Shown here one piece after another: positions 1-64,000 of a stretch of DNA of 64,000 nt (position 1 is its first letter; each line of letters opens with the position of its first letter). A model generated the notes under the pieces. The model had not been told where the DNA came from and searched no databases. It saw only the letters and a program-made list of their open reading frames with translations. The translations under genes were made by a program, and so were the position numbers. Origin of the DNA: an uncultured candidate division Zixibacteria bacterium. GTDB taxonomy: Bacteria > Zixibacteria > MSB-5A5 > UBA10806. The stretch covers positions 1,440,001 to 1,504,000 of the forward strand of contig CAWDFP010000006.1 of the NCBI GenBank assembly GCA_963801605.1. The letters are read 5' to 3'.

Positions 1-30
1 GAAGCGGTCTACTTCAAGATAGGAGTATTA

Positions 31-270
31 ATGAATACAACGACGGTAATCGGCATTATTCTAATCGCGCTTGGCGTGGTGGGACTTATATATGGAGGCA
101 TTACCTATACTTCCAGCAAAGATATTATCGATATGGGATCGATGCATCTCAAAGTCGATCAGAAAAAAGAGATTCCGCTGTCACCAATCGGCGGAGCGGT
201 GGCCGTGGCGATCGGAGTCGTGCTAATTCTTGTGGGGCGGCGGCGAACCTCAAACGGCAATGCAATATGA
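31..270 (+). CDS. Small two-helix membrane protein (DUF3185-like)
   Basis: AGGAG RBS upstream; 79 aa with two hydrophobic helices (IGIILIALGVVGLIYGG; PIGGAVAVAIGVVLILV) around a short polar loop and a basic C-terminus. Confidence 0.75.
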   Translation: MNTTTVIGIILIALGVVGLIYGGITYTSSKDIIDMGSMHLKVDQKKEIPLSPIGGAVAVAIGVVLILVGRRRTSNGNAI

Positions 271-301
271 GTGAGGTAAATTTGAAAGAGAGGAGTTAAA
301 C

Positions 302-1516
302 CTGAAGCTGGTAAAACTCATTGCTCCTGCTCTGATATCGCTCTGTTTTGTCTGCGCATTTAGCGCGCGAGCGGAGCAAAGGTCTACTGTGCTAATTCGA
401 TTACCACTTGAGGATATAAGCGTTAACGTCTCCATCGACAATACGGTGTACTATCCTGGTGATACCGTGCATGTGTCGATAGCCTGGGATAGCACCGAAG
501 CAAAGGTTGACGTGATCCCAATATTGATTATCGAGGGAACCACGCTTGATTCTGTCGGGCACAATGAATACATCGCTGTTATTCCCCGAATAGCTACTCC
601 TGGCTCTTATCCTATTCATCTTAATGTTCTGGATTCTCGGGGGCGGCGTCTTGCTTATGAGACGGATTGTGTTGTATTGGTTGAAGAACATCAGGAAATC
701 GAGCGGATCGCCAATTATGTTCAGTTGGGTCCCGAAGATGGCAGTATAGATCCGCTTCAAGCAGTTACCCTCAATCGCGATCAAATACGGAAACTATATG
801 TGGACTTCAAGCAAGAAAGAATCCAGGATGGTATGGGACCGCAATACCTCACAATAAAAACGTCGGTGCTTTCACGAAAAGGAACGGTAACGGCAACATC
901 CGAACGACGCATGATGACTTTTCGGAATAGCGGCGATCCAACTCGGGATATGGAAAAGTTTTTGCGGTACCGCATGGCCTACGGTGCGTACGCGGTAATC
1001 CATCCTGAAGAAATTGGGCGGGTGCGATTGTTTCTGGATTCCCTGCCTTCCTGGGCCATCATCAAGGTCAGTATCGAATCTGATTATGCTATCAATATCG
1101 GTGCAGTGGATCAGTCCAATTCCGTCACCAGTTACTATCGCGTGAAAGGTCCATCAATCGAAATGGGGTTTACGCTTGGCGTTCCCAAGGTTTTGTACGA
1201 TACTCAGGCCAAAGATAGTATGGACTACGGCAAAACCAGTGCGATGCTTCGATTTTATTATGTCAGCAGTAAATCGGGAAATCGGTTTCCTGTCAGCTTT
1301 GGTATTGGCACCTTCGGAGTAAACACGCCGATAGATGTGGGTAAAGGCCGAGGCGGTTTTGCTGCATCATTTTTTCTGGATGTTATCGAGCTTGCCCGAT
1401 GGTTCAATTGGAATGTCGGCGGAAAAGCCAGCGCGGGTTTGGAATTGACACCCTTTTTGCCTATCCAAAAGAGATCGCGCATCTTGTTTGATGCCCATGT
1501 GGGCCTGGCGCTCTAA
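302..1516 (+). CDS. Secreted hypothetical protein; N-terminal Ig-like segment and a beta-strand-rich C-terminus; probable CTG start
   Basis: ORF track starts at 389, but the frame is open from 275. CTG at 302 lies 6 nt after GAGGAG (290-295) and adds a signal peptide (KLVKLIAPALISLCFVCAFSARA). Confidence 0.65.
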   Translation: MKLVKLIAPALISLCFVCAFSARAEQRSTVLIRLPLEDISVNVSIDNTVYYPGDTVHVSIAWDSTEAKVDVIPILIIEGTTLDSVGHNEYIAVIPRIATPGSYPIHLNVLDSRGRRLAYETDCVVLVEEHQEIERIANYVQLGPEDGSIDPLQAVTLNRDQIRKLYVDFKQERIQDGMGPQYLTIKTSVLSRKGTVTATSERRMMTFRNSGDPTRDMEKFLRYRMAYGAYAVIHPEEIGRVRLFLDSLPSWAIIKVSIESDYAINIGAVDQSNSVTSYYRVKGPSIEMGFTLGVPKVLYDTQAKDSMDYGKTSAMLRFYYVSSKSGNRFPVSFGIGTFGVNTPIDVGKGRGGFAASFFLDVIELARWFNWNVGGKASAGLELTPFLPIQKRSRILFDAHVGLAL

Positions 1517-1576
1517 ACAAAAATTATGCAGGAATTAATCGAGATTCAGGTATTTTTAAATTAACAGGAGAGAATA

Positions 1577-2134
1577 ATGCCGACAACTTATATTGAACTG
1601 TGTGAGGCGTTTTCGCAGGCCCGCCAAAGCTATCTTGATTACAGAGGAGAATCCTATGAACTTGCTGACAGGATATATAAAGAAATGATCTCCTATTTAG
1701 GCTGCTCTGAAAATGATCTGAAATTGGTACCCGATAAGGAAGGTTATGATGATACCTTAACATATACTCCCGCCGGAGCGTCGTGCCTGGGCAATGATTC
1801 ATACTGGCATATCGGCTTTATTCTCCAATTGAAGGCAACCGACTGCGAAGGTCCGTTCGAGAGCATACGATTCGCCATATTGTTTAAGAAAACACCGGAT
1901 GGGTATTCGACAAAAATAGCAACTAAGGCAACTGAGTTTAATATCATCCCCAACGATCCTTCAACATTTAATCTATTATTTGACGATTTATTCAGCCATA
2001 TTAAGGAATCGTATGAGGTTGGTTTTAAGGATTTTCTTAGTACGGGCAAATCATCTCATAATATAGGTTTCGATATTGGCAAACTACGCGATAAAAATGA
2101 AATGCAGATTGCTGCGGTGACCCCTCCCAAATAA
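1577..2134 (+). CDS. Hypothetical protein
   Basis: 185-aa ORF with AGGAG RBS; no recognisable motif. Confidence 0.7.
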   Translation: MPTTYIELCEAFSQARQSYLDYRGESYELADRIYKEMISYLGCSENDLKLVPDKEGYDDTLTYTPAGASCLGNDSYWHIGFILQLKATDCEGPFESIRFAILFKKTPDGYSTKIATKATEFNIIPNDPSTFNLLFDDLFSHIKESYEVGFKDFLSTGKSSHNIGFDIGKLRDKNEMQIAAVTPPK

Positions 2135-2767
2135 TGGCGGACAATTCTTTAGCTTCCGACTATTTCAAACAACCGCGGCTCTGCAACCCCGTATTTTCTG
2201 TGGGGGCGCGCTTGTTCCGATCTTCCCGGGCGCACGCGATAATTCAAATAGTCATAAGTTGAGCGCTAAAAGTCACGATTGACAATCCCAGCTGAAATTT
2301 AAGACAAATTACGAATATTTATAACGGCGTTTTGATTATCAGCATTTCATGACGTCTACGATACTGTTATAGGCGATTTGGAAAATGCGATGACCGGCGG
2401 TATTAAAAACGCCATGGACCATGAAAGCCCGATTATTTCCTCGTTCTAAATAGTTAGCTATCTTTTCAACCCTTTGGGCGATTGCTCTACTCCTGCATAA
2501 CCACTAAATTCCTTTCATACAAAGAATTTTCTATAGGACGTGTCTGTCGATAGCACAGATCAAGTCTGATCGAAAAACACACAGAATGCTATCGCAGAAA
2601 ACTCTCATTCACGCACCAGGAAAAGGCGGTATGTGAGCGTGCGAGCGAAACCCTGAGAAAAGAAGGTACCTGCCACAAGTCATCGGTAGGTTGTGCGGAA
2701 ATTTGAAAGGAATTTTATGAATATCGTCTCTAAGTTGATAGGAAAAAACCGTTATCCGGGAGTAAAT

Positions 2768-5700
2768 ATGAAAAGACCAATATTGACCGTAGATTCGTTT
2801 AGGAGACTGTTCTTGCATCTATTTTTATTGATTGTTCTGTGGTGGGGAATCCATGGGAATGTAAATGCCCAGCAGGTGACCCAACCGCAGGCAATAGCGA
2901 CTTCTTATGCATCGGATGGCGCGACTCTGGCTATCCCAATATGGAAGGGATATATGCTGGAATCCAATTCCAACAATGTCTGGCTGGTTTATTCTCAATC
3001 GGGGTCATCGCGGAGCAATATTATATTCACCACCGATGGAGGCAGTAACTGGAGCTCCAATGTCTTTCAGGCGGCTAATGACGGAAATCTGGATATGCAT
3101 AGCGCTCTGTTCGGTAAGAACGGCGATCTATTTTTCACCTGGCCCGGCGCCAGCAGCATTAATTTCAGGAAGATCGATTCGCCGGCTCATGACAACAGCA
3201 GCCGCGAGCCGATATATGCCATCCCCGGGACTTCCGGCGCTAACCGATCCAGCGTTATGACCCAGAGCTCGGGCAGAATTTGGGTTTTCACCCGTCTGGA
3301 TGGAACCTCTGCCCAGAATGTCAATTACCACTATTCCGATAATAACGGTCTGAGTTGGACTAACGGAGTGGCCTTTGCCACTAATTTTCCGATTGTCAGG
3401 ATCGGTTCCATACCTTATGTCAATGGTAATCCGGCCCTGGTGGTACTCTATTCAGGCGACAATCGGGGCTATGAATATTACATCTGGAATGGCACATCCT
3501 TTGAGGCTAAAGCCGATCATTCCATATATCCGGCCTGGATGGGGGATACCCGGGTATTTACCAACAATGTCGTCAACGACACCACCATGCACCTGATATT
3601 CGGACTGGGCAACAACCTCATCCACGTCTGGAAGAACTACAATAACGGCCAGGGAACCTGGAACAACGAAATAATTGATTCCTCTCCCACTACCCTCAAC
3701 AATGACTGGTTTACAACCTCGACTGTCAGAGGGGGAGAGCTTTTTCTTTTCTATACGAAAAAGTCCGCATCGAGCTTCACAACTTCTCAGGTCTATTACA
3801 AGAAATGGAATCAAGCTTCCCAGACCTGGACAGCTTCAGTGCTTGTGTCCGGCACAATTGCCTCCAACCGCGATCCCAACACCTGTTTTCAGACAAATCC
3901 AAGCTCTAATTATATCCCTGTTTTTTGGAATTCCGATCCTGGCAGCGCCAAGACAATTTATTTTGCTAAAATTTTGATGGGAACCGCACCAGTGGACACA
4001 ACGCCTCCATCTGTAACGGTATCCGTGCCCAATGGTGGCGAGACATTATCCGTTGGATCAAGTTATAATATCATTTGGACAGATAACGATAATGACGGCA
4101 TAGCCGCCCACAAGCTGGAATATTCCATCGACGGGGGTACAAACTGGCTTCTGATTCGGGATTGGACGACTGGTGATCCTCATACCTTTGCCTGGACTGT
4201 GCCCAACGCGCCTTCCATTCAGAGCAGGATCAGGGCTTCGGTCAGGGATAATACCGGCCTCACCAACTCCGATATTTCTAATAATAACTTCACCATCAGA
4301 AGCGGCCCAGTTCTGACAACTGCCGTAACATTGCCCAACGGCGGGGAGACATTAACCGTTGGAGCAAATTATAATATCATTTGGACTGATAGTAGTAGTA
4401 ACGGCATAACCGCCCACAAGCTGGAATATTCTATCGATGGGGGAACAAGCTGGATTCTGATTCGAGATTGGACCACCGGTGATCCTCATGCCTTTGCCTG
4501 GACCGTGCCCAACGCGCCTTCCATTCAGAGCAGGATCAGAGTTTCGGTCAGGGATAATACCGGCATCACCAACTCCGATATCTCTAACAATAACTTCACC
4601 ATCAGAACTAACTCGGTTCTAACAGCTACTGTAGCATTGCCCAATGGCGGCGAGACATTAACCGTTGGATCAAGTTATAATATTACCTGGACAGATAGTA
4701 GTAGTTACGGCATATCTGCCCACAAGCTGGAATATTCAATCGATGGGGGAACAAACTGGCTTCTGATTCGGGATTGGACGACTGGAGATCCTCATACCTT
4801 TGCCTGGACTGTGCCCAATGCGCCTTCCATTCTGAGCAGGATCAGAGTTTCAGTCAGAGATAATACCGGCCTCACCAACTCCGATATCTCTAATAATAAC
4901 TTCACCATCAGATCTCAAGATCGGCCTCCTGTTGTCGTGCCAATTCCGCCACAGGTTGTAATTGCCGGAGGTCATTTGTCCGTACCAATAACTGCTTCTG
5001 ATCCGGATGGCAATACCATTATCCTCAGTGCCCAACAGCTACCGCTTAATTCCACATTCATCGATTCGACCGGCGGGCGAGGCGCTTTTATATTTGATCC
5101 CAGTGTTTCCCAGGCCGGTTCATATCAGGTGAGAATAATTGCATCATCTAATGCACTGGCCGATACTGAATTCATCGGTATTACAGTGACACCAAACAAC
5201 CCCGGCCAGGAACAATTGACGTCCCCTGTAAATATCGCGACTACATCTCAAACTGATGGCTCTACCATTGCAATTCCACTCTGGAAGGGGTATATGTCTG
5301 AAACCGACCCCAACAGTTTCTGGCTGTCTTATTCAACTTTAGCTAATGCCAGCGGTAATATTAAGTTTACTACCGATGGCGGTAACAACTGGAATAGCAA
5401 TATATTTCAAGTTGGCTCGGACGGTTATTTGGATTGTAATGTTTCTCTGTTTGGTCAGAATAATAATCTATATATCACCTGGCCCGGCGCCAGCAGCATT
5501 AATTTCAGGAAGATCGATTCGCCGGCTCATGACAACAGCAGCCGCGAGGCGATATACACTATTCCCGGGACTTCCAGCACGCATCGATCCAGCATTATGA
5601 TCCAGAACAGCGGCAGAATATGGATCTTCACCCGTCAATCGGGAAACTCTGCCCAGAATGTCTATTACCACTATTCCGATAATAACGGTCTGAGCTGGAC

Positions 5701-6712
5701 TAACGGAGTGGCCTTTACCACTAATTATCCGGATGTCAGGATCGGTTCCATGCCTTATGTTAATGGCAATCCGGCCCTGGTGGTACTCTATTCAGGCGAC
5801 AATCGGGGCTATGAATATTACGTCTGGAACGGCACATCCTTTGAGGCTAAGGCCGATCATTCCATATATCCGGCCTGGATGGGGGATACCCGGGTATTTA
5901 CCAACAATGTCGTCAACGACACCACCTTGCACCTGATATTCGGACTGGGCAACAACCTCATCCATGTCTGGAAGAACTACAATAACGGCCGGGGAACCTG
6001 GAACAACGAGATAGTTGATTCCTCTCCCACTACCCTCAATAACGATTGGTTTACAACCTCGACTGTCATGGGCGATAACCTTTATCTGTTTTACACCAAG
6101 AAGTCATCATCGAGCTTCACAACTTCTCAAGTCTACTACAAGAGATGGTCCCAGTCGACACAGAGCTGGACCGCCCCAGTTTTAGTTTCAGCTCAGTTGG
6201 GCAGCAACCGCGATCCCAATACCTGCTTCCATGTCCCCCAAAACTCCAACTACATCCCTGTCTTCTGGAACTCAGGCTCCGGCTCATCCAGAAACATCTA
6301 CTTCGCTAAAATCGTCCTGTCCCCAGCAATCAATGATGTCCCACTGGTTATCGTTAATTCACCCATGGATTCGATTCAAACCAGCGTTGACGAAGCGAAT
6401 AACATGTTGGAATCGAACTCTACAGATCTTATTACAGGGGCTATCCCCACTCATTACTCACTGGCTCAGTCTTACCCCAACCCTTTTAATCTCTCAACGA
6501 CGATCAAATATGAACTTCCCAATTCCGAATTTGTAAATATATCCGTCTATGACTTGTTGGGAAGAAAAATGACAGAATTGGTCAATGAGGATCAGCAAGC
6601 TGGATACCACTCAGTAATTTGGAATGCAGCTCAAATGCCATCAGGAATGTACTTTTACCGGATTCAAGCGGGCCCTTTTACTGAGATAAAAAAGATGACA
6701 TTGCTAAAATAA
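2768..6712 (+). CDS. Large secreted protein: two BNR/Asp-box beta-propeller modules, three PNGGE Ig-like repeats, one cadherin/He_PIG-like Ig domain, C-terminal T9SS-typeA/FlgD-Ig-like domain
   Basis: Signal peptide; Asp boxes (TTDGGSNW, SDNNGLSW, SIDGGTNW); C-terminal LAQSYPNPFN...SGMYFYRI...KKMTLLK. Start could be 2717 or 2768. Confidence 0.85.
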   Translation: MKRPILTVDSFRRLFLHLFLLIVLWWGIHGNVNAQQVTQPQAIATSYASDGATLAIPIWKGYMLESNSNNVWLVYSQSGSSRSNIIFTTDGGSNWSSNVFQAANDGNLDMHSALFGKNGDLFFTWPGASSINFRKIDSPAHDNSSREPIYAIPGTSGANRSSVMTQSSGRIWVFTRLDGTSAQNVNYHYSDNNGLSWTNGVAFATNFPIVRIGSIPYVNGNPALVVLYSGDNRGYEYYIWNGTSFEAKADHSIYPAWMGDTRVFTNNVVNDTTMHLIFGLGNNLIHVWKNYNNGQGTWNNEIIDSSPTTLNNDWFTTSTVRGGELFLFYTKKSASSFTTSQVYYKKWNQASQTWTASVLVSGTIASNRDPNTCFQTNPSSNYIPVFWNSDPGSAKTIYFAKILMGTAPVDTTPPSVTVSVPNGGETLSVGSSYNIIWTDNDNDGIAAHKLEYSIDGGTNWLLIRDWTTGDPHTFAWTVPNAPSIQSRIRASVRDNTGLTNSDISNNNFTIRSGPVLTTAVTLPNGGETLTVGANYNIIWTDSSSNGITAHKLEYSIDGGTSWILIRDWTTGDPHAFAWTVPNAPSIQSRIRVSVRDNTGITNSDISNNNFTIRTNSVLTATVALPNGGETLTVGSSYNITWTDSSSYGISAHKLEYSIDGGTNWLLIRDWTTGDPHTFAWTVPNAPSILSRIRVSVRDNTGLTNSDISNNNFTIRSQDRPPVVVPIPPQVVIAGGHLSVPITASDPDGNTIILSAQQLPLNSTFIDSTGGRGAFIFDPSVSQAGSYQVRIIASSNALADTEFIGITVTPNNPGQEQLTSPVNIATTSQTDGSTIAIPLWKGYMSETDPNSFWLSYSTLANASGNIKFTTDGGNNWNSNIFQVGSDGYLDCNVSLFGQNNNLYITWPGASSINFRKIDSPAHDNSSREAIYTIPGTSSTHRSSIMIQNSGRIWIFTRQSGNSAQNVYYHYSDNNGLSWTNGVAFTTNYPDVRIGSMPYVNGNPALVVLYSGDNRGYEYYVWNGTSFEAKADHSIYPAWMGDTRVFTNNVVNDTTLHLIFGLGNNLIHVWKNYNNGRGTWNNEIVDSSPTTLNNDWFTTSTVMGDNLYLFYTKKSSSSFTTSQVYYKRWSQSTQSWTAPVLVSAQLGSNRDPNTCFHVPQNSNYIPVFWNSGSGSSRNIYFAKIVLSPAINDVPLVIVNSPMDSIQTSVDEANNMLESNSTDLITGAIPTHYSLAQSYPNPFNLSTTIKYELPNSEFVNISVYDLLGRKMTELVNEDQQAGYHSVIWNAAQMPSGMYFYRIQAGPFTEIKKMTLLK
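2893..6320 (+). repeat. Intragenic duplication of the ~360-aa propeller module (copy 1 ~2893-3978, copy 2 ~5233-6320, offset 2340 bp)
   Basis: Direct comparison: the segment from 3137 (acctggcccggcgccagcagcattaatttcagg...) recurs at 5477, and near-identity continues to ~3727/6067. Confidence 0.95.
4007..4911 (+). repeat. Three tandem 306-bp (102-aa) Ig-like PNGGE repeats
   Basis: (V/L)PNGGETL codons begin at 4025, 4331 and 4637, exactly 306 bp apart; DNA nearly identical between units. Confidence 0.95.
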
Positions 6713-6762
6713 ATGGCTGCCAAGCATTTGGATTTTGCCGGGCCTGTTAGAGTATCAACCGA

Positions 6763-6793
6763 AAAGGGTCGTCTTGCCAAGAGGCGACCCTTT
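6763..6793 (+). terminator. Intrinsic terminator
   Basis: AAAGGGTCGTCTT / GAGGCGACCCTTT inverted repeat 50 nt after the stop codon. Confidence 0.75.
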
Positions 6794-7162
6794 ATAATTG
6801 CAAAATCTGCTTTTTGATATGGCTTTTATTTTCAAACAATTTTCTAACACAACACGCCGTAATACGGAATAAACCGAGACAATACCGGAAAAGACGACAA
6901 GGCGTAAGTCTTTGCCCTTGTTGTTTAATGTTGCTCCCCTTTTAACTAAACACTAATTATCATAGGTTGAGCAAAACCGGCCAGGCGGAAATTTTCGCTT
7001 CCTATATAATCCCGATTAGTAAAATTTATCAAAAAGATACGCGGAGCAGACTTTAGCATGTTTGACGTCAGCAGAATCTGGACGGATGGAGGGGTTGAGT
7101 TAAGAGAAGATTTTTCTTACAAAGCGATGCAAATTTACTCTGACCAACTGGGGGAGAGGGTA

Positions 7163-7207
7163 TCGTTGCGAGCACTTCGTTTGCACTCTCGCAGCGGCTC
7201 TTTTTTT
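7163..7207 (+). terminator. Intrinsic terminator or attenuator upstream of lapA
   Basis: TCGTTGCGAG / CTCGCAGCGG stem followed by T7. Confidence 0.6.
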
Positions 7208-7394
7208 ATTCCCGATATTCAAATAACGAATCTTTATTGCCGACCATATTGTCATTTAATCGGGTACGCGGATGAACAAGATAAAACCTGAATGCTTGGC
7301 ATATCAACCTTCGTTAATCTCATATTCCGCCGCTTTCCTGTTGACTGAAACCTCTTTATTATATATGATGACCTCAGATGAATCGGGAGGATTT

Positions 7395-7727
7395 ATGTGG
7401 ATAATAAAATCTGCTTTAGGCGTGATCGTTTTTTTGGCTTTCCTCGGGTTTTCTTTCCAGAACTCATACCAGGTCACAACCGTAAATCTCGCGGGTAAGC
7501 AGTATGCATCGGCGCCGCTCATTATTGTTCTATACATTGCTTTCTCTGCCGGTGTTATTTTTTGGTTCATCGTTTCGATTTTTCAATATTTTAAATACAC
7601 CGGCCAAATCTCCGATCTCAAACGTAAAAATAAGCAGCTCCTGGAGGAGATTAAGGCTTTGAGAAACCTGCCGTTAGAGGAGATTGCGCCACAGGACCTG
7701 GCGCCCGACATTGGAATCGATGATTGA
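7395..7727 (+). CDS. lapA: LapA-family lipopolysaccharide assembly membrane protein
   Basis: GGAGG RBS before ATG 7395; two TM helices with FSFQN...V.VNL motif and C-terminal coiled coil; directly upstream of a lapB-like gene. Confidence 0.75.
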   Translation: MWIIKSALGVIVFLAFLGFSFQNSYQVTTVNLAGKQYASAPLIIVLYIAFSAGVIFWFIVSIFQYFKYTGQISDLKRKNKQLLEEIKALRNLPLEEIAPQDLAPDIGIDD

Positions 7728-8865
7728 CATAACAGCGTACTGGTGGCTATTAATTCCCATAGCCATCGTTATCGTTTTAACGGTTTTTGCCCTTTCCAAA
7801 CGACGTTTGGGACCGCGCGAAACCGCTATGGAGGCTTATGTCGAGGGTCTCAGGTATTTTGCCTCCGGTGATGAGCATAATGCCTTTATCAAATTTCGGC
7901 AATCGGTTGATCAGGATACCGGTAATATCGATGCCTACCTCAAAATGGGCGATATCTTCCGCAACCGCGGCTTGACCGATAAAGCCCTGCAAATTCATCG
8001 TGAACTAACCTTGCGTCGCAATGTCCCCTCCGAGATATTTGTCGAAATTGAAAAAAGCCTGTCGCAGGATTATATCAAAGCCGGTATGAAAGAAAAGGCT
8101 TACGAAATCCTGGAGCGCATGGCCAAGGATGGCGGCTCCAAAGTCTGGGCGGCTGAACGTCTTCTCGATCTCTACGCTAAGGATCGCAAGTGGAAAGAGG
8201 CCTGTGAGCTTTATCAGGACGTTTTTAAGAAAAACTCGCGAACCAATGGAGCCATGCTGGCCGGGTTCAAGCTCATGATGGGCCTCGAACAGTTTCAATC
8301 TGAGGAATATCATAAGGCTCGCCTGCTTTACAAAGAGGCTTCGTCGCTTAATAAGTCAAACCCTCTGCCGTACCTTTACATCGCTGAAAGCTATCTTGCC
8401 GAAAAGAGGGTGGAGGATGGCTTGGATTTCCTCAAGCGGCTTTGCTCCGAGGCTCCTCAGCACGCTTATCTCGCGTTTCCGCTGATAGAAGAAACACTTT
8501 TTCAGCTGGGCCGTTATGGCGATGTGGAAGTTATTTATCGTAATTTACTTAATCAGGATCCTTCTAATATTCCAGCCAAAGTTGCTCTTTCCGGAATACT
8601 TGAGAAGAAAGGCGAATTATCTGCCGCGGAAAATCTGCTCAAATCGGTTCTCGAAATCGATCCATCCAACTATCTGGCTACGCTTCGTCTCATGAGCATT
8701 ATGTCCGCCCGCCGCCGTTACGATGATGTCCTCAATACTCTCTCCGGCCTGGCTGATAAAATCGATAGTAAAAATCAGGAATTTAAATGCCGCAAGTGTG
8801 GCAAAACGCTTTCCCGGATTCTGCCGATTTGCCCGCATTGCGCCTCGATAGGGACTTTCATTTGA
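7720..8865 (+). CDS. lapB: LapB-like TPR protein with N-terminal TM anchor and C-terminal rubredoxin-like Zn finger
   Basis: TM anchor, TPR repeats, FRNRG..DKALQIH motif, CRKCG...CPHC at the C-terminus. Confidence 0.8.
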   Translation: MIDITAYWWLLIPIAIVIVLTVFALSKRRLGPRETAMEAYVEGLRYFASGDEHNAFIKFRQSVDQDTGNIDAYLKMGDIFRNRGLTDKALQIHRELTLRRNVPSEIFVEIEKSLSQDYIKAGMKEKAYEILERMAKDGGSKVWAAERLLDLYAKDRKWKEACELYQDVFKKNSRTNGAMLAGFKLMMGLEQFQSEEYHKARLLYKEASSLNKSNPLPYLYIAESYLAEKRVEDGLDFLKRLCSEAPQHAYLAFPLIEETLFQLGRYGDVEVIYRNLLNQDPSNIPAKVALSGILEKKGELSAAENLLKSVLEIDPSNYLATLRLMSIMSARRRYDDVLNTLSGLADKIDSKNQEFKCRKCGKTLSRILPICPHCASIGTFI

Positions 8866-9833
8866 TACGTAATCTTTTATTTTGGTTTTTATTGCCGGGA
8901 ATAGTCCTGGCTGCCGATCAGCAAATTCAATCGCTGATCAATAAAGGCGACTATGAATCAGCCTTTGATCTTCTCCAGGAATCGGCAGATACTTCTGCAG
9001 GAAACGAGGAGACGCTTTATCTTCTTGGCGTAACCGCGCCATCGGGAAAAAGCTCCTCGTCATATTTAAAAGAATATATGCAGAAATTCCCTCAGGGAGC
9101 CCATATAGATACCGTCCGGCGGCAGCTTGCCGACTATTACGCCGCCCAGGGTCTCAATATCACCGCCAGCCGCATGTATCCGGATACCTTAAATAACGCC
9201 GTGAGTTTTAACGAACAATATCAGGTCGGGTTATACCGTCAACAGGCCGGTGAGTATAAATCCGCTATCGATATCTATACCCAAATCCTGACCGGGGCCT
9301 CTGATGGCCTTACCGATTGGGCTCGCCTCGGAATTGCCGACTGTAACCTCCTCTTGGGACGATTCGAATTGGCTATCGATGGCTATAAAGAAATTATCGG
9401 AAGCTCCTCGATTACGGCTCCTTTTGCTCTGTTGGGTATATCCGAGGCTTTTCAGCGCCAGGGAAAACTCGATCGAGCCGAAAGTTATTATCGTACCTAT
9501 AAACAGAATTATCCTGATGCCCCCGGTTCACTGGAACTCGAGACGGCCCTTGCCGAGCAAAAACCGACCGAAAACGAGGCTAAGGTTGCCCAGGCCATTA
9601 AAGCCGGATACTTCATTCAGGTTGGTGTATTTTCTAAAAAAGATAACGCCAAAACCTGTCTTCGAAAATTCAAAACTATGAAATTCCAGGCCAGGATTGA
9701 AAACTTCGACGAGGATGGTCAGCGCTATTATAGAGTTATTTTGGGGCCTTATGTTGACGAGATATCCGCTCGCAAAACCAAAGCCGAATTGGAAAAATCG
9801 CAGGGCGAGGAATTTCTAATCTTTGTTGAATAG
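8862..9833 (+). CDS. Secreted TPR + SPOR-domain protein
   Basis: TTG start overlapping the lapB stop; signal peptide, TPR-like helices, C-terminal YFIQVGVFS...YRVILGPY SPOR domain. Confidence 0.8.
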   Translation: MIRNLLFWFLLPGIVLAADQQIQSLINKGDYESAFDLLQESADTSAGNEETLYLLGVTAPSGKSSSSYLKEYMQKFPQGAHIDTVRRQLADYYAAQGLNITASRMYPDTLNNAVSFNEQYQVGLYRQQAGEYKSAIDIYTQILTGASDGLTDWARLGIADCNLLLGRFELAIDGYKEIIGSSSITAPFALLGISEAFQRQGKLDRAESYYRTYKQNYPDAPGSLELETALAEQKPTENEAKVAQAIKAGYFIQVGVFSKKDNAKTCLRKFKTMKFQARIENFDEDGQRYYRVILGPYVDEISARKTKAELEKSQGEEFLIFVE

Positions 9834-9939
9834 CGGGGGCGTTTCTTCAGACCGCTAATACTTTAGTTAAGTTTTCGGCAATATTGACATACGCAGCCCA
9901 ATGGCCGCCCCAAAATTGATTATAATATTTGATTAAATT

Positions 9940-12552
9940 ATGAAATCTCCCGAAAAACTCACTCCGCTTCTCAAACAATATTACGCCATAAAAAAGCAGC
10001 ATCCGGGACGACTCCTGCTTTTTCGCATGGGTGATTTTTATGAGTTGTTTGGAGATGATGCTGTCACCGCCTCATCTATTCTCGGGATCGCTCTTACTTC
10101 CCGCGCTCATGGTGAATCCGGCAAACTGCCCCTGGCAGGCGTGCCCTATCATACTCTCAACCGTTATCTGACCAAGCTTCTGCAGGCCGGATTCAAAGTT
10201 GCCGTTTGCGATCAGGTGGAAGATCCTAAGCAGGCTAAGGGGATTGTCAAACGCGAGGTAACCGAGGTTTTTACTCCTGGCAGCATCACTCTCGATGGCG
10301 CTCTCGATGCTGACAAACCAAACTATCTGGCTGGGATCAATATTAAAGATGATATCATCGGCCTGTCCCTCATGGATATCACTACCGGCCGCTTTATTAT
10401 CGACGAATTTCCTCTAAGCTCTCTGGCCGATAACCTCTCCTTTCATCATCCATCCGAGATAATCATCGCGGAGTGCTTCCGATCTTCCCTTTCGCAAATT
10501 ATTGCCTCGGCCGTACCCCAGGCGACCGTCACTCCTATCGATGATTACAGATTTGATTTTTCACTCGCTTACGGCGATCTCCTCACTCATTTCAAAACTC
10601 CCAGTCTTGACGGTTTCGGCCTGGGAACTCTGGGACCATCCATTGGAGCCGCCGGTGCTGTTTTGGCATATATCAAGGATTTGAAAGCGGGGAAAGTCGG
10701 ACAAATCACCCGCATCGAGAAGCTTCACAAAGAGCAGTATATGGAGCTTGACTCTGCCACCATCAAAAATCTCGAACTGGTGGAAACTCCTTATGAGGGA
10801 CGGAAAAATTCGCTTCTTTCCGTAATTGATCGAACCCAAAGCCCCGGAGGAGGCAGGCTTCTGCGAAATTGGCTGTTATCGCCTTTGACAATGCTTGAAC
10901 TTATCGAGGCTCGTCAGAAAGCGGTGATAGCCTTGCGCCAATCGAGCGGACCTCGAAAGGAAATTGCATCATCATTGCAGGGAATGCCCGATTTAGAACG
11001 CCTCTCATCCAAGGTCTCGATGAAAAAGGCCGGGCCCAGAGATATCGTCTATCTCCGTCACGGCCTTGAAAAAGTAATGGCGATTAAAGAAAGCGCCCAA
11101 AGCCTGGATTCCAAACTTATCAGGGAATCTCTATCGCATGTCGCCGATTTTACCGATTTGACTGACCTTATCGCCAGGGCTATTATCGATGAACCTCCGG
11201 CTACGCTTCAAGATGGCGGTCTTTTCCGACGAGGTTATTGGCCGGACCTGGATAATCTTATCCTGGGCATTGACGATGCCCGCAAATATATCCATGACCT
11301 CCAGAAAATTGAACGCGAGAAAACCGGAATAACCTCGCTTAAAGTTGGTTATAACAGGGTTTTCGGATATTATATCGAGGTTACCAAGCCTCACCTTTCA
11401 AAAGTGCCCGACTATTTTATTCGCAAACAAACCCTGGTCTCAGCCGAAAGATTTATCACCGAGGAACTTAAGACTAAAGAAGAGCTTATTCTAAATGCCG
11501 AAGAAAAAATCAGGACTTTAGAATGCGATCTTTTCTATAAACTTCTGGATCATATCGGCGAATATGTGTCAAAAATCCAGGATGCTGCCCGAGCCATTTC
11601 GACAATCGATGTTCTTTTAAATTTCGTATCACTGGCTGATCAAACCGGATATCTAATCCCCACCCTGAATCAGTCGCTCGAAATAGAGATTCTCGACGGC
11701 CGTCACCCGGTTCTCGAAACGATTTTACCACCCGGTAAATTCGTACCCAATGATATTTTTCTCGATGGCAGTAAAAAGAGGTTTGGAATTATTACCGGTC
11801 CAAATATGGCCGGAAAATCAACCTTCTTGCGCCAGGTGGGCTTATTAACGCTTTTAGCTCAGGTAGGTGCTCCTATCCCGGCGCGAAAAGCCACGATTGG
11901 CATCTGTGATCGCATCTTTACCAGAGTAGGAGCATCCGATGACATTATTCGGGGTCGATCTACATTCATGGTTGAAATGACCGAGGCCGCCGCCATTTTG
12001 AACACTGCTACCGACAGAAGTCTAATACTGCTTGATGAGCTTGGCCGAGGCACGTCCACCTATGATGGTTTAGCCATCGCCTGGTCGTTGGTTGAGTATC
12101 TCACTAATGTTCGAGGCAAACAGGCCCGCACTCTTTTTGCCACTCATTACCATGAGCTGATTGAACTTGGCGAGAATGGTAATGCCGTGTTCAATCTTCA
12201 AGTGGGTGTCAAACAATGGCAGGACACGATTGTTTTCCTATATAAAATTCTGCCCGGCGGTTGCGACGATTCCTATGGTATCCAGGTGGCTCGATTGGCT
12301 GGGTTGCCTGAACGGATGCTCGACCGCGCACGGGAAATCCTTTCGCGGCTGGAATCTGAGGATATAGCCGGAAAGGGCAGGGGCGCAACCGGCTCGGCCA
12401 CGGCCTTTCAGATTTCGCTTTTTTCGCCTGAGGAAGATAAACTCAAAAAAATAATAGATAATATCGATCCTGAGAAGTTGACACCGTTGGAATCTTTGAA
12501 TATAATAGCACAGCTTAAACGAATTGCGGGGGAGCAGAAAGACAAGGTATGA
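9940..12552 (+). CDS. mutS: DNA mismatch repair protein MutS
   Basis: LLFRMGDFYELF mismatch motif, Walker A GPNMAGKS, STFMVEM, DELGRGTST, FATHYHEL. Confidence 0.98.
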   Translation: MKSPEKLTPLLKQYYAIKKQHPGRLLLFRMGDFYELFGDDAVTASSILGIALTSRAHGESGKLPLAGVPYHTLNRYLTKLLQAGFKVAVCDQVEDPKQAKGIVKREVTEVFTPGSITLDGALDADKPNYLAGINIKDDIIGLSLMDITTGRFIIDEFPLSSLADNLSFHHPSEIIIAECFRSSLSQIIASAVPQATVTPIDDYRFDFSLAYGDLLTHFKTPSLDGFGLGTLGPSIGAAGAVLAYIKDLKAGKVGQITRIEKLHKEQYMELDSATIKNLELVETPYEGRKNSLLSVIDRTQSPGGGRLLRNWLLSPLTMLELIEARQKAVIALRQSSGPRKEIASSLQGMPDLERLSSKVSMKKAGPRDIVYLRHGLEKVMAIKESAQSLDSKLIRESLSHVADFTDLTDLIARAIIDEPPATLQDGGLFRRGYWPDLDNLILGIDDARKYIHDLQKIEREKTGITSLKVGYNRVFGYYIEVTKPHLSKVPDYFIRKQTLVSAERFITEELKTKEELILNAEEKIRTLECDLFYKLLDHIGEYVSKIQDAARAISTIDVLLNFVSLADQTGYLIPTLNQSLEIEILDGRHPVLETILPPGKFVPNDIFLDGSKKRFGIITGPNMAGKSTFLRQVGLLTLLAQVGAPIPARKATIGICDRIFTRVGASDDIIRGRSTFMVEMTEAAAILNTATDRSLILLDELGRGTSTYDGLAIAWSLVEYLTNVRGKQARTLFATHYHELIELGENGNAVFNLQVGVKQWQDTIVFLYKILPGGCDDSYGIQVARLAGLPERMLDRAREILSRLESEDIAGKGRGATGSATAFQISLFSPEEDKLKKIIDNIDPEKLTPLESLNIIAQLKRIAGEQKDKV

Positions 12553-14042
12553 TTCCAAGGCTGCTGCTTGCAGTATTAATTTCTCTCCCGACGGCCCTGT
12601 ATTCCGCCAGTTCTGAATCCGTACTTAATCAAAATCCCATATTATTACTATATAATCAAAATGATTTACCTGCCGGATTAACGCCAATCTATTCGGATAA
12701 TGGAATCATGTTGGTTTTCGGGGACACGGCTATTTATAAAACCGGGCAGCCTTTGCTAACCGCTGAACGCGGAGATTATTATTTACTGCGTCTTTATTCG
12801 CCTGATGCTTTAGCGCCTTTCGCTGATAATCTATCATTTATTATCTTGGGCAAAACCGCAGTAATAAGGGCAACTCCTGAAAAGGCCGAGGCCTTATCAA
12901 ATTATGGATGGGGCTTAACGAAACTAAACGAGACTATGGTAACTGCCACACCTGGCGAAACTCCTACATTTCCCAGTATAGCCGTCGCCGATAGCAATAT
13001 TTCAAATTTGGTTTCAATTATTACCCCGGAATCATCACGAAGATTAATTGCTGATCTTTCAGCGATTCCAACCAGACATTCGAATTATCCGGGATGCCGT
13101 CAAGCCGAACAATATATTTACAATAAATTTGATAGCTTGAATTTATCGACGTCATTTTTTACTTTCCAATATAATAATATCGATATGCGTGACGTGATTG
13201 GCCAGTTGAATGGAATTGTACATCCCGAATCGGTAATTATCGTGTGTGCGCATCTTGATTGCACCAGCGAGACTCCGTCTCAGCGAGCTCCTGGTGCCGA
13301 GGACAACGGTACTGGGGTTGCGGTAGTTCTTGAGGCCGCCCGTGTCTTAAGTCAATGTCAAACCGATTTAAGCGTACGTTTTATTACTTTTAGTGGTGAG
13401 GAACAGGGGTTGATCGGCTCTGACCGTTATGCCTCGTATGTTCAGGAGCAGGGGCAAAATATCGCAGCGGTAATAAATATCGATATGGTGGGTTACAGCG
13501 GCTTATACGCTCAGGATATGCATGTCTTTTCTGATCAAAATTCTTATGCGCTTGGAGCCTTAGGAACCCAGATTCTGGCATCTTATACGTCGCTTGATAC
13601 GGTGCCTCATTATAATCCGGCGCCGGAGTATGGTTCGGACCATTATCCGTTTGCGACCAGGGGATATCCATCGATGTTCTTTATTGATGCTTGGCAGGGT
13701 TTCGACTGGTATCCATACTATCATACAGTTGCGGATACTGTGGGAAATCTGAATATGATTCAGCAGTCAGCAATCGGACGAGCTGTCGCTGCGATGACGA
13801 TAACGCTTGCCGGGATAAATGCCGGTCCTGCATTTTTACCCGGCGATGCCAACGGCACCGGTGATGTGAACGGCTTGGATGTTGTTTATTTGATTAATTA
13901 TCTTAAAAGCCTCGGACCCGCTCCAGATCCCCTTTTACGGGGTGATTCTAATGGCGATTGTGTTACAAATGGCCTTGATGTGGTCTACTTAGTGAGCTAT
14001 CTAAAAGGCGGCCCCCGCCCCATTTCCGGCAACTGCCAGTAG
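12549..14042 (+). CDS. Secreted M28-family aminopeptidase with C-terminal dockerin-like domain
   Basis: AHLD, GAEDNGTG, GEEQGL, NIDM, SDHYPF, YYHT motifs; duplicated GD.NG...V.GLDVVYL..YL dockerin segment. Confidence 0.9.
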   Translation: MIPRLLLAVLISLPTALYSASSESVLNQNPILLLYNQNDLPAGLTPIYSDNGIMLVFGDTAIYKTGQPLLTAERGDYYLLRLYSPDALAPFADNLSFIILGKTAVIRATPEKAEALSNYGWGLTKLNETMVTATPGETPTFPSIAVADSNISNLVSIITPESSRRLIADLSAIPTRHSNYPGCRQAEQYIYNKFDSLNLSTSFFTFQYNNIDMRDVIGQLNGIVHPESVIIVCAHLDCTSETPSQRAPGAEDNGTGVAVVLEAARVLSQCQTDLSVRFITFSGEEQGLIGSDRYASYVQEQGQNIAAVINIDMVGYSGLYAQDMHVFSDQNSYALGALGTQILASYTSLDTVPHYNPAPEYGSDHYPFATRGYPSMFFIDAWQGFDWYPYYHTVADTVGNLNMIQQSAIGRAVAAMTITLAGINAGPAFLPGDANGTGDVNGLDVVYLINYLKSLGPAPDPLLRGDSNGDCVTNGLDVVYLVSYLKGGPRPISGNCQ

Positions 14043-14218
14043 CAAAACAAAAATATATTTCATCAACATAATGTACTCGTGTAGAACAGCATTTTCTACA
14101 CATGCAATAAAAGGCTGATTACAGCTCATTATATTATTAAAATTACTTGACTAATGGGATATTAAATCTTATGGTATATCAAATTTAAATAAATTTGTTG
14201 ATTTTTGCCGGAGGTTAT

Positions 14219-15985
14219 ATGAATTTTATAGCAGCAACTTTAGTATCAATTTCTATAATTTTTTTAGTACCTATATCGGTCGCATTTGGAATAACGTTTA
14301 GTAATGTTACTCATCAGGCTCATTTAGAGAATTTTCCTGTGTGCAGAGCCTCTACTTGGTTAGATTATGACCGAGACGGATATCTTGATTTATTGATTGG
14401 AAGTGAAGTTGGGGCAAATCGACTACACAAAAATCTTGGCGATGGCACCTTCACTAATGTGACTGCTCAAGCTCACATTCCGCAAAGATCGGGGATATGG
14501 GGAGTGAATTTTGCGGATATAGATAATGATTGGTTTCAAGAAATTTATTTATCCGCTAGAGCTCCCGATACATTTAGCGCGGGGAGGAATATTCTACTTT
14601 ATAATTCCGGGCGGGGGAATTTTATTGATATCTCAGATTCTTCCTACACTAATGTTCCTGGTGGAGGAGTTGCTGCTTGTTTTGCGCCGTTTTCAAAAGG
14701 CCCATATTTGGATATTTTTGTTCCGAATCAATATTATCCAAATCAAGAGTATCCTTTTTTTTTAAGAAACAATGGGGATGCAACATTTTCTGATAGGACT
14801 GCTATGGTAGGTTTATTCCTCAGGGACTGGTGGGATATTCCTATCGCTTTTGATTATGATAACGATAATAGACTTGAACTTTTTTGTACCAAAGACTTTC
14901 ATGGTAATAGTATGTATGATCAACCTTATGGGACAGCATTTGTTGATATTACTGATAGCCTTAACATACAGACTCCATGTGGATATGGTGCAACTGTAGG
15001 TGATATTAACAATGATGGATGGTTTGATTTATATATTACGAACTGGCACGAATTTGATGATAATCTCTTTCTTTTTGATACCCTAAGCCATCATTATATC
15101 GATGTAACGGAAGATTGGGATGTTCCGGGTGGGTCATGGACATCGGCGGCTCATTTTGCGGATTTTGATAACGATGGGTGGCTTGATCTTTTTATTACGG
15201 GTGCGGGTGTTGGAAATAGATATTACCATAATACTAATGGAATTGGTTTTAATGATCAAACTGACGAAGTAGGCTTAATTAATTTTGGTTACAATTGGGG
15301 GGCAAGTATCGCGGATTATAATAATGATGGCTTTTTAGATATATTTGTCCCCGAATACTATCAGGGGAGCGGCGGGGAATTATATCGTAATAACGGTAAC
15401 AATAATAATTGGGTTAAATTTGAGCTCGAAGGGCGATATTCCAATAGAGATGCTATTGGGGCGAGGCTAATCTTAGAAGCATCTACTTTTACTCAAACAA
15501 GACAAGTTATTGCTGGTTCAGGATTTGGTTCTCAAAACACTTTGGTTCAACATTTTGGTTTGGGACAAGACAGCATTATTGGTAAATTAACCATTTTTTG
15601 GCCAAACAGGGGATTTGATATATTTGAAAGCTTAGGAGTTAATACATATTATCATGTGATAGAAGGCGAAGCATTATCCAACGACGATAATACAACGAAT
15701 CTCCCGATTGAATTTAATTTCACAAAATTATTTCCAAATCCATTTAATAATCAAACACAAATAGAATTATTGGTTAGTCGGGAGGGCGAACTGATTGTCG
15801 AAATATTCGATATACTTGGAAGAAAAGTAAAAACTCTAATATCAGGCAATGTACCTTCGGGGACTATCACATTAATATGGGACGGTAAAGATCAAACCGG
15901 GGTTGGAGTAAACTCCGGAATATATATATGCCGTGCTGCAAATTGTATGCATTCTAATTACCGCAAAATGGTATTATTGAAGTAG
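14219..15985 (+). CDS. FG-GAP/VCBS-repeat, ASPIC/UnbV (CRTAC1-like) protein with T9SS-typeA/FlgD-Ig-like CTD
   Basis: Repeated D.DNDG.LD motifs, SNRDAIGAR, HFGLG, FPNPFN...SGIYICR...KMVLLK; GGAGG RBS before ATG 14219. Confidence 0.88.
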   Translation: MNFIAATLVSISIIFLVPISVAFGITFSNVTHQAHLENFPVCRASTWLDYDRDGYLDLLIGSEVGANRLHKNLGDGTFTNVTAQAHIPQRSGIWGVNFADIDNDWFQEIYLSARAPDTFSAGRNILLYNSGRGNFIDISDSSYTNVPGGGVAACFAPFSKGPYLDIFVPNQYYPNQEYPFFLRNNGDATFSDRTAMVGLFLRDWWDIPIAFDYDNDNRLELFCTKDFHGNSMYDQPYGTAFVDITDSLNIQTPCGYGATVGDINNDGWFDLYITNWHEFDDNLFLFDTLSHHYIDVTEDWDVPGGSWTSAAHFADFDNDGWLDLFITGAGVGNRYYHNTNGIGFNDQTDEVGLINFGYNWGASIADYNNDGFLDIFVPEYYQGSGGELYRNNGNNNNWVKFELEGRYSNRDAIGARLILEASTFTQTRQVIAGSGFGSQNTLVQHFGLGQDSIIGKLTIFWPNRGFDIFESLGVNTYYHVIEGEALSNDDNTTNLPIEFNFTKLFPNPFNNQTQIELLVSREGELIVEIFDILGRKVKTLISGNVPSGTITLIWDGKDQTGVGVNSGIYICRAANCMHSNYRKMVLLK

Positions 15986-16663
15986 TTTTCGATTAAATCT
16001 TATAGCGATTTACTTATAATATTTTAATATACGAGCTATTTCCGAAAGGAGTTAATTATTTCGGTTGATTATAGGCATTATCAAGTATTTATAGAATATA
16101 GGGCACTAAAAGCAGCCCAATAGAGCATTCCATATTAAATAATTCCAATCTTGAAAAGGCAAATGTACTTAGGCTAATTCGAATAGTGGAGCGAAGCACA
16201 TATTTAGCCTATTATCATCAAGATTCCATATTAGGGCCGCTGCCTAAGCCCATAAATAATTATAATTTATCGTTAAGATTCAATTTAGTATCCCATCCCC
16301 GCCCCCAGATTATCCCAATCCCTCTTGACAACCACAAGATAATCAACAACATAGCAATCATGATGAAAATGTTTGTTCTGCGCCATAGTGCGAAGTTTGG
16401 TATACTCATTATCTACGGCCTTAATCCCCGTTGACCATTACGCCTTATTCCTCATATTTAGCGCAAGTCAATGATGCGATACCAAAATAAATTAAATTAA
16501 TCGTTTGATTTGAAAATGTATGACAGCAAAAAATGAAAACCTTAAATTTGATTGTAACTATTACACCTAGTGTTTATTTCAGAATTAATAAAATCACTAG
16601 CATTTTTTAATTATTAAAAACCAGATTTTACAAATGATTTCAAATATTAAAACGGGAGTTGCC

Positions 16664-17197
16664 ATGACCAAACAAACAGAATCCAGCTTCAAAGAGAAAG
16701 CCCTGCCGCATTTGGACGCAATGTGGAATACGGCCCTGTGGTTTGCGGAAAATGATATCGGCGCCGAAAGTCTGGTCGAGGATGCCTATCTCGAGGCATA
16801 TCGGAAATGGGACGATTCGGTTACCGTAGCGGGTGCAAAAACCTGGATGTTTAAATTTCTGGTGAGACTGGTACTCGAACGAAGCAGAATGATTTCGAGA
16901 AAATCGTTTCCACAAAATCTTGATAATGTTTTAATGTCCCTTTTGCCCGACGAGACACTTCAAATTAACAATATTCCTAAAGAAGTCATCGCCGATGCCA
17001 TTAAAAATCTGCCAGTGGCGATCCGCCTGATGATGGTACTCTCGATTTTCGAAAAATTTACTTACAGCCAAATTTCCGAAAGCACCGGGATTCAGAAAGA
17101 CATCGTCAGCGCCAAAATTTATCAGGGTTACACCCTTATTCGTAAAACAATTTTTAATTATTGCACTGCTCAACATGCCGGACTGCAAACCTGTTAA
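16664..17197 (+). CDS. ECF sigma-70-like factor, divergent
   Basis: F...ALPHLD.....A..... AE.LV...YL.AY sigma2 pattern; AIKNLP...R......FTYSQI sigma4 pattern; several conserved residues altered. Confidence 0.7.
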   Translation: MTKQTESSFKEKALPHLDAMWNTALWFAENDIGAESLVEDAYLEAYRKWDDSVTVAGAKTWMFKFLVRLVLERSRMISRKSFPQNLDNVLMSLLPDETLQINNIPKEVIADAIKNLPVAIRLMMVLSIFEKFTYSQISESTGIQKDIVSAKIYQGYTLIRKTIFNYCTAQHAGLQTC

Positions 17198-17229
17198 AAA
17201 TAAATAATAGGTCTGATGGGGGGGAGAAA

Positions 17230-17637
17230 ATGACACAATACATTGAACTCGAAAGGCTTCGACCAAACAACTGGTTCCTTGATAGAACGAAACTCAACCG
17301 CATTAGGGATGCTTGGAGTCAGGGAAACCAACGCCTGTTACCGGCTGTCCTGGTAACTATCATAGATGGCGAATATAGCCTCATAGATGGGCATTGCCGC
17401 GCATTTGTAGCCTTTGAAAACGGTTCTTGGGGGATTTTGGCCGAGATAGCCGAGGCCGATCAGGTAACCCATAATATTAATCTGCTTACAATTTTCCATC
17501 GCCAGGGGCCATTCATAGGTGTGAAATGCATTCAGGATCTCGGCAAAAGGATAATTGATTCCATAAGTGTCGAGAAGCCAACTCCAAAAATTCAGGATCG
17601 CTTGAAGCAACTCGCGTTGGTTGCTGTTAATTTATAA
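17230..17637 (+). CDS. Small ParB/Srx N-terminal-like domain protein
   Basis: I.LERLRP, LPAVLV...DGEYSLIDGHCR motif; GGGAG RBS. Confidence 0.65.
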   Translation: MTQYIELERLRPNNWFLDRTKLNRIRDAWSQGNQRLLPAVLVTIIDGEYSLIDGHCRAFVAFENGSWGILAEIAEADQVTHNINLLTIFHRQGPFIGVKCIQDLGKRIIDSISVEKPTPKIQDRLKQLALVAVNL

Positions 17638-17732
17638 AATTATAATAATCGTATGAATTTATATTAGAATATTTTGCTTGAAATTTATTAAATTCCATGA
17701 TAAGGTCTTCTCGAATGCTTCAAGGAGGAGGT

Positions 17733-18128
17733 ATGAATTCAATTTTGGTGGTGGAAGACGAAGCCAATCTTCGTGATCTATATGTTGATGAACTAAAAGA
17801 TGCTGGATACCATGTAAGGTCAACTGCATCCGGCAAGGAGGCCCTCGACTGGGTTAAGAGAGAACGCCCTCAATTAGTCGTTCTGGATATTATGTTGCCG
17901 GATATTAATGGCTTACGGGTCCTGGAAGAAGTTAAGGCTTACGATAAATCAATTCCAGTGCTGCTGAACTCCGCCTATAGCGTTTACAAATCCGATTTTT
18001 CGAGCTGGATGGCTGATGATTACGTCGTAAAATCATCCGATACCAGCGAGCTTATTGATAAAGTCAGATTTCTAGCGAAAGGCAAAAATCCCGATTACGT
18101 TAAATCTTGTCTCAAATCAAATTATTAA
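17733..18128 (+). CDS. Stand-alone response regulator (receiver domain)
   Basis: ILVVEDE, LVVLDIMLP, SAY, ADDYVVKS; AGGAGG RBS. Confidence 0.92.
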   Translation: MNSILVVEDEANLRDLYVDELKDAGYHVRSTASGKEALDWVKRERPQLVVLDIMLPDINGLRVLEEVKAYDKSIPVLLNSAYSVYKSDFSSWMADDYVVKSSDTSELIDKVRFLAKGKNPDYVKSCLKSNY

Positions 18129-18550
18129 CCAAAGATTTATTAACTTATTCAATACTAACCGAGGTTTAGATTAGCCGCGGTTATTTTTTTGCGATAATCC
18201 CTTAATTCGATCCTGATTTTTCATTACTTTTACATTTAGCAAAACTCTATTCCCTGATTTATAAATAAAATCTCGATTTTCAGTGATTTTTACGGGAATA
18301 TTGCCAATTTCAATCTGTTTTTAGCTAACATTTTACCGAAAAGCAGGTAATTTTTAGTCTAATATCTTTTCCCCGCGATCTCCAACCTGGTGAAATAATT
18401 ATCATATTGTTTATAATAACTGTTATTATTTGCTTGCAATTGCCGATAATTTATGATAAATGTCATACCGTATACAGGTTATGATGTTTTTGGGAAACGC
18501 GAATTATGAATGAGCAAAATTGACAAATACTTAACTTGAAGGAGGAGTTC

Positions 18551-19549
18551 GTGAATTACAAACTTAGTATCTTAATTGTCATCCTGGCGGCATCGATTCT
18601 CTTAATTGGCGGTTGTTCGGGTGAAAGAGGAGTAAAAGGCGATTCGGGAACCGCCGAATGTATTCAATGCCACAGCGATAATACTACCATCGTTGCTATT
18701 GATGGCCAGTGGCAACATTCTATCCATGCCACCGGCGGAAATTTTGAACGCAATACGCCGCCCTGTTCAGGCTGCCATACCAGCGAGGGTTTCGTTGCCC
18801 TGATCAACACCGGAGATCCTGGCACGCCCGAAAATCCATCGCCGGTTGGCTGCTTTGCCTGTCATGAGCCCCATACCAATAAAAATTTCAATCTAAGAAC
18901 CAGCTCGCCCGTTACCCTTGAAATCAGCGGAGCCGTTTATGATCGTGGTTTGAGCAACCTGTGCGCCAACTGCCATCATGCTCGCACCCTTTCGCCTCCT
19001 CTAACCGGCGGCGAGGTTACAATCACCTCCAATCGCTGGGGCCCGCATCACGGTCCACAGGCCGATATTCTCAGTGGCACCGGCGCATACGTATTTGAGG
19101 GAGCGACCTATCGCAATTCGCCTCATACATCGCAAGTTACCAACGGATGTCCGACTTGTCACATGGCTGCACCTTATGGAACTCAGGCCGGGGGCCATAC
19201 TATGAGCCTGGCCTACGATTCCCACGGCACCACGACGGACCTGGTTGCCGGCTGCAATAACGATGGTTGCCATAGTGGTTTAGCCGATTTCAACGTTGAT
19301 GGTCTCCAGGATTCTGTCGAGACTTACATGGGGAACTTACGTGCCGCTTTGGTATCAGACAGCCTTCTCAGCGACGCGACCGATCTGCCTAACGCTTCAA
19401 GTTCACATCCATTAGTTATGTCCGCGGACCAGGCAGGCGCCCTATACAACTACCTCCTGCTTGAGGCCGACCGTTCCGGCGGCGTTCATAATTCCAAATA
19501 TGTGCTCGATGCCCTAAAAGCGTCAATCGGGGTTTTAGCTACTAAGTAA
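18551..19549 (+). CDS. Multiheme c-type cytochrome lipoprotein (5 CxxCH + 1 Cx4CH)
   Basis: Lipobox LIGGC; CIQCH, CSGCH, CFACH, CANCH, CPTCH, CNNDGCH; helical C-terminus with DRSGGVHN. Confidence 0.9.
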   Translation: MNYKLSILIVILAASILLIGGCSGERGVKGDSGTAECIQCHSDNTTIVAIDGQWQHSIHATGGNFERNTPPCSGCHTSEGFVALINTGDPGTPENPSPVGCFACHEPHTNKNFNLRTSSPVTLEISGAVYDRGLSNLCANCHHARTLSPPLTGGEVTITSNRWGPHHGPQADILSGTGAYVFEGATYRNSPHTSQVTNGCPTCHMAAPYGTQAGGHTMSLAYDSHGTTTDLVAGCNNDGCHSGLADFNVDGLQDSVETYMGNLRAALVSDSLLSDATDLPNASSSHPLVMSADQAGALYNYLLLEADRSGGVHNSKYVLDALKASIGVLATK

Positions 19550-19572
19550 TAGAAGCAAACACTTGTTTTAAG

Positions 19573-19601
19573 ATCCCGCCATAATTTGGCGGGATTTTTT
19601 T
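19573..19601 (+). terminator. Intrinsic terminator
   Basis: ATCCCGCCA / TGGCGGGAT stem plus T-tract. Confidence 0.85.
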
Positions 19602-19718
19602 ATTTTAGGTACCAGGATGATTAAAATCGATTCATTTTTTAATTGTAATTTTATAGTTTGGCCACAATAATATTCAAATGCTAAATTTGCCTCATTTTAA
19701 TGACGATAAATTAGTAGT

Positions 19719-20213
19719 ATGCGCAAATTAGGCTTATTGTTCATCGTTGGGGCTATGCTTCTGATATCCTGTAGCGGCCCCATAAGACGCTCGGATAATT
19801 ACCCCAAACCTTTGCCGGCAAAATCGTCCAAACGTCTTATTAAAGAAGCTACCAGGCATATTGGCGAGCCTTACCGCTACGGCGGATTATCTAAAAAGGG
19901 ATGGGATTGCTCGGGTTTCGTAAGGACTATCTACCAAAAATCACTAAATATCGCTCTTCCCAGAACCGCCAACGAAATGTACCGCTTGGGTTTTCAGATA
20001 CCTTATAATCATGCGCGGCCCGGCGATCTCTTATTCTTCAAAATCGGTCGAAAAAACGTCTCGCATGTTGGTATTTTTATGGGGAACGGCAAGTTTATCC
20101 ATGTGAGTAAAACGGACGGCGTAATTGTTTCCTCGATAACAGATCCTTACTATCGACGGCATTTTCTCGATCTCCGGCGCATACCGGTTGAATTAGTGGC
20201 ACTAAAAAAATAA
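19719..20213 (+). CDS. NlpC/P60 (C40) cell-wall peptidase lipoprotein
   Basis: Lipobox LLISC; PYRYGG...DCSGF, PGDLLFF, SHVGIF, FIH. Confidence 0.93.
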   Translation: MRKLGLLFIVGAMLLISCSGPIRRSDNYPKPLPAKSSKRLIKEATRHIGEPYRYGGLSKKGWDCSGFVRTIYQKSLNIALPRTANEMYRLGFQIPYNHARPGDLLFFKIGRKNVSHVGIFMGNGKFIHVSKTDGVIVSSITDPYYRRHFLDLRRIPVELVALKK

Positions 20214-20292
20214 ACGCGTTGCCAACTGGTCTTCTTAGGATCTCAGTTAAAACGATATATTTAGATTTACATTCGAATTACAACCGCGCGAA

Positions 20293-21057
20293 TTATTTCT
20301 TAAATTTCAGTAACCAGATATCGCCGAAATAGTCATTTCCCCACAAATACTCTTTTTTCGATCTGACAAAAAGCATCATGCCGTCATCGGATGAGAAAGA
20401 CGTGAGGTAATCTGCTATGTCCTCGTCGTTCTCCGGTCGTTCAATTTTATAAATGTGATTAGTTTTCAAATCAAATATTAAGAGCCAGGTTGGTCCGGAG
20501 TTATAGACGGCGGTCAGATACCGGCCGGTATTTGAAAATCTTTCTACAAAGCAGGGGATATCGCCGTAGGTAAGTTGACGAACTGAATCGCCTTCGCTCA
20601 AATAAATTAAATGAGTTTTCTCTTTGCTTTTAGTTGGTATGGTCTCAAATGCGATTGTAGCGCTGTCGGGCGAACGCACTCCCCAGACTGTCTCCTCGCC
20701 CACAATTTGCGGCAGCTTGGAAACCTCAATCTCCCTTGTTGACGGAAATTTCGGCTTTCCCTCCAAAGTATACAGCTCGCCGTTTTTGATATTTACTCCG
20801 TATGGCTTGATGATATCTTCGGGAAAATATGCAAATGTATCGGCCAGGTCAGTCAGCAGCAGCCGTTGATAATAAACGATAGTGTCCCCGGGATCGAATG
20901 AAGGATAGATGCTCCTGCCATCATCAGTTAGCTTCTTAAGAGTCCCAATTTGCAGAACGTTTTCCGGCAAATTCTTGAATTTGATAGTTTCTTTGGACCT
21001 ATCTGAACCGCAGGCCAAAACGGCAATAATAACAAATGGGAAAAGCGCCTTTCTCAT
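20293..21057 (-). CDS. Lipoprotein with TolB/PD40-like beta-propeller segments
   Basis: Lipobox VLAC; LTDDG...YPSFDP, SPDS..IAF, RQLT, FSSDD..LFV, DIWL. Confidence 0.7.
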   Translation of the reverse strand: MRKALFPFVIIAVLACGSDRSKETIKFKNLPENVLQIGTLKKLTDDGRSIYPSFDPGDTIVYYQRLLLTDLADTFAYFPEDIIKPYGVNIKNGELYTLEGKPKFPSTREIEVSKLPQIVGEETVWGVRSPDSATIAFETIPTKSKEKTHLIYLSEGDSVRQLTYGDIPCFVERFSNTGRYLTAVYNSGPTWLLIFDLKTNHIYKIERPENDEDIADYLTSFSSDDGMMLFVRSKKEYLWGNDYFGDIWLLKFKK

Positions 21058-21065
21058 GACTGCTG

Positions 21066-21094
21066 ATTATATCCATAATCCTGGCTCTTGTCAA
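21066..21094 (-). promoter_or_regulatory. Consensus sigma70 promoter TTGACA-17-TATAAT, 8 nt before the ATG
   Basis: Minus strand: TTGACA (21094-21089) agagccaggattatgga TATAAT (21071-21066) cagcagtc ATG. Confidence 0.8.
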
Positions 21095-21239
21095 ACCCTC
21101 TAACGCTATTCGCTTGATTTTATTTGCGTTATGGCTGGTAAATTCCTATAATCCAAACACTGATGCAGGTAGTTTGGCAGAAACTTATTACCCGGTATTT
21201 TATCCCCAATGGGGAATAATATCTTAATCGGAACGTATA

Positions 21240-21521
21240 ATGGATGGAATGGATAGAAATGACAATGATCAAGGCCGAACCCAGATTCAGAAGATCCATT
21301 CCGGAATACTCGATTGGATCTTTCTGCCTTTGCCATTAGCCTTTGTGGTTATAGGGTTAGGCATCTTAACCGGGCTTATTTTTAAGGAGAATTTTCTATT
21401 ACAGGGAACCATGAAATGGATCATCGGGCTGGCCTTTATCATCTACGGCTCGATTCGCGCGGGAATGATTATCCAAAAGTATCGTCGAAAAAGGAAAGAC
21501 CTATGGATAGAAAAATCTTGA
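21240..21521 (+). CDS. Small two-TM membrane protein
   Basis: Two hydrophobic helices, G.AFIIYG.IR motif, basic C-terminus. Confidence 0.6.
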   Translation: MDGMDRNDNDQGRTQIQKIHSGILDWIFLPLPLAFVVIGLGILTGLIFKENFLLQGTMKWIIGLAFIIYGSIRAGMIIQKYRRKRKDLWIEKS

Positions 21522-21595
21522 CAACTTATTATGAACTATTATGTTTACAATCTGGTAAATTTTGGGGTCCTTTTATGTTGGGAGGTAAAGTTTTC

Positions 21596-23293
21596 TTGAA
21601 ACCACTAATAATCGCCCTTATCGCTCTGACCATACTCGCCATACCAGCTTTGGCTGGCCCTGGTGACGTCGCCTTAAAACAAGCGCAGGATTTGAAAAGC
21701 AAAGGCGATCTATCCGGTGCTCTGGTCGCGGCCAACTCCGCCTTAGCCCTTGAACCCGCCAATCCCAAAATATCGCTATTTGTGGGTGATATCTATTTCG
21801 CCCAGGCAAAATATGATAGCGCCCTGGTATATTATCAAAAAACACTCGAGAAAAAAGGCAAAGACCCTGACGCTCTTTACGGCGCGGGCATGTCGGCTTT
21901 CAATCTCAAATCGTACGATCCGGCTGTCCAGTATTTTTCCGATGGCCTGAAAACCGGAAAGAATAAACCCAAATTTTTCTACGGTATGGGCCTGGCGCTA
22001 ATGGAAAAAAAGGACTATGCCAATGCCGATATTAATTTCCGTCAGGCGATCGATAAGGATAAGAAAAACCCCGCTTACCATCTGGCGTTAGGCGAGGTTA
22101 ATTATCGCAATAAAACTTATCCGATCGCTATCTCGGAGTTTTCCAAAGCCATCGAGCTTGATTCATCGCTCTACGCCGGCCAGCCGGATATCCATTATAA
22201 ATTGGCGCAATCGCAATTTAATTTGCGAAATGTAACTCAGGCCATTCAGGAATACCAAATCGATGTCCAGCTTCATCCGGCCGATACCACTGCCTGGGTT
22301 GAGCTTTCAAGAATTTATGATGTTTCCGGCAACACCCCGCAAGCGGTTCTCTGTTATGAAAAATACCTGGCGCTCTCGCCTAATAACGGGCAATCATGGT
22401 TTGAACTGGGCAAGCTTTATCTGAAAGCTCAGGATCCGGAAAAAGCCGCTACCGCCTTCGAAAAAGCCGTGGCTCTCAAGGCTAAAGAAGCCGAATCGTA
22501 CGGTTACCTCGGCAAGATTTATTCGGACCGCAAGGAATACGAAAAAGCGTTGGATGCTTATAATCGTTTTGAGGCAGCTCTGGGCGCTCCCGATAGCGTT
22601 GAGTACTGGTTTGAAAAAGGCAAAGTCTTGATGAAAGTGGGCGAGAAAAACGCCGCTTATTTCGATAGCGCGCTGATAGCCTTCGATAAGTGCATTGCCC
22701 TCAATCCCAAGCTTCCGGCTTCCTATGAATATGCCGGTCTGACTCGTTATTATCAGAAAAATTATAGCGCCGCTATCTCGTATTTTGATCAGGAGATCGC
22801 GCTCGATTCCACCAGTATCAATACCTATCGCAACCTGGCATTTTCATATCTGAAAACCGAGCAATACAGTAATGCTGCCAAATCATTTGCCCGGGCCCTC
22901 GAACTTAAGCCCGATGATATCTTAATGCGCTCCATGCTCGGCAGAATTTACAGCTTTAATAAAGATTTTAAAAACTCCGTGGATCAATATGAATATATCC
23001 TGAACCATGAGAATCCCGATCTTAACGATTCGGTCCGCTGCGAGATTTATCCCGAGCTTGGATCAGGTTACCTGCAAATGCAGAACTGCCAAACCGCTTT
23101 GACATATCTGCTTAAGGCCGAACGATGCAAACCGAATGATTTTACGATCCTCATGAATATCGCCGCATCTTATGAACTGTGCGATAAAATTAAAGATGCG
23201 AATACATATTATAAAAAAGCGCTGGTAGTTAATCCATCCAGCAGGGAAGCCAAAAAGGGTGATATGCGGACTACTCTTGTAGGCAAGGGATAA
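21596..23293 (+). CDS. Secreted multi-TPR protein
   Basis: GGAGG then TTG at 21596 gives a signal peptide (KPLIIALIALTILAIPALA); continuous TPR repeats. Confidence 0.88.
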   Translation: MKPLIIALIALTILAIPALAGPGDVALKQAQDLKSKGDLSGALVAANSALALEPANPKISLFVGDIYFAQAKYDSALVYYQKTLEKKGKDPDALYGAGMSAFNLKSYDPAVQYFSDGLKTGKNKPKFFYGMGLALMEKKDYANADINFRQAIDKDKKNPAYHLALGEVNYRNKTYPIAISEFSKAIELDSSLYAGQPDIHYKLAQSQFNLRNVTQAIQEYQIDVQLHPADTTAWVELSRIYDVSGNTPQAVLCYEKYLALSPNNGQSWFELGKLYLKAQDPEKAATAFEKAVALKAKEAESYGYLGKIYSDRKEYEKALDAYNRFEAALGAPDSVEYWFEKGKVLMKVGEKNAAYFDSALIAFDKCIALNPKLPASYEYAGLTRYYQKNYSAAISYFDQEIALDSTSINTYRNLAFSYLKTEQYSNAAKSFARALELKPDDILMRSMLGRIYSFNKDFKNSVDQYEYILNHENPDLNDSVRCEIYPELGSGYLQMQNCQTALTYLLKAERCKPNDFTILMNIAASYELCDKIKDANTYYKKALVVNPSSREAKKGDMRTTLVGKG

Positions 23294-23303
23294 AGGAGCG
23301 TAG

Positions 23304-24005
23304 ATGGGCAATAAAGAATCCAATGGACCTGTTATACCGGAAAACGATGATATCATTAAATACCTTGGCTTTAATGTTCATCCTGGTAAGATCGAGGAAT
23401 TTTGGACTTCGACTGATGAGGAAAAAGAGTTTCGCCAGAGGGTAAAGGCCCGTGGCGGCAAGGTGGATGTATTAAATCGCGAAGCCGCCCTGCTGAACAC
23501 CAAATTAATGTCCAAAGCCGATAAAATTATTTCCTATATCGGTTCGCTGCTTCTTGTCATTGGTCTGGTTTTTCCAATCTATTCATATCAGATCGGCGAA
23601 AAGGTCATTTCCGGATCGTTTTTTTCCTATTTGGCCAATATCGGTACAATTATGGGCGGCGCGTCCGATAGCGGTTTTATCCTGATTTTGGCTTTCCTGG
23701 TTTTCACTCTTTATCTTATCGCCTGCCCGGTAGCAGGCGTAATCAATTTCCTCGGGTTGCTCAACAAGGCCGGGGGTGACGAATACCTCGAAAATGTAAA
23801 GAAAAATTCCCGTATTTTTTTCATTCCCATGGCCCTGTTCGGCCTGATGATTTTATTGCTGCTGGTTGGGTCGCCGATGCCAGGAGACTTATCTTCTCTG
23901 GGAGGTTCGTTCGGATTTGGAGCCATCTTCACGATGACTGGCGCGGGTTTCTGGCTTCTCGTAGCCGGATTGGCGATTGGATTCGCAGAGCGGCGCGGCA
24001 TTTAG
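23304..24005 (+). CDS. Membrane protein of unknown function (about 4 TM, soluble N-terminus)
   Basis: AAGGAG RBS; hydrophobic helices; lies in the TPR-exbBD-tonB operon. Confidence 0.75.
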   Translation: MGNKESNGPVIPENDDIIKYLGFNVHPGKIEEFWTSTDEEKEFRQRVKARGGKVDVLNREAALLNTKLMSKADKIISYIGSLLLVIGLVFPIYSYQIGEKVISGSFFSYLANIGTIMGGASDSGFILILAFLVFTLYLIACPVAGVINFLGLLNKAGGDEYLENVKKNSRIFFIPMALFGLMILLLLVGSPMPGDLSSLGGSFGFGAIFTMTGAGFWLLVAGLAIGFAERRGI

Positions 24006-24079
24006 TTTTTTGGTAGATTTGGCATTTGAATATTAGAAGTTTATTTGGTGAATAAATTCTAAATAAGGAGGCATTTAAG

Positions 24080-24838
24080 TTGCGTCAAGTAATTTTCACA
24101 ACAATCCTGATCATAGTGGCATTCGGTGTCGGTATCGGTATTTGGGCCGGTATTTTTAAGACCTCTCCCGATGGCTCTCTGATGCAAACTATGTACAAGG
24201 GCGGGCCGCTGGTCGTAGCCCTGATCGCTTTGCTGGTCATGTTATTCGGATTCATTATCGAGCGCGCCATTACGCTCTATCGCGTAGCAGCCGGCAAATC
24301 GTCTGTTCAGGCGTTCTTCAAAAAAGTCATCAATGCGATTCAATCCAACGATTACGAAGCCGCCATCGCCGCCTGCGACAAGCAGAAAGGCACCGTGGCT
24401 AACATTCTGCGCGCCGGTATCGAACGATACAATGCGATTAAGCAGGACAACACTATGAATCATGAGAAAAAGATCTCCGAGACCCAGCGCGCTATCGAGG
24501 AAGCCAATGCTCTCGAAGTTCCGCTTCTTGAGAGAAATCTGATTGCTCTGTCGACCATCGCTTCAATTGCCACCATGGTGGGACTATTGGGAACCACCAT
24601 CGGTATGATCCGCGCCTTTGCGGCTACCGGCAAAAAGACCGGAGGCGTCATTAACGCCGAGGCGTTGGCGACTGGTATTTCCGAGGCTCTGGTTAACACC
24701 GCTGGCGGTCTGACCAACGCTATTATCGGTATCGTGGCTTACAACTTTTTCGTAAACAAGGTAGATGCCTTCAATTACACTATCGATGAAGCATCTTACG
24801 AGGTGGTTCAACTTCTGAAAGACAAAGAAGGTAAGTAA
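24080..24838 (+). CDS. exbB: MotA/TolQ/ExbB proton channel protein
   Basis: LSTIASIATMVGLLGTTIGMIRAF, GISEALVNTAGGL. Confidence 0.93.
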   Translation: MRQVIFTTILIIVAFGVGIGIWAGIFKTSPDGSLMQTMYKGGPLVVALIALLVMLFGFIIERAITLYRVAAGKSSVQAFFKKVINAIQSNDYEAAIAACDKQKGTVANILRAGIERYNAIKQDNTMNHEKKISETQRAIEEANALEVPLLERNLIALSTIASIATMVGLLGTTIGMIRAFAATGKKTGGVINAEALATGISEALVNTAGGLTNAIIGIVAYNFFVNKVDAFNYTIDEASYEVVQLLKDKEGK

Positions 24839-25374
24839 TGTCAAAAAGGGCAAAAAGGAGAATAGGCATTGCCATCGATATGACCCCCATGGTCGATATC
24901 GCTTTCCTCCTTTTGATCTTCTACATGACTACCACCCAGTTCAAACCGCCGGAGAAGCAGCAGGTGACCCTGCCGATGTCGGAATCGCAATATAAAGTCC
25001 CGATTTCGGATATCATCAACATTACCGTCAATAAAGAAGACAGCATTTTCCTGGAATATATTACCAATTACGCAGCCATTAGAGATACCATGATCGATGG
25101 CGTTCTGCATAAAGCCGGTGACACAACTACCATCCGGCAGTATGTGGATGTCGACGCCAGAACTCTCAACCAGGAGTTCATCAGAGTTCAAAGCGAATTC
25201 CTTAGAAACCACGTGAACCCGATGGTTATCGTCAAAGCCGATAAAGAGGCGCGTTACGGTACGATCAAGAAAATCATGGATACTCTCCAGGATATTAATA
25301 TCAACCGCTTTTCTTTAATGACGGAAATCAAACGAGGCGAGGCGCCACCACCGCCTCCAGGCTCGGCGGGATAG
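24838..25374 (+). CDS. exbD: ExbD/TolR family protein
   Basis: DMTPMVDIAFLLLIFYM; VIVKADKEARYG. Confidence 0.92.
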   Translation: MSKRAKRRIGIAIDMTPMVDIAFLLLIFYMTTTQFKPPEKQQVTLPMSESQYKVPISDIINITVNKEDSIFLEYITNYAAIRDTMIDGVLHKAGDTTTIRQYVDVDARTLNQEFIRVQSEFLRNHVNPMVIVKADKEARYGTIKKIMDTLQDININRFSLMTEIKRGEAPPPPPGSAG

Positions 25375-25387
25375 GGGGTAGAATAAT

Positions 25388-25988
25388 ATGGCTGGAGTAG
25401 ATTTAGGCGGAGGAAGGCCGAAAAAGCAAGCCAAGGGCGGAGGACTTAAACGCCCCAAACATCGCATTGGCATCCGCATCGATATGACCCCGATGGTCGA
25501 TATCGCATTTTTACTGTTGATTTTCTATATGGTTACGACCATTTTTTCGGCGCCGCTCTCGATGGAAATTTCGCTTCCTCCCAAGCAGGAAAAGCCTGCT
25601 GAGGGTGTGATCGCGGCCTCGAAGCTCCTTCAAATGTTTGTCGATCAAAATAATACGATTTACTATCAGATCGGCGAAGACATGAAGCAGCCTCTTGTAA
25701 CCGATATGGCTAAGCTTGACAAAATAATCGACGATAAAAACCGGAACGTTTCTAAACTGGTTATGGTTCTAAAGGTCGACCCCAAAGCGTCTTATCAAAT
25801 GATGGTAAATATCATTGATGCTATTCAGGGCACTGAACGAAGCATTAACGCTAATCCGCAACAACTTGCGGCCCTGGGCGTAGAACCAGGTGAGAAGTTT
25901 TCGGTTAGATTCAGCCTTGCAGGATATGAGTGCCTGGGATCAGCATGTCTTGGAGGTTGTAAAAGCCGGAGGGACGGTGGAAGAATGA
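25388..25988 (+). CDS. exbD: Second ExbD/TolR family protein (one +1 frameshift near 25917 makes it appear fused to TonB)
   Basis: DMTPMVDIAFLLLIFYM. Removing one T at 25917 gives ...FSLQDMSAWDQHVLEVVKAGGTVEE* with TGA overlapping the TonB ATG (ATGA, 25985-25988). Confidence 0.85.
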
Positions 25989-26704
25989 GTACAAGATCAC
26001 TTCTATTGGATTCCTATGAGCTTAAGGCAACCTATCAGAGGAATATGGCGATCGGCTTCGGCGTTTCCGGCGCCGCTCACGTCGTTGCGATTCTGTTGGT
26101 TATCTTAATCGGCTCGCTTTCGAGCAAGCCGGTGCAAGCTCCGGAAATTGTTATTACCAGCAAGCAGAATCTGATCGCGCCACCTTCGCTTTCGCAGACT
26201 CAGGAGCAGATCAAGCTCGCGGTGCAGGAGCATATGGCCAAACCCAGTATCGTCAATCTCAAACCGGTGCCTGATGAGGAAGCGCCTGAGGAAGCTCAGG
26301 TTTTGAATCAGCAGGAATTGGCCAATCTGGCTCCCGCGACCCCGGTCGCAAACCTCGATGCCAACATCAACGTCGATGTTAACAAGGTTATGGATGAGCT
26401 TATGCCAACACCTGATGAGTTCGTACCCTTCGAGGATGCGCCGGTTCAGATTACTCAGGTACAGCCCAAGTACCCGGAGTTGGCCCAGCGCGCCAATATT
26501 CAGGGAACGGTTTGGGTTAAGGCTCTGGTGGATAAGGAAGGCAAAGTTCGCGATGTCTTGATCGCCAAGGATTCGGGCGCCAACGCCGGATTCGAAGAGG
26601 CTGCTATTGATGCTGCCAAGCAGACGATCTGGAAACCGGCCATTTCCAATGGTCAACCGATCGCTGTGTGGGTGACATACAAAGTCGAATTTAAGCTGAA
26701 ATAA
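25985..26704 (+). CDS. tonB: Energy transducer TonB
   Basis: YELK..YQR N-terminus, TM helix with S..H, Pro-rich linker, PKYPELA...QGTVWVKALVDKEGKV...WKPA..NG.P TonB-C domain. Confidence 0.88.
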   Translation: MSTRSLLLDSYELKATYQRNMAIGFGVSGAAHVVAILLVILIGSLSSKPVQAPEIVITSKQNLIAPPSLSQTQEQIKLAVQEHMAKPSIVNLKPVPDEEAPEEAQVLNQQELANLAPATPVANLDANINVDVNKVMDELMPTPDEFVPFEDAPVQITQVQPKYPELAQRANIQGTVWVKALVDKEGKVRDVLIAKDSGANAGFEEAAIDAAKQTIWKPAISNGQPIAVWVTYKVEFKLK

Positions 26705-26729
26705 CTTTTGCGAAATATCCTATTTCGAT

Positions 26730-26757
26730 GGGCGTGCCGTATGGTGCGCCCTTTTTT
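26730..26757 (+). terminator. Intrinsic terminator
   Basis: GGGCGTGCC / GGTGCGCCC stem plus T6. Confidence 0.8.
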
Positions 26758-26916
26758 ATTGATTAATGCCATCAAGTCGTACGTCGTTACGACCGTGACT
26801 CGATGGATTAGGACTGAAGGTTGAGTCGCCTGCGACCTGACTATTTTTCAATAAAATGGAATAATTCCCGCCTCCATTCGTATCCGTTGTGAAGATAAAA
26901 CAGATCGGAGGTGGAT

Positions 26917-27636
26917 ATGAACTCAAGATCACTGCTTTGTGGGGCCTACGAACTCAAACGTCCCTATCAGATTAATCTCGCAATCGCTTTTGCCATTTCA
27001 GGATTAATGCACCTGGCATTTGTTGCCGTCATTTTCGTGTTGGCATCTTACCAGCCCGAACTCCCTGGTCCAATAGACCCGCCGAGATACTCCGATGGAA
27101 TCAAAATTCTTCCGCCCGTCGTTAAAAATCCTGAACCGCCAAATCCAGGCTCAACGGATAATACAGGTATTGTCCCCAACATCGATAAATTCATACCAGT
27201 ACCCGATACGGCGATTGCGGAACCGACCGATATTCCCACTCAAAACCAGTTGGCCGCGATGGTACCATCCAATCCTGCTATCGATTTCAGCGACAACCCC
27301 ATTATTAATTCCGGCAAGGTCATCGATTCGCTGCTGGTTCCCCGCGGGACTTTCGTTCCGTTCGATGAACCCCCGGTGGCAATCAGCTCCGTAATGCCGG
27401 ATTACCCCGATCTGGCGCGCCGAACTGGTCTCGAAGGCGTAGTTTGGCTGGAGGTGCTCATTGATAAAGATGGTAGCGTGCGCGATGTGTCGGTCATCAA
27501 ATCCAATAATAAAGATATGGGTTTCGAGGATGCCGCTATGGCCGCCGCCTGGAAATCTGTTTGGAAACCGGCCATCTCCAACGGTCTTCCCATCGCAGTT
27601 CGGGTGACTTATTCGGTTGTCTTTAAGCTGAAATAG
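26917..27636 (+). CDS. tonB: TonB paralog
   Basis: Colinear with the upstream TonB (RSLL...YELK..YQ, FVPF, WKPAISNG.PIAV.VTY.V.FKLK); GGAGG RBS. Confidence 0.88.
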   Translation: MNSRSLLCGAYELKRPYQINLAIAFAISGLMHLAFVAVIFVLASYQPELPGPIDPPRYSDGIKILPPVVKNPEPPNPGSTDNTGIVPNIDKFIPVPDTAIAEPTDIPTQNQLAAMVPSNPAIDFSDNPIINSGKVIDSLLVPRGTFVPFDEPPVAISSVMPDYPDLARRTGLEGVVWLEVLIDKDGSVRDVSVIKSNNKDMGFEDAAMAAAWKSVWKPAISNGLPIAVRVTYSVVFKLK

Positions 27637-27657
27637 GAAATTAAAAATAGGTTTAAG

Positions 27658-27684
27658 ACCGGGGACTAATAAAATGTCCCCGGT
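27658..27684. terminator. Hairpin terminator between convergent genes
   Basis: ACCGGGGAC / GTCCCCGGT inverted repeat. Confidence 0.7.
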
Positions 27685-27696
27685 TTGATTTTATAG

Positions 27697-28254
27697 CTAA
27701 TGCAATTTCCTGTGTAAAATTGTCGGGCTTCCGAATGCTCCCGGATCGTCCTTCGCATCTACCCTGATAAGCCGTTGAAGATCGGCTGTCTGCGCCGTCA
27801 AAATCAGACTATTATCAACGTCCTCATGAGCAATTTTGATATAGCCGCTGTCTATCTTTTCCCGTAACCAGTCGCCATCAAATAGAGACAGGCTTAAGGA
27901 ATCGCCGCTCAACTCTGCCTTTCCAAAAATATGGGCAGGCACAAAATGTAACTGATAAAAATCGTTCTTAAATTCATCGACTGGATACGTATCCACATAA
28001 AGGATCTTATCGAGTTGCAGGAGATACGCCTCGAAACGCTTTGTATCGCCTTTCGTAGTTTGGCTCAGGTTATATGATACGCTGTCGCTGGCCAGGCTAA
28101 ACTCCCAGATCTCGGTGTTGTCATCATTAATCCAGGTGCCAATCAACCCAGGTTTTTGAATGAGATCTGAATCATTATATAACGGGTACAACGACGGTAC
28201 GCATCCCAGAGCCAGTAAAATCAATACCGATGCTATCTTCAAAATATCGCGCAT
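27697..28254 (-). CDS. Hypothetical lipoprotein
   Basis: Lipobox LALGC followed by VPSLYPLY; AAGGAGG RBS. Confidence 0.75.
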   Translation of the reverse strand: MRDILKIASVLILLALGCVPSLYPLYNDSDLIQKPGLIGTWINDDNTEIWEFSLASDSVSYNLSQTTKGDTKRFEAYLLQLDKILYVDTYPVDEFKNDFYQLHFVPAHIFGKAELSGDSLSLSLFDGDWLREKIDSGYIKIAHEDVDNSLILTAQTADLQRLIRVDAKDDPGAFGSPTILHRKLH

Positions 28255-28386
28255 TGTAACCTCCTTGTGAGGAATTCTCTTAACGGAAATAAGTAAATTA
28301 TCGCGATGAATATCAAGTCATATTTAAATAATAATGATATTTCGCCTTGTATAATTAATGCGGCTCAATGCAATTGGGATTGGTCG

Positions 28387-28419
28387 AAAATAAAACCGGG
28401 GCTGACTTGAGCCCCGGTT
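28387..28419 (-). terminator. Intrinsic terminator
   Basis: AACCGGGGCT / AGCCCCGGTT stem with a T-tract on the minus strand, just after the peptidase stop. Confidence 0.75.
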
Positions 28420-28445
28420 GGAAAGCAAATTATTTGGCTTTATCA

Positions 28446-31395
28446 CTATTTCAACAGCGACATCCTGATTACGCCGCTCTTATCGCCGGTTGCTAATCTC
28501 GCGAAATATACGCCCGATGAAACCGGGACGCCCTCGCTCGATTTCCCATCCCATTCGATCAAATGATTTCCCGCCGTAAGGGATGCGTCAAGAAGCGTCG
28601 CTACCTTGCGGCCAAGTATATCGAATACCTCCAATTTTACCGCCCCGGCCTCCGGGATCGTAAAGGAAATCTTGGTCGACGGGTTGAACGGATTAGGATA
28701 GTTCTGATTCAAAGCAAAATCGTTTGGAAGAGGCTCTCCCGATTGATAGACATCCTGCGCAATGCCGGTGCCTACAATCCTTATTCCCCAGCTATTCAGA
28801 TGGCCAACGTTGCCGGTGGCTCTGTCGGCGACATATAGAATCCAGCGCCCCTGGCAGGAATCACCGTTAAATATCGTCATAGCGCCGGGGCCGTCAGGCG
28901 TGATATCGTCATCATACCAGCCAACGATGCTGTCGCCATCCGCGCCGGATCTATTATGCAGCGTGACCCGCCTGTTGCCCGTACTGCCATATATGTAAAA
29001 ATAAAGATCGCCGATATAAGGATGAGTAATGTTCACATAGATATCGACGGCGTAAATCCGCAAATGTTCCGGTATTATTATCGTATCCGCTACGCTGCGG
29101 GCGCCATCGGGAATGTCGAAACCATCCGCCATATATTCGGCTGTCTGCGTTTCGAGGATTCCGAATGAAAAATAACCGCTGCCAGGAAGATAGGTCACGT
29201 TGTGCGCCACCGCCCGGTCTCTGGCCTTTATGCGATAACTTACAGTATCAAACGGAACCACTGTGCCGGTCAATACGCCTCTAAAGTTATTTGTGGTATC
29301 AACCCTGGCCAAAGCAATAGTCGTTGTTGAATCACCATTGATGTTGAATTCGACCCAAACGGAATCAACACCGAGATTATCCGTAACTGTCGCATTTATG
29401 GTCGGAGGCCAGCCTATAGGTGGCAAGTCTCCTATCGGGGTATGCGTGATAATCGGTCTGATGGTGTCAGGGCCTACATAAAAATGGAACGGTGTTGCCG
29501 GCGCAGTTACGGGAAGGTTCGATGTAAAGTTCATGCTATCCGCCGCATGAAGGTAATAGAAAACCGTATCCTGATGGCCGGGGCCGGGTAACAGACCTTG
29601 ATACTCATGAGGATTCGCAGTCGGTGTCATTTCGACAATTGAAAAAGCGGTGTCTCCCTGAAAACGATAATTAATCGAAAGCGAAGCCATCGGGAATGTA
29701 TTATTCATTGTGGCTAAAATAGGATAAGGTCCGGCCTGATTCTCAGTGGTAGTTAACGCTGCATGATGAATTTCAAGATGCACCGGCAGCTCGGTGAATA
29801 TACCCCTGTCAAGGAACGCCTGACCGATATCCATAAGATGGCGGCCGTTATAAAGATCCATATCGGCCTGTACTATGGCATTGGCCGCTAATCTGAAAGT
29901 GGCGGTGGGAGTAAGGCTGAAATGGCTTTCAAGAACCACCTGTAGCGAGGTATCATAACCGATATCGTTCATAATATCCCAGAGGGCGCGGCTCCAAATT
30001 TCGCCGTCGTCATGCACTTCTCCGTCCATATCCGCTGGATAATGCTTGTTGCCGTCAACTCGTCGTCCCGGCCAGAAATTATCGTTATGATTGCCATCCC
30101 AATCAAAAACCTGGGCTTCATGCCAGTTGCCCGATATTGGATGAAAAAACGCCACCGTCAGAAAATCGCCAAATCCCTCACCCATGGCCCCGCCTTCTTC
30201 AAGCTGTCCCCAGCCCAGGGACCTGATCATATTGCGTGGCGTGACCGTACTCATGAATAATTACATCGCCATCCTCGGCATCATCGACTCCACCGGATCC
30301 GTAAGTAATTCGACGCTGGCTGGGAGTAAACCAGGAATTATCGTCAGTGGTACCGTTGACAGCCAGTCCGATCGAATAATCCATGAGGCTGTCGAAGCCG
30401 AGCGTCCGATAAAACCTGGCGCAGGTATCTATCTGGAAATATGCCATGGTCTCTTCAAACTTGGGATTGCTGCGCGTAAAATTGAAAGAATCGGGGCTCG
30501 TAAAGCGCGCCCGTCCCGATGTGGGCGTCGTATTAACAAATGTACCGGATAAATAATAATAACCGCCTGATGGTGGATTTAGGTTCCTCAAAACCATGGG
30601 GAACCTGGCATTGGTTAAAATCGGATAATCCCTGTTCGATGAGTCTCTCAATCCCGCATTCTGAGTGCTGACTATCGGATTGGGATTAAACACCATTCCC
30701 GCGCCATCGACAAAACACATATCATTTCTTTTTGCAGTGATACTGCCGTTACTTGCATTTACAAATACCTGCCAATCACCAAGCGGACGGTCGGCGGGAA
30801 TTGTCACCAGCCAGCAGAGAGTCGGAGTTATATTCTGCGCATATATTATGATCTCGGTTGTGGGGTCACCCGTAAATGACACCACGCCAATTTCTTTTAT
30901 CGCAATGTCCTGGGCAGCCGATGCGGACAGCGATGGCGTTGTGGATATATTCATGTTGGTTTTATAATCTGAACTTACCGATGATATCACCCCGTCACGC
31001 CTGATATTAATCAGGACCTGGGATGCGTATACCGGCACACCCTGCCACATCTGTTGATATCTATAATGATACCCGGCCAATGACGGTTTTGCCGACATCA
31101 GGCTTAAATCGCTGCCATCACCCTTCAGACCCAAAAGAGCGCTGTTCATCTTTAGATAATCAGATACAATCTCCGCGGTCGTGGTTTTTTGCGAATTAAA
31201 ATTCGGGTAATAGAGCACTTTGGCAATGCCGTCAGATGTTATTTCGTCAAGCATCGGCTTGCCGGAACTGGCCTGCATAGGCGGATATTGCCCGGGGACG
31301 ATACTCTCCGGTCCCGGCGCCTTCTTGGCCAGACTCAATGAAAAAGATAGAGCGATCATGATAGTTGATGCGATCAGAATTCTTTTTACTAACAC
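28446..31395 (-). CDS. Secreted M36/M4-type (fungalysin/thermolysin-like) metallopeptidase: FTP-PepSY propeptide, catalytic domain, P-proprotein-convertase domain, T9SS-typeA/FlgD-Ig-like CTD; one +1 frameshift near 30215
   Basis: HYRYQQ...GVPV propeptide, DAEDGDVIIHEYGH, GAMGEGFGD, EVHDDGEIW, ITHPYIGDL, LNQNYPNPFNP. The two ORFs join as QVPGWGQLEEG. Confidence 0.88.
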
Positions 31396-31713
31396 AAGGA
31401 CCTCCGCTTAAGCTGTTTGTATAAATATATGTAGCTTAATAATACTTATCAAGAAGAAGTTTAATTTACTTTTGAATCCCTTTTAATATACTATATTTAT
31501 TCTATTTTTCATCTTGCCGAATCAAGCGCCTTCGCAAATTTATAGCCAAACGAAGCCGATTGATATTGACTCGTATGCCCCTATCTGCTAAGTTTGATGT
31601 TTCGTGGATGGGGGGAATTAGTTAATCGCTTGGGTTTAAAGATTAACATGAATTTGTTCGAATCCCTTGAGGATAAATAAGATAAGTTGATTTAATTTTC
31701 TTTTTGCGAAAGT

Positions 31714-32304
31714 TTGAAGGATTTGACAGGATTATTAATAGCAGTTTTTGCTTCCGGTGGAGGCACTAATTTAGAGGCTTTAATCGAAGCTTCCCAACAG
31801 GGTATATTTAATGGCCGAATAAATGCCGTCATATCCAATAATTCAGCGGCTTTTGCCTTGGTGCGGGCTTCGCAGCACGGCATCCCCGCCTATCATATCA
31901 GCTCCAAAACCGCGCCCGACTCGGAAACCTTCATAAATCAAATTCAACAGGTTCTACAAAATCATTCGATAAACCTAATCGTATTGGCCGGTTATATGAA
32001 ATTACTGCCGCCGGAAATCATCCGCGCCTACCGAAGCCGTATTATTAATATCCATCCCGCCCTCCTGCCAAAGTACGGCGGTAAAGGTATGTATGGCGCC
32101 AATGTCCACCGGGCTGTTTTGGCTTCCGCCGATAAACTCTCAGGAGCCACCGTACACTTTGTCACCGAGGACTATGATCGCGGCCCTATTCTTATCCAGA
32201 GAACCCTGCCCGTACTTCCCGATGATACTCCGGAAAGTTTGGCGGCTAGGGTTCTCGAAATTGAGCATACCATCCTGCCGCAAGCCCTACGAATGTTTCT
32301 ATGA
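31714..32304 (+). CDS. purN: Phosphoribosylglycinamide formyltransferase
   Basis: AVFASGGGTNL, LAGYMK, INIHPALLPK, GATVHFV..D.GP. Confidence 0.96.
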   Translation: MKDLTGLLIAVFASGGGTNLEALIEASQQGIFNGRINAVISNNSAAFALVRASQHGIPAYHISSKTAPDSETFINQIQQVLQNHSINLIVLAGYMKLLPPEIIRAYRSRIINIHPALLPKYGGKGMYGANVHRAVLASADKLSGATVHFVTEDYDRGPILIQRTLPVLPDDTPESLAARVLEIEHTILPQALRMFL

Positions 32305-33926
32305 AATTGCTCTCAGCTATTATTTCAATAGTTATCTTATTTTCGCAGAACTGCCTGGCATACATAGATATTTCGGACCTCCAACCCTATACCGGCCGAA
32401 CCATCACCAAAATTGATATTGTCAGAAAGAATATTTTTGATGATAAAATTGCGTCAGACCACGGATCGCCCTTCTATTATCGCTGGGCCAACAGCCTTCA
32501 CATAATGACTCGCCAAAGCGTTATAGAGCGTGAACTGCTATTCAAAGTTGGAAACAAGCTCGATCTCGAAAGGATCATCGAAACCGAACGCAATCTGCGG
32601 CTTGGGGGTTTTATTGGCGAGGTTAATATCGAGGCCGCCTCCGATGGCGCCGATGGTGTTGACCTCAAAGTTGTTACCACCGATCTCTGGACCACCAAGG
32701 TGTCGGTATTCGCCGATCTGGCGGGTGGTAAGTATGCCACCGGTATCGACCTGGTTGAACAGAACCTTTTCGGCTATGGCAAGACGATTGATATCCTCGG
32801 CCAGGTGGGTAATGATCAGAAAGGCTATAATCTTTTATATTTAGATAATCGCCTGATAGGATCCCGTCTGGCGTTAGGTTTGATGGCGACTGACTTCACC
32901 TATGATAGGGGATTTTCGATCAGCCTCGGACATCCGCAATACTCCTTATCGGTCCATACCAGTTATAAGGCGATTTTCTCGCAATTTGACACGAGGCCCA
33001 GACTATTTTATAAAGGCAACGAATATTTTAGATATAAAAATAAGAATACTCTTTCTAATTTTGAAGGCGCTTACATTTTTGGAAATTATACTCGCCTGGG
33101 TGTCATCGTCGGCTATGATTATGAAAAATATAATTATTCCCCCAACGATCCAAATTCGACATTCAATTATCTGATTCCCCCGAACGAAGTCATTTCATAT
33201 CCTTTGATTGGTTTGAGTGGTTCCGTCATTCAATATGATGTAGAACGCTATCTTGATGGCCCCGGGCTGCCTGAAGACCTTACATTGGGCGCCAGCCTTA
33301 AGGCCACCATTGGCCGATCCGCTAAAATTTTTGGAGCCACCTACAGGGGCTATTTCCCTAAAATGACAGCCCAATTCCTGTTCAAACCGGGAAGCCGGAC
33401 CTTTATAGGAGGCATAGAATCCATTTCCTGGTGGCATCGTAACGGACGAAACGAGCGTATCAGGCATATCAGCGAGGCGGCCTTCTACTACAAGCCATAT
33501 TATAATCATGTACTGGTACTTCACGCCCTCACCGATTTCGCCTGGCGCCAAAAATCGACATATCAGGTTTTCCTGGGAGGCGGTAATGGCTTAAGAGGCC
33601 ATTCCTATTATGAGTTCTCGGGCACGAAATCGGCTCTCGCAAATATTGAATACCGTTTCTACCTGCCAATCGAAATCCTGACTGTAAAATTGGGAGCCGC
33701 TGCCTTTTTCGATATCGGAAACGTTTGGCGAAGCGACCAGCATATAAAATTAGGCGATCTTAAATCCGATGTCGGCGTGGGATTGCGCTTCGGTTTAACA
33801 CGGTCATCGACCTCGCGCGTGGTAAATCTCGATATCGCCCGGGCTCTTTCGCATTATGGTGTATTTGTAGTGTTCAGTTCATCAACCTCGATGTTGCGTT
33901 TGAGTGATATCAATGTCATTCAATAA
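32301..33926 (+). CDS. Omp85/BamA-TamA family outer-membrane protein with POTRA domain
   Basis: Signal peptide, T..SVIERELLFKVG, ETERNLR, LGG.NGLRG, EYR, FFDIGNVW, GVGLR. Confidence 0.85.
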   Translation: MKLLSAIISIVILFSQNCLAYIDISDLQPYTGRTITKIDIVRKNIFDDKIASDHGSPFYYRWANSLHIMTRQSVIERELLFKVGNKLDLERIIETERNLRLGGFIGEVNIEAASDGADGVDLKVVTTDLWTTKVSVFADLAGGKYATGIDLVEQNLFGYGKTIDILGQVGNDQKGYNLLYLDNRLIGSRLALGLMATDFTYDRGFSISLGHPQYSLSVHTSYKAIFSQFDTRPRLFYKGNEYFRYKNKNTLSNFEGAYIFGNYTRLGVIVGYDYEKYNYSPNDPNSTFNYLIPPNEVISYPLIGLSGSVIQYDVERYLDGPGLPEDLTLGASLKATIGRSAKIFGATYRGYFPKMTAQFLFKPGSRTFIGGIESISWWHRNGRNERIRHISEAAFYYKPYYNHVLVLHALTDFAWRQKSTYQVFLGGGNGLRGHSYYEFSGTKSALANIEYRFYLPIEILTVKLGAAAFFDIGNVWRSDQHIKLGDLKSDVGVGLRFGLTRSSTSRVVNLDIARALSHYGVFVVFSSSTSMLRLSDINVIQ

Positions 33927-35370
33927 GAAATTTTTCTCGATTCTGGGGATAATCACCTTCATCAGGCTCTTCTATGCCATTATTTTGCCATTAGCCCCTC
34001 AGGAGGCTTATTACTGGAATTACTCCCGGCACCCGGCCCTTTCGTATTTCGATCATCCGCCAATGGCATCTTATGTTATCAGGTTGACAACCTTGCTGGG
34101 CACATCTGCATTCTCAATCCATCTGGCGGCTATCCTGATTTCAGTCGTAATGACAATAGCCATTTACCGCTTGGCCAGCCTTCTGTTCGATGAGTGGGTT
34201 GGTTTCTGGAGCGCCATTGTTATAAATCTCGTATTTATTTACGCCCTGGGCGCGCTCATCATAACCCCCGATAACCCCATGCTGCTTTTCTGGGTTTTAT
34301 CGATGATCGCCTGCATCAAGATTGACAGGGGAGAGGGGCCTGTCTGGTGGTTACTTCTGGGGATATTTTTGGGCGCGGGATTTATCAGTAAATATCCGAT
34401 TGTCTTTGCCGGATTTGGAGCCTTGTTATTCTTTCTTTCTTCGAGCCAACGCCGAAAATGGTTCTCTACGCCCTGGCCGTATATCGCCTTGCTGGCTGCT
34501 TTTATTGTCGCCCTTCCGGTGATTTACTGGAATTATACCCACAACTGGGCCAGCTTTGCGTTTCAAACCTCGCGGCGCGCCGGTGAAATGAGTCGTTTCC
34601 GTTCCGATTATTTCTTTGGCTATATTGGGACTATTTTGGGGATTTACGGTTTTATCCCCATTCCGATACTTGTAACCGGTATGTGGAGCTCGCTTAGGAA
34701 CGCCATTAAAACGAAAGCGACCAATCATATTCTACTCGTTGCATTTTCATTACCACTGGTACTCTTTCTTTTACCGGTTGCAGCGCGTTCCTGGGTAAAA
34801 ATGAACTGGACTGCTCCGGCCTTCATCGGATGGTTTATCGCGGCGGTGGCTTATTATCGAGCCAACTCCCTCAGTCGCAGGTGGGTACGAATCCTGGGCA
34901 GGATCAGCGTGATTTTCTTAGCGGTCAGCATAGTAGTAATTCATATTCTGGCGCCTTTGCCCGGTTTGTATCTGGGCAAAGGAGATTATTACGCTGGATG
35001 GAAAGACCTGGCGGGCAGGATCGAATCGCTTCGTTCTGAGATGCCCGCGCCTTATTTTATAGCGGGCTCAGAATACAAAATATCATCGGAACTGGCCTTC
35101 TATCTCAAAGGGCATCCGGAAACGGTTGGCGCCAACGTTATCGGGCTGCCGGCGCTGCAATATGATTATTGGGCTAACCCCGATACCCTTTTAGGTTACA
35201 ATGGAATATATATCTCTGATTGCTCCAACTGCCCCGGCTTTGCTGACGAATTGAAACAGTTTTTTGGAAATGTTTCCGAACCGCTGGTTTTTCGAATCGA
35301 AAAAGGTGGGAAAAAGGTACGTGATTATTATATATACCTGTGCTATAATTATACGGGAATCAGGAGGTAA
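33913..35370 (+). CDS. ArnT/PMT (GT39/GT83-like) membrane glycosyltransferase
   Basis: EAYYWNYSRHPALSYFDHPP, ITPD.P, SKY; many TM helices. Confidence 0.88.
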   Translation: MSFNKKFFSILGIITFIRLFYAIILPLAPQEAYYWNYSRHPALSYFDHPPMASYVIRLTTLLGTSAFSIHLAAILISVVMTIAIYRLASLLFDEWVGFWSAIVINLVFIYALGALIITPDNPMLLFWVLSMIACIKIDRGEGPVWWLLLGIFLGAGFISKYPIVFAGFGALLFFLSSSQRRKWFSTPWPYIALLAAFIVALPVIYWNYTHNWASFAFQTSRRAGEMSRFRSDYFFGYIGTILGIYGFIPIPILVTGMWSSLRNAIKTKATNHILLVAFSLPLVLFLLPVAARSWVKMNWTAPAFIGWFIAAVAYYRANSLSRRWVRILGRISVIFLAVSIVVIHILAPLPGLYLGKGDYYAGWKDLAGRIESLRSEMPAPYFIAGSEYKISSELAFYLKGHPETVGANVIGLPALQYDYWANPDTLLGYNGIYISDCSNCPGFADELKQFFGNVSEPLVFRIEKGGKKVRDYYIYLCYNYTGIRR

Positions 35371-35372
35371 TT

Positions 35373-36287
35373 ATGTATACAGTCTTAAAAACCGATATAA
35401 AAGAGTTTCCGCTCATAGCCAGGGGCAAAGTCCGCGATATCTATGATCTCGGAGATACGCTTCTCTTCGTGGCCACGGATCGAATCTCAGCTTTCGATTT
35501 TATCCTGCCAACCCCGATTCCCGGCAAGGGGATAATCCTGAATTCGATGTCCCTGTTTTGGTTTTCGTTTATCAGCGATATTATCCCCAATCATCTGATG
35601 ACCAGCGATTTCAATTCCTATCCGAAACCGCTTCAAAAGCACAAAGACCAACTCGAGGGCCGTTCGATGATCGTTCGCAAAGCACAGCGAATTGACATCG
35701 AATGCGTGGCCCGTGGCTATCTGGCAGGCTCCGGATATAAAGAATATCAGCAACTCCTCAAAGCCAGTCCCGACGCTTCGTCTGTTGATCTTTATGGCAA
35801 TACCGTTCCCGCCAATCTAAAAATGGCGGATAAGCTTCCGCGTCCCATCTTCACTCCCGCTACCAAGGAGGAATCGGGACATGACCAGAACATAACCTTT
35901 GATCGCATGGTGGATATTACCGGTTTCGAGGTCGCCAGTCGGCTCCGCGACGCTACCCTCGAGATATATACCCGCTCAAATGTTTATGCCAATACGCGTG
36001 GAATAATTATTGCAGATACCAAATTCGAGTTCGGGTTTATCGATGGCCAGTTGAGCCTCATTGACGAAATCCTCTCTCCTGATTCCTCGCGCTTCTGGCC
36101 GATTGATTCGTATAAACCCGGCAGCAATCCGCCATCCTTCGATAAGCAATTCGTCCGTGATTGGCTGGAGAGTTCCGGTTGGAATAAGAACTCCGCGCCG
36201 CCGGAACTGCCGCCCGATATTGTCGAAAAGACACTTGAGAAATACAAACTCGCACATAAAATATTAACAGGTAAGGATATATTATAG
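35373..36287 (+). CDS. purC: SAICAR synthetase
   Basis: GKVRDIY, ATDRISAFD, ECVARGYLAGSG, IADTKFEFG, PDSSRFW. Confidence 0.97.
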   Translation: MYTVLKTDIKEFPLIARGKVRDIYDLGDTLLFVATDRISAFDFILPTPIPGKGIILNSMSLFWFSFISDIIPNHLMTSDFNSYPKPLQKHKDQLEGRSMIVRKAQRIDIECVARGYLAGSGYKEYQQLLKASPDASSVDLYGNTVPANLKMADKLPRPIFTPATKEESGHDQNITFDRMVDITGFEVASRLRDATLEIYTRSNVYANTRGIIIADTKFEFGFIDGQLSLIDEILSPDSSRFWPIDSYKPGSNPPSFDKQFVRDWLESSGWNKNSAPPELPPDIVEKTLEKYKLAHKILTGKDIL

Positions 36288-36331
36288 GTCAAATCCCTGC
36301 CTGCCGGCAGGCAGGTCTTCGGAGAATTGAC
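36288..36331. repeat. Perfect 20-bp palindrome CCTGCCTGCCGGCAGGCAGG (36296-36315) nested within a TTCG-loop hairpin
   Basis: Read directly; deleting the palindrome restores GTCAA-A-TCTC-TTCG-GAGA-A-TTGAC. Confidence 0.85.
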
Positions 36332-36378
36332 AGGGCGATTGCTAACTAATTAAATCTATGGTGATAGGATAATTCGCA

Positions 36379-37923
36379 ATGAAGATTAAACGTGCCTTAA
36401 TTAGCGTGTTCGAAAAAGACGGCCTCCTCGAATTAGCGAAAGGCCTCCTCGAATTTAACATCGATATTCTTTCCACCGGCGGGACTATGAAAGCCCTTAA
36501 GGACGCTGGCATACCCGTAACCTCGGTTTCGGACATCACCGGATTCCCCGAGATACTCGATGGCCGTGTTAAGACGCTGCATCCCAAAATCCACGGTGGT
36601 ATTCTGGCCCGGCGCAATCTGCCTGAGCATCTGGCGGCAATAGAAAAACACGGTATAACTCCGATAGATCTGGTAATCGTAAACCTCTATCCATTCGAAA
36701 AAGTGGCTGCCAAACCCGGCATCTCCGATGACGAAGTTATTGAAAATATCGATATCGGCGGGCCAAGTATGGTGCGTTCCGCTGCCAAGAATTTCGCTGA
36801 TGTTACCATCGTAACCTCGCCATCGGATTACCCGGCTCTTCTCGATGAGCTGAAAAATAACGGCGGCGCTGCCACCCTTGAATTCCGTCGCCAAATGGCT
36901 GCAGCCGCCTTTGCCAGAACCGCTTCCTATGACAGCGCTATCTCAACCTGGTTTGCCAAACGTTCCGAGGAATTTCCCGGGTCGCTCAATCTTTCATACC
37001 AGCTATCTTCCGGTCTTCGTTACGGCGAAAACCCCCATCAGAAAGCGGCTCTATACGAGACTCCTAATTTCCCCTTTACGTCGATACCCAAAGGGAAACT
37101 TCTCTCCGGAAAAGAGCTTTCTTTCAATAATATCTGGGACCTCGAGGCCGGCCTTCAAATGGCGCTCGATTTTGCCGAACCGTTTGCCGCAGTTATCAAG
37201 CATACCAATCCTTGCGGCGCGGCTATAGCCAAAACGCTGGCCGACGCCTACAAAAAGGCTTTGGACGCTGATCCCGTTTCTGCTTATGGCTCAGTTATCG
37301 CTCTCAATCGAATAGTCGATATGAATACCGCCAGACTCCTGCACGAGACCCCCTTTGTAGAATGTATCCTTGCTCCCGGCTTTGAGCCGGATTCGCTGGA
37401 GCTTCTCGCTAAGAAAAAGAATCGTCGGCTTCTCGATGTTGGCGCTTTTTCTCGATTGCCGGAAAACTCCTATGACTATCGCCCCATCACTGGAGGAACG
37501 CTGGCACAAACTCCTGATCGCTTTGACGTAAAAAGGGACGATCTAAAAGTTGTCACGAAAGTATCGCCTACGGATGCGCAATTAGAAGAACTCCTGTTTG
37601 CCTTCCGGATTGTCAAGCATATCAAATCGAACGCCATCGTAATTTGTAAAGATAAAACCGCCGTCGGCGTGGGGCCGGGACAAACTTCAAGAGTGGAATC
37701 GTCGATTATCGCTTTACGCAAGGCAGGGGAGAGGGCTCGCGGCGCGGTAGCCGGTTCTGACGCTTTCTTTCCAATGCCTGATGGTCTCGAAGTGCTGGCC
37801 GAGGCCGGCGTAGTCGCTGTCATTCAGCCGGGCGGCTCCAAGCAAGACCCTGATGTTATCGCCGCCGCCGATCGTTTGGGTATCGCCATGGTGCTTACCG
37901 GCATCAGGCATTTCAAGCATTAG
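36379..37923 (+). CDS. purH: Bifunctional AICAR transformylase/IMP cyclohydrolase
   Basis: STGGT, GRVKTLHP, IDIGGPSM, RYGENPHQ, KH.KSNAI, SDAFFP, IQPGGS, RHFKH. Confidence 0.98.
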   Translation: MKIKRALISVFEKDGLLELAKGLLEFNIDILSTGGTMKALKDAGIPVTSVSDITGFPEILDGRVKTLHPKIHGGILARRNLPEHLAAIEKHGITPIDLVIVNLYPFEKVAAKPGISDDEVIENIDIGGPSMVRSAAKNFADVTIVTSPSDYPALLDELKNNGGAATLEFRRQMAAAAFARTASYDSAISTWFAKRSEEFPGSLNLSYQLSSGLRYGENPHQKAALYETPNFPFTSIPKGKLLSGKELSFNNIWDLEAGLQMALDFAEPFAAVIKHTNPCGAAIAKTLADAYKKALDADPVSAYGSVIALNRIVDMNTARLLHETPFVECILAPGFEPDSLELLAKKKNRRLLDVGAFSRLPENSYDYRPITGGTLAQTPDRFDVKRDDLKVVTKVSPTDAQLEELLFAFRIVKHIKSNAIVICKDKTAVGVGPGQTSRVESSIIALRKAGERARGAVAGSDAFFPMPDGLEVLAEAGVVAVIQPGGSKQDPDVIAAADRLGIAMVLTGIRHFKH

Positions 37924-37941
37924 GATCTATTTGTTTATATA

Positions 37942-37966
37942 TCCGGGGTTCACAGGGAACCCCGGA
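37942..37966. terminator. Hairpin terminator between convergent purH and ABC permease
   Basis: TCCGGGGTTC / GAACCCCGGA perfect stem. Confidence 0.75.
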
Positions 37967-37976
37967 ACTTGCTTGA

Positions 37977-38780
37977 TTATTGTTTCAACGCCCCGGCCGT
38001 AATGCCTTCGGTTATTTTTCTCTGAAAGATCAAAAAGAATATAATCACCGGAAGCGCCGCGATCACCGATCCCGCCATCGTGACCGGCCAGTCGCTGGAA
38101 CGCGGATCCTGCATTAAAGCCAGTCCGACCGGCAGGGTATACATCTCGCTGGAGTTGGTGAGTATTTTAGGAAAGAGAAACGAATTCCATGTAGTTAGAA
38201 ATGTCTGAATTCCAAGCACCGCCAGCGCCGGAGTGCACAGCGGCAGCACCACTCGGAAAAATATCGCCAATTCCCCGGCGCCATCGACACGGGCCGCATC
38301 TTCGAGATCGCCAGGCAAACCATCGATATATTGCTTCATCAGGAATATTCCCACGGGCGTAACCAACCAGGGAATGGTTAAGGCCCAATAAGTATCGAAC
38401 CATCCGAATTTGAGCATCATTTGAAATATGGGCAGGATCAATATATGGGCCGGTATCATCAGCATGGCGACTGCGATAATAAACATTGGCCAGGTGAGTT
38501 TCCGCGGCCCCCGCGATAAACCATAACCGATCATAGCGCACAGCAGCATATTGCCCAATGTTACTACTATTGCAACCAAAACCGAGTTAAAGAAATATCG
38601 CCCGAAATTATTCGATTTGAACACCACCGAATAATTCTTGAGAGTCCAGGAAAGATGTTTGAGATCGACTGCGAATGTCCCTGGCGCCTGGAAAGAGAGA
38701 ACAGCCATATAGAGCATTGGAAATACCATAACTCCGAAAACGAGGATTAGAAAAAGAGTAATAATCCAGCGCGATCTCAT
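37977..38780 (-). CDS. Carbohydrate ABC transporter permease (MalG-like)
   Basis: EDAARVDGA (EAA loop), WNSFLFP, TLPVGL, GALK C-terminus. Confidence 0.93.
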   Translation of the reverse strand: MRSRWIITLFLILVFGVMVFPMLYMAVLSFQAPGTFAVDLKHLSWTLKNYSVVFKSNNFGRYFFNSVLVAIVVTLGNMLLCAMIGYGLSRGPRKLTWPMFIIAVAMLMIPAHILILPIFQMMLKFGWFDTYWALTIPWLVTPVGIFLMKQYIDGLPGDLEDAARVDGAGELAIFFRVVLPLCTPALAVLGIQTFLTTWNSFLFPKILTNSSEMYTLPVGLALMQDPRSSDWPVTMAGSVIAALPVIIFFLIFQRKITEGITAGALKQ

Positions 38781-39652
38781 TTATCACCCGCAGGCTTTTT
38801 AATATTGATAAGCTTGAACTGCGCCAGTGAGAATACCAGGATTATTAAAAACAGAATATAGGCCGCTGCCGAGGCATAGCCTATGTCCCCTCGTCCGATA
38901 CCTTTTTCGAAAATAAAATAGACGCTGGTCAAAGTTGAGTTGAACGGACGGCCCGATGTCATCACAAATATCTCGATAAATATCTGAAACGATCTAATCG
39001 TATTTAGTACAATCACAAAAGCGAATGTCGATTTCAATAGGGGAATTGTTATCCCCACGCTTCGTTTCCAGAAACCTGCGCCATCGACTCTGGCTGCCTC
39101 GAACAGCTCCGTCGGTATGGCCTTGATGCCGGCCAGAAATATCAGCACATAATATCCGATAGCTACCCAGATATCCATTGCCATGATCGCCCACAGCGCG
39201 GTCTTCTCAGATTGCAGAAATCCGTTTTGCGGAGGAGAAATACCCGCCAGCCGAAAAAGAGTATGAATGTAGCCCCCACGCGCATAGAGATTATAGAAGA
39301 TAAGCGCGATCACCACCATGGCTGTAATCGATGGTATAAAATATGCCGCCTGGAAAATCTTATGGCCGGGGATTTTTTCTGCTATGAATAAGGCTATTAT
39401 CAATGCCGCAATAGTCGTAATCGGTATGGTGCCAAACACAAAGTAGAAGGTATTTACCAGCGACTTGGTAAAAACCGGATCGGAAAATAGTCGGCTGTAG
39501 TTGGCAAAGCCGATAAAGCTGCCCGTGCCCCTCAAAAGCTGGAAATCGGTTAGCGATAGATAAAATGAATATGCCAGCGGATAAAGCCAGAAAACCAGGA
39601 AATAGGCAACCCAGGGTATCGTAAAGAGCAGTATCTTATTTTGTCTTCGCAT
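38777..39652 (-). CDS. Carbohydrate ABC transporter permease (MalF-like)
   Basis: FIGFANY, ELFEAARVDGA, GYASAAA. Confidence 0.93.
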   Translation of the reverse strand: MRRQNKILLFTIPWVAYFLVFWLYPLAYSFYLSLTDFQLLRGTGSFIGFANYSRLFSDPVFTKSLVNTFYFVFGTIPITTIAALIIALFIAEKIPGHKIFQAAYFIPSITAMVVIALIFYNLYARGGYIHTLFRLAGISPPQNGFLQSEKTALWAIMAMDIWVAIGYYVLIFLAGIKAIPTELFEAARVDGAGFWKRSVGITIPLLKSTFAFVIVLNTIRSFQIFIEIFVMTSGRPFNSTLTSVYFIFEKGIGRGDIGYASAAAYILFLIILVFSLAQFKLINIKKPAGDK

Positions 39653-40833
39653 TAGCGCCCGACTTTAATTTAGCATCGATTGTTTTGGATGCGGTTGTTA
39701 GAATTTCTGACGCCGTTCCGTGGCCATACATGGCGGCCTCGATGGCATCTTCGATATCCCGTTCAATATCGACCCAGAGCGGTGTAGGCGGATTCGATTT
39801 CGAATTGATTAGTTGCTTAAGTTCAACCTGGGTATTGGGATCAGTAACAGCGATATCGGTATATGGCGGAAACCCGAATCCGGCTGCCGCGCATAGCGTT
39901 TGCGAATTATTTTTCTCCGTCAGAAATCGGGCCAGCCGTTGGGCTGCCTCGCGTTTCTCGCTTTTGGCGCCAATTGCCAGGTATTCCCCTCCAAAAAATG
40001 ATGTGCCTGTATTACCGTCGGGGGTAAAAAACTCGCTCAGCTTGTATTCGAAATCGGGAGGCGTTTGCCTCAGACGATCCAACAGCCAGCCGCCGGAAAT
40101 TACCGCCCCGATCTTTCCCTGTCTGAAATATTCCTCCAAACGTCTCTGGCTTTCGATCAACCCAGAGTCGCAGAGCTTGAGATAAAAATCAAGCGCCCCG
40201 ATAGCCGCCGGAGTATCGAGTTCCGAACGAGTGCCGTCATCGCTCAAAACTTCCCCGCCCCCGCTCCATAGAAACGGTAGGAATTTCTTGTAAAGCCGGT
40301 GAGGTTCCGCGCTATTGCATCCAAAACCGAAATAATCATCACCCAGACGAATCAATCTTTTGCGACGCCGCCAAAAGCTCCGGCCAGGTGCGGGGAATAT
40401 CCATACCCACTTTCTTTAACAAGTCCATATTGAAATAGAGGAAACGCGAGTCGAGAAGCCAGGGATACGCGTAAGTTTTGCCATCCCATTTAGCTGGATA
40501 GAGGAAATTTTCCGGGAAGCTATCGGCCGCGCATTCTGCCAATAGGTTATTGGACGCAAATTCGGCGATCCAATCGGAGCCAAGTTCCATGAGGTCGGGA
40601 GGCTGATGTGCCGCAAACGATATAACAAGTTTATCGTGGCCGTTAGCCCAGGTGAGATCGGTGATTTTTACCTTGATATCCGGATTTTCCCGTTCGAATT
40701 CGCTTATAAGTTGCTCGATTACCGGTTTAGTCTTGATATCTGACCAGAACTGCCAGAACTGAAGGGTCTGACGATCCCCGGAGGGATTTGAACAACCCAA
40801 GAGAATAACGAGTGCTAAAATTAACCTTTTCAT
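39636..40833 (-). CDS. Sugar ABC transporter solute-binding lipoprotein; one +1 frameshift near 40350
   Basis: Lipobox LLGC, FEREN PDIKV, PDLMELG, DGKTYAYPW, P.TW.EL, FFGGEYLAI. The two ORFs join as KIDRLGDDYFG. Confidence 0.88.
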
Positions 40834-40840
40834 CATAGTC

Positions 40841-40970
40841 ATTCTAAATTCAATTCTATTACCCTGTCAAGGAAAGATAAGATGCGACCAACGTCTTACA
40901 CGACATCCTTTTATTTCGTTTTTGAATAATTTAGGAAAACCTTGACATAATAACCACGTAGCCATAGAAT
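40841..40970. promoter_or_regulatory. Divergent sigma70 promoters: minus TTGACA(40870-65)-18-TAGAAT(40846-41); plus TTGACA(40942-47)-17-TAGAAT(40965-70)
   Basis: Hexamers read directly; each -10 lies 7-10 nt from a start codon that lacks a Shine-Dalgarno. Confidence 0.7.
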
Positions 40971-40980
40971 CATCCCTGTA

Positions 40981-42114
40981 ATGAGATCGCTTTTTGTAAC
41001 ATTCCTGCTGCTATTTTGCATTCTGATTCCAGGCGCTAACGCTTACCGTCTTTCGATATCCGATCTGCCTAACGATGATGGTACCCGGCTTCTTATACGC
41101 TGGGAAAAACTGCCGCCTCCCGAGCTCTCAAAACTAAAACCTCTGACATTTAATTTGGAGCGCTCCGTTATTTCCGATAGCGCTTTTTCGGTTGTTGGCG
41201 CCATCGCTGTGAGTGATACGACCTATCGCACCATTGATAGCGGCCTTAAAACCGGTCAAGGCTACTTTTACAAGCTAACCTATCGTGATTCCAGCGTTTC
41301 CTGGAGTTCGATGATTTTCGGGCCGGAATCTCCAAAAGAAAACTGGTATAATAGCGCCCGAACTAATGTCTTGATCGGTATTATTATCACCGGCCTGTTA
41401 GTTGCGCTTTTCATATACCGCGGACGGCAGGGCAAGAGCCTTTATCTTCGCCCCATCGCCGGCTTGCAGGCTGTCGATGAGTCAATTGGCCGGGCCACCG
41501 AAATGGGCAAGCCGATTCTCTATTCGGCGGGACGAGGTACCATGTCTCGGCCGGCTACTATGGCCAGCATGAATATCCTGAGCTCCGTTGCCGAAAAGGT
41601 TGCCACTTACGGCACACCCCTGATATTCCCCAACAATGATCCTGTTGTTACTGCCGTCGCGCAGGAGGTTGCACGCGAGGCTTACACGAGAGCCGGACAT
41701 CCCGACGCTTACAACAATGACAATATCTATTTTGTGACCGACAGCCAATTCGGCTACGCGGCGGCTGTCGATGGTACCATGATGCGCGAGCGGCCCGCCA
41801 CCAACCTCTTTTTCGGAACCTTCGAGGCCGAATCGCTGATCTTGGCGGAAACCGGAAATTCCATCGGGGCTATTCAGATCGCCGGGACCGATTCCTCGAT
41901 CCAGATGGCCTTCTTTATGGTTGCCTGTGATTATGTTATCATTGGCGAGGAGCTTTTTGCGGCCTCCGGTTACCTCTCGAAAGACCCCCAGGTGATAGGC
42001 TCGTTAAAAGGCTCGGATATTTCGAAAATTATCATTATCGCCATTTTGGTTTTGGGTGTAATTCTCTCGGTTCTTGGATATGGCTTTTTTGTGGAGCTTT
42101 TTACTACGGTATAA
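40981..42114 (+). CDS. FN3-like + DUF6754-like membrane protein (gene A of a four-gene cluster)
   Basis: Signal peptide, D.PND.G..L...W...Y.Y FN3-like segment, TM, then RPIAGL.A.DE.IGRATEMGKP...AESLILAE.G...GAIQIAG...IGEELFAAS.YLS. Family name is from recollection. Confidence 0.78.
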   Translation: MRSLFVTFLLLFCILIPGANAYRLSISDLPNDDGTRLLIRWEKLPPPELSKLKPLTFNLERSVISDSAFSVVGAIAVSDTTYRTIDSGLKTGQGYFYKLTYRDSSVSWSSMIFGPESPKENWYNSARTNVLIGIIITGLLVALFIYRGRQGKSLYLRPIAGLQAVDESIGRATEMGKPILYSAGRGTMSRPATMASMNILSSVAEKVATYGTPLIFPNNDPVVTAVAQEVAREAYTRAGHPDAYNNDNIYFVTDSQFGYAAAVDGTMMRERPATNLFFGTFEAESLILAETGNSIGAIQIAGTDSSIQMAFFMVACDYVIIGEELFAASGYLSKDPQVIGSLKGSDISKIIIIAILVLGVILSVLGYGFFVELFTTV

Positions 42115-42735
42115 ATGATGAAACGCACGATTCCAGTTGTAGTTTGTTTTATCTTCGGCATGGCGATGCTCATTCAATTTTTCGTGCCGTCCAAGTTATC
42201 GCGTTCTGTTTATAATAATATCACCGATTGGGCTCAGATCATCTTTGCCTTTGCGGTTATTGTCGGAGTCTTCGGAATTTTAAAATACCATCTTGAGAAA
42301 CTGGCTAAGAGGCCCGAGGGATGGATATTCAATTTCATAACAATTACATCGATTATAATTATGTCAATCCTCGGTTTTGCCCTGGGCCGTAAAGATGATA
42401 GTCCCTTTATGTGGGCATTTAATTATATCCAGGCTCCTATGCAGGCTTCGGTTTTTTCTCTTTTGGCGTTTTTTGTCGCCAGCGCCGCCTATCGAGGCTT
42501 CACCGCTCGAAATACCGAGGCGCTTTTGCTTCTGCTTTCGGCGGTATTTATAATGTTTGGTATCGCCTCGGTGGGCAATGCCATTCCCCTTTTTTCGAAT
42601 ATCGCCAATTGGATTTTGATGAATCCCTCGATGGCTGCCCGGCGCGGCATCTATATCGGAATTGGACTGGGTGTAATTGCGACATCGCTTCGGGTGATAC
42701 TTGGTGTCGAACGAACTTATTTGGGTAAAGAATGA
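42115..42735 (+). CDS. Polytopic membrane protein, about 6 TM (gene B)
   Basis: Hydrophobic helices; FSLLAFFVASAAYR, AARRGIYIGIGLG..A.SLR.ILG.ER; abuts gene A. Confidence 0.8.
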   Translation: MMKRTIPVVVCFIFGMAMLIQFFVPSKLSRSVYNNITDWAQIIFAFAVIVGVFGILKYHLEKLAKRPEGWIFNFITITSIIIMSILGFALGRKDDSPFMWAFNYIQAPMQASVFSLLAFFVASAAYRGFTARNTEALLLLLSAVFIMFGIASVGNAIPLFSNIANWILMNPSMAARRGIYIGIGLGVIATSLRVILGVERTYLGKE

Positions 42736-43557
42736 ATTTCTGGCTTAAAATACGGCACCTGGATCGCCGGGTCATTTTCCTGCTCATGGCTTTGGGCGTG
42801 ACATTGCCGCTTTTGATCAATATTGATTTGCCCGTGAGAATTACTCCTGATGTCCGCTCTATTTACGACTATATAGATAGCCGCCAACCCGGCGACGTGA
42901 TATTGATTTCTTATGATCATGATACCGGTACGCTGCCGGAGATGGTCCCGATGTCAACCGCAATTTTGCGACATGCCTTTTCCAAACAGCTAAAAGTTGT
43001 CGGCCTGGCCCTTCGTGCTGAGGGTTCGGCAATCGGACGGCAGGCTTTCCGAAAAGTGGGCGCGGAATTTGGCAAAGAGGAAGGGATAGATTACGTTTTC
43101 CTCGGATACCGTCCAGAATTGACCGCCACCATACTGGGACTGGGGACCTCATTCAAGCGGGTCTTTCCTCTCGATGACCGTGGTATCCCCGTTGATAGTC
43201 TTCCCTCTGATGCAGCATGTGGAAAATTACGCCGATATCGCTCTGGTGATTTCAATTTCCGATGATGATTCGCCGGTTTACTGGATTAATTATGGCAATG
43301 CCCGATACCAGGTTCCGGTCGCCCCGGCTGTGACAGCTGTCATGGCCACCACCTTTTTCCCTTTCTTAAATTCGCATCAGGTTGTGGGCATGATCGCGGG
43401 CCTCAAAGGGGCAGCCGAATATGAAAAGCTGATAAATAAAAAAGGAATGGCAACGAGAGGTATGGATGCCCAATCGATAGGGCATATTGTCGTCATTGGT
43501 TTTATCCTGGTTGGGAATATCGCTTACTTTATCACCCGAGGAAAGAAGAAAGCTTAG
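42732..43557 (+). CDS. Membrane-anchored alpha/beta protein (gene C); one +1 frameshift near 43204
   Basis: N-terminal TM, soluble domain, GLKGAAEYE...MDAQS..H, C-terminal TM. The ORFs join as PVDSLPLMQHVENY. Confidence 0.78.
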
Positions 43558-43560
43558 GAT

Positions 43561-44218
43561 ATGAGCACCAATATCGGAATCTGGATCGCTGCTCTTCTTA
43601 CGCTTGCCATCTATTCTTTTCTATATAAGGATAATCCAATTTATCGTTTTGCTGAAAGCCTCCTGGTCGGTATCTCGGTCGGCTTTCTGTTAGTGGTGAC
43701 TATCGATACAACCCTGATGCCTAAGGCCATAAATCCTTTGATATCGTCTTTCCGGGGAATGTTTTCTGGCGGTCCTTTTTTAGATTTTCTATTGGTATTA
43801 ATACCGGTAATTTTGGGCTTATTCATGTTTGCGCGATTTGTGCCGGGAATGGCCTGGCTGTCGCGAATTGCGCTGGCGCTGTATATCGGTTTTGGGGCCG
43901 GGGCCGCTATTCCCGCCAACATGCAATCGCTGATCTTGAAGCAAATCGAGGCCACCATCAGGCCGTTTCTGGCGATTGGTGGTTGGGTCAATGCCGTTAA
44001 CCTGATTATCATAACGCTGGGATTGATAGCCACCATAGCGTACTTCTTCTTTTCGAAAGCGCATACCGGCAATTTCGGACGAGCGGCTAAATTGGGCACA
44101 TATTTTCTGATGATCTTTTTCGGAGCCACATTCGGTTATACGGTTATGGCCCGAATTTCGCTCTTGATCGGCCGCGTGACTTTTCTGCTTAAAGGATTGG
44201 TTGGGCTTGATATCTTAG
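43561..44218 (+). CDS. Polytopic membrane protein, about 6 TM (gene D); probable +1 frameshift near 44190
   Basis: LTLAIYSFLYKDNP.Y..AE, LM..FGA.FG.TVM.R. Corrected end is KDWLGLIS* (TAG 44216-44218), which removes a 70-nt overlap with the next gene. Confidence 0.78.
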
Positions 44219-44266
44219 GTTTTCGATTATTTGCAGATAGAAATTCGAATATGAGAGGGGTGCCAA

Positions 44267-46024
44267 ATGAAGAAACTGATTGTAGCTGCTCTCGCGCTTG
44301 TGCTGTTTTTGTCTTGCGGAAGTGGAAAGATGAATAACTGGCGGCAGGTTCAGCTTCCCAAAGGGTACAGCGACTCGCATATTTTATCTATTACCTCGCG
44401 GGATAACCAGATGCTCATCGGCACCTATGGTCGGGGAGCTCTGCTAAGCCGAGACAACGGCAAAAACTGGAGCGTTTTCGACACCTCCAATGGCCTATCC
44501 TGGAATTTTATCTTAGGGGGCGATTGGGATGGCGAAACAATCCTGTTGGCAACGTTGGGGGATGGTATCAATATCACTCCCAATAAGGGACTGAGCTGGT
44601 CTCGCTTCGGTTTCAATTTCTTCGGTGTTGAATATCTGTACGCCGTTGGGGCTATTATTCGCAATCATAAAAGCTATGTGCCAACCGCTGATGGCCTGGT
44701 AATCTTTGACGATATCCTGAAATGGCATTCCATCACCGAAAAAGAGGGGCTGGCCTCTCAGTATATCTATGATATCGCTATGAAAGGGGATACCATCGCA
44801 CTCGGCACTCTGCATGGCTTCTCAGTCTCTTATGATGATGCCAAAACCTGGCATAATTTTTCCCCCAATGGAAAATTGACATCGGATAATCTGCCGGCCT
44901 GCAAGGTTCGGGCCGTGGAGTTCGATAATGGGAATCTTTACGCCGGTTGCGATGATGGCCTTTATTTATCATCCGATCAGGGCAATTCCTGGAGCAGGCT
45001 TGGAAAAGATTCGCTCTCCAGCGATTTTATCCATGATCTGATATTCGATAAAAATGGCGCCCTTTGGATCGCCACATATAAGGAAATCGCCTGCTATCAT
45101 CCGGATACGAAAACCTGGCAACTATTCGGTTCCGCTGACGGGTTGCCTGGCGGAAGCATCAACTGCCTGGGCCTCGATGGTTCTGGAAGAGTTCTCGCCG
45201 GGACCAACTACGGGCTTTATCGCCTGTCAGCCGGGAATGTCCATAAATCGAGTGAACTTCCTGTTGACGTGGTATTCGCGCAGGTCGAGGAGCCGTTGCA
45301 TCAGTGGATGCTCCGACCTATCGGACCATCCGATCAGAATTGCCGTGACCAAACCTATCTTTATGGTTCAACTATGGGCGGCAATTTCCGTCAGCATCAG
45401 GGCAACGAGTACAACGACCCCGAAGGTGTTCCCACGTTGGCCGTTGACGATGGAACTATTGTTTTTACTGATACCACGATAGGACACGCCGTGCTGAAAT
45501 GCGACCGGAAGCAGGATGGAGCTGATATCTTCGCCCATTATCATCATCAGCATCAGATCATCCGTAAAGTCGGAGAGCATGTTATCCGCGGCGAGCAGAT
45601 CGGAACCGTCGGCAAAAAAGGGAATGTCACTAACGAGCATTTACATTTCGAGGTTGCCTATACAGAGATCGGTTCCCAGATAGATTCCGGCGCCACTCAA
45701 ACCAGAAATTCGGAGCTTTGGATCGAGCCGCTCCCGGGATGTGGTACCATAGTGGGCATTCTACTTGATTCGTTGAATATGCCCGTAGGCGGAGCCAGGA
45801 TTTACGGCCTGACAAAGCCTATCCCCTCCGAAACGCCGTTCTCCTTTGCTGAAACGTATAAGGATAAAGTGCATCCGGATAACGTTTACAAAGAGAATTT
45901 CGCTATCGGCGATGTGCCCGCTGGCGATTATGTCCTCTATACTGAGGTAAACAAATTAAAGTCGAGGATTAAGGTTCATGTCGAACCGGGCAAAATAACC
46001 CCGGTGATGATGCAACTGAAATAA
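44267..46024 (+). CDS. Lipoprotein: Asp-box/regulatory-propeller N-terminus + M23 peptidase + carboxypeptidase-regulatory-like domain
   Basis: Lipobox LFLSC; SRDNGKNW, SYDDAKTW, SSDQGNSW; HQGNE, VG..V.RG..IG.VG..G...HLHFE. Confidence 0.82.
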   Translation: MKKLIVAALALVLFLSCGSGKMNNWRQVQLPKGYSDSHILSITSRDNQMLIGTYGRGALLSRDNGKNWSVFDTSNGLSWNFILGGDWDGETILLATLGDGINITPNKGLSWSRFGFNFFGVEYLYAVGAIIRNHKSYVPTADGLVIFDDILKWHSITEKEGLASQYIYDIAMKGDTIALGTLHGFSVSYDDAKTWHNFSPNGKLTSDNLPACKVRAVEFDNGNLYAGCDDGLYLSSDQGNSWSRLGKDSLSSDFIHDLIFDKNGALWIATYKEIACYHPDTKTWQLFGSADGLPGGSINCLGLDGSGRVLAGTNYGLYRLSAGNVHKSSELPVDVVFAQVEEPLHQWMLRPIGPSDQNCRDQTYLYGSTMGGNFRQHQGNEYNDPEGVPTLAVDDGTIVFTDTTIGHAVLKCDRKQDGADIFAHYHHQHQIIRKVGEHVIRGEQIGTVGKKGNVTNEHLHFEVAYTEIGSQIDSGATQTRNSELWIEPLPGCGTIVGILLDSLNMPVGGARIYGLTKPIPSETPFSFAETYKDKVHPDNVYKENFAIGDVPAGDYVLYTEVNKLKSRIKVHVEPGKITPVMMQLK

Positions 46025-46192
46025 ATTTGTCAGTGCCAGCAAGCGAAGTGGGCGAAGCACTCCCCCCGACTTGTCCGCCGTGGCGGATTAATCGTCTCTT
46101 AATCTTCGAGGGGGGAACTCAGCTAATAGAGAGGAGATTGCTTAATCATTTTGACTCATGCTGTTTCGCCATAACCGTATTTTGATTAGAAA

Positions 46193-46321
46193 ATGTATTG
46201 CCGTAAGTGCCATAAAAAGATGCGCGAGGAAAAACGATCCTTTCATAAAAAGCGCAAATGGATTTGTCAGTTTTGCGGCGCGGTCAGGTTTCAGGAGTTG
46301 AAATCCAGTGGCAAAAAGTAA
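46193..46321 (+). CDS. 42-aa basic Zn-ribbon protein (absent from the ORF track)
   Basis: MYCRKCHKKMREEKRSFHKKRKWICQFCGAVRFQELKSSGKK*; two CxxC pairs; stop overlaps the DUF72 start. Confidence 0.65.
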   Translation: MYCRKCHKKMREEKRSFHKKRKWICQFCGAVRFQELKSSGKK

Positions 46322-47096
46322 TCTTTTAATCGGCACTTCGGGCTATTCGTTCGATGATTGGGAGGGTGTCTTTTATCCTCCCGGTTTGCCCAAGGGTAAA
46401 CGGCTCGATTTCTATAAAGATTATTTTCCCGTTACTGAAATCAATTCCACTTACTACCGCATTCCGCATGCGGCGGTTTTTTATCACCTGGCTAACAAAG
46501 TGGGTGAGGATTTCGAGTTTATGGTCAAAACTCATCGCAGCTTCACCCACGACAGAAAAGACCTCGATGACAATGGCAAGGTATTCAACGAGGCCGTCAA
46601 GCCGCTTTTGGAATCGGGCAAGCTAAAAGGATTTACTGCCCAATTTCCGTTTAGCTTTAAATATACGCCCGATAATCTCGGTTATATTATTCAGGGCCAA
46701 TCCTATTTTAAGGATGCGCCTCTGTTTGTCGAATTTCGTCACGTTAGCTGGGATAAACCGGAGGTGTACGAAACCCTCAAAGCCAATGGCATCGGAGTGT
46801 GCTCCGTGGATGAGCCGGCGCTTCCCGGGCTGTTTCCCTCTAAGGCGATTGCCACAACCGATATTGGTTATATCCGCTTGCATGGGCGAAACGCCGCTAA
46901 CTGGTGGGGCGAAGGCGGAGATCGATACGATTATCTCTATTCAGAAAAAGAGCTTAATGAGTGGAAAAATAAAATTGAGGACTTGAAAACTAAAACTAAT
47001 AAGATATATTTGTTTTTTAACAACTGTCATCTGGGGCAGGCGGTCAGAAATGCCAGGATGTTTTTTGATCTTTTGCAAATGGAACTTGGAAAATGA
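46308..47096 (+). CDS. DUF72 (YecE/YunF-like) protein
   Basis: IGTSGYS...W...FYP, EINSTYY, VEFRH.SW, Y.RLHGRN, YDYLYS..EL..W, FNN. Confidence 0.93.
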   Translation: MAKSNLLIGTSGYSFDDWEGVFYPPGLPKGKRLDFYKDYFPVTEINSTYYRIPHAAVFYHLANKVGEDFEFMVKTHRSFTHDRKDLDDNGKVFNEAVKPLLESGKLKGFTAQFPFSFKYTPDNLGYIIQGQSYFKDAPLFVEFRHVSWDKPEVYETLKANGIGVCSVDEPALPGLFPSKAIATTDIGYIRLHGRNAANWWGEGGDRYDYLYSEKELNEWKNKIEDLKTKTNKIYLFFNNCHLGQAVRNARMFFDLLQMELGK

Positions 47097-48034
47097 AAAA
47101 AATTTGGAATAAAGCCTTAGTCGTTTTCATTATTGTCTTAGCCGTCTCCGCAGGAGTCGCGGCCCTGATAACCACCAAACCGGATATTCCGGGAGTGGCA
47201 TCCTCTCAGAAGGGGAAAGGCGCCTTAAAACCATTTCAGCTCGTTAAGGACGAAAAAGTTATTCGTCCCGCTCCCAAAATCCGAACTCAGTCGGCCATTG
47301 TTGTCGATCTTAATTCCGGCAATATCATCTTAAGCAAAAACGAGGAAAGCATCCGATCTATCGCCAGCCTCACCAAACTTGCGACGGCCCTGGTTTACTT
47401 GAGCACCAAACCCGATATGCAAAAGATCGATACCGTTACGGCTCAAGATCGCAACGGCGCCGGACGAAGCCGTTTGCGATTGAAATCCCAGGCCAGGCTT
47501 TACGACATCTTTCATTTAATGCTTATTTGCTCCGATAATGTCGCGGCGCGCATCGTCGCCCGATCAACCGGTCTCGATAGCACCCAGTTTGTGGCTCGGA
47601 TGAATAAGATGGCGCAAATTCTAAATTTGACTCATACCCACTTTGCTGACCCGACCGGTCTTGATGCTGGTAACGTTTCAACCGCTGCAGAAATTGCTAT
47701 TTTATTTAAGACTGCATTAGATCAGCCGTTCATTTCGGACGTGGTTGCCAAAAAGGAATATTCATTTTATCCTGTCAAAGGCAAGCGAATGATCGCCATT
47801 CATAACACCAATCACATGCTGTATGGACGGCAGGATATTTTCGGCGGTAAGACCGGATTCATAAATGAATCGGGTTATTGTCTCGCTCTGGGAATTGAAA
47901 ACGGCGATGGTAAAAAAATGGCTGCGGTACTACTCGGAGCGCCGTCGAGCGGCAGTCGCTTCAGAGATGCGGCTCGAATAATTGCCTGTCTGGCGCCGCC
48001 GAAAGTCACTAAACCCCGGCGCGCTTCGTTTTAA
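47093..48034 (+). CDS. D-alanyl-D-alanine carboxy/endopeptidase (peptidase S11, PbpG-like)
   Basis: ASLTK (SxxK), SDN (SxN), F.DPTGL, KTGF. Confidence 0.92.
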   Translation: MKKIWNKALVVFIIVLAVSAGVAALITTKPDIPGVASSQKGKGALKPFQLVKDEKVIRPAPKIRTQSAIVVDLNSGNIILSKNEESIRSIASLTKLATALVYLSTKPDMQKIDTVTAQDRNGAGRSRLRLKSQARLYDIFHLMLICSDNVAARIVARSTGLDSTQFVARMNKMAQILNLTHTHFADPTGLDAGNVSTAAEIAILFKTALDQPFISDVVAKKEYSFYPVKGKRMIAIHNTNHMLYGRQDIFGGKTGFINESGYCLALGIENGDGKKMAAVLLGAPSSGSRFRDAARIIACLAPPKVTKPRRASF

Positions 48035-48053
48035 TTTCGCTGATTATCTATGC

Positions 48054-48081
48054 TTGACAAGTGCTTTTCGAAATATATATT
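48054..48081 (+). promoter_or_regulatory. sigma70 promoter of the tRNA cluster
   Basis: TTGACA-16-TATATT about 50 nt upstream of tRNA-Thr. Confidence 0.65.
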
Positions 48082-48131
48082 CCCCTTGGCTCTGGCCTGT
48101 AGGGGGGCCAATGTGCTCTTTGAAAATTTAG

Positions 48132-48204
48132 GCCGGAGTAGCTCAGTTGGTAGAGCAGCTGATTTGTAATCAGCAGGTCGGGGGTTCAAGCCCCTTCTCC
48201 GGCT
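48132..48204 (+). tRNA. tRNA-Thr(TGT)
   Basis: Cloverleaf with GCCGGAG/CTCCGGC acceptor, TTTGTAA anticodon loop, TTCAAGC T-loop; CCA not encoded. Confidence 0.95.
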
Positions 48205-48217
48205 CATAAATATTCTT

Positions 48218-48299
48218 GGTGGGGTTCCCGAGTGGTCAAAGGGAACAGACTGTAAATCTGTCGGCGACGCCTTCGGAGGTCCGAATCCTCCCCCCACCA
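48218..48299 (+). tRNA. tRNA-Tyr(GTA)
   Basis: GGTGGGG/CCCCACC acceptor, ACAGA-CTGTAAA-TCTGT, long variable arm; T-loop reads TCCGAAT. Confidence 0.93.
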
Positions 48300-48339
48300 T
48301 TTTTTTATTTCTGCAAAAACCTTTTATCGGGTTTCGAAT

Positions 48340-48664
48340 ATGACAGCAAAGAAATTTCTTCATCATCCATTCAAAGGGCCTTACTGATAAAGCCAACGAA
48401 CTGGCAGGCAGGCTTCGCGCTGACGGCCATGAAGTTTATGTGCCCGGAATCCAAACCAAGCAGGACACCGATGAGCTCACCATCTGCACCGCCAATCGCG
48501 AGGCAATGAGCCGCGCTGATGAGGTTCGCGTCATTTGGGATGGCACCTCGCATGGCGTGATTTTCGATTTGGGTATGGCCTTTGCCATGAACAGACCGAT
48601 CAAGCTCGAATATGTAATCCCCAAATCGATGAAGGGATTGATGGAACGCTTAAGCGGTGAATAA
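48340..48664 (+). CDS. Nucleoside 2-deoxyribosyltransferase-like small protein; +1 frameshift near 48356
   Basis: Corrected sequence MTAKKFFIIHS...LRADGHEVYVP...NREAMSRADEVRVIWDGTSHGVIFDLGMAFAMNRPI. Confidence 0.65.
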
Positions 48665-48679
48665 TAGCCAGGAGCAATT

Positions 48680-49063
48680 ATGAAACGATTACTTGTTGAT
48701 AAAATTCGCAATGCATCGACGGCATTCATGTTTTCGATTGTGGCGGCATTAATAATTGTTTCCTTATTTAATTGCAGTGATAAAAAGATTATTACTGAAA
48801 CTCCGCCCGGTATACTATTTGGGATCGTTACTGACAGCGTCACTTCGGCGCCCATTGAAAGCGCCGCCGTTTATCCTTATAATATCAACTCCGTGCCCAA
48901 ATATACCGATAGCACCGGCTATTATGCTTTTCCGCTGACACCCGTAAACGGAGTCAATGTCACTTGTTTGAAGCCCGGCTATATTGGCAAATCTTCTCTG
49001 TGCAATATCGTCTCTGCCGAATCGACACGCGTTGATTTTCAAATTGCGCCAATTTCTAAATAA
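48680..49063 (+). CDS. Lipoprotein with carboxypeptidase-regulatory-like domain
   Basis: AGGAG RBS; SLFNC lipobox; G.VTDSVT.API..A.V, TDSTGYY, KPGY. Confidence 0.75.
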   Translation: MKRLLVDKIRNASTAFMFSIVAALIIVSLFNCSDKKIITETPPGILFGIVTDSVTSAPIESAAVYPYNINSVPKYTDSTGYYAFPLTPVNGVNVTCLKPGYIGKSSLCNIVSAESTRVDFQIAPISK

Positions 49064-49183
49064 GATTCTCTTAATTATTATCTCCAATAATTTTTCTCTG
49101 CCTGACAAACTAATTATTAAAATTGTAAACGTCTTTTTCCGTCTTGACATCCGGGCCATTGAGAACTTAATTAGAGCGAAAAC

Positions 49184-49257
49184 GCGGGAGTAACTCAGTT
49201 GGCTAGAGTCACAGCCTTCCAAGCTGTTGGTCGCGGGTTCGAACCCCGTCTCCCGCT
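49184..49257 (+). tRNA. tRNA-Gly(TCC)
   Basis: GCGGGAG/CTCCCGC acceptor, ACAGC-CTTCCAA-GCTGT, GGTTCGAAC; has its own TTGACA(49144)-17-TTAATT promoter. Confidence 0.95.
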
Positions 49258-49280
49258 TTTAAAATCTACAGAAAATTTAA

Positions 49281-49535
49281 ATGCCATTCTACGTTTACAT
49301 TTTATTTAGTCAAAAAGATAACAACCTTTATATTGGCCAAACCGGAAATCTGCCCGGGCGGCTCAAAGCGCATAATGAGGGACATGTATCTTCTACTAAG
49401 AATAGAAGGCCGCTAAAGTTGGTTTATTGCGAGGAGTTTGAAACCAGAACGGAAGCTATAAAACAAGAACACCATCTTAAAAGCCCATCCGCGAGAGATT
49501 TCAAACGAGATCTGAGGAGCAACTCAGTTGGCTAG
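49281..49535 (+). CDS. Small stand-alone GIY-YIG nuclease
   Basis: FYVYIL.S......YIGQT.NL..RL..HN.G....T..RRP..LVY.E......A...E..LK. Confidence 0.92.
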   Translation: MPFYVYILFSQKDNNLYIGQTGNLPGRLKAHNEGHVSSTKNRRPLKLVYCEEFETRTEAIKQEHHLKSPSARDFKRDLRSNSVG

Positions 49536-49600
49536 AGTCATCCATCTGGATTGGTCGCGGGCCCATTTTGGGTCTTGAGATTCGAACCCCGTCTCCCGCT
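49513..49600 (+). pseudogene. Remodelled duplicate of tRNA-Gly(TCC)
   Basis: Identical D-arm (AACTCAGTTGGCTAGAGTCA), TGGTCGCGGG and TTCGAACCCCGTCTCCCGCT. Anticodon arm is replaced by ATCCATCTGGAT; 19-nt insert before the T-loop. Confidence 0.9.
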
Positions 49601-49847
49601 TTTTTATATACAAGAGCAATTTTACTTCAAGCGTACCAAAAGGGTGTTATTAATGACCATAAAAGAAACTCTTGGTGTTTGGTCATATTAAATTGCTTAA
49701 AAATACAGAAAATTTAGTGAATTTATATCAGGGCTAAATTGGCGATTTGATACGGCTTTTGCAAGAACCGGAACGCCAGTGGTTTACAAGCTAAAGCAAG
49801 CACTCTGCCAAAACCTAAAAAATTTAAAATAAAATCCAAAATTCCCC

Positions 49848-49875
49848 TTGACTTGGATTTTGGTATTTCTATATT
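49848..49875 (+). promoter_or_regulatory. sigma70 promoter for tRNA-Thr(GGT)-tuf
   Basis: TTGACT-16-TATATT with A-rich UP region. Confidence 0.6.
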
Positions 49876-49936
49876 GCAAGTTTGTTATTTTAAGGGAGTT
49901 ATCCCTTGTTAAGCTATTGGGGTGGCAATCCAAAAT

Positions 49937-50009
<73 letters not shown>

Positions 50010-50060
50010 TGTTAATGAAAAACATTTTATTTTTTTCGATTTTTACGGAGAGGACATTCG

Positions 50061-51272
50061 ATGGCCAAGCAGAAATTTGACAGGACCAAGCCGCACGTGA
50101 ACGTGGGGACGATCGGGCATGTGGATCATGGGAAGACCACATTAACGGCGGCCATCACGATGGTCTTGAATCGGAAGTTCAAGGGCGTAGCGGTCAGGGA
50201 CTTTGACAGTATTGACAACGCCCCTGAGGAGAAGGAACGCGGGATAACGATCGCGACGGCCCATGTGGAGTATGAGACTGACAAGCGGCACTATGCCCAC
50301 GTGGATTGTCCGGGGCACGCTGACTACATCAAGAACATGATCACGGGCGCAGCCCAGATGGACGGGGCTATTTTGGTGGTCTCAGCCGCCGATGGACCGA
50401 TGCCGCAGACCAGAGAGCATATCATCCTGGCTCGTCAGGTGGGAGTGCCGTATATCATCGTCTACATGAACAAGGTAGACATGGTAGACGACCCCGAGCT
50501 TCTGGACCTGGTGGAATTAGAGGTTCGTGATCTGCTGACTAAGAACGAATTCCCTGGGGACGATATCCCGGTAATTCGTGGTAGTGCGCTTCAGGCCATG
50601 ACCAAGGGAGTTGACGCCAACGTGAAGATGGACGCTCCGGAGTTTAAGTCGATTTTGGAACTTATGGAAGCAGTAGATTCCTATATCCCCGAGCCGGTTC
50701 GCGATACGGAGAAGCCGTTTTTGATGCCGGTGGAGGATGTGTTTTCGATAACGGGCCGCGGGACAGTGGGCACGGGCCGGGTGGAACGAGGCAAGGTGAA
50801 GGTAGGCGAGGAGATGGAGATCGTGGGGATCAAGCCGACTCGCAAGACGGTAGTGACGGGTGTGGAGATGTTCCGCAAGCTTCTGGACTACGCGCAGGCT
50901 GGTGACAACATTGGTTTGTTGCTTCGCGGCGTGGATAAGGAGGAGTTGGAGCGCGGGATGGTGATATCGAAACCAGGCAGCATCACACCGCATACGAAGT
51001 TTAAGGGGAACGTTTATATATTGAAGAAAGAGGAGGGTGGTCGTCACACGCCATTCTTCAACGGTTATCGTCCGCAGTTTTATTTTAGGACGACGGACGT
51101 GACGGGTATAGTGAATTTACCGAAGGACGTGGAGATGGTGATGCCGGGGGACAGTGTGACCGTAGATTGTGAGTTGATCGTACCGATAGCCATGGAGAAG
51201 GAGCTGCGTTTCGCGATTCGCGAGGGCGGCCATACCGTGGGCGCCGGCGTCGTAACCGAGATTGTAGAATAG
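50061..51272 (+). CDS. tuf: Elongation factor Tu
   Basis: [41 protein letters not shown]. Confidence 0.99.
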
Positions 51273-51282
51273 GGGTCTTTTT

Positions 51283-51435
51283 ATGCCGCGTGAGATCATA
51301 ATTCTGGCTTGCACCGAATGTAAGCGTCAAAATTATACAGATACAAAAAATAAGAAAAAACACTCTGATCGAGTTGAGTACAAAAAATATTGCAAATTCT
51401 GTGATAAACATACTCCTCATAAAGAGACCAGGTAA
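51283..51435 (+). CDS. rpmG: 50S ribosomal protein L33 (Zn-binding type; absent from the ORF track)
   Basis: [18 protein letters not shown]...[17 protein letters not shown], between tuf and tRNA-Trp. Confidence 0.96.
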
Positions 51436-51443
51436 GAAAATAT

Positions 51444-51516
<73 letters not shown>

Positions 51517-51541
51517 CTTAATCAAATAAAGGGAACAGAGC

Positions 51542-51739
51542 ATGTTTGACAAGGTAAAGAAATTTTTCAATGACGTTTACGTCGAGCTTCAAAAAGTGGC
51601 CTGGCCGTCCCGCGAGGAGCTAATGGGTTCCACCGCGGTCGTCATAATTATGTCTGTCATTATGGCGGCATTTGTCGGCGTCGTCGACAAAACGCTTAAT
51701 ATGATCGTTAATATAATGCTGAAGCTCGCGGGAAGTTAA
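51542..51739 (+). CDS. secE: Preprotein translocase SecE
   Basis: EL.KV.WP...EL motif, single TM, canonical position. Confidence 0.95.
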   Translation: MFDKVKKFFNDVYVELQKVAWPSREELMGSTAVVIIMSVIMAAFVGVVDKTLNMIVNIMLKLAGS

Positions 51740-51751
51740 TTTAAGGATATT

Positions 51752-52282
51752 ATGGCAAAAAAATGGTATGTAGCCCATACGTATTCGGGGCATGAAAACA
51801 AGGCGAGGAAGTACCTGGAATCCGCTGCCGAGGCTGAGGGGCTGAAAGAGCAGTTCGGTCAGATATTAGTGCCTACCGAGGAGATCGTGGAAATGCGCCA
51901 GGGGAAGCGCTCCACCTCGGTTAAAAAATTCCTGCCCAGCTACATCTTAATTGAAATGGAGCTCAACAAAGAGACTCAACACCTTGTTACCTCTACTCCC
52001 GGTATTACGAATTTCGTCGGTGCCTCCGGCAAACCGGTGGCCCTTCGCGAAAATGAAGTTAAGCGTATTCTGGCTCAAATAGATCGATCCAAGAACCGCG
52101 ATGTTCTGGATATTCCCTATAAGATCGGTGAGGCGGTTAAGGTCGTGGATGGTCCGTTTTCCGATTTTGCGGGGACTGTTAGCGAAGTCAATCCTGAGAA
52201 ACGTAAACTCAAAGTCATGGTTTCTATTTTCGGACGTCCTACCCCGGTTGAGCTCGATTATCTTCAGGTAAAAAGTCTTTAG
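51752..52282 (+). CDS. nusG: Transcription factor NusG
   Basis: WYV.HTYSG.E, KOW GPF..F.G, VSIFGR.TPVEL. Confidence 0.98.
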
Positions 52283-52305
52283 GAATATTTTTTCAAGGAG
52301 TTCTT

Positions 52306-52734
52306 GTGGCCAAGAAAGTTGTTGGCATGGTTAAATTGCAGATTACGGCTGGTAACGCCACACCTGCCCCGCCGGTTGGACCGGCTCTGGGACAACAGGG
52401 CGTTAACATCATGGAATTCTGCAAACAGTTTAATAGCCGGACTCAATCTCAAGCCGGATTGATTATTCCGGTGGTAATCACGATTTACCAGGATAAGTCG
52501 TTTACCTTTATCACTAAAACACCGCCCGCGGCCGTGCTGCTTAAAAAAGCGGCCAAGCTCGAAAAAGGCTCCGGCGAACCTAACAGAAACAAAGTCGGCA
52601 TGGTGACTCGTTCTCAGGTTAAGGAGATTGCCAAACTGAAAATGCCCGATCTCAACGCCATGGACCTCGATATGGCCGAAAGCATGGTTGCCGGTACCGC
52701 TCGCAGCATGGGTATTGACGTAATCGAAGGGTAA
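52306..52734 (+). CDS. rplK: 50S ribosomal protein L11
   Basis: [29 protein letters not shown]. Confidence 0.98.
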
Positions 52735-52852
52735 TGTTTACGGGGCAAATGTAGATTAGGTAAAACTGTTAGGAACAAATAGGGGATTAATTAGTATTTT
52801 TTTATACCATTAAGTTGGGTCGCTATGGGGAGACCCTGAGAGTAAGGAGTAT

Positions 52853-53554
52853 ATGAAACGAGGAAAAAACTATAAGGTAGCTGCCGACAAGCTTGAGGCA
52901 GGCAAAGCCTATACCCTGGGTGATGCTGTTGCGCTTATCAGGCAGATGCCGCGCGCCAAATTCGATGAAACACTCGAAGCGGCTGTGCGCTTGGGAGTAG
53001 ATCCCAAGAAGGCTGATCAGATGGTTCGGGGTACAACCGTATTGCCGCACGGAACAGGCAAAACTGTCAAAGTGCTGGTGCTGACCAAAGGCGAAAAAGC
53101 CAAAGAAGCCCAGGATGCCGGAGCCGATATGGTTGGCGCTGAGGATTACGTTGAGAAAATTCAGGGCGGATGGGCTGATGTTGATGTCATCATCGCCACC
53201 CCCGATATGATGGGCCAGGTTGGCAAGCTGGGTAAAATCCTGGGTCCCAAAAAGCTCATGCCAAATCCCAAATCGGGCACCGTCACTATGGATATCGCTA
53301 AAGCCATCAAGGCGGTTAAGGCGGGCAAGATAGAATATCGCGTCGATAAAACCGGAAATATTCAGGCCGGATTGGGCAAGGTATCATTTTCCGATGAGGC
53401 GCTTGTGGAAAATGCCAGAACATTTTTTACCGCGATCATGAAAGCCAAGCCGTCGACAGCCAAGGGCACTTATTTGAGGAGCGCAACTTTATGCTCTACT
53501 ATGGGCCCCGGTATCAAACTGGACGTTAATGAAATAAGCGCGTTGGGCAAGTAA
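52853..53554 (+). CDS. rplA: 50S ribosomal protein L1
   Basis: [27 protein letters not shown]. Confidence 0.98.
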
Positions 53555-53567
53555 AGGCAGGATTAAA

Positions 53568-54086
53568 GTGGATAAAAAGCAAAAAGAACAGGAATTGGCC
53601 AGCTTAAAAGAGAAGATGGCGTTAGCCAATCAGATCGTAGTGGCCGATCACACCGGTATCAATGTGGCCGACTTGACCCTTCTGCGCCGTAAGCTTAGAG
53701 AAGCCAAAAGCGAGTTTCGGGTTACAAAAAATACGTTGCTTAAACTGGCCATTAAAGACACCGATCTCAAGGATCTCGAAAAACACTTCAGCGGTCCGAC
53801 TGCGATCATTTTCGGTTATGATGATCCCTCGGTTCCGGCTAAGATCGTTTACGATTCCATCAAAGAGTCTGAAAAACCAAGGTTTAAGGCTTATTTCCTG
53901 AATGGCAAGGTCTATGGAATCGATACCCTCAAGAAGATCGCCGAACTCCCGCCGAAACCTATAGTCCAGGCAATCTTGATCGGTACTCTTCAGGGACCCA
54001 TCGTACAGTTCATTATGGTATTAGAGGCCGCATCCAGAGAATTTATTGGAACCCTGGACGCCTTGGCCAAGAAAAAAGCGGAATAA
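53568..54086 (+). CDS. rplJ: 50S ribosomal protein L10
   Basis: G..V..L..LR, KNTL, GPTA; position between rplA and rplL. Confidence 0.93.
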   Translation: MDKKQKEQELASLKEKMALANQIVVADHTGINVADLTLLRRKLREAKSEFRVTKNTLLKLAIKDTDLKDLEKHFSGPTAIIFGYDDPSVPAKIVYDSIKESEKPRFKAYFLNGKVYGIDTLKKIAELPPKPIVQAILIGTLQGPIVQFIMVLEAASREFIGTLDALAKKKAE

Positions 54087-54219
54087 CGGATATCGGTCTC
54101 AACGGAGCTTCTAAGCCGTCTTGGGAAGGACGGTTTCCGACATGAGATCGAAATGTAAATATTGAATTTGAAACAATAAACAATTCGGCGTTTTGCCGAA
54201 TCAAGCGAGGTAATACGAA

Positions 54220-54603
54220 ATGAGTGACAAGATTCAACAAGCATTTGATATCATCAAAGAGATGACCGTGGTCGAGCTTTCCGATCTATCCAAGAAAATG
54301 CAGGAAGAGTTTGGCGTTACCCCGGCTGCTGCCGCGCCCGTTATGATGGCTGGCGGCGGTGCCGCTGGTGGAGCCGCAGTTGCTGAAGAAAAGACCGATT
54401 TTGACGTAGTGCTCGAAAATGCCGGCGCCAAAAAGATTCAGGTCATCAAAGTCGTCCGTGAGCTCACCAATCTCGGCTTGAAGGAAGCCAAGGATTTGGT
54501 AGAGGGTGCTCCCAAGGCTGTTAAAGAGGGTGTTCCTCGTGAAGAGGCAGAGGCGGCCAAGGCCAAGTTGGAGGAAGCCGGAGCGACCATTATACTTAAG
54601 TAA
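54220..54603 (+). CDS. rplL: 50S ribosomal protein L7/L12
   Basis: EEKT.F.V.L, KI.VIK.VR....LGLKEAK.LVE. Confidence 0.98.
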
Positions 54604-54669
54604 AACGACCCCATCGGGTTCTTATATTTTATAAACCGCGGGGATTATCTATTTCCGCAGGAGGTTTTT

Positions 54670-58451
<3,782 letters not shown>

Positions 58452-58493
58452 TTAACGGTTCCTTTTGGAGCCATTTAAGATAAGGAGACTTTC

Positions 58494-61400
58494 GTGGTCG
58501 ATCCTTTTGCAAAAAACCAAAGAAAACCTTCGGACTTTCAGGCGATGAGAATAAAAATCGCCTCTCCGGAGGTTATTAAATCCTGGTCTTACGGCGAGGT
58601 TACCAAACCGGAAACGATCAATTATCGCAGTTTTAAGCCGGAGAAAGACGGCCTCTTCTGCGAGAGAATTTTCGGCCCTGTCAAAGATTGGGAATGCAAT
58701 TGCGGAAAATATAAGAGAATCCGTTTCCGCGGTATCGTCTGCGATCGTTGCGGAGTGGAAGTTACCCAGTCAAAGGTGCGCCGGGAAAGAATGGGCCATA
58801 TCGATCTGGCGGTTCCGGTAACTCATATCTGGTTTTCTCATTCGCTTCCGTCCCGTATCGGTTATTTGCTCGATCTCACTGTCAGAGAGCTGGAGCGGAT
58901 TATCTACTACCAGTCTTATATTGTTATCGATCCGGGTAATACCTCGCTTAAGAAGATGGAAATCATCTCTGAAGATCAATACTACGAACTGGAAGAAGGC
59001 GGAAAACAGTTTATCGCCAAGATGGGCGCCGAGGCAATCCGCGACTTGTTGCGCGGCTTGGATATCGAGGAATTGGCTGTATCATTACGCGCTCAGGTTA
59101 AAGTTGAGACCTCCGTTCAAAGAAAAAAGGACACTCTTAAGCGCCTCCGCGTTATCGAGGCCTTTCGTCAATCGCAAAATAAACCGGAGTGGATGGTTCT
59201 TGAGGTAATTCCGGTTATTCCGCCTGATCTTCGTCCTCTGGTGCCGCTCGAGGGTGGACGTTTTGCCACCTCCGATCTCAACGACCTTTATAGAAGGGTG
59301 ATAAATAGAAATAACAGGCTCAAAAAGCTGATCGAAATAAAGGCTCCCGAAGTAATCTTGAGAAACGAAAAAAGAATGCTTCAGGAGGCAGTTGACGCCC
59401 TCTTTGATAACGGTCGCAGATCTCGTTCTGTTCGAGGCGATTCCAAACGCCCGCTCAAATCGCTCTCCGATCTTCTCAAAGGCAAGCAGGGCAGATTCCG
59501 CCAAAACTTGTTGGGCAAGAGAGTTGATTATTCCGGCCGTTCGGTAATCGTGGTTGGTCCGGAGCTTAAGCTCAATCAGTGCGGCCTGCCGAAGAATATG
59601 GCTCTGGAGCTTTTCAAGCCGTTTATCATCCACAAGCTTGAGGAGAAGGGTTTTGTTCAAACCGTAAAATCTGCCAAGAGACTGGTGGAGCGGGAGAGAC
59701 CTGAAGTTTGGGATATTCTCGAAGAGATCATTAAGGACCATCCGGTACTTCTCAACCGTGCTCCGACTCTGCACCTTCTGGGTATTCAGGCGTTTTACCC
59801 GGTGCTGGTTGAAGGTAAAGCCATCAGACTGCATCCTCTGGTCTGCGCCGCCTTCAACGCCGACTTTGACGGTGACCAGATGGCAGTTCACGTGCCGTTA
59901 TCTTTCGAAGCCCAGCTCGAAGCTCGCATTTTGATGCTTGCCACCAGCAATCTGCTCCAGCCTTCGTCCGGCAAACCAATAGCAATCCCATCGCAGGATA
60001 TGGTTATCGGTTGCTACTACCTGACCAAGGAGAGGAAAAGCGATAAAGAAATCGGACTTGTGGTAAGAGGCGAGGGTATGGTCTTCGGCTCGGCCGACGA
60101 TGTAGTTTATGCTTATTCGGTTGAAGCCATAGACCTTCATGCTCCGATCAAGCTCATAATTCCGGGACGCAAAAAACCGCTTGAGACTACTGTTGGACGT
60201 GTTATTTTCAATCAGATAATTCCCAAAGAGCTTGGTTACTTCAACAAAGTTGCTTCCAAAGGTGAACTTGAAAAATTAGTTTCCGAGGCTCACAGGCTTT
60301 TGGGAAATGATGTTACCGCCGTGTTTTTGGATAATCTTAAAAATATCGGTTTTGAATATGCCACCAAAGGCGGTGTCACCGTGGGTATCGATGATATCTT
60401 AGTTCCTCCTGAAAAAGAGAAACTCATCAAAGAGGCCAACGATGAAATTAAGCGCATTCATAAACAGTATGATAAAGGCGCTATCACCAATGGTGAACGT
60501 TACAATAAGGTCATCGATACCTGGACTCGTACCACTAACGAGGTCGCTCGCGCTCTCTTTGACAGAATCGCCAAAGTCGACCAGGGATTCAATCCGGTTT
60601 ACATGATGGCCGATTCCGGCGCTCGTGGTTCGAGAGACCAGGTCAGTCAGTTGGCCGGTATGCGCGGTTTGATGGCCAAACCCCAAAAGAGAATGACCGG
60701 TCAAATCGGTGAAATTATCGAGTCGCCAATTACCGCCAACTTCCGCGAGGGGTTGACTGTGTTGGAGTACTTCATCTCAACGCACGGCGCCAGAAAAGGT
60801 CTGGCCGATACCGCTCTGAAAACCGCCGACGCCGGTTACCTGACCCGCCGTTTGGTTGACGTGGCGCAGGATGTCATCATCAATGAAATAGATTGTGGCA
60901 CGATTCTGGGCCTCGATATCGGAGCCTTGAAAGAGGGCGAGGAAATTATCGAGCCGCTCCGCGACCGTATTTTGGGACGTGTAGCCCTGACAGATATTTA
61001 CAATCCGATGAATAACGACGAAATAATCGTCGAAGCCGGACGAGAAATCGATGAGGCCGCCGCCACGGCTATCGAGGAATCCGGTGTTGATAAAGTGCCG
61101 ATTCGCTCAGTTTTAACCTGCGAATCACGCCGCGGAGTCTGCGAAAAATGCTATGGACGAAATCTCGGTACCGGCCGTATGGTGAACCTGGGCGAGGCAG
61201 TGGGCGTTATAGCCGCTCAATCGATCGGCGAGCCGGGCACTCAGCTTACTCTTAGAACCTTCCACATCGGCGGTACGGCGGCAGTTATATCGGAACAGTC
61301 CAAGATTACCGCTAAGGCTTCCGGTAAGGTCGTAATAACCAAGGTTAAAAGCGTGCCTGTCGAGGGAACGAACGATCATATCGCTGTCTCTCGTGATGGC

Positions 61401-62585
61401 GAACTCGAAGTCGTTGATGATGAAGGAAAAACCAGGCATCGCTCCAGCATTCCTTACGGTTGTGTCCTCAAGGTTCGTGCTGGTCAGATGGTTGAAAAGG
61501 ATGATATCCTCTTCGAATGGGATCCGCATACCAATACGATCCTGACCGAAAAATCAGGAACTATCGAATATGTGGATATTATCGAAAACGTCACCTACCG
61601 CGAGGAACTCGATGAATCCACCGGCCTTTCTGCCAGGGTTATCATCGAGCAGCGCGAGAAGGCCCTTCGTCCGCATATCGCCATTATCGATCCGAAAGGC
61701 AAGAGGCTTGCCAATTACTCGATTCCCACCGGCGCTCACCTCTCAGTGAAAGATGGCGATGAAATCAAAGCCGGCCAGATGCTGGTTAAGATTCCGCGCG
61801 AGATTTATAAAACCAAGGATATCACCGGCGGTTTGCCCAGAGTGGCTGAATTGTTCGAGGCTCGTCATCCCAAGGATCCGGCCGTAGTATCGGAAATCGA
61901 TGGCACCATCGAATACGGTAAAATTGTCAGAGGCAATCAGCAGATTCTCGTTCACGGCGAACATGGCGAGAGCAAAGAATACCTTGTCCCGCACGGCAAG
62001 CACATGTTGATTCATGATACAGATCAGATTCTGGCAGGCGACAGGCTTTGCGAGGGTCCGATCGATCCTCATGATATTTTGCGTATCAAAGGCTCCGAGG
62101 CTGTCCAGGGATATCTGGTTAACGAAATCCAGGGAGTCTATCGGTTACAGGGCGTGAAGATTAACGATAAGCATATCGAGGTCATCGTGCGCCAGGTACT
62201 GCAGAAAGTCCGCATCCTGGATCCCGGCGATACCAATTTCCTTGAAGGCGAACAGGCCGATAAGATTCGCGTCGTCGATGAAAATAACCGCGTGATTCAA
62301 GAGGGCGGCAACCCGGCCACCTACGATCCTCTCTTGCTGGGTATTACCAAGGCTTCGCTCTCTACCGATAGCTTTATTTCGGCGGCCTCATTCCAGGAAA
62401 CTACCAGGGTATTGACCGAGGCTTCTATCAACGGCAAGATCGATGGTCTGCTGGGATTGAAGGAAAACGTCATCATCGGCAGACTGATTCCGGCTGGAAC
62501 CGGCCTCGAATATTACAATAGCGTCGACGTTGTAGAGGAAGAAGAGCCCGAGACAACTGAGAAAAAGATAGAAACGGTTGGATGA
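58494..62585 (+). CDS. rpoC: RNA polymerase beta' subunit
   Basis: Zn-finger cysteines, [32 protein letters not shown]. Confidence 0.99.
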
Positions 62586-62592
62586 AAAGGGC

Positions 62593-62620
62593 TTGACAAA
62601 AGGAAATTTAAGAATATTTT
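62593..62620 (+). promoter_or_regulatory. sigma70 promoter of the str operon
   Basis: TTGACA-16-TATTTT between rpoC and rpsL. Confidence 0.55.
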
Positions 62621-62653
62621 AGTAGTCTGTATTTTTTTAGAACGGGAGGTTGT

Positions 62654-63028
62654 TTGCCAACGATCAATCAATTGATCAGGATAGGTCGAAAGAAAGTCAC
62701 TGAAAAACCGAAGACGCCGGCTCTGGGGAGCAGCCCTCAAAAAAGAGGAGTCTGCACCAGAGTGTATACTTCAACTCCGAAGAAGCCGAATTCCGCGTTA
62801 CGCAAAGTTGCGCGCGTCAGGCTGACCAACGGCATCGAGGTTACTTCATATATACCTGGTGAAGGACATAACCTCCAGGAACACTCTATCGTTCTAATCA
62901 GGGGCGGAAGAGTTAAGGACCTGCCCGGTGTGCGCTATCACATCATCAGAGGGACATTAGACACGGCAGGTGTCGCCGACCGTAAGAAGAGTAGATCGAA
63001 ATATGGGGTCAAGAGGCCCAGAAAATAG
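62654..63028 (+). CDS. rpsL: 30S ribosomal protein S12
   Basis: [24 protein letters not shown] start after GGAGG. Confidence 0.99.
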
Positions 63029-63040
63029 TTCGAGGTTGCT

Positions 63041-63511
63041 TTGCCGAGAAGAAAGAGAATAATTAAAAAAGAGAGGGTGCCCGACCAGCGTTTTGGTTCA
63101 CCCGTAGTGACGCAGTTTATCAACGGTTTAATGCGCCGCGGTAAGAAATCGACCGCCGAGGGAATCTTCTATGATGCCGTCGAATCAGTTGGTCAGAAAA
63201 CCGGCCAGATCGGCATCGAGGTTTTCCAGAAAGCGCTTAACAATGTTAAGCCCATGCTCGAAGTAAGATCCCGCCGGGTCGGTGGCGCCAACTATCAGAT
63301 TCCGGTCGAGGTTAGACCGGCCAGACGAACCGCGTTGGCGATTCGCTGGATGATAGGTTATGCCAAGAGCCGTCCCGAGCGCACTATGGCCGAAAAACTG
63401 GCGACCGAAATTATTGCAGCCTCTCGCAATGAAGGCGCGGCCATCAAGAAAAAAGAAGACACTCACAAGATGGCTGAGGCGAACAAGGCGTTCGCTCATT
63501 TTAGATGGTAG
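63041..63511 (+). CDS. rpsG: 30S ribosomal protein S7
   Basis: [24 protein letters not shown]. Confidence 0.99.
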
Positions 63512-63640
63512 GTTTTTAGACGAGGATTTAATCTTTTGAGGATCTTAGAGACTCAAAAATAACCGAAAAGCAGGGTAGATCCGCTACCGCGGGTGCCTGG
63601 CTTTTCGGGCGCCAATTTAGATAAGGTAGTGGATTTTTTT

Positions 63641-64000
63641 ATGTCAATGGATAGGCAATTAGAACAAACTCGTAATATCGGAATCATGGCTCATATCGAC
63701 GCCGGTAAGACCACGACCACCGAGCGTATTTTGTTCTATTCGGGTAAAGTCCACCGCATCGGCGAAGTCGATGACGGCGCTGCTACGATGGACTGGATGG
63801 AGCAGGAGAAAGAGCGTGGTATTACTATCACGTCCGCGGCTACTACCATCTTCTGGAACGATACCCGCATCAACATCATTGACACCCCCGGTCACGTCGA
63901 TTTCACAATGGAAGTCGAACGGTCGCTCAGGGTGCTCGATGGCGCTATTGCCTTATTCTGCTCGGTCGGCGGTGTCGAACCGCAATCCGAAACGGTTTGG
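63641..64000 (+). CDS. fusA: Elongation factor G (5' part; runs off the window)
   Basis: [37 protein letters not shown]. Confidence 0.98.

Follow-up and report, generated by a model that had tools for sequence, protein, structure and literature searches.

In the 64,000-nt window (the whole stretch of DNA analyzed here), a gene for a small GIY-YIG nuclease is lodged between an intact tRNA-Gly(TCC) gene and a broken copy of the same tRNA, in which the inner anticodon arm has been exchanged for a 10-nt hairpin, here called the plug. Homologous genes adjoin tRNA genes of many isotypes and are patchily present among close relatives, and we consider it very likely that they constitute a real tRNA-lodged cassette of selfish origin. 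We propose its mode of movement more tentatively, leaning on the precedent of the Ssn nucleases: the protein may bind the plug hairpin in single-stranded DNA (ssDNA) and nick beside it, after which host recombination would carry the cassette into a tRNA gene.

Anatomy of the locus

The gene order in the window is Thr(TGT)-Tyr(GTA), two small open reading frames (ORFs), Gly(TCC), Thr(GGT), and tuf. The intact tRNA-Gly(TCC) gene (positions 49184 to 49257, plus strand) is the sole Gly(TCC) gene of the assembly and the landing site of the cassette, and it is the likely source of read-through transcription. Consistent with the initial annotation, the 84-amino-acid (aa) nuclease ORF (49281 to 49535, plus strand) begins 23 nt downstream, behind an AT-rich spacer made up of the tRNA trailer and the ORF leader (49258 to 49280, plus strand), and its TAG stop codon (49533 to 49535) is the D-loop TAG of the tRNA copy. 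The two had been described as fused; in fact, only the stop codon and the D-loop overlap, and the junctions vary in relatives. A promoter scan found TTGACA at 49144, with no –10 element called after it. The two small ORFs between tRNA-Tyr and tRNA-Gly (48440 to 49063) encode a 74-aa protein weakly similar to nucleoside deoxyribosyltransferases, which is also present in the related genome G004, and a 127-aa carboxypeptidase-regulatory-like protein, which was not seen before Gly in G004.

The tRNA copy had been placed at 49513 to 49600. It is present, and similarity starts at 49516 (49516 to 49600, plus strand); the 5' acceptor strand is eroded, and four of the seven acceptor pairs are left because the first three bases (from 49513) mismatch the tRNA. 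The D-arm, variable loop, T-arm, and 3' acceptor strand, thought to be kept exactly, are identical to the local tRNA save for a single T>C change at tRNA position 8. The reported swap of the anticodon arm for ATCCA-TC-TGGAT is real as well, but the outer A/T is the tRNA's own first anticodon-stem pair, so that the exchange is one of 15 nt for 10 nt and the plug proper, in place of the inner anticodon arm, is TCCATCTGGA (49541 to 49550, plus strand). A 19-nt insert with two mini-hairpins was found where it had been noted, immediately 5' of TTCGAA (49562 to 49580, plus strand). The T run behind the copy (49600 to 49605, plus strand) is possibly the 3' end of the transcript; it was not called as a terminator, and a plus-strand search 3' of the copy called none. 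No Rfam family was called for the copy, which lacks the cloverleaf fold (z of 0.55 versus –1.90 for the intact tRNA).

The 13-bp direct repeat that had been taken to bracket the unit is real (49267 to 49279 and 49704 to 49716, plus strand), but its left copy lies in the spacer between the tRNA and the ORF, that is, inside the unit and not at its boundary. A repeat that long arose in 50 of 3,000 shuffles (4 of 3,000 in a targeted test); this one occurs only twice in the whole genome, and in 238 other loci, including the empty site of G004, it had no exact match and eight matches with one mismatch. Given the inner position of the left copy and the lack of an exact match in these loci, the repeat was rejected as a target-site duplication or element boundary, and the unit lacks the insertion-sequence feature of a bracketing direct repeat that is single in empty sites. 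Some relatives carry the tRNA trailer a second time behind the copy, with all of its 26 nt matching in G241 and G015, so the repeat may be a relic of an older duplication, its second copy probably being a remnant of the duplicated trailer, or else a product of chance.

The nuclease

The 84-aa protein matches the Pfam GIY-YIG family PF01541 (E value of 3.8e-18), which places it in the superfamily, and has all of the catalytic residues (Y6, Y17, G19, R27, H31, and E63); an alignment of 28 homologs shows no variation at Y6, L8, Y17, G19, and R27 and a conservation of 90% or more for H31 and E63. Its sequence matched 1ywl in phmmer (E value of 7.6e-7), and Foldseek searches with the predicted structure (pLDDT 95) returned UPF0213 1zg2 (E value of 2.3e-4), Slx1 6seh (TM score of 0.69), and I-TevI (E value of 0.47). 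Judged by its sequence and predicted fold, the protein belongs to the minimal prokaryotic Slx1-like/UPF0213 group, nearer to Slx1 and UPF0213 than to UvrC and I-TevI. The stand-alone Slx1-like/UPF0213 proteins (PDB 1zg2 and 1ywl) are its best sequence and fold matches and share its minimal domain without auxiliary parts. They are regarded as probable repair proteins, and, unlike for the cassette, linkage to tRNA genes is not mentioned for them in the relevant passages of the source (PMC1564403).

With its one domain, the protein lacks a DNA-binding domain and thus the C-terminal module of the homing endonucleases SegB and I-TevI (its TIGR01453 score is 19.5 bits versus a cut-off of 56), and with a fold of the Slx1 type it is not the classical homing endonuclease that had been suggested. 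Its phage homologs are also weak (best E value of 2e-7, identity below 45%), which, together with the poor I-TevI match, further separates it from those enzymes. Among the 13 pairs listed of the 55 formed by 11 Gly-linked ORFs, pN is 0.11 to 0.35 and pS is a near-saturated 0.66 to 1.0, indicating purifying selection on the ORF. The genome under study (G000) has one other GIY-YIG match, a 97-aa gene between inverted NTS/SRM-like hairpins (contig C4, 5778 to 6159), which is likely an Ssn element and which we take to carry the cd10448 label. This paralog and the 84-aa nuclease fall in separate clades (SH-aLRT 100/99).

tRNA linkage, broken copies, and plugs

Protein matches at an E value of ≤1e-8 occur in 125 of 285 genomes of the phylum, more distant GIY-YIG types included. 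We sampled 90 loci from the 206 matches (the top 30 and 60 from further down the list, our own locus among them), and 69 of the 90 have an intact same-strand tRNA within 450 nt of the gene (57 of 69 when full flanks are available), against a chance level roughly estimated, rather than computed, at about 1%. The survey of homologs that the initial annotation had proposed as a check thus bears out tRNA targeting; 21 of the 90 loci have no tRNA nearby. In named genomes of other groups, the linkage holds at 29 of 80 loci (24 of 67 with full flanks). The tRNAs used include Gly, Ala, Val, Asp, Ser, Met, Asn, Thr, Glu, Pro, and Ile, gene and tRNA are co-oriented in the loci counted, and the linked hosts include Bacteroidota, Nitrospirota, Acidobacteriota, and Thermodesulfobacteriota. 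Unlinked rows of Bathyarchaeia, Bacillota, Chloroflexota, and Proteobacteria mostly form one separate branch of a quick tree, and UPF0213-like rows lack tRNA linkage.

At Gly(TCC) loci, the gene is present in 16 of 38 inspected, a rate biased by loci fetched for the gene. The family of the genome under study, f1, contains both occupied sites (G000, G002, G003, and G006) and, with full flanks, empty ones (G004, with a plain Thr-Tyr-Gly-Thr order, G008, G009, and G013), so that related genomes do hold the empty site that had been looked for, and occupied and empty alleles coexist among relatives as they do for homing endonucleases. Conserved vertical inheritance, which had been weighed against a mobile element, is contradicted by this patchiness, but a T-arm insert common to the four occupied members speaks for long vertical inheritance. 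The tRNA-Gly(TCC) gene itself is inverted relative to Thr(GGT) in G002 (L111), far from it in G013 (L118) and G008 (L121 and L122, two copies), and located between Thr(TGT) and Tyr in family f8; the loci that show these changes of place in the lineage further comprise L113 (G003) and L133, L136, and L143 (G237, G241, and G029). In G009 (L114, contig C7, 5' of tRNA-Thr GGT), a 3' tRNA-Gly fragment behind the end of a putatively integrase-like ORF on the opposite strand is probably a conventional att site belonging to a different element that uses this tRNA.

The arrangement of the unit varies. The order tRNA-gene-copy is that of the locus under study, copy-tRNA-gene-copy is found in G002, G003, G006, and G237, and copy-gene-tRNA is found in G032 and G061, with G023 and G017 also counted as this order; there are tandem units (G015, G017, and G023), decayed ORFs (G029 and G061), and a tRNA-copy pair without nuclease (G247). 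Downstream copies retain the 3' half and lack the 5' strand, upstream ones retain the 5' half, in most cases only as far as the T-stem, and near-complete copies exist in G237 and G247. Common to the copies is a core of D-arm 3' strand, plug, variable loop, and T-stem 5' strand, which matches 23 places in 15 of 285 genomes (a reversed control matches 3 places in 2 genomes), 13 of the 15 having the gene at the locus; since the pattern was built from the same loci, this count is no independent evidence.

An automatic search found plugs at 36 of the 90 phylum loci and 10 of the 80 others. They fall into two classes, short (CC-N3/4-GG core) and long (TCCCGA..TCGGGA). Among 43 plug-labeled rows of a quick tree on which kin share labels (169 rows, being 170 less one duplicate; 86 columns; no bootstrap), the class changes once, compared with 10 to 19 times in 300 shuffles; the tRNA isotype changes 10 times on the same tree, indicating several switches. 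A 59-row quick tree places all 21 short-plug proteins in a single clade (SH-aLRT 96). The class is not fixed by the amino acid (long at Ala-GGC, short at Ala-CGC and Ala-TGC), and it is not determined by the host, because G006 holds a short plug at Gly and a long one at Asp. The plug CCCGTACGGG is shared by Gly(TCC) in G032 and Ala(CGC) in G257, G250, and G260, as well as by a Gly copy of G257, and the nucleases of these loci form one subclade (support 94). At L227 (G257, contig C115, 8756 to 8875), where the contig ends, two tandem Gly copies have different plugs, one of them identical to the plug at the Ala(CGC) locus of G257.

The 10-mer TCCATCTGGA recurs in Gly copies of three other families (four in all), while synonymous divergence is close to saturation. 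In the plug stem, 94% of cells are paired and three of five pairs show compensatory changes, the structure being derived from the same sequences (21 of 39 pattern rows were used; 7 false matches, 5 short or mis-registered rows, and 6 near-duplicates were excluded). Plug borders coincide with the anticodon-arm junctions. The lesions recur in independent genomes, and the earlier view of localized palindromic replacements, not random decay, is upheld. The plugs, on one or both sides of the gene, covarying and concordant with the protein tree, thus amount to enzyme-specific flanking hairpins as in Ssn.

Short hairpins were also surveyed genome-wide. The short plug is not clearly enriched (12 occurrences versus 6 expected; 273 versus 268 for a looser pattern), and its candidacy as a genome-wide REP is therefore unsupported. 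The D-arm/plug junction has some likeness to CGTC/NTS tags, a lead that was abandoned since the bases 5' of the plug vary among isotypes; CGTC repeats have no dedicated transposase, and the passages describing them do not contain the term GIY-YIG (PMC3733652). The genome under study has a REP-like family (GGGTTCCGC-hairpin-GAAATCC) of 39 copies with 17 convergent pairs and exchangeable inner hairpins (e.g., C6:620083, C6:1149535, C6:1830529, and C8:39043), none within the window; among the inner hairpins are the long-plug type TCCCGA..TCGGGA and also GTCCAATTGGAC, similar to short plugs of relatives. Other strongly enriched hairpin arms (GTCAGG, 36 versus 2 expected; GTCGGG, 19 versus 1; GGGGCG, 18 versus 1) suggest further REP families.

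The remaining bases of the copies mostly follow the tRNA allele of their own locus. With the lesions set aside, 15 of 27 copies are nearest their own allele, 8 are tied, and 4 are nearer another allele. The T-arm insert is limited to f1, where 17- to 18-nt counterparts of diverged sequence sit at the same position in G002, G006, and G003, and its two mini-hairpins resemble each genome's own plug type; lineages outside f1 have other T-loop lesions or none, and the T-arm is intact in many copies (G237, G253, and G015). Despite this common insert, the four f1 downstream copies differ from their own tRNA alleles by 0, 0, 0, and 1 mismatches, which suggests that they have exchanged sequence with the intact gene more than once. 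Between the two lesions, the 10-nt island agrees with local alleles as well.

Possible modes of movement and related systems

Ssn proteins are described as single-domain GIY-YIG nucleases that bind their flanking hairpin only in ssDNA, by sequence as well as structure, and cut a few nucleotides upstream, and a mobile origin has been proposed for them (passages of PMC11893778). The cassette resembles them in its single-domain GIY-YIG gene of about 90 aa and in short flanking palindromes that differ from enzyme to enzyme; SsnA requires two Tyr residues and a Glu, to which Y6, Y17, and E63 correspond by numbering, not by alignment (PMC11893778). Unlike Ssn (cd10448), the nuclease stands outside the clade of the genome's own Ssn-like paralog, by which membership was judged, and the hairpins lie inside tRNA copies in direct orientation, whereas those of Ssn are inverted free flanks (PMC11893778). 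The main text of that paper has no match for the word tRNA.

By analogy, the plug would be the hairpin that the nuclease recognizes, which seems more likely than a cleavage-resistant site, and we infer the following course. The nuclease would be expressed by read-through from the tRNA promoter and would recognize the plug; since the intact tRNA has no plug, the essential gene would be spared. Because tRNA sequence flanks the plug on both sides, the nicked end could pair with an intact tRNA gene on a sister chromosome or in a recipient. A crossover 3' of the anticodon arm would then yield tRNA-gene-copy, as at the locus under study, and one 5' of it copy-gene-tRNA, as in G023, G017, G032, and G061, the tRNA being rebuilt in either case. 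The expected end products are seen, namely tandem arrays, copies on both sides, local-allele copies, empty sites, and nuclease-free relics. Nicking at the plug would account for the intact tRNA beside the nuclease, the conserved plug, and both gene orders.

On the sequence evidence, tRNA linkage, plug-class concordance, stem covariation, allele tracking, and the Ssn precedent seem to favor this course. Against it stand the protein's position outside the Ssn-like clade, the four copies that fit another allele better, the loci without a nearby tRNA, and the presence of plugs at only 36 of 90 loci; moreover, simple long-tract conversion does not explain the local-allele match of the 10-nt island, and the proposed course does not account for the precise first entry of a plug into a new isotype. 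Concordance between plug and nuclease is no proof of recognition, because kin share labels and no sampled isotype has both classes, and because the short plug is very small (2- to 4-nt loop) and not clearly enriched, its recognition would have to draw on flanking tRNA bases. Since clades mostly keep one isotype and the T-arm insert is f1-wide, movement must be rare, with inheritance for the most part vertical.

The main rival, a homing-like course in which the nuclease cuts the intact tRNA gene and the plugged copy serves as an immune allele and a second homology arm for gap repair, appears unlikely to us. SegB cuts within tRNA genes with a preference for a T-loop motif and drives segmental amplification (passages of PMC2330249 and PMC13096335), and both folded-ssDNA junctions (Slx1-type) and the T-arm motif (as for SegB) are candidate cut sites; the nearest solved folds (UPF0213 and Slx1), the plug edges at anticodon-arm junctions, the recurrent T-loop lesions, and nuclease clades that follow tRNA isotype would all fit. 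However, many genomes keep an uncut intact tRNA 7 to 200 nt from an intact nuclease gene, many copies have an intact T-arm, the nuclease has no DNA-binding domain, and immunity would be possible without conserving a single palindrome throughout isotypes and phyla. The cleavage-resistant role first suggested for the copy is likewise weakened, since a resistance allele need not keep one palindrome across saturated synonymous divergence. It is quite improbable that the cassette was once mobile and now has a host role, such as restricting incoming ssDNA at tRNA integration hotspots, with the copies as recombination by-products: purifying selection, long residence at one isotype, and the modulation of transformation by SsnA in Neisseria (PMC11893778) agree with domestication, but empty sites occur in close relatives, order and copy number vary, some ORFs have decayed, relics without the nuclease exist, and the tree shows several isotype switches.

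Still more doubtful is a role at the RNA level, with plugged copies transcribed as tRNA mimics (anticodon-nuclease decoy, antitoxin, or processing signal) that would control the nuclease or shield the host tRNA. The neat replacement of the anticodon arm with its stem kept and the near-complete copies of G237 and G247 are compatible with it, and selection on RNA structure could produce the local-allele match of the short island; the copy here, with four acceptor pairs, a broken T-loop, no cloverleaf fold, and no Rfam call, is not, nor are upstream copies that stop at the T-stem and downstream copies without a 5' strand, and SsnA does not bind RNA (PMC11893778). The decoy and 3'-processing roles offered in the initial annotation lose ground because the copy lacks the cloverleaf fold and the upstream copies of relatives lack the 3' half. 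Contigs from four runs (best DNA share of 0.10) reached the tRNAs and flanks alone and none covered the unit, but three same-family genomes (G002, G006, and G003) carry both lesions at the same positions in diverged sequence, and the plug pattern recurs in 15 of 285 genomes, so that misassembly, or neutral decay of a duplicated tRNA, has only a negligible likelihood.

Nicking at the plug thus remains the preferred course, and it also differs from other systems at tRNA genes. Integrative elements that target tRNA genes land there, rebuild the gene, and leave a partial duplicate. The cassette shares the landing sites and the partial duplicate, but unlike them it is about 350 bp long, duplicates either the 5' or the 3' part, plugs the duplicate, and, as originally described, is integrase-free: nothing but the 84-aa ORF separates the tRNA from the copy, where such elements have an integrase between attL/attR duplicates. 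SegB, a free-standing GIY-YIG homing endonuclease of T4/T6, adjoins tRNA genes of many isotypes as the cassette gene does, and its nuclease-driven, recombination-dependent tandem amplification can be likened to the cassette arrays; unlike the cassette protein, it is a phage double-stranded DNA homing enzyme cutting intact tRNA genes, and the descriptions in the relevant passages include no plugged copies (PMC2330249, PMC13096335). The cassette would seem to work most like Ssn/SRM in a setting shared with SegB, and on the features compared it belongs to neither. In the literature covered, mostly main texts of papers free of subscription, we found no description of tRNA-lodged short GIY-YIG genes with plugged copies.

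If this interpretation is right, it would give a function to very common "hypothetical" GIY-YIG genes, explain the broken tRNA copies that adjoin them, and reveal a spread without integrase or transposase that leaves an essential target intact. The locus is a good test case, having an intact ORF under selection and a plugged copy and intact tRNA side by side, and the natural nuclease-plug pairs of relatives permit swap tests. Enzymes of this kind could also add to the small sequence-specific ssDNA nucleases that Ssn represents. It is conceivable, with less confidence than for the nicking itself, that such cassettes form a new class among the smallest autonomous mobile elements, at about 350 bp, comprising an 84-aa nuclease with its own hairpin tag and tRNA landing pads and no integrase. 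Were this true, every clade of the nuclease would amount to a compact ssDNA nickase paired with a 10- to 20-nt tag of its own, and in uncultured bacteria these enzymes might be responsible for the spread of short palindromes such as TCCCGA..TCGGGA to tRNA arms and other hairpins.
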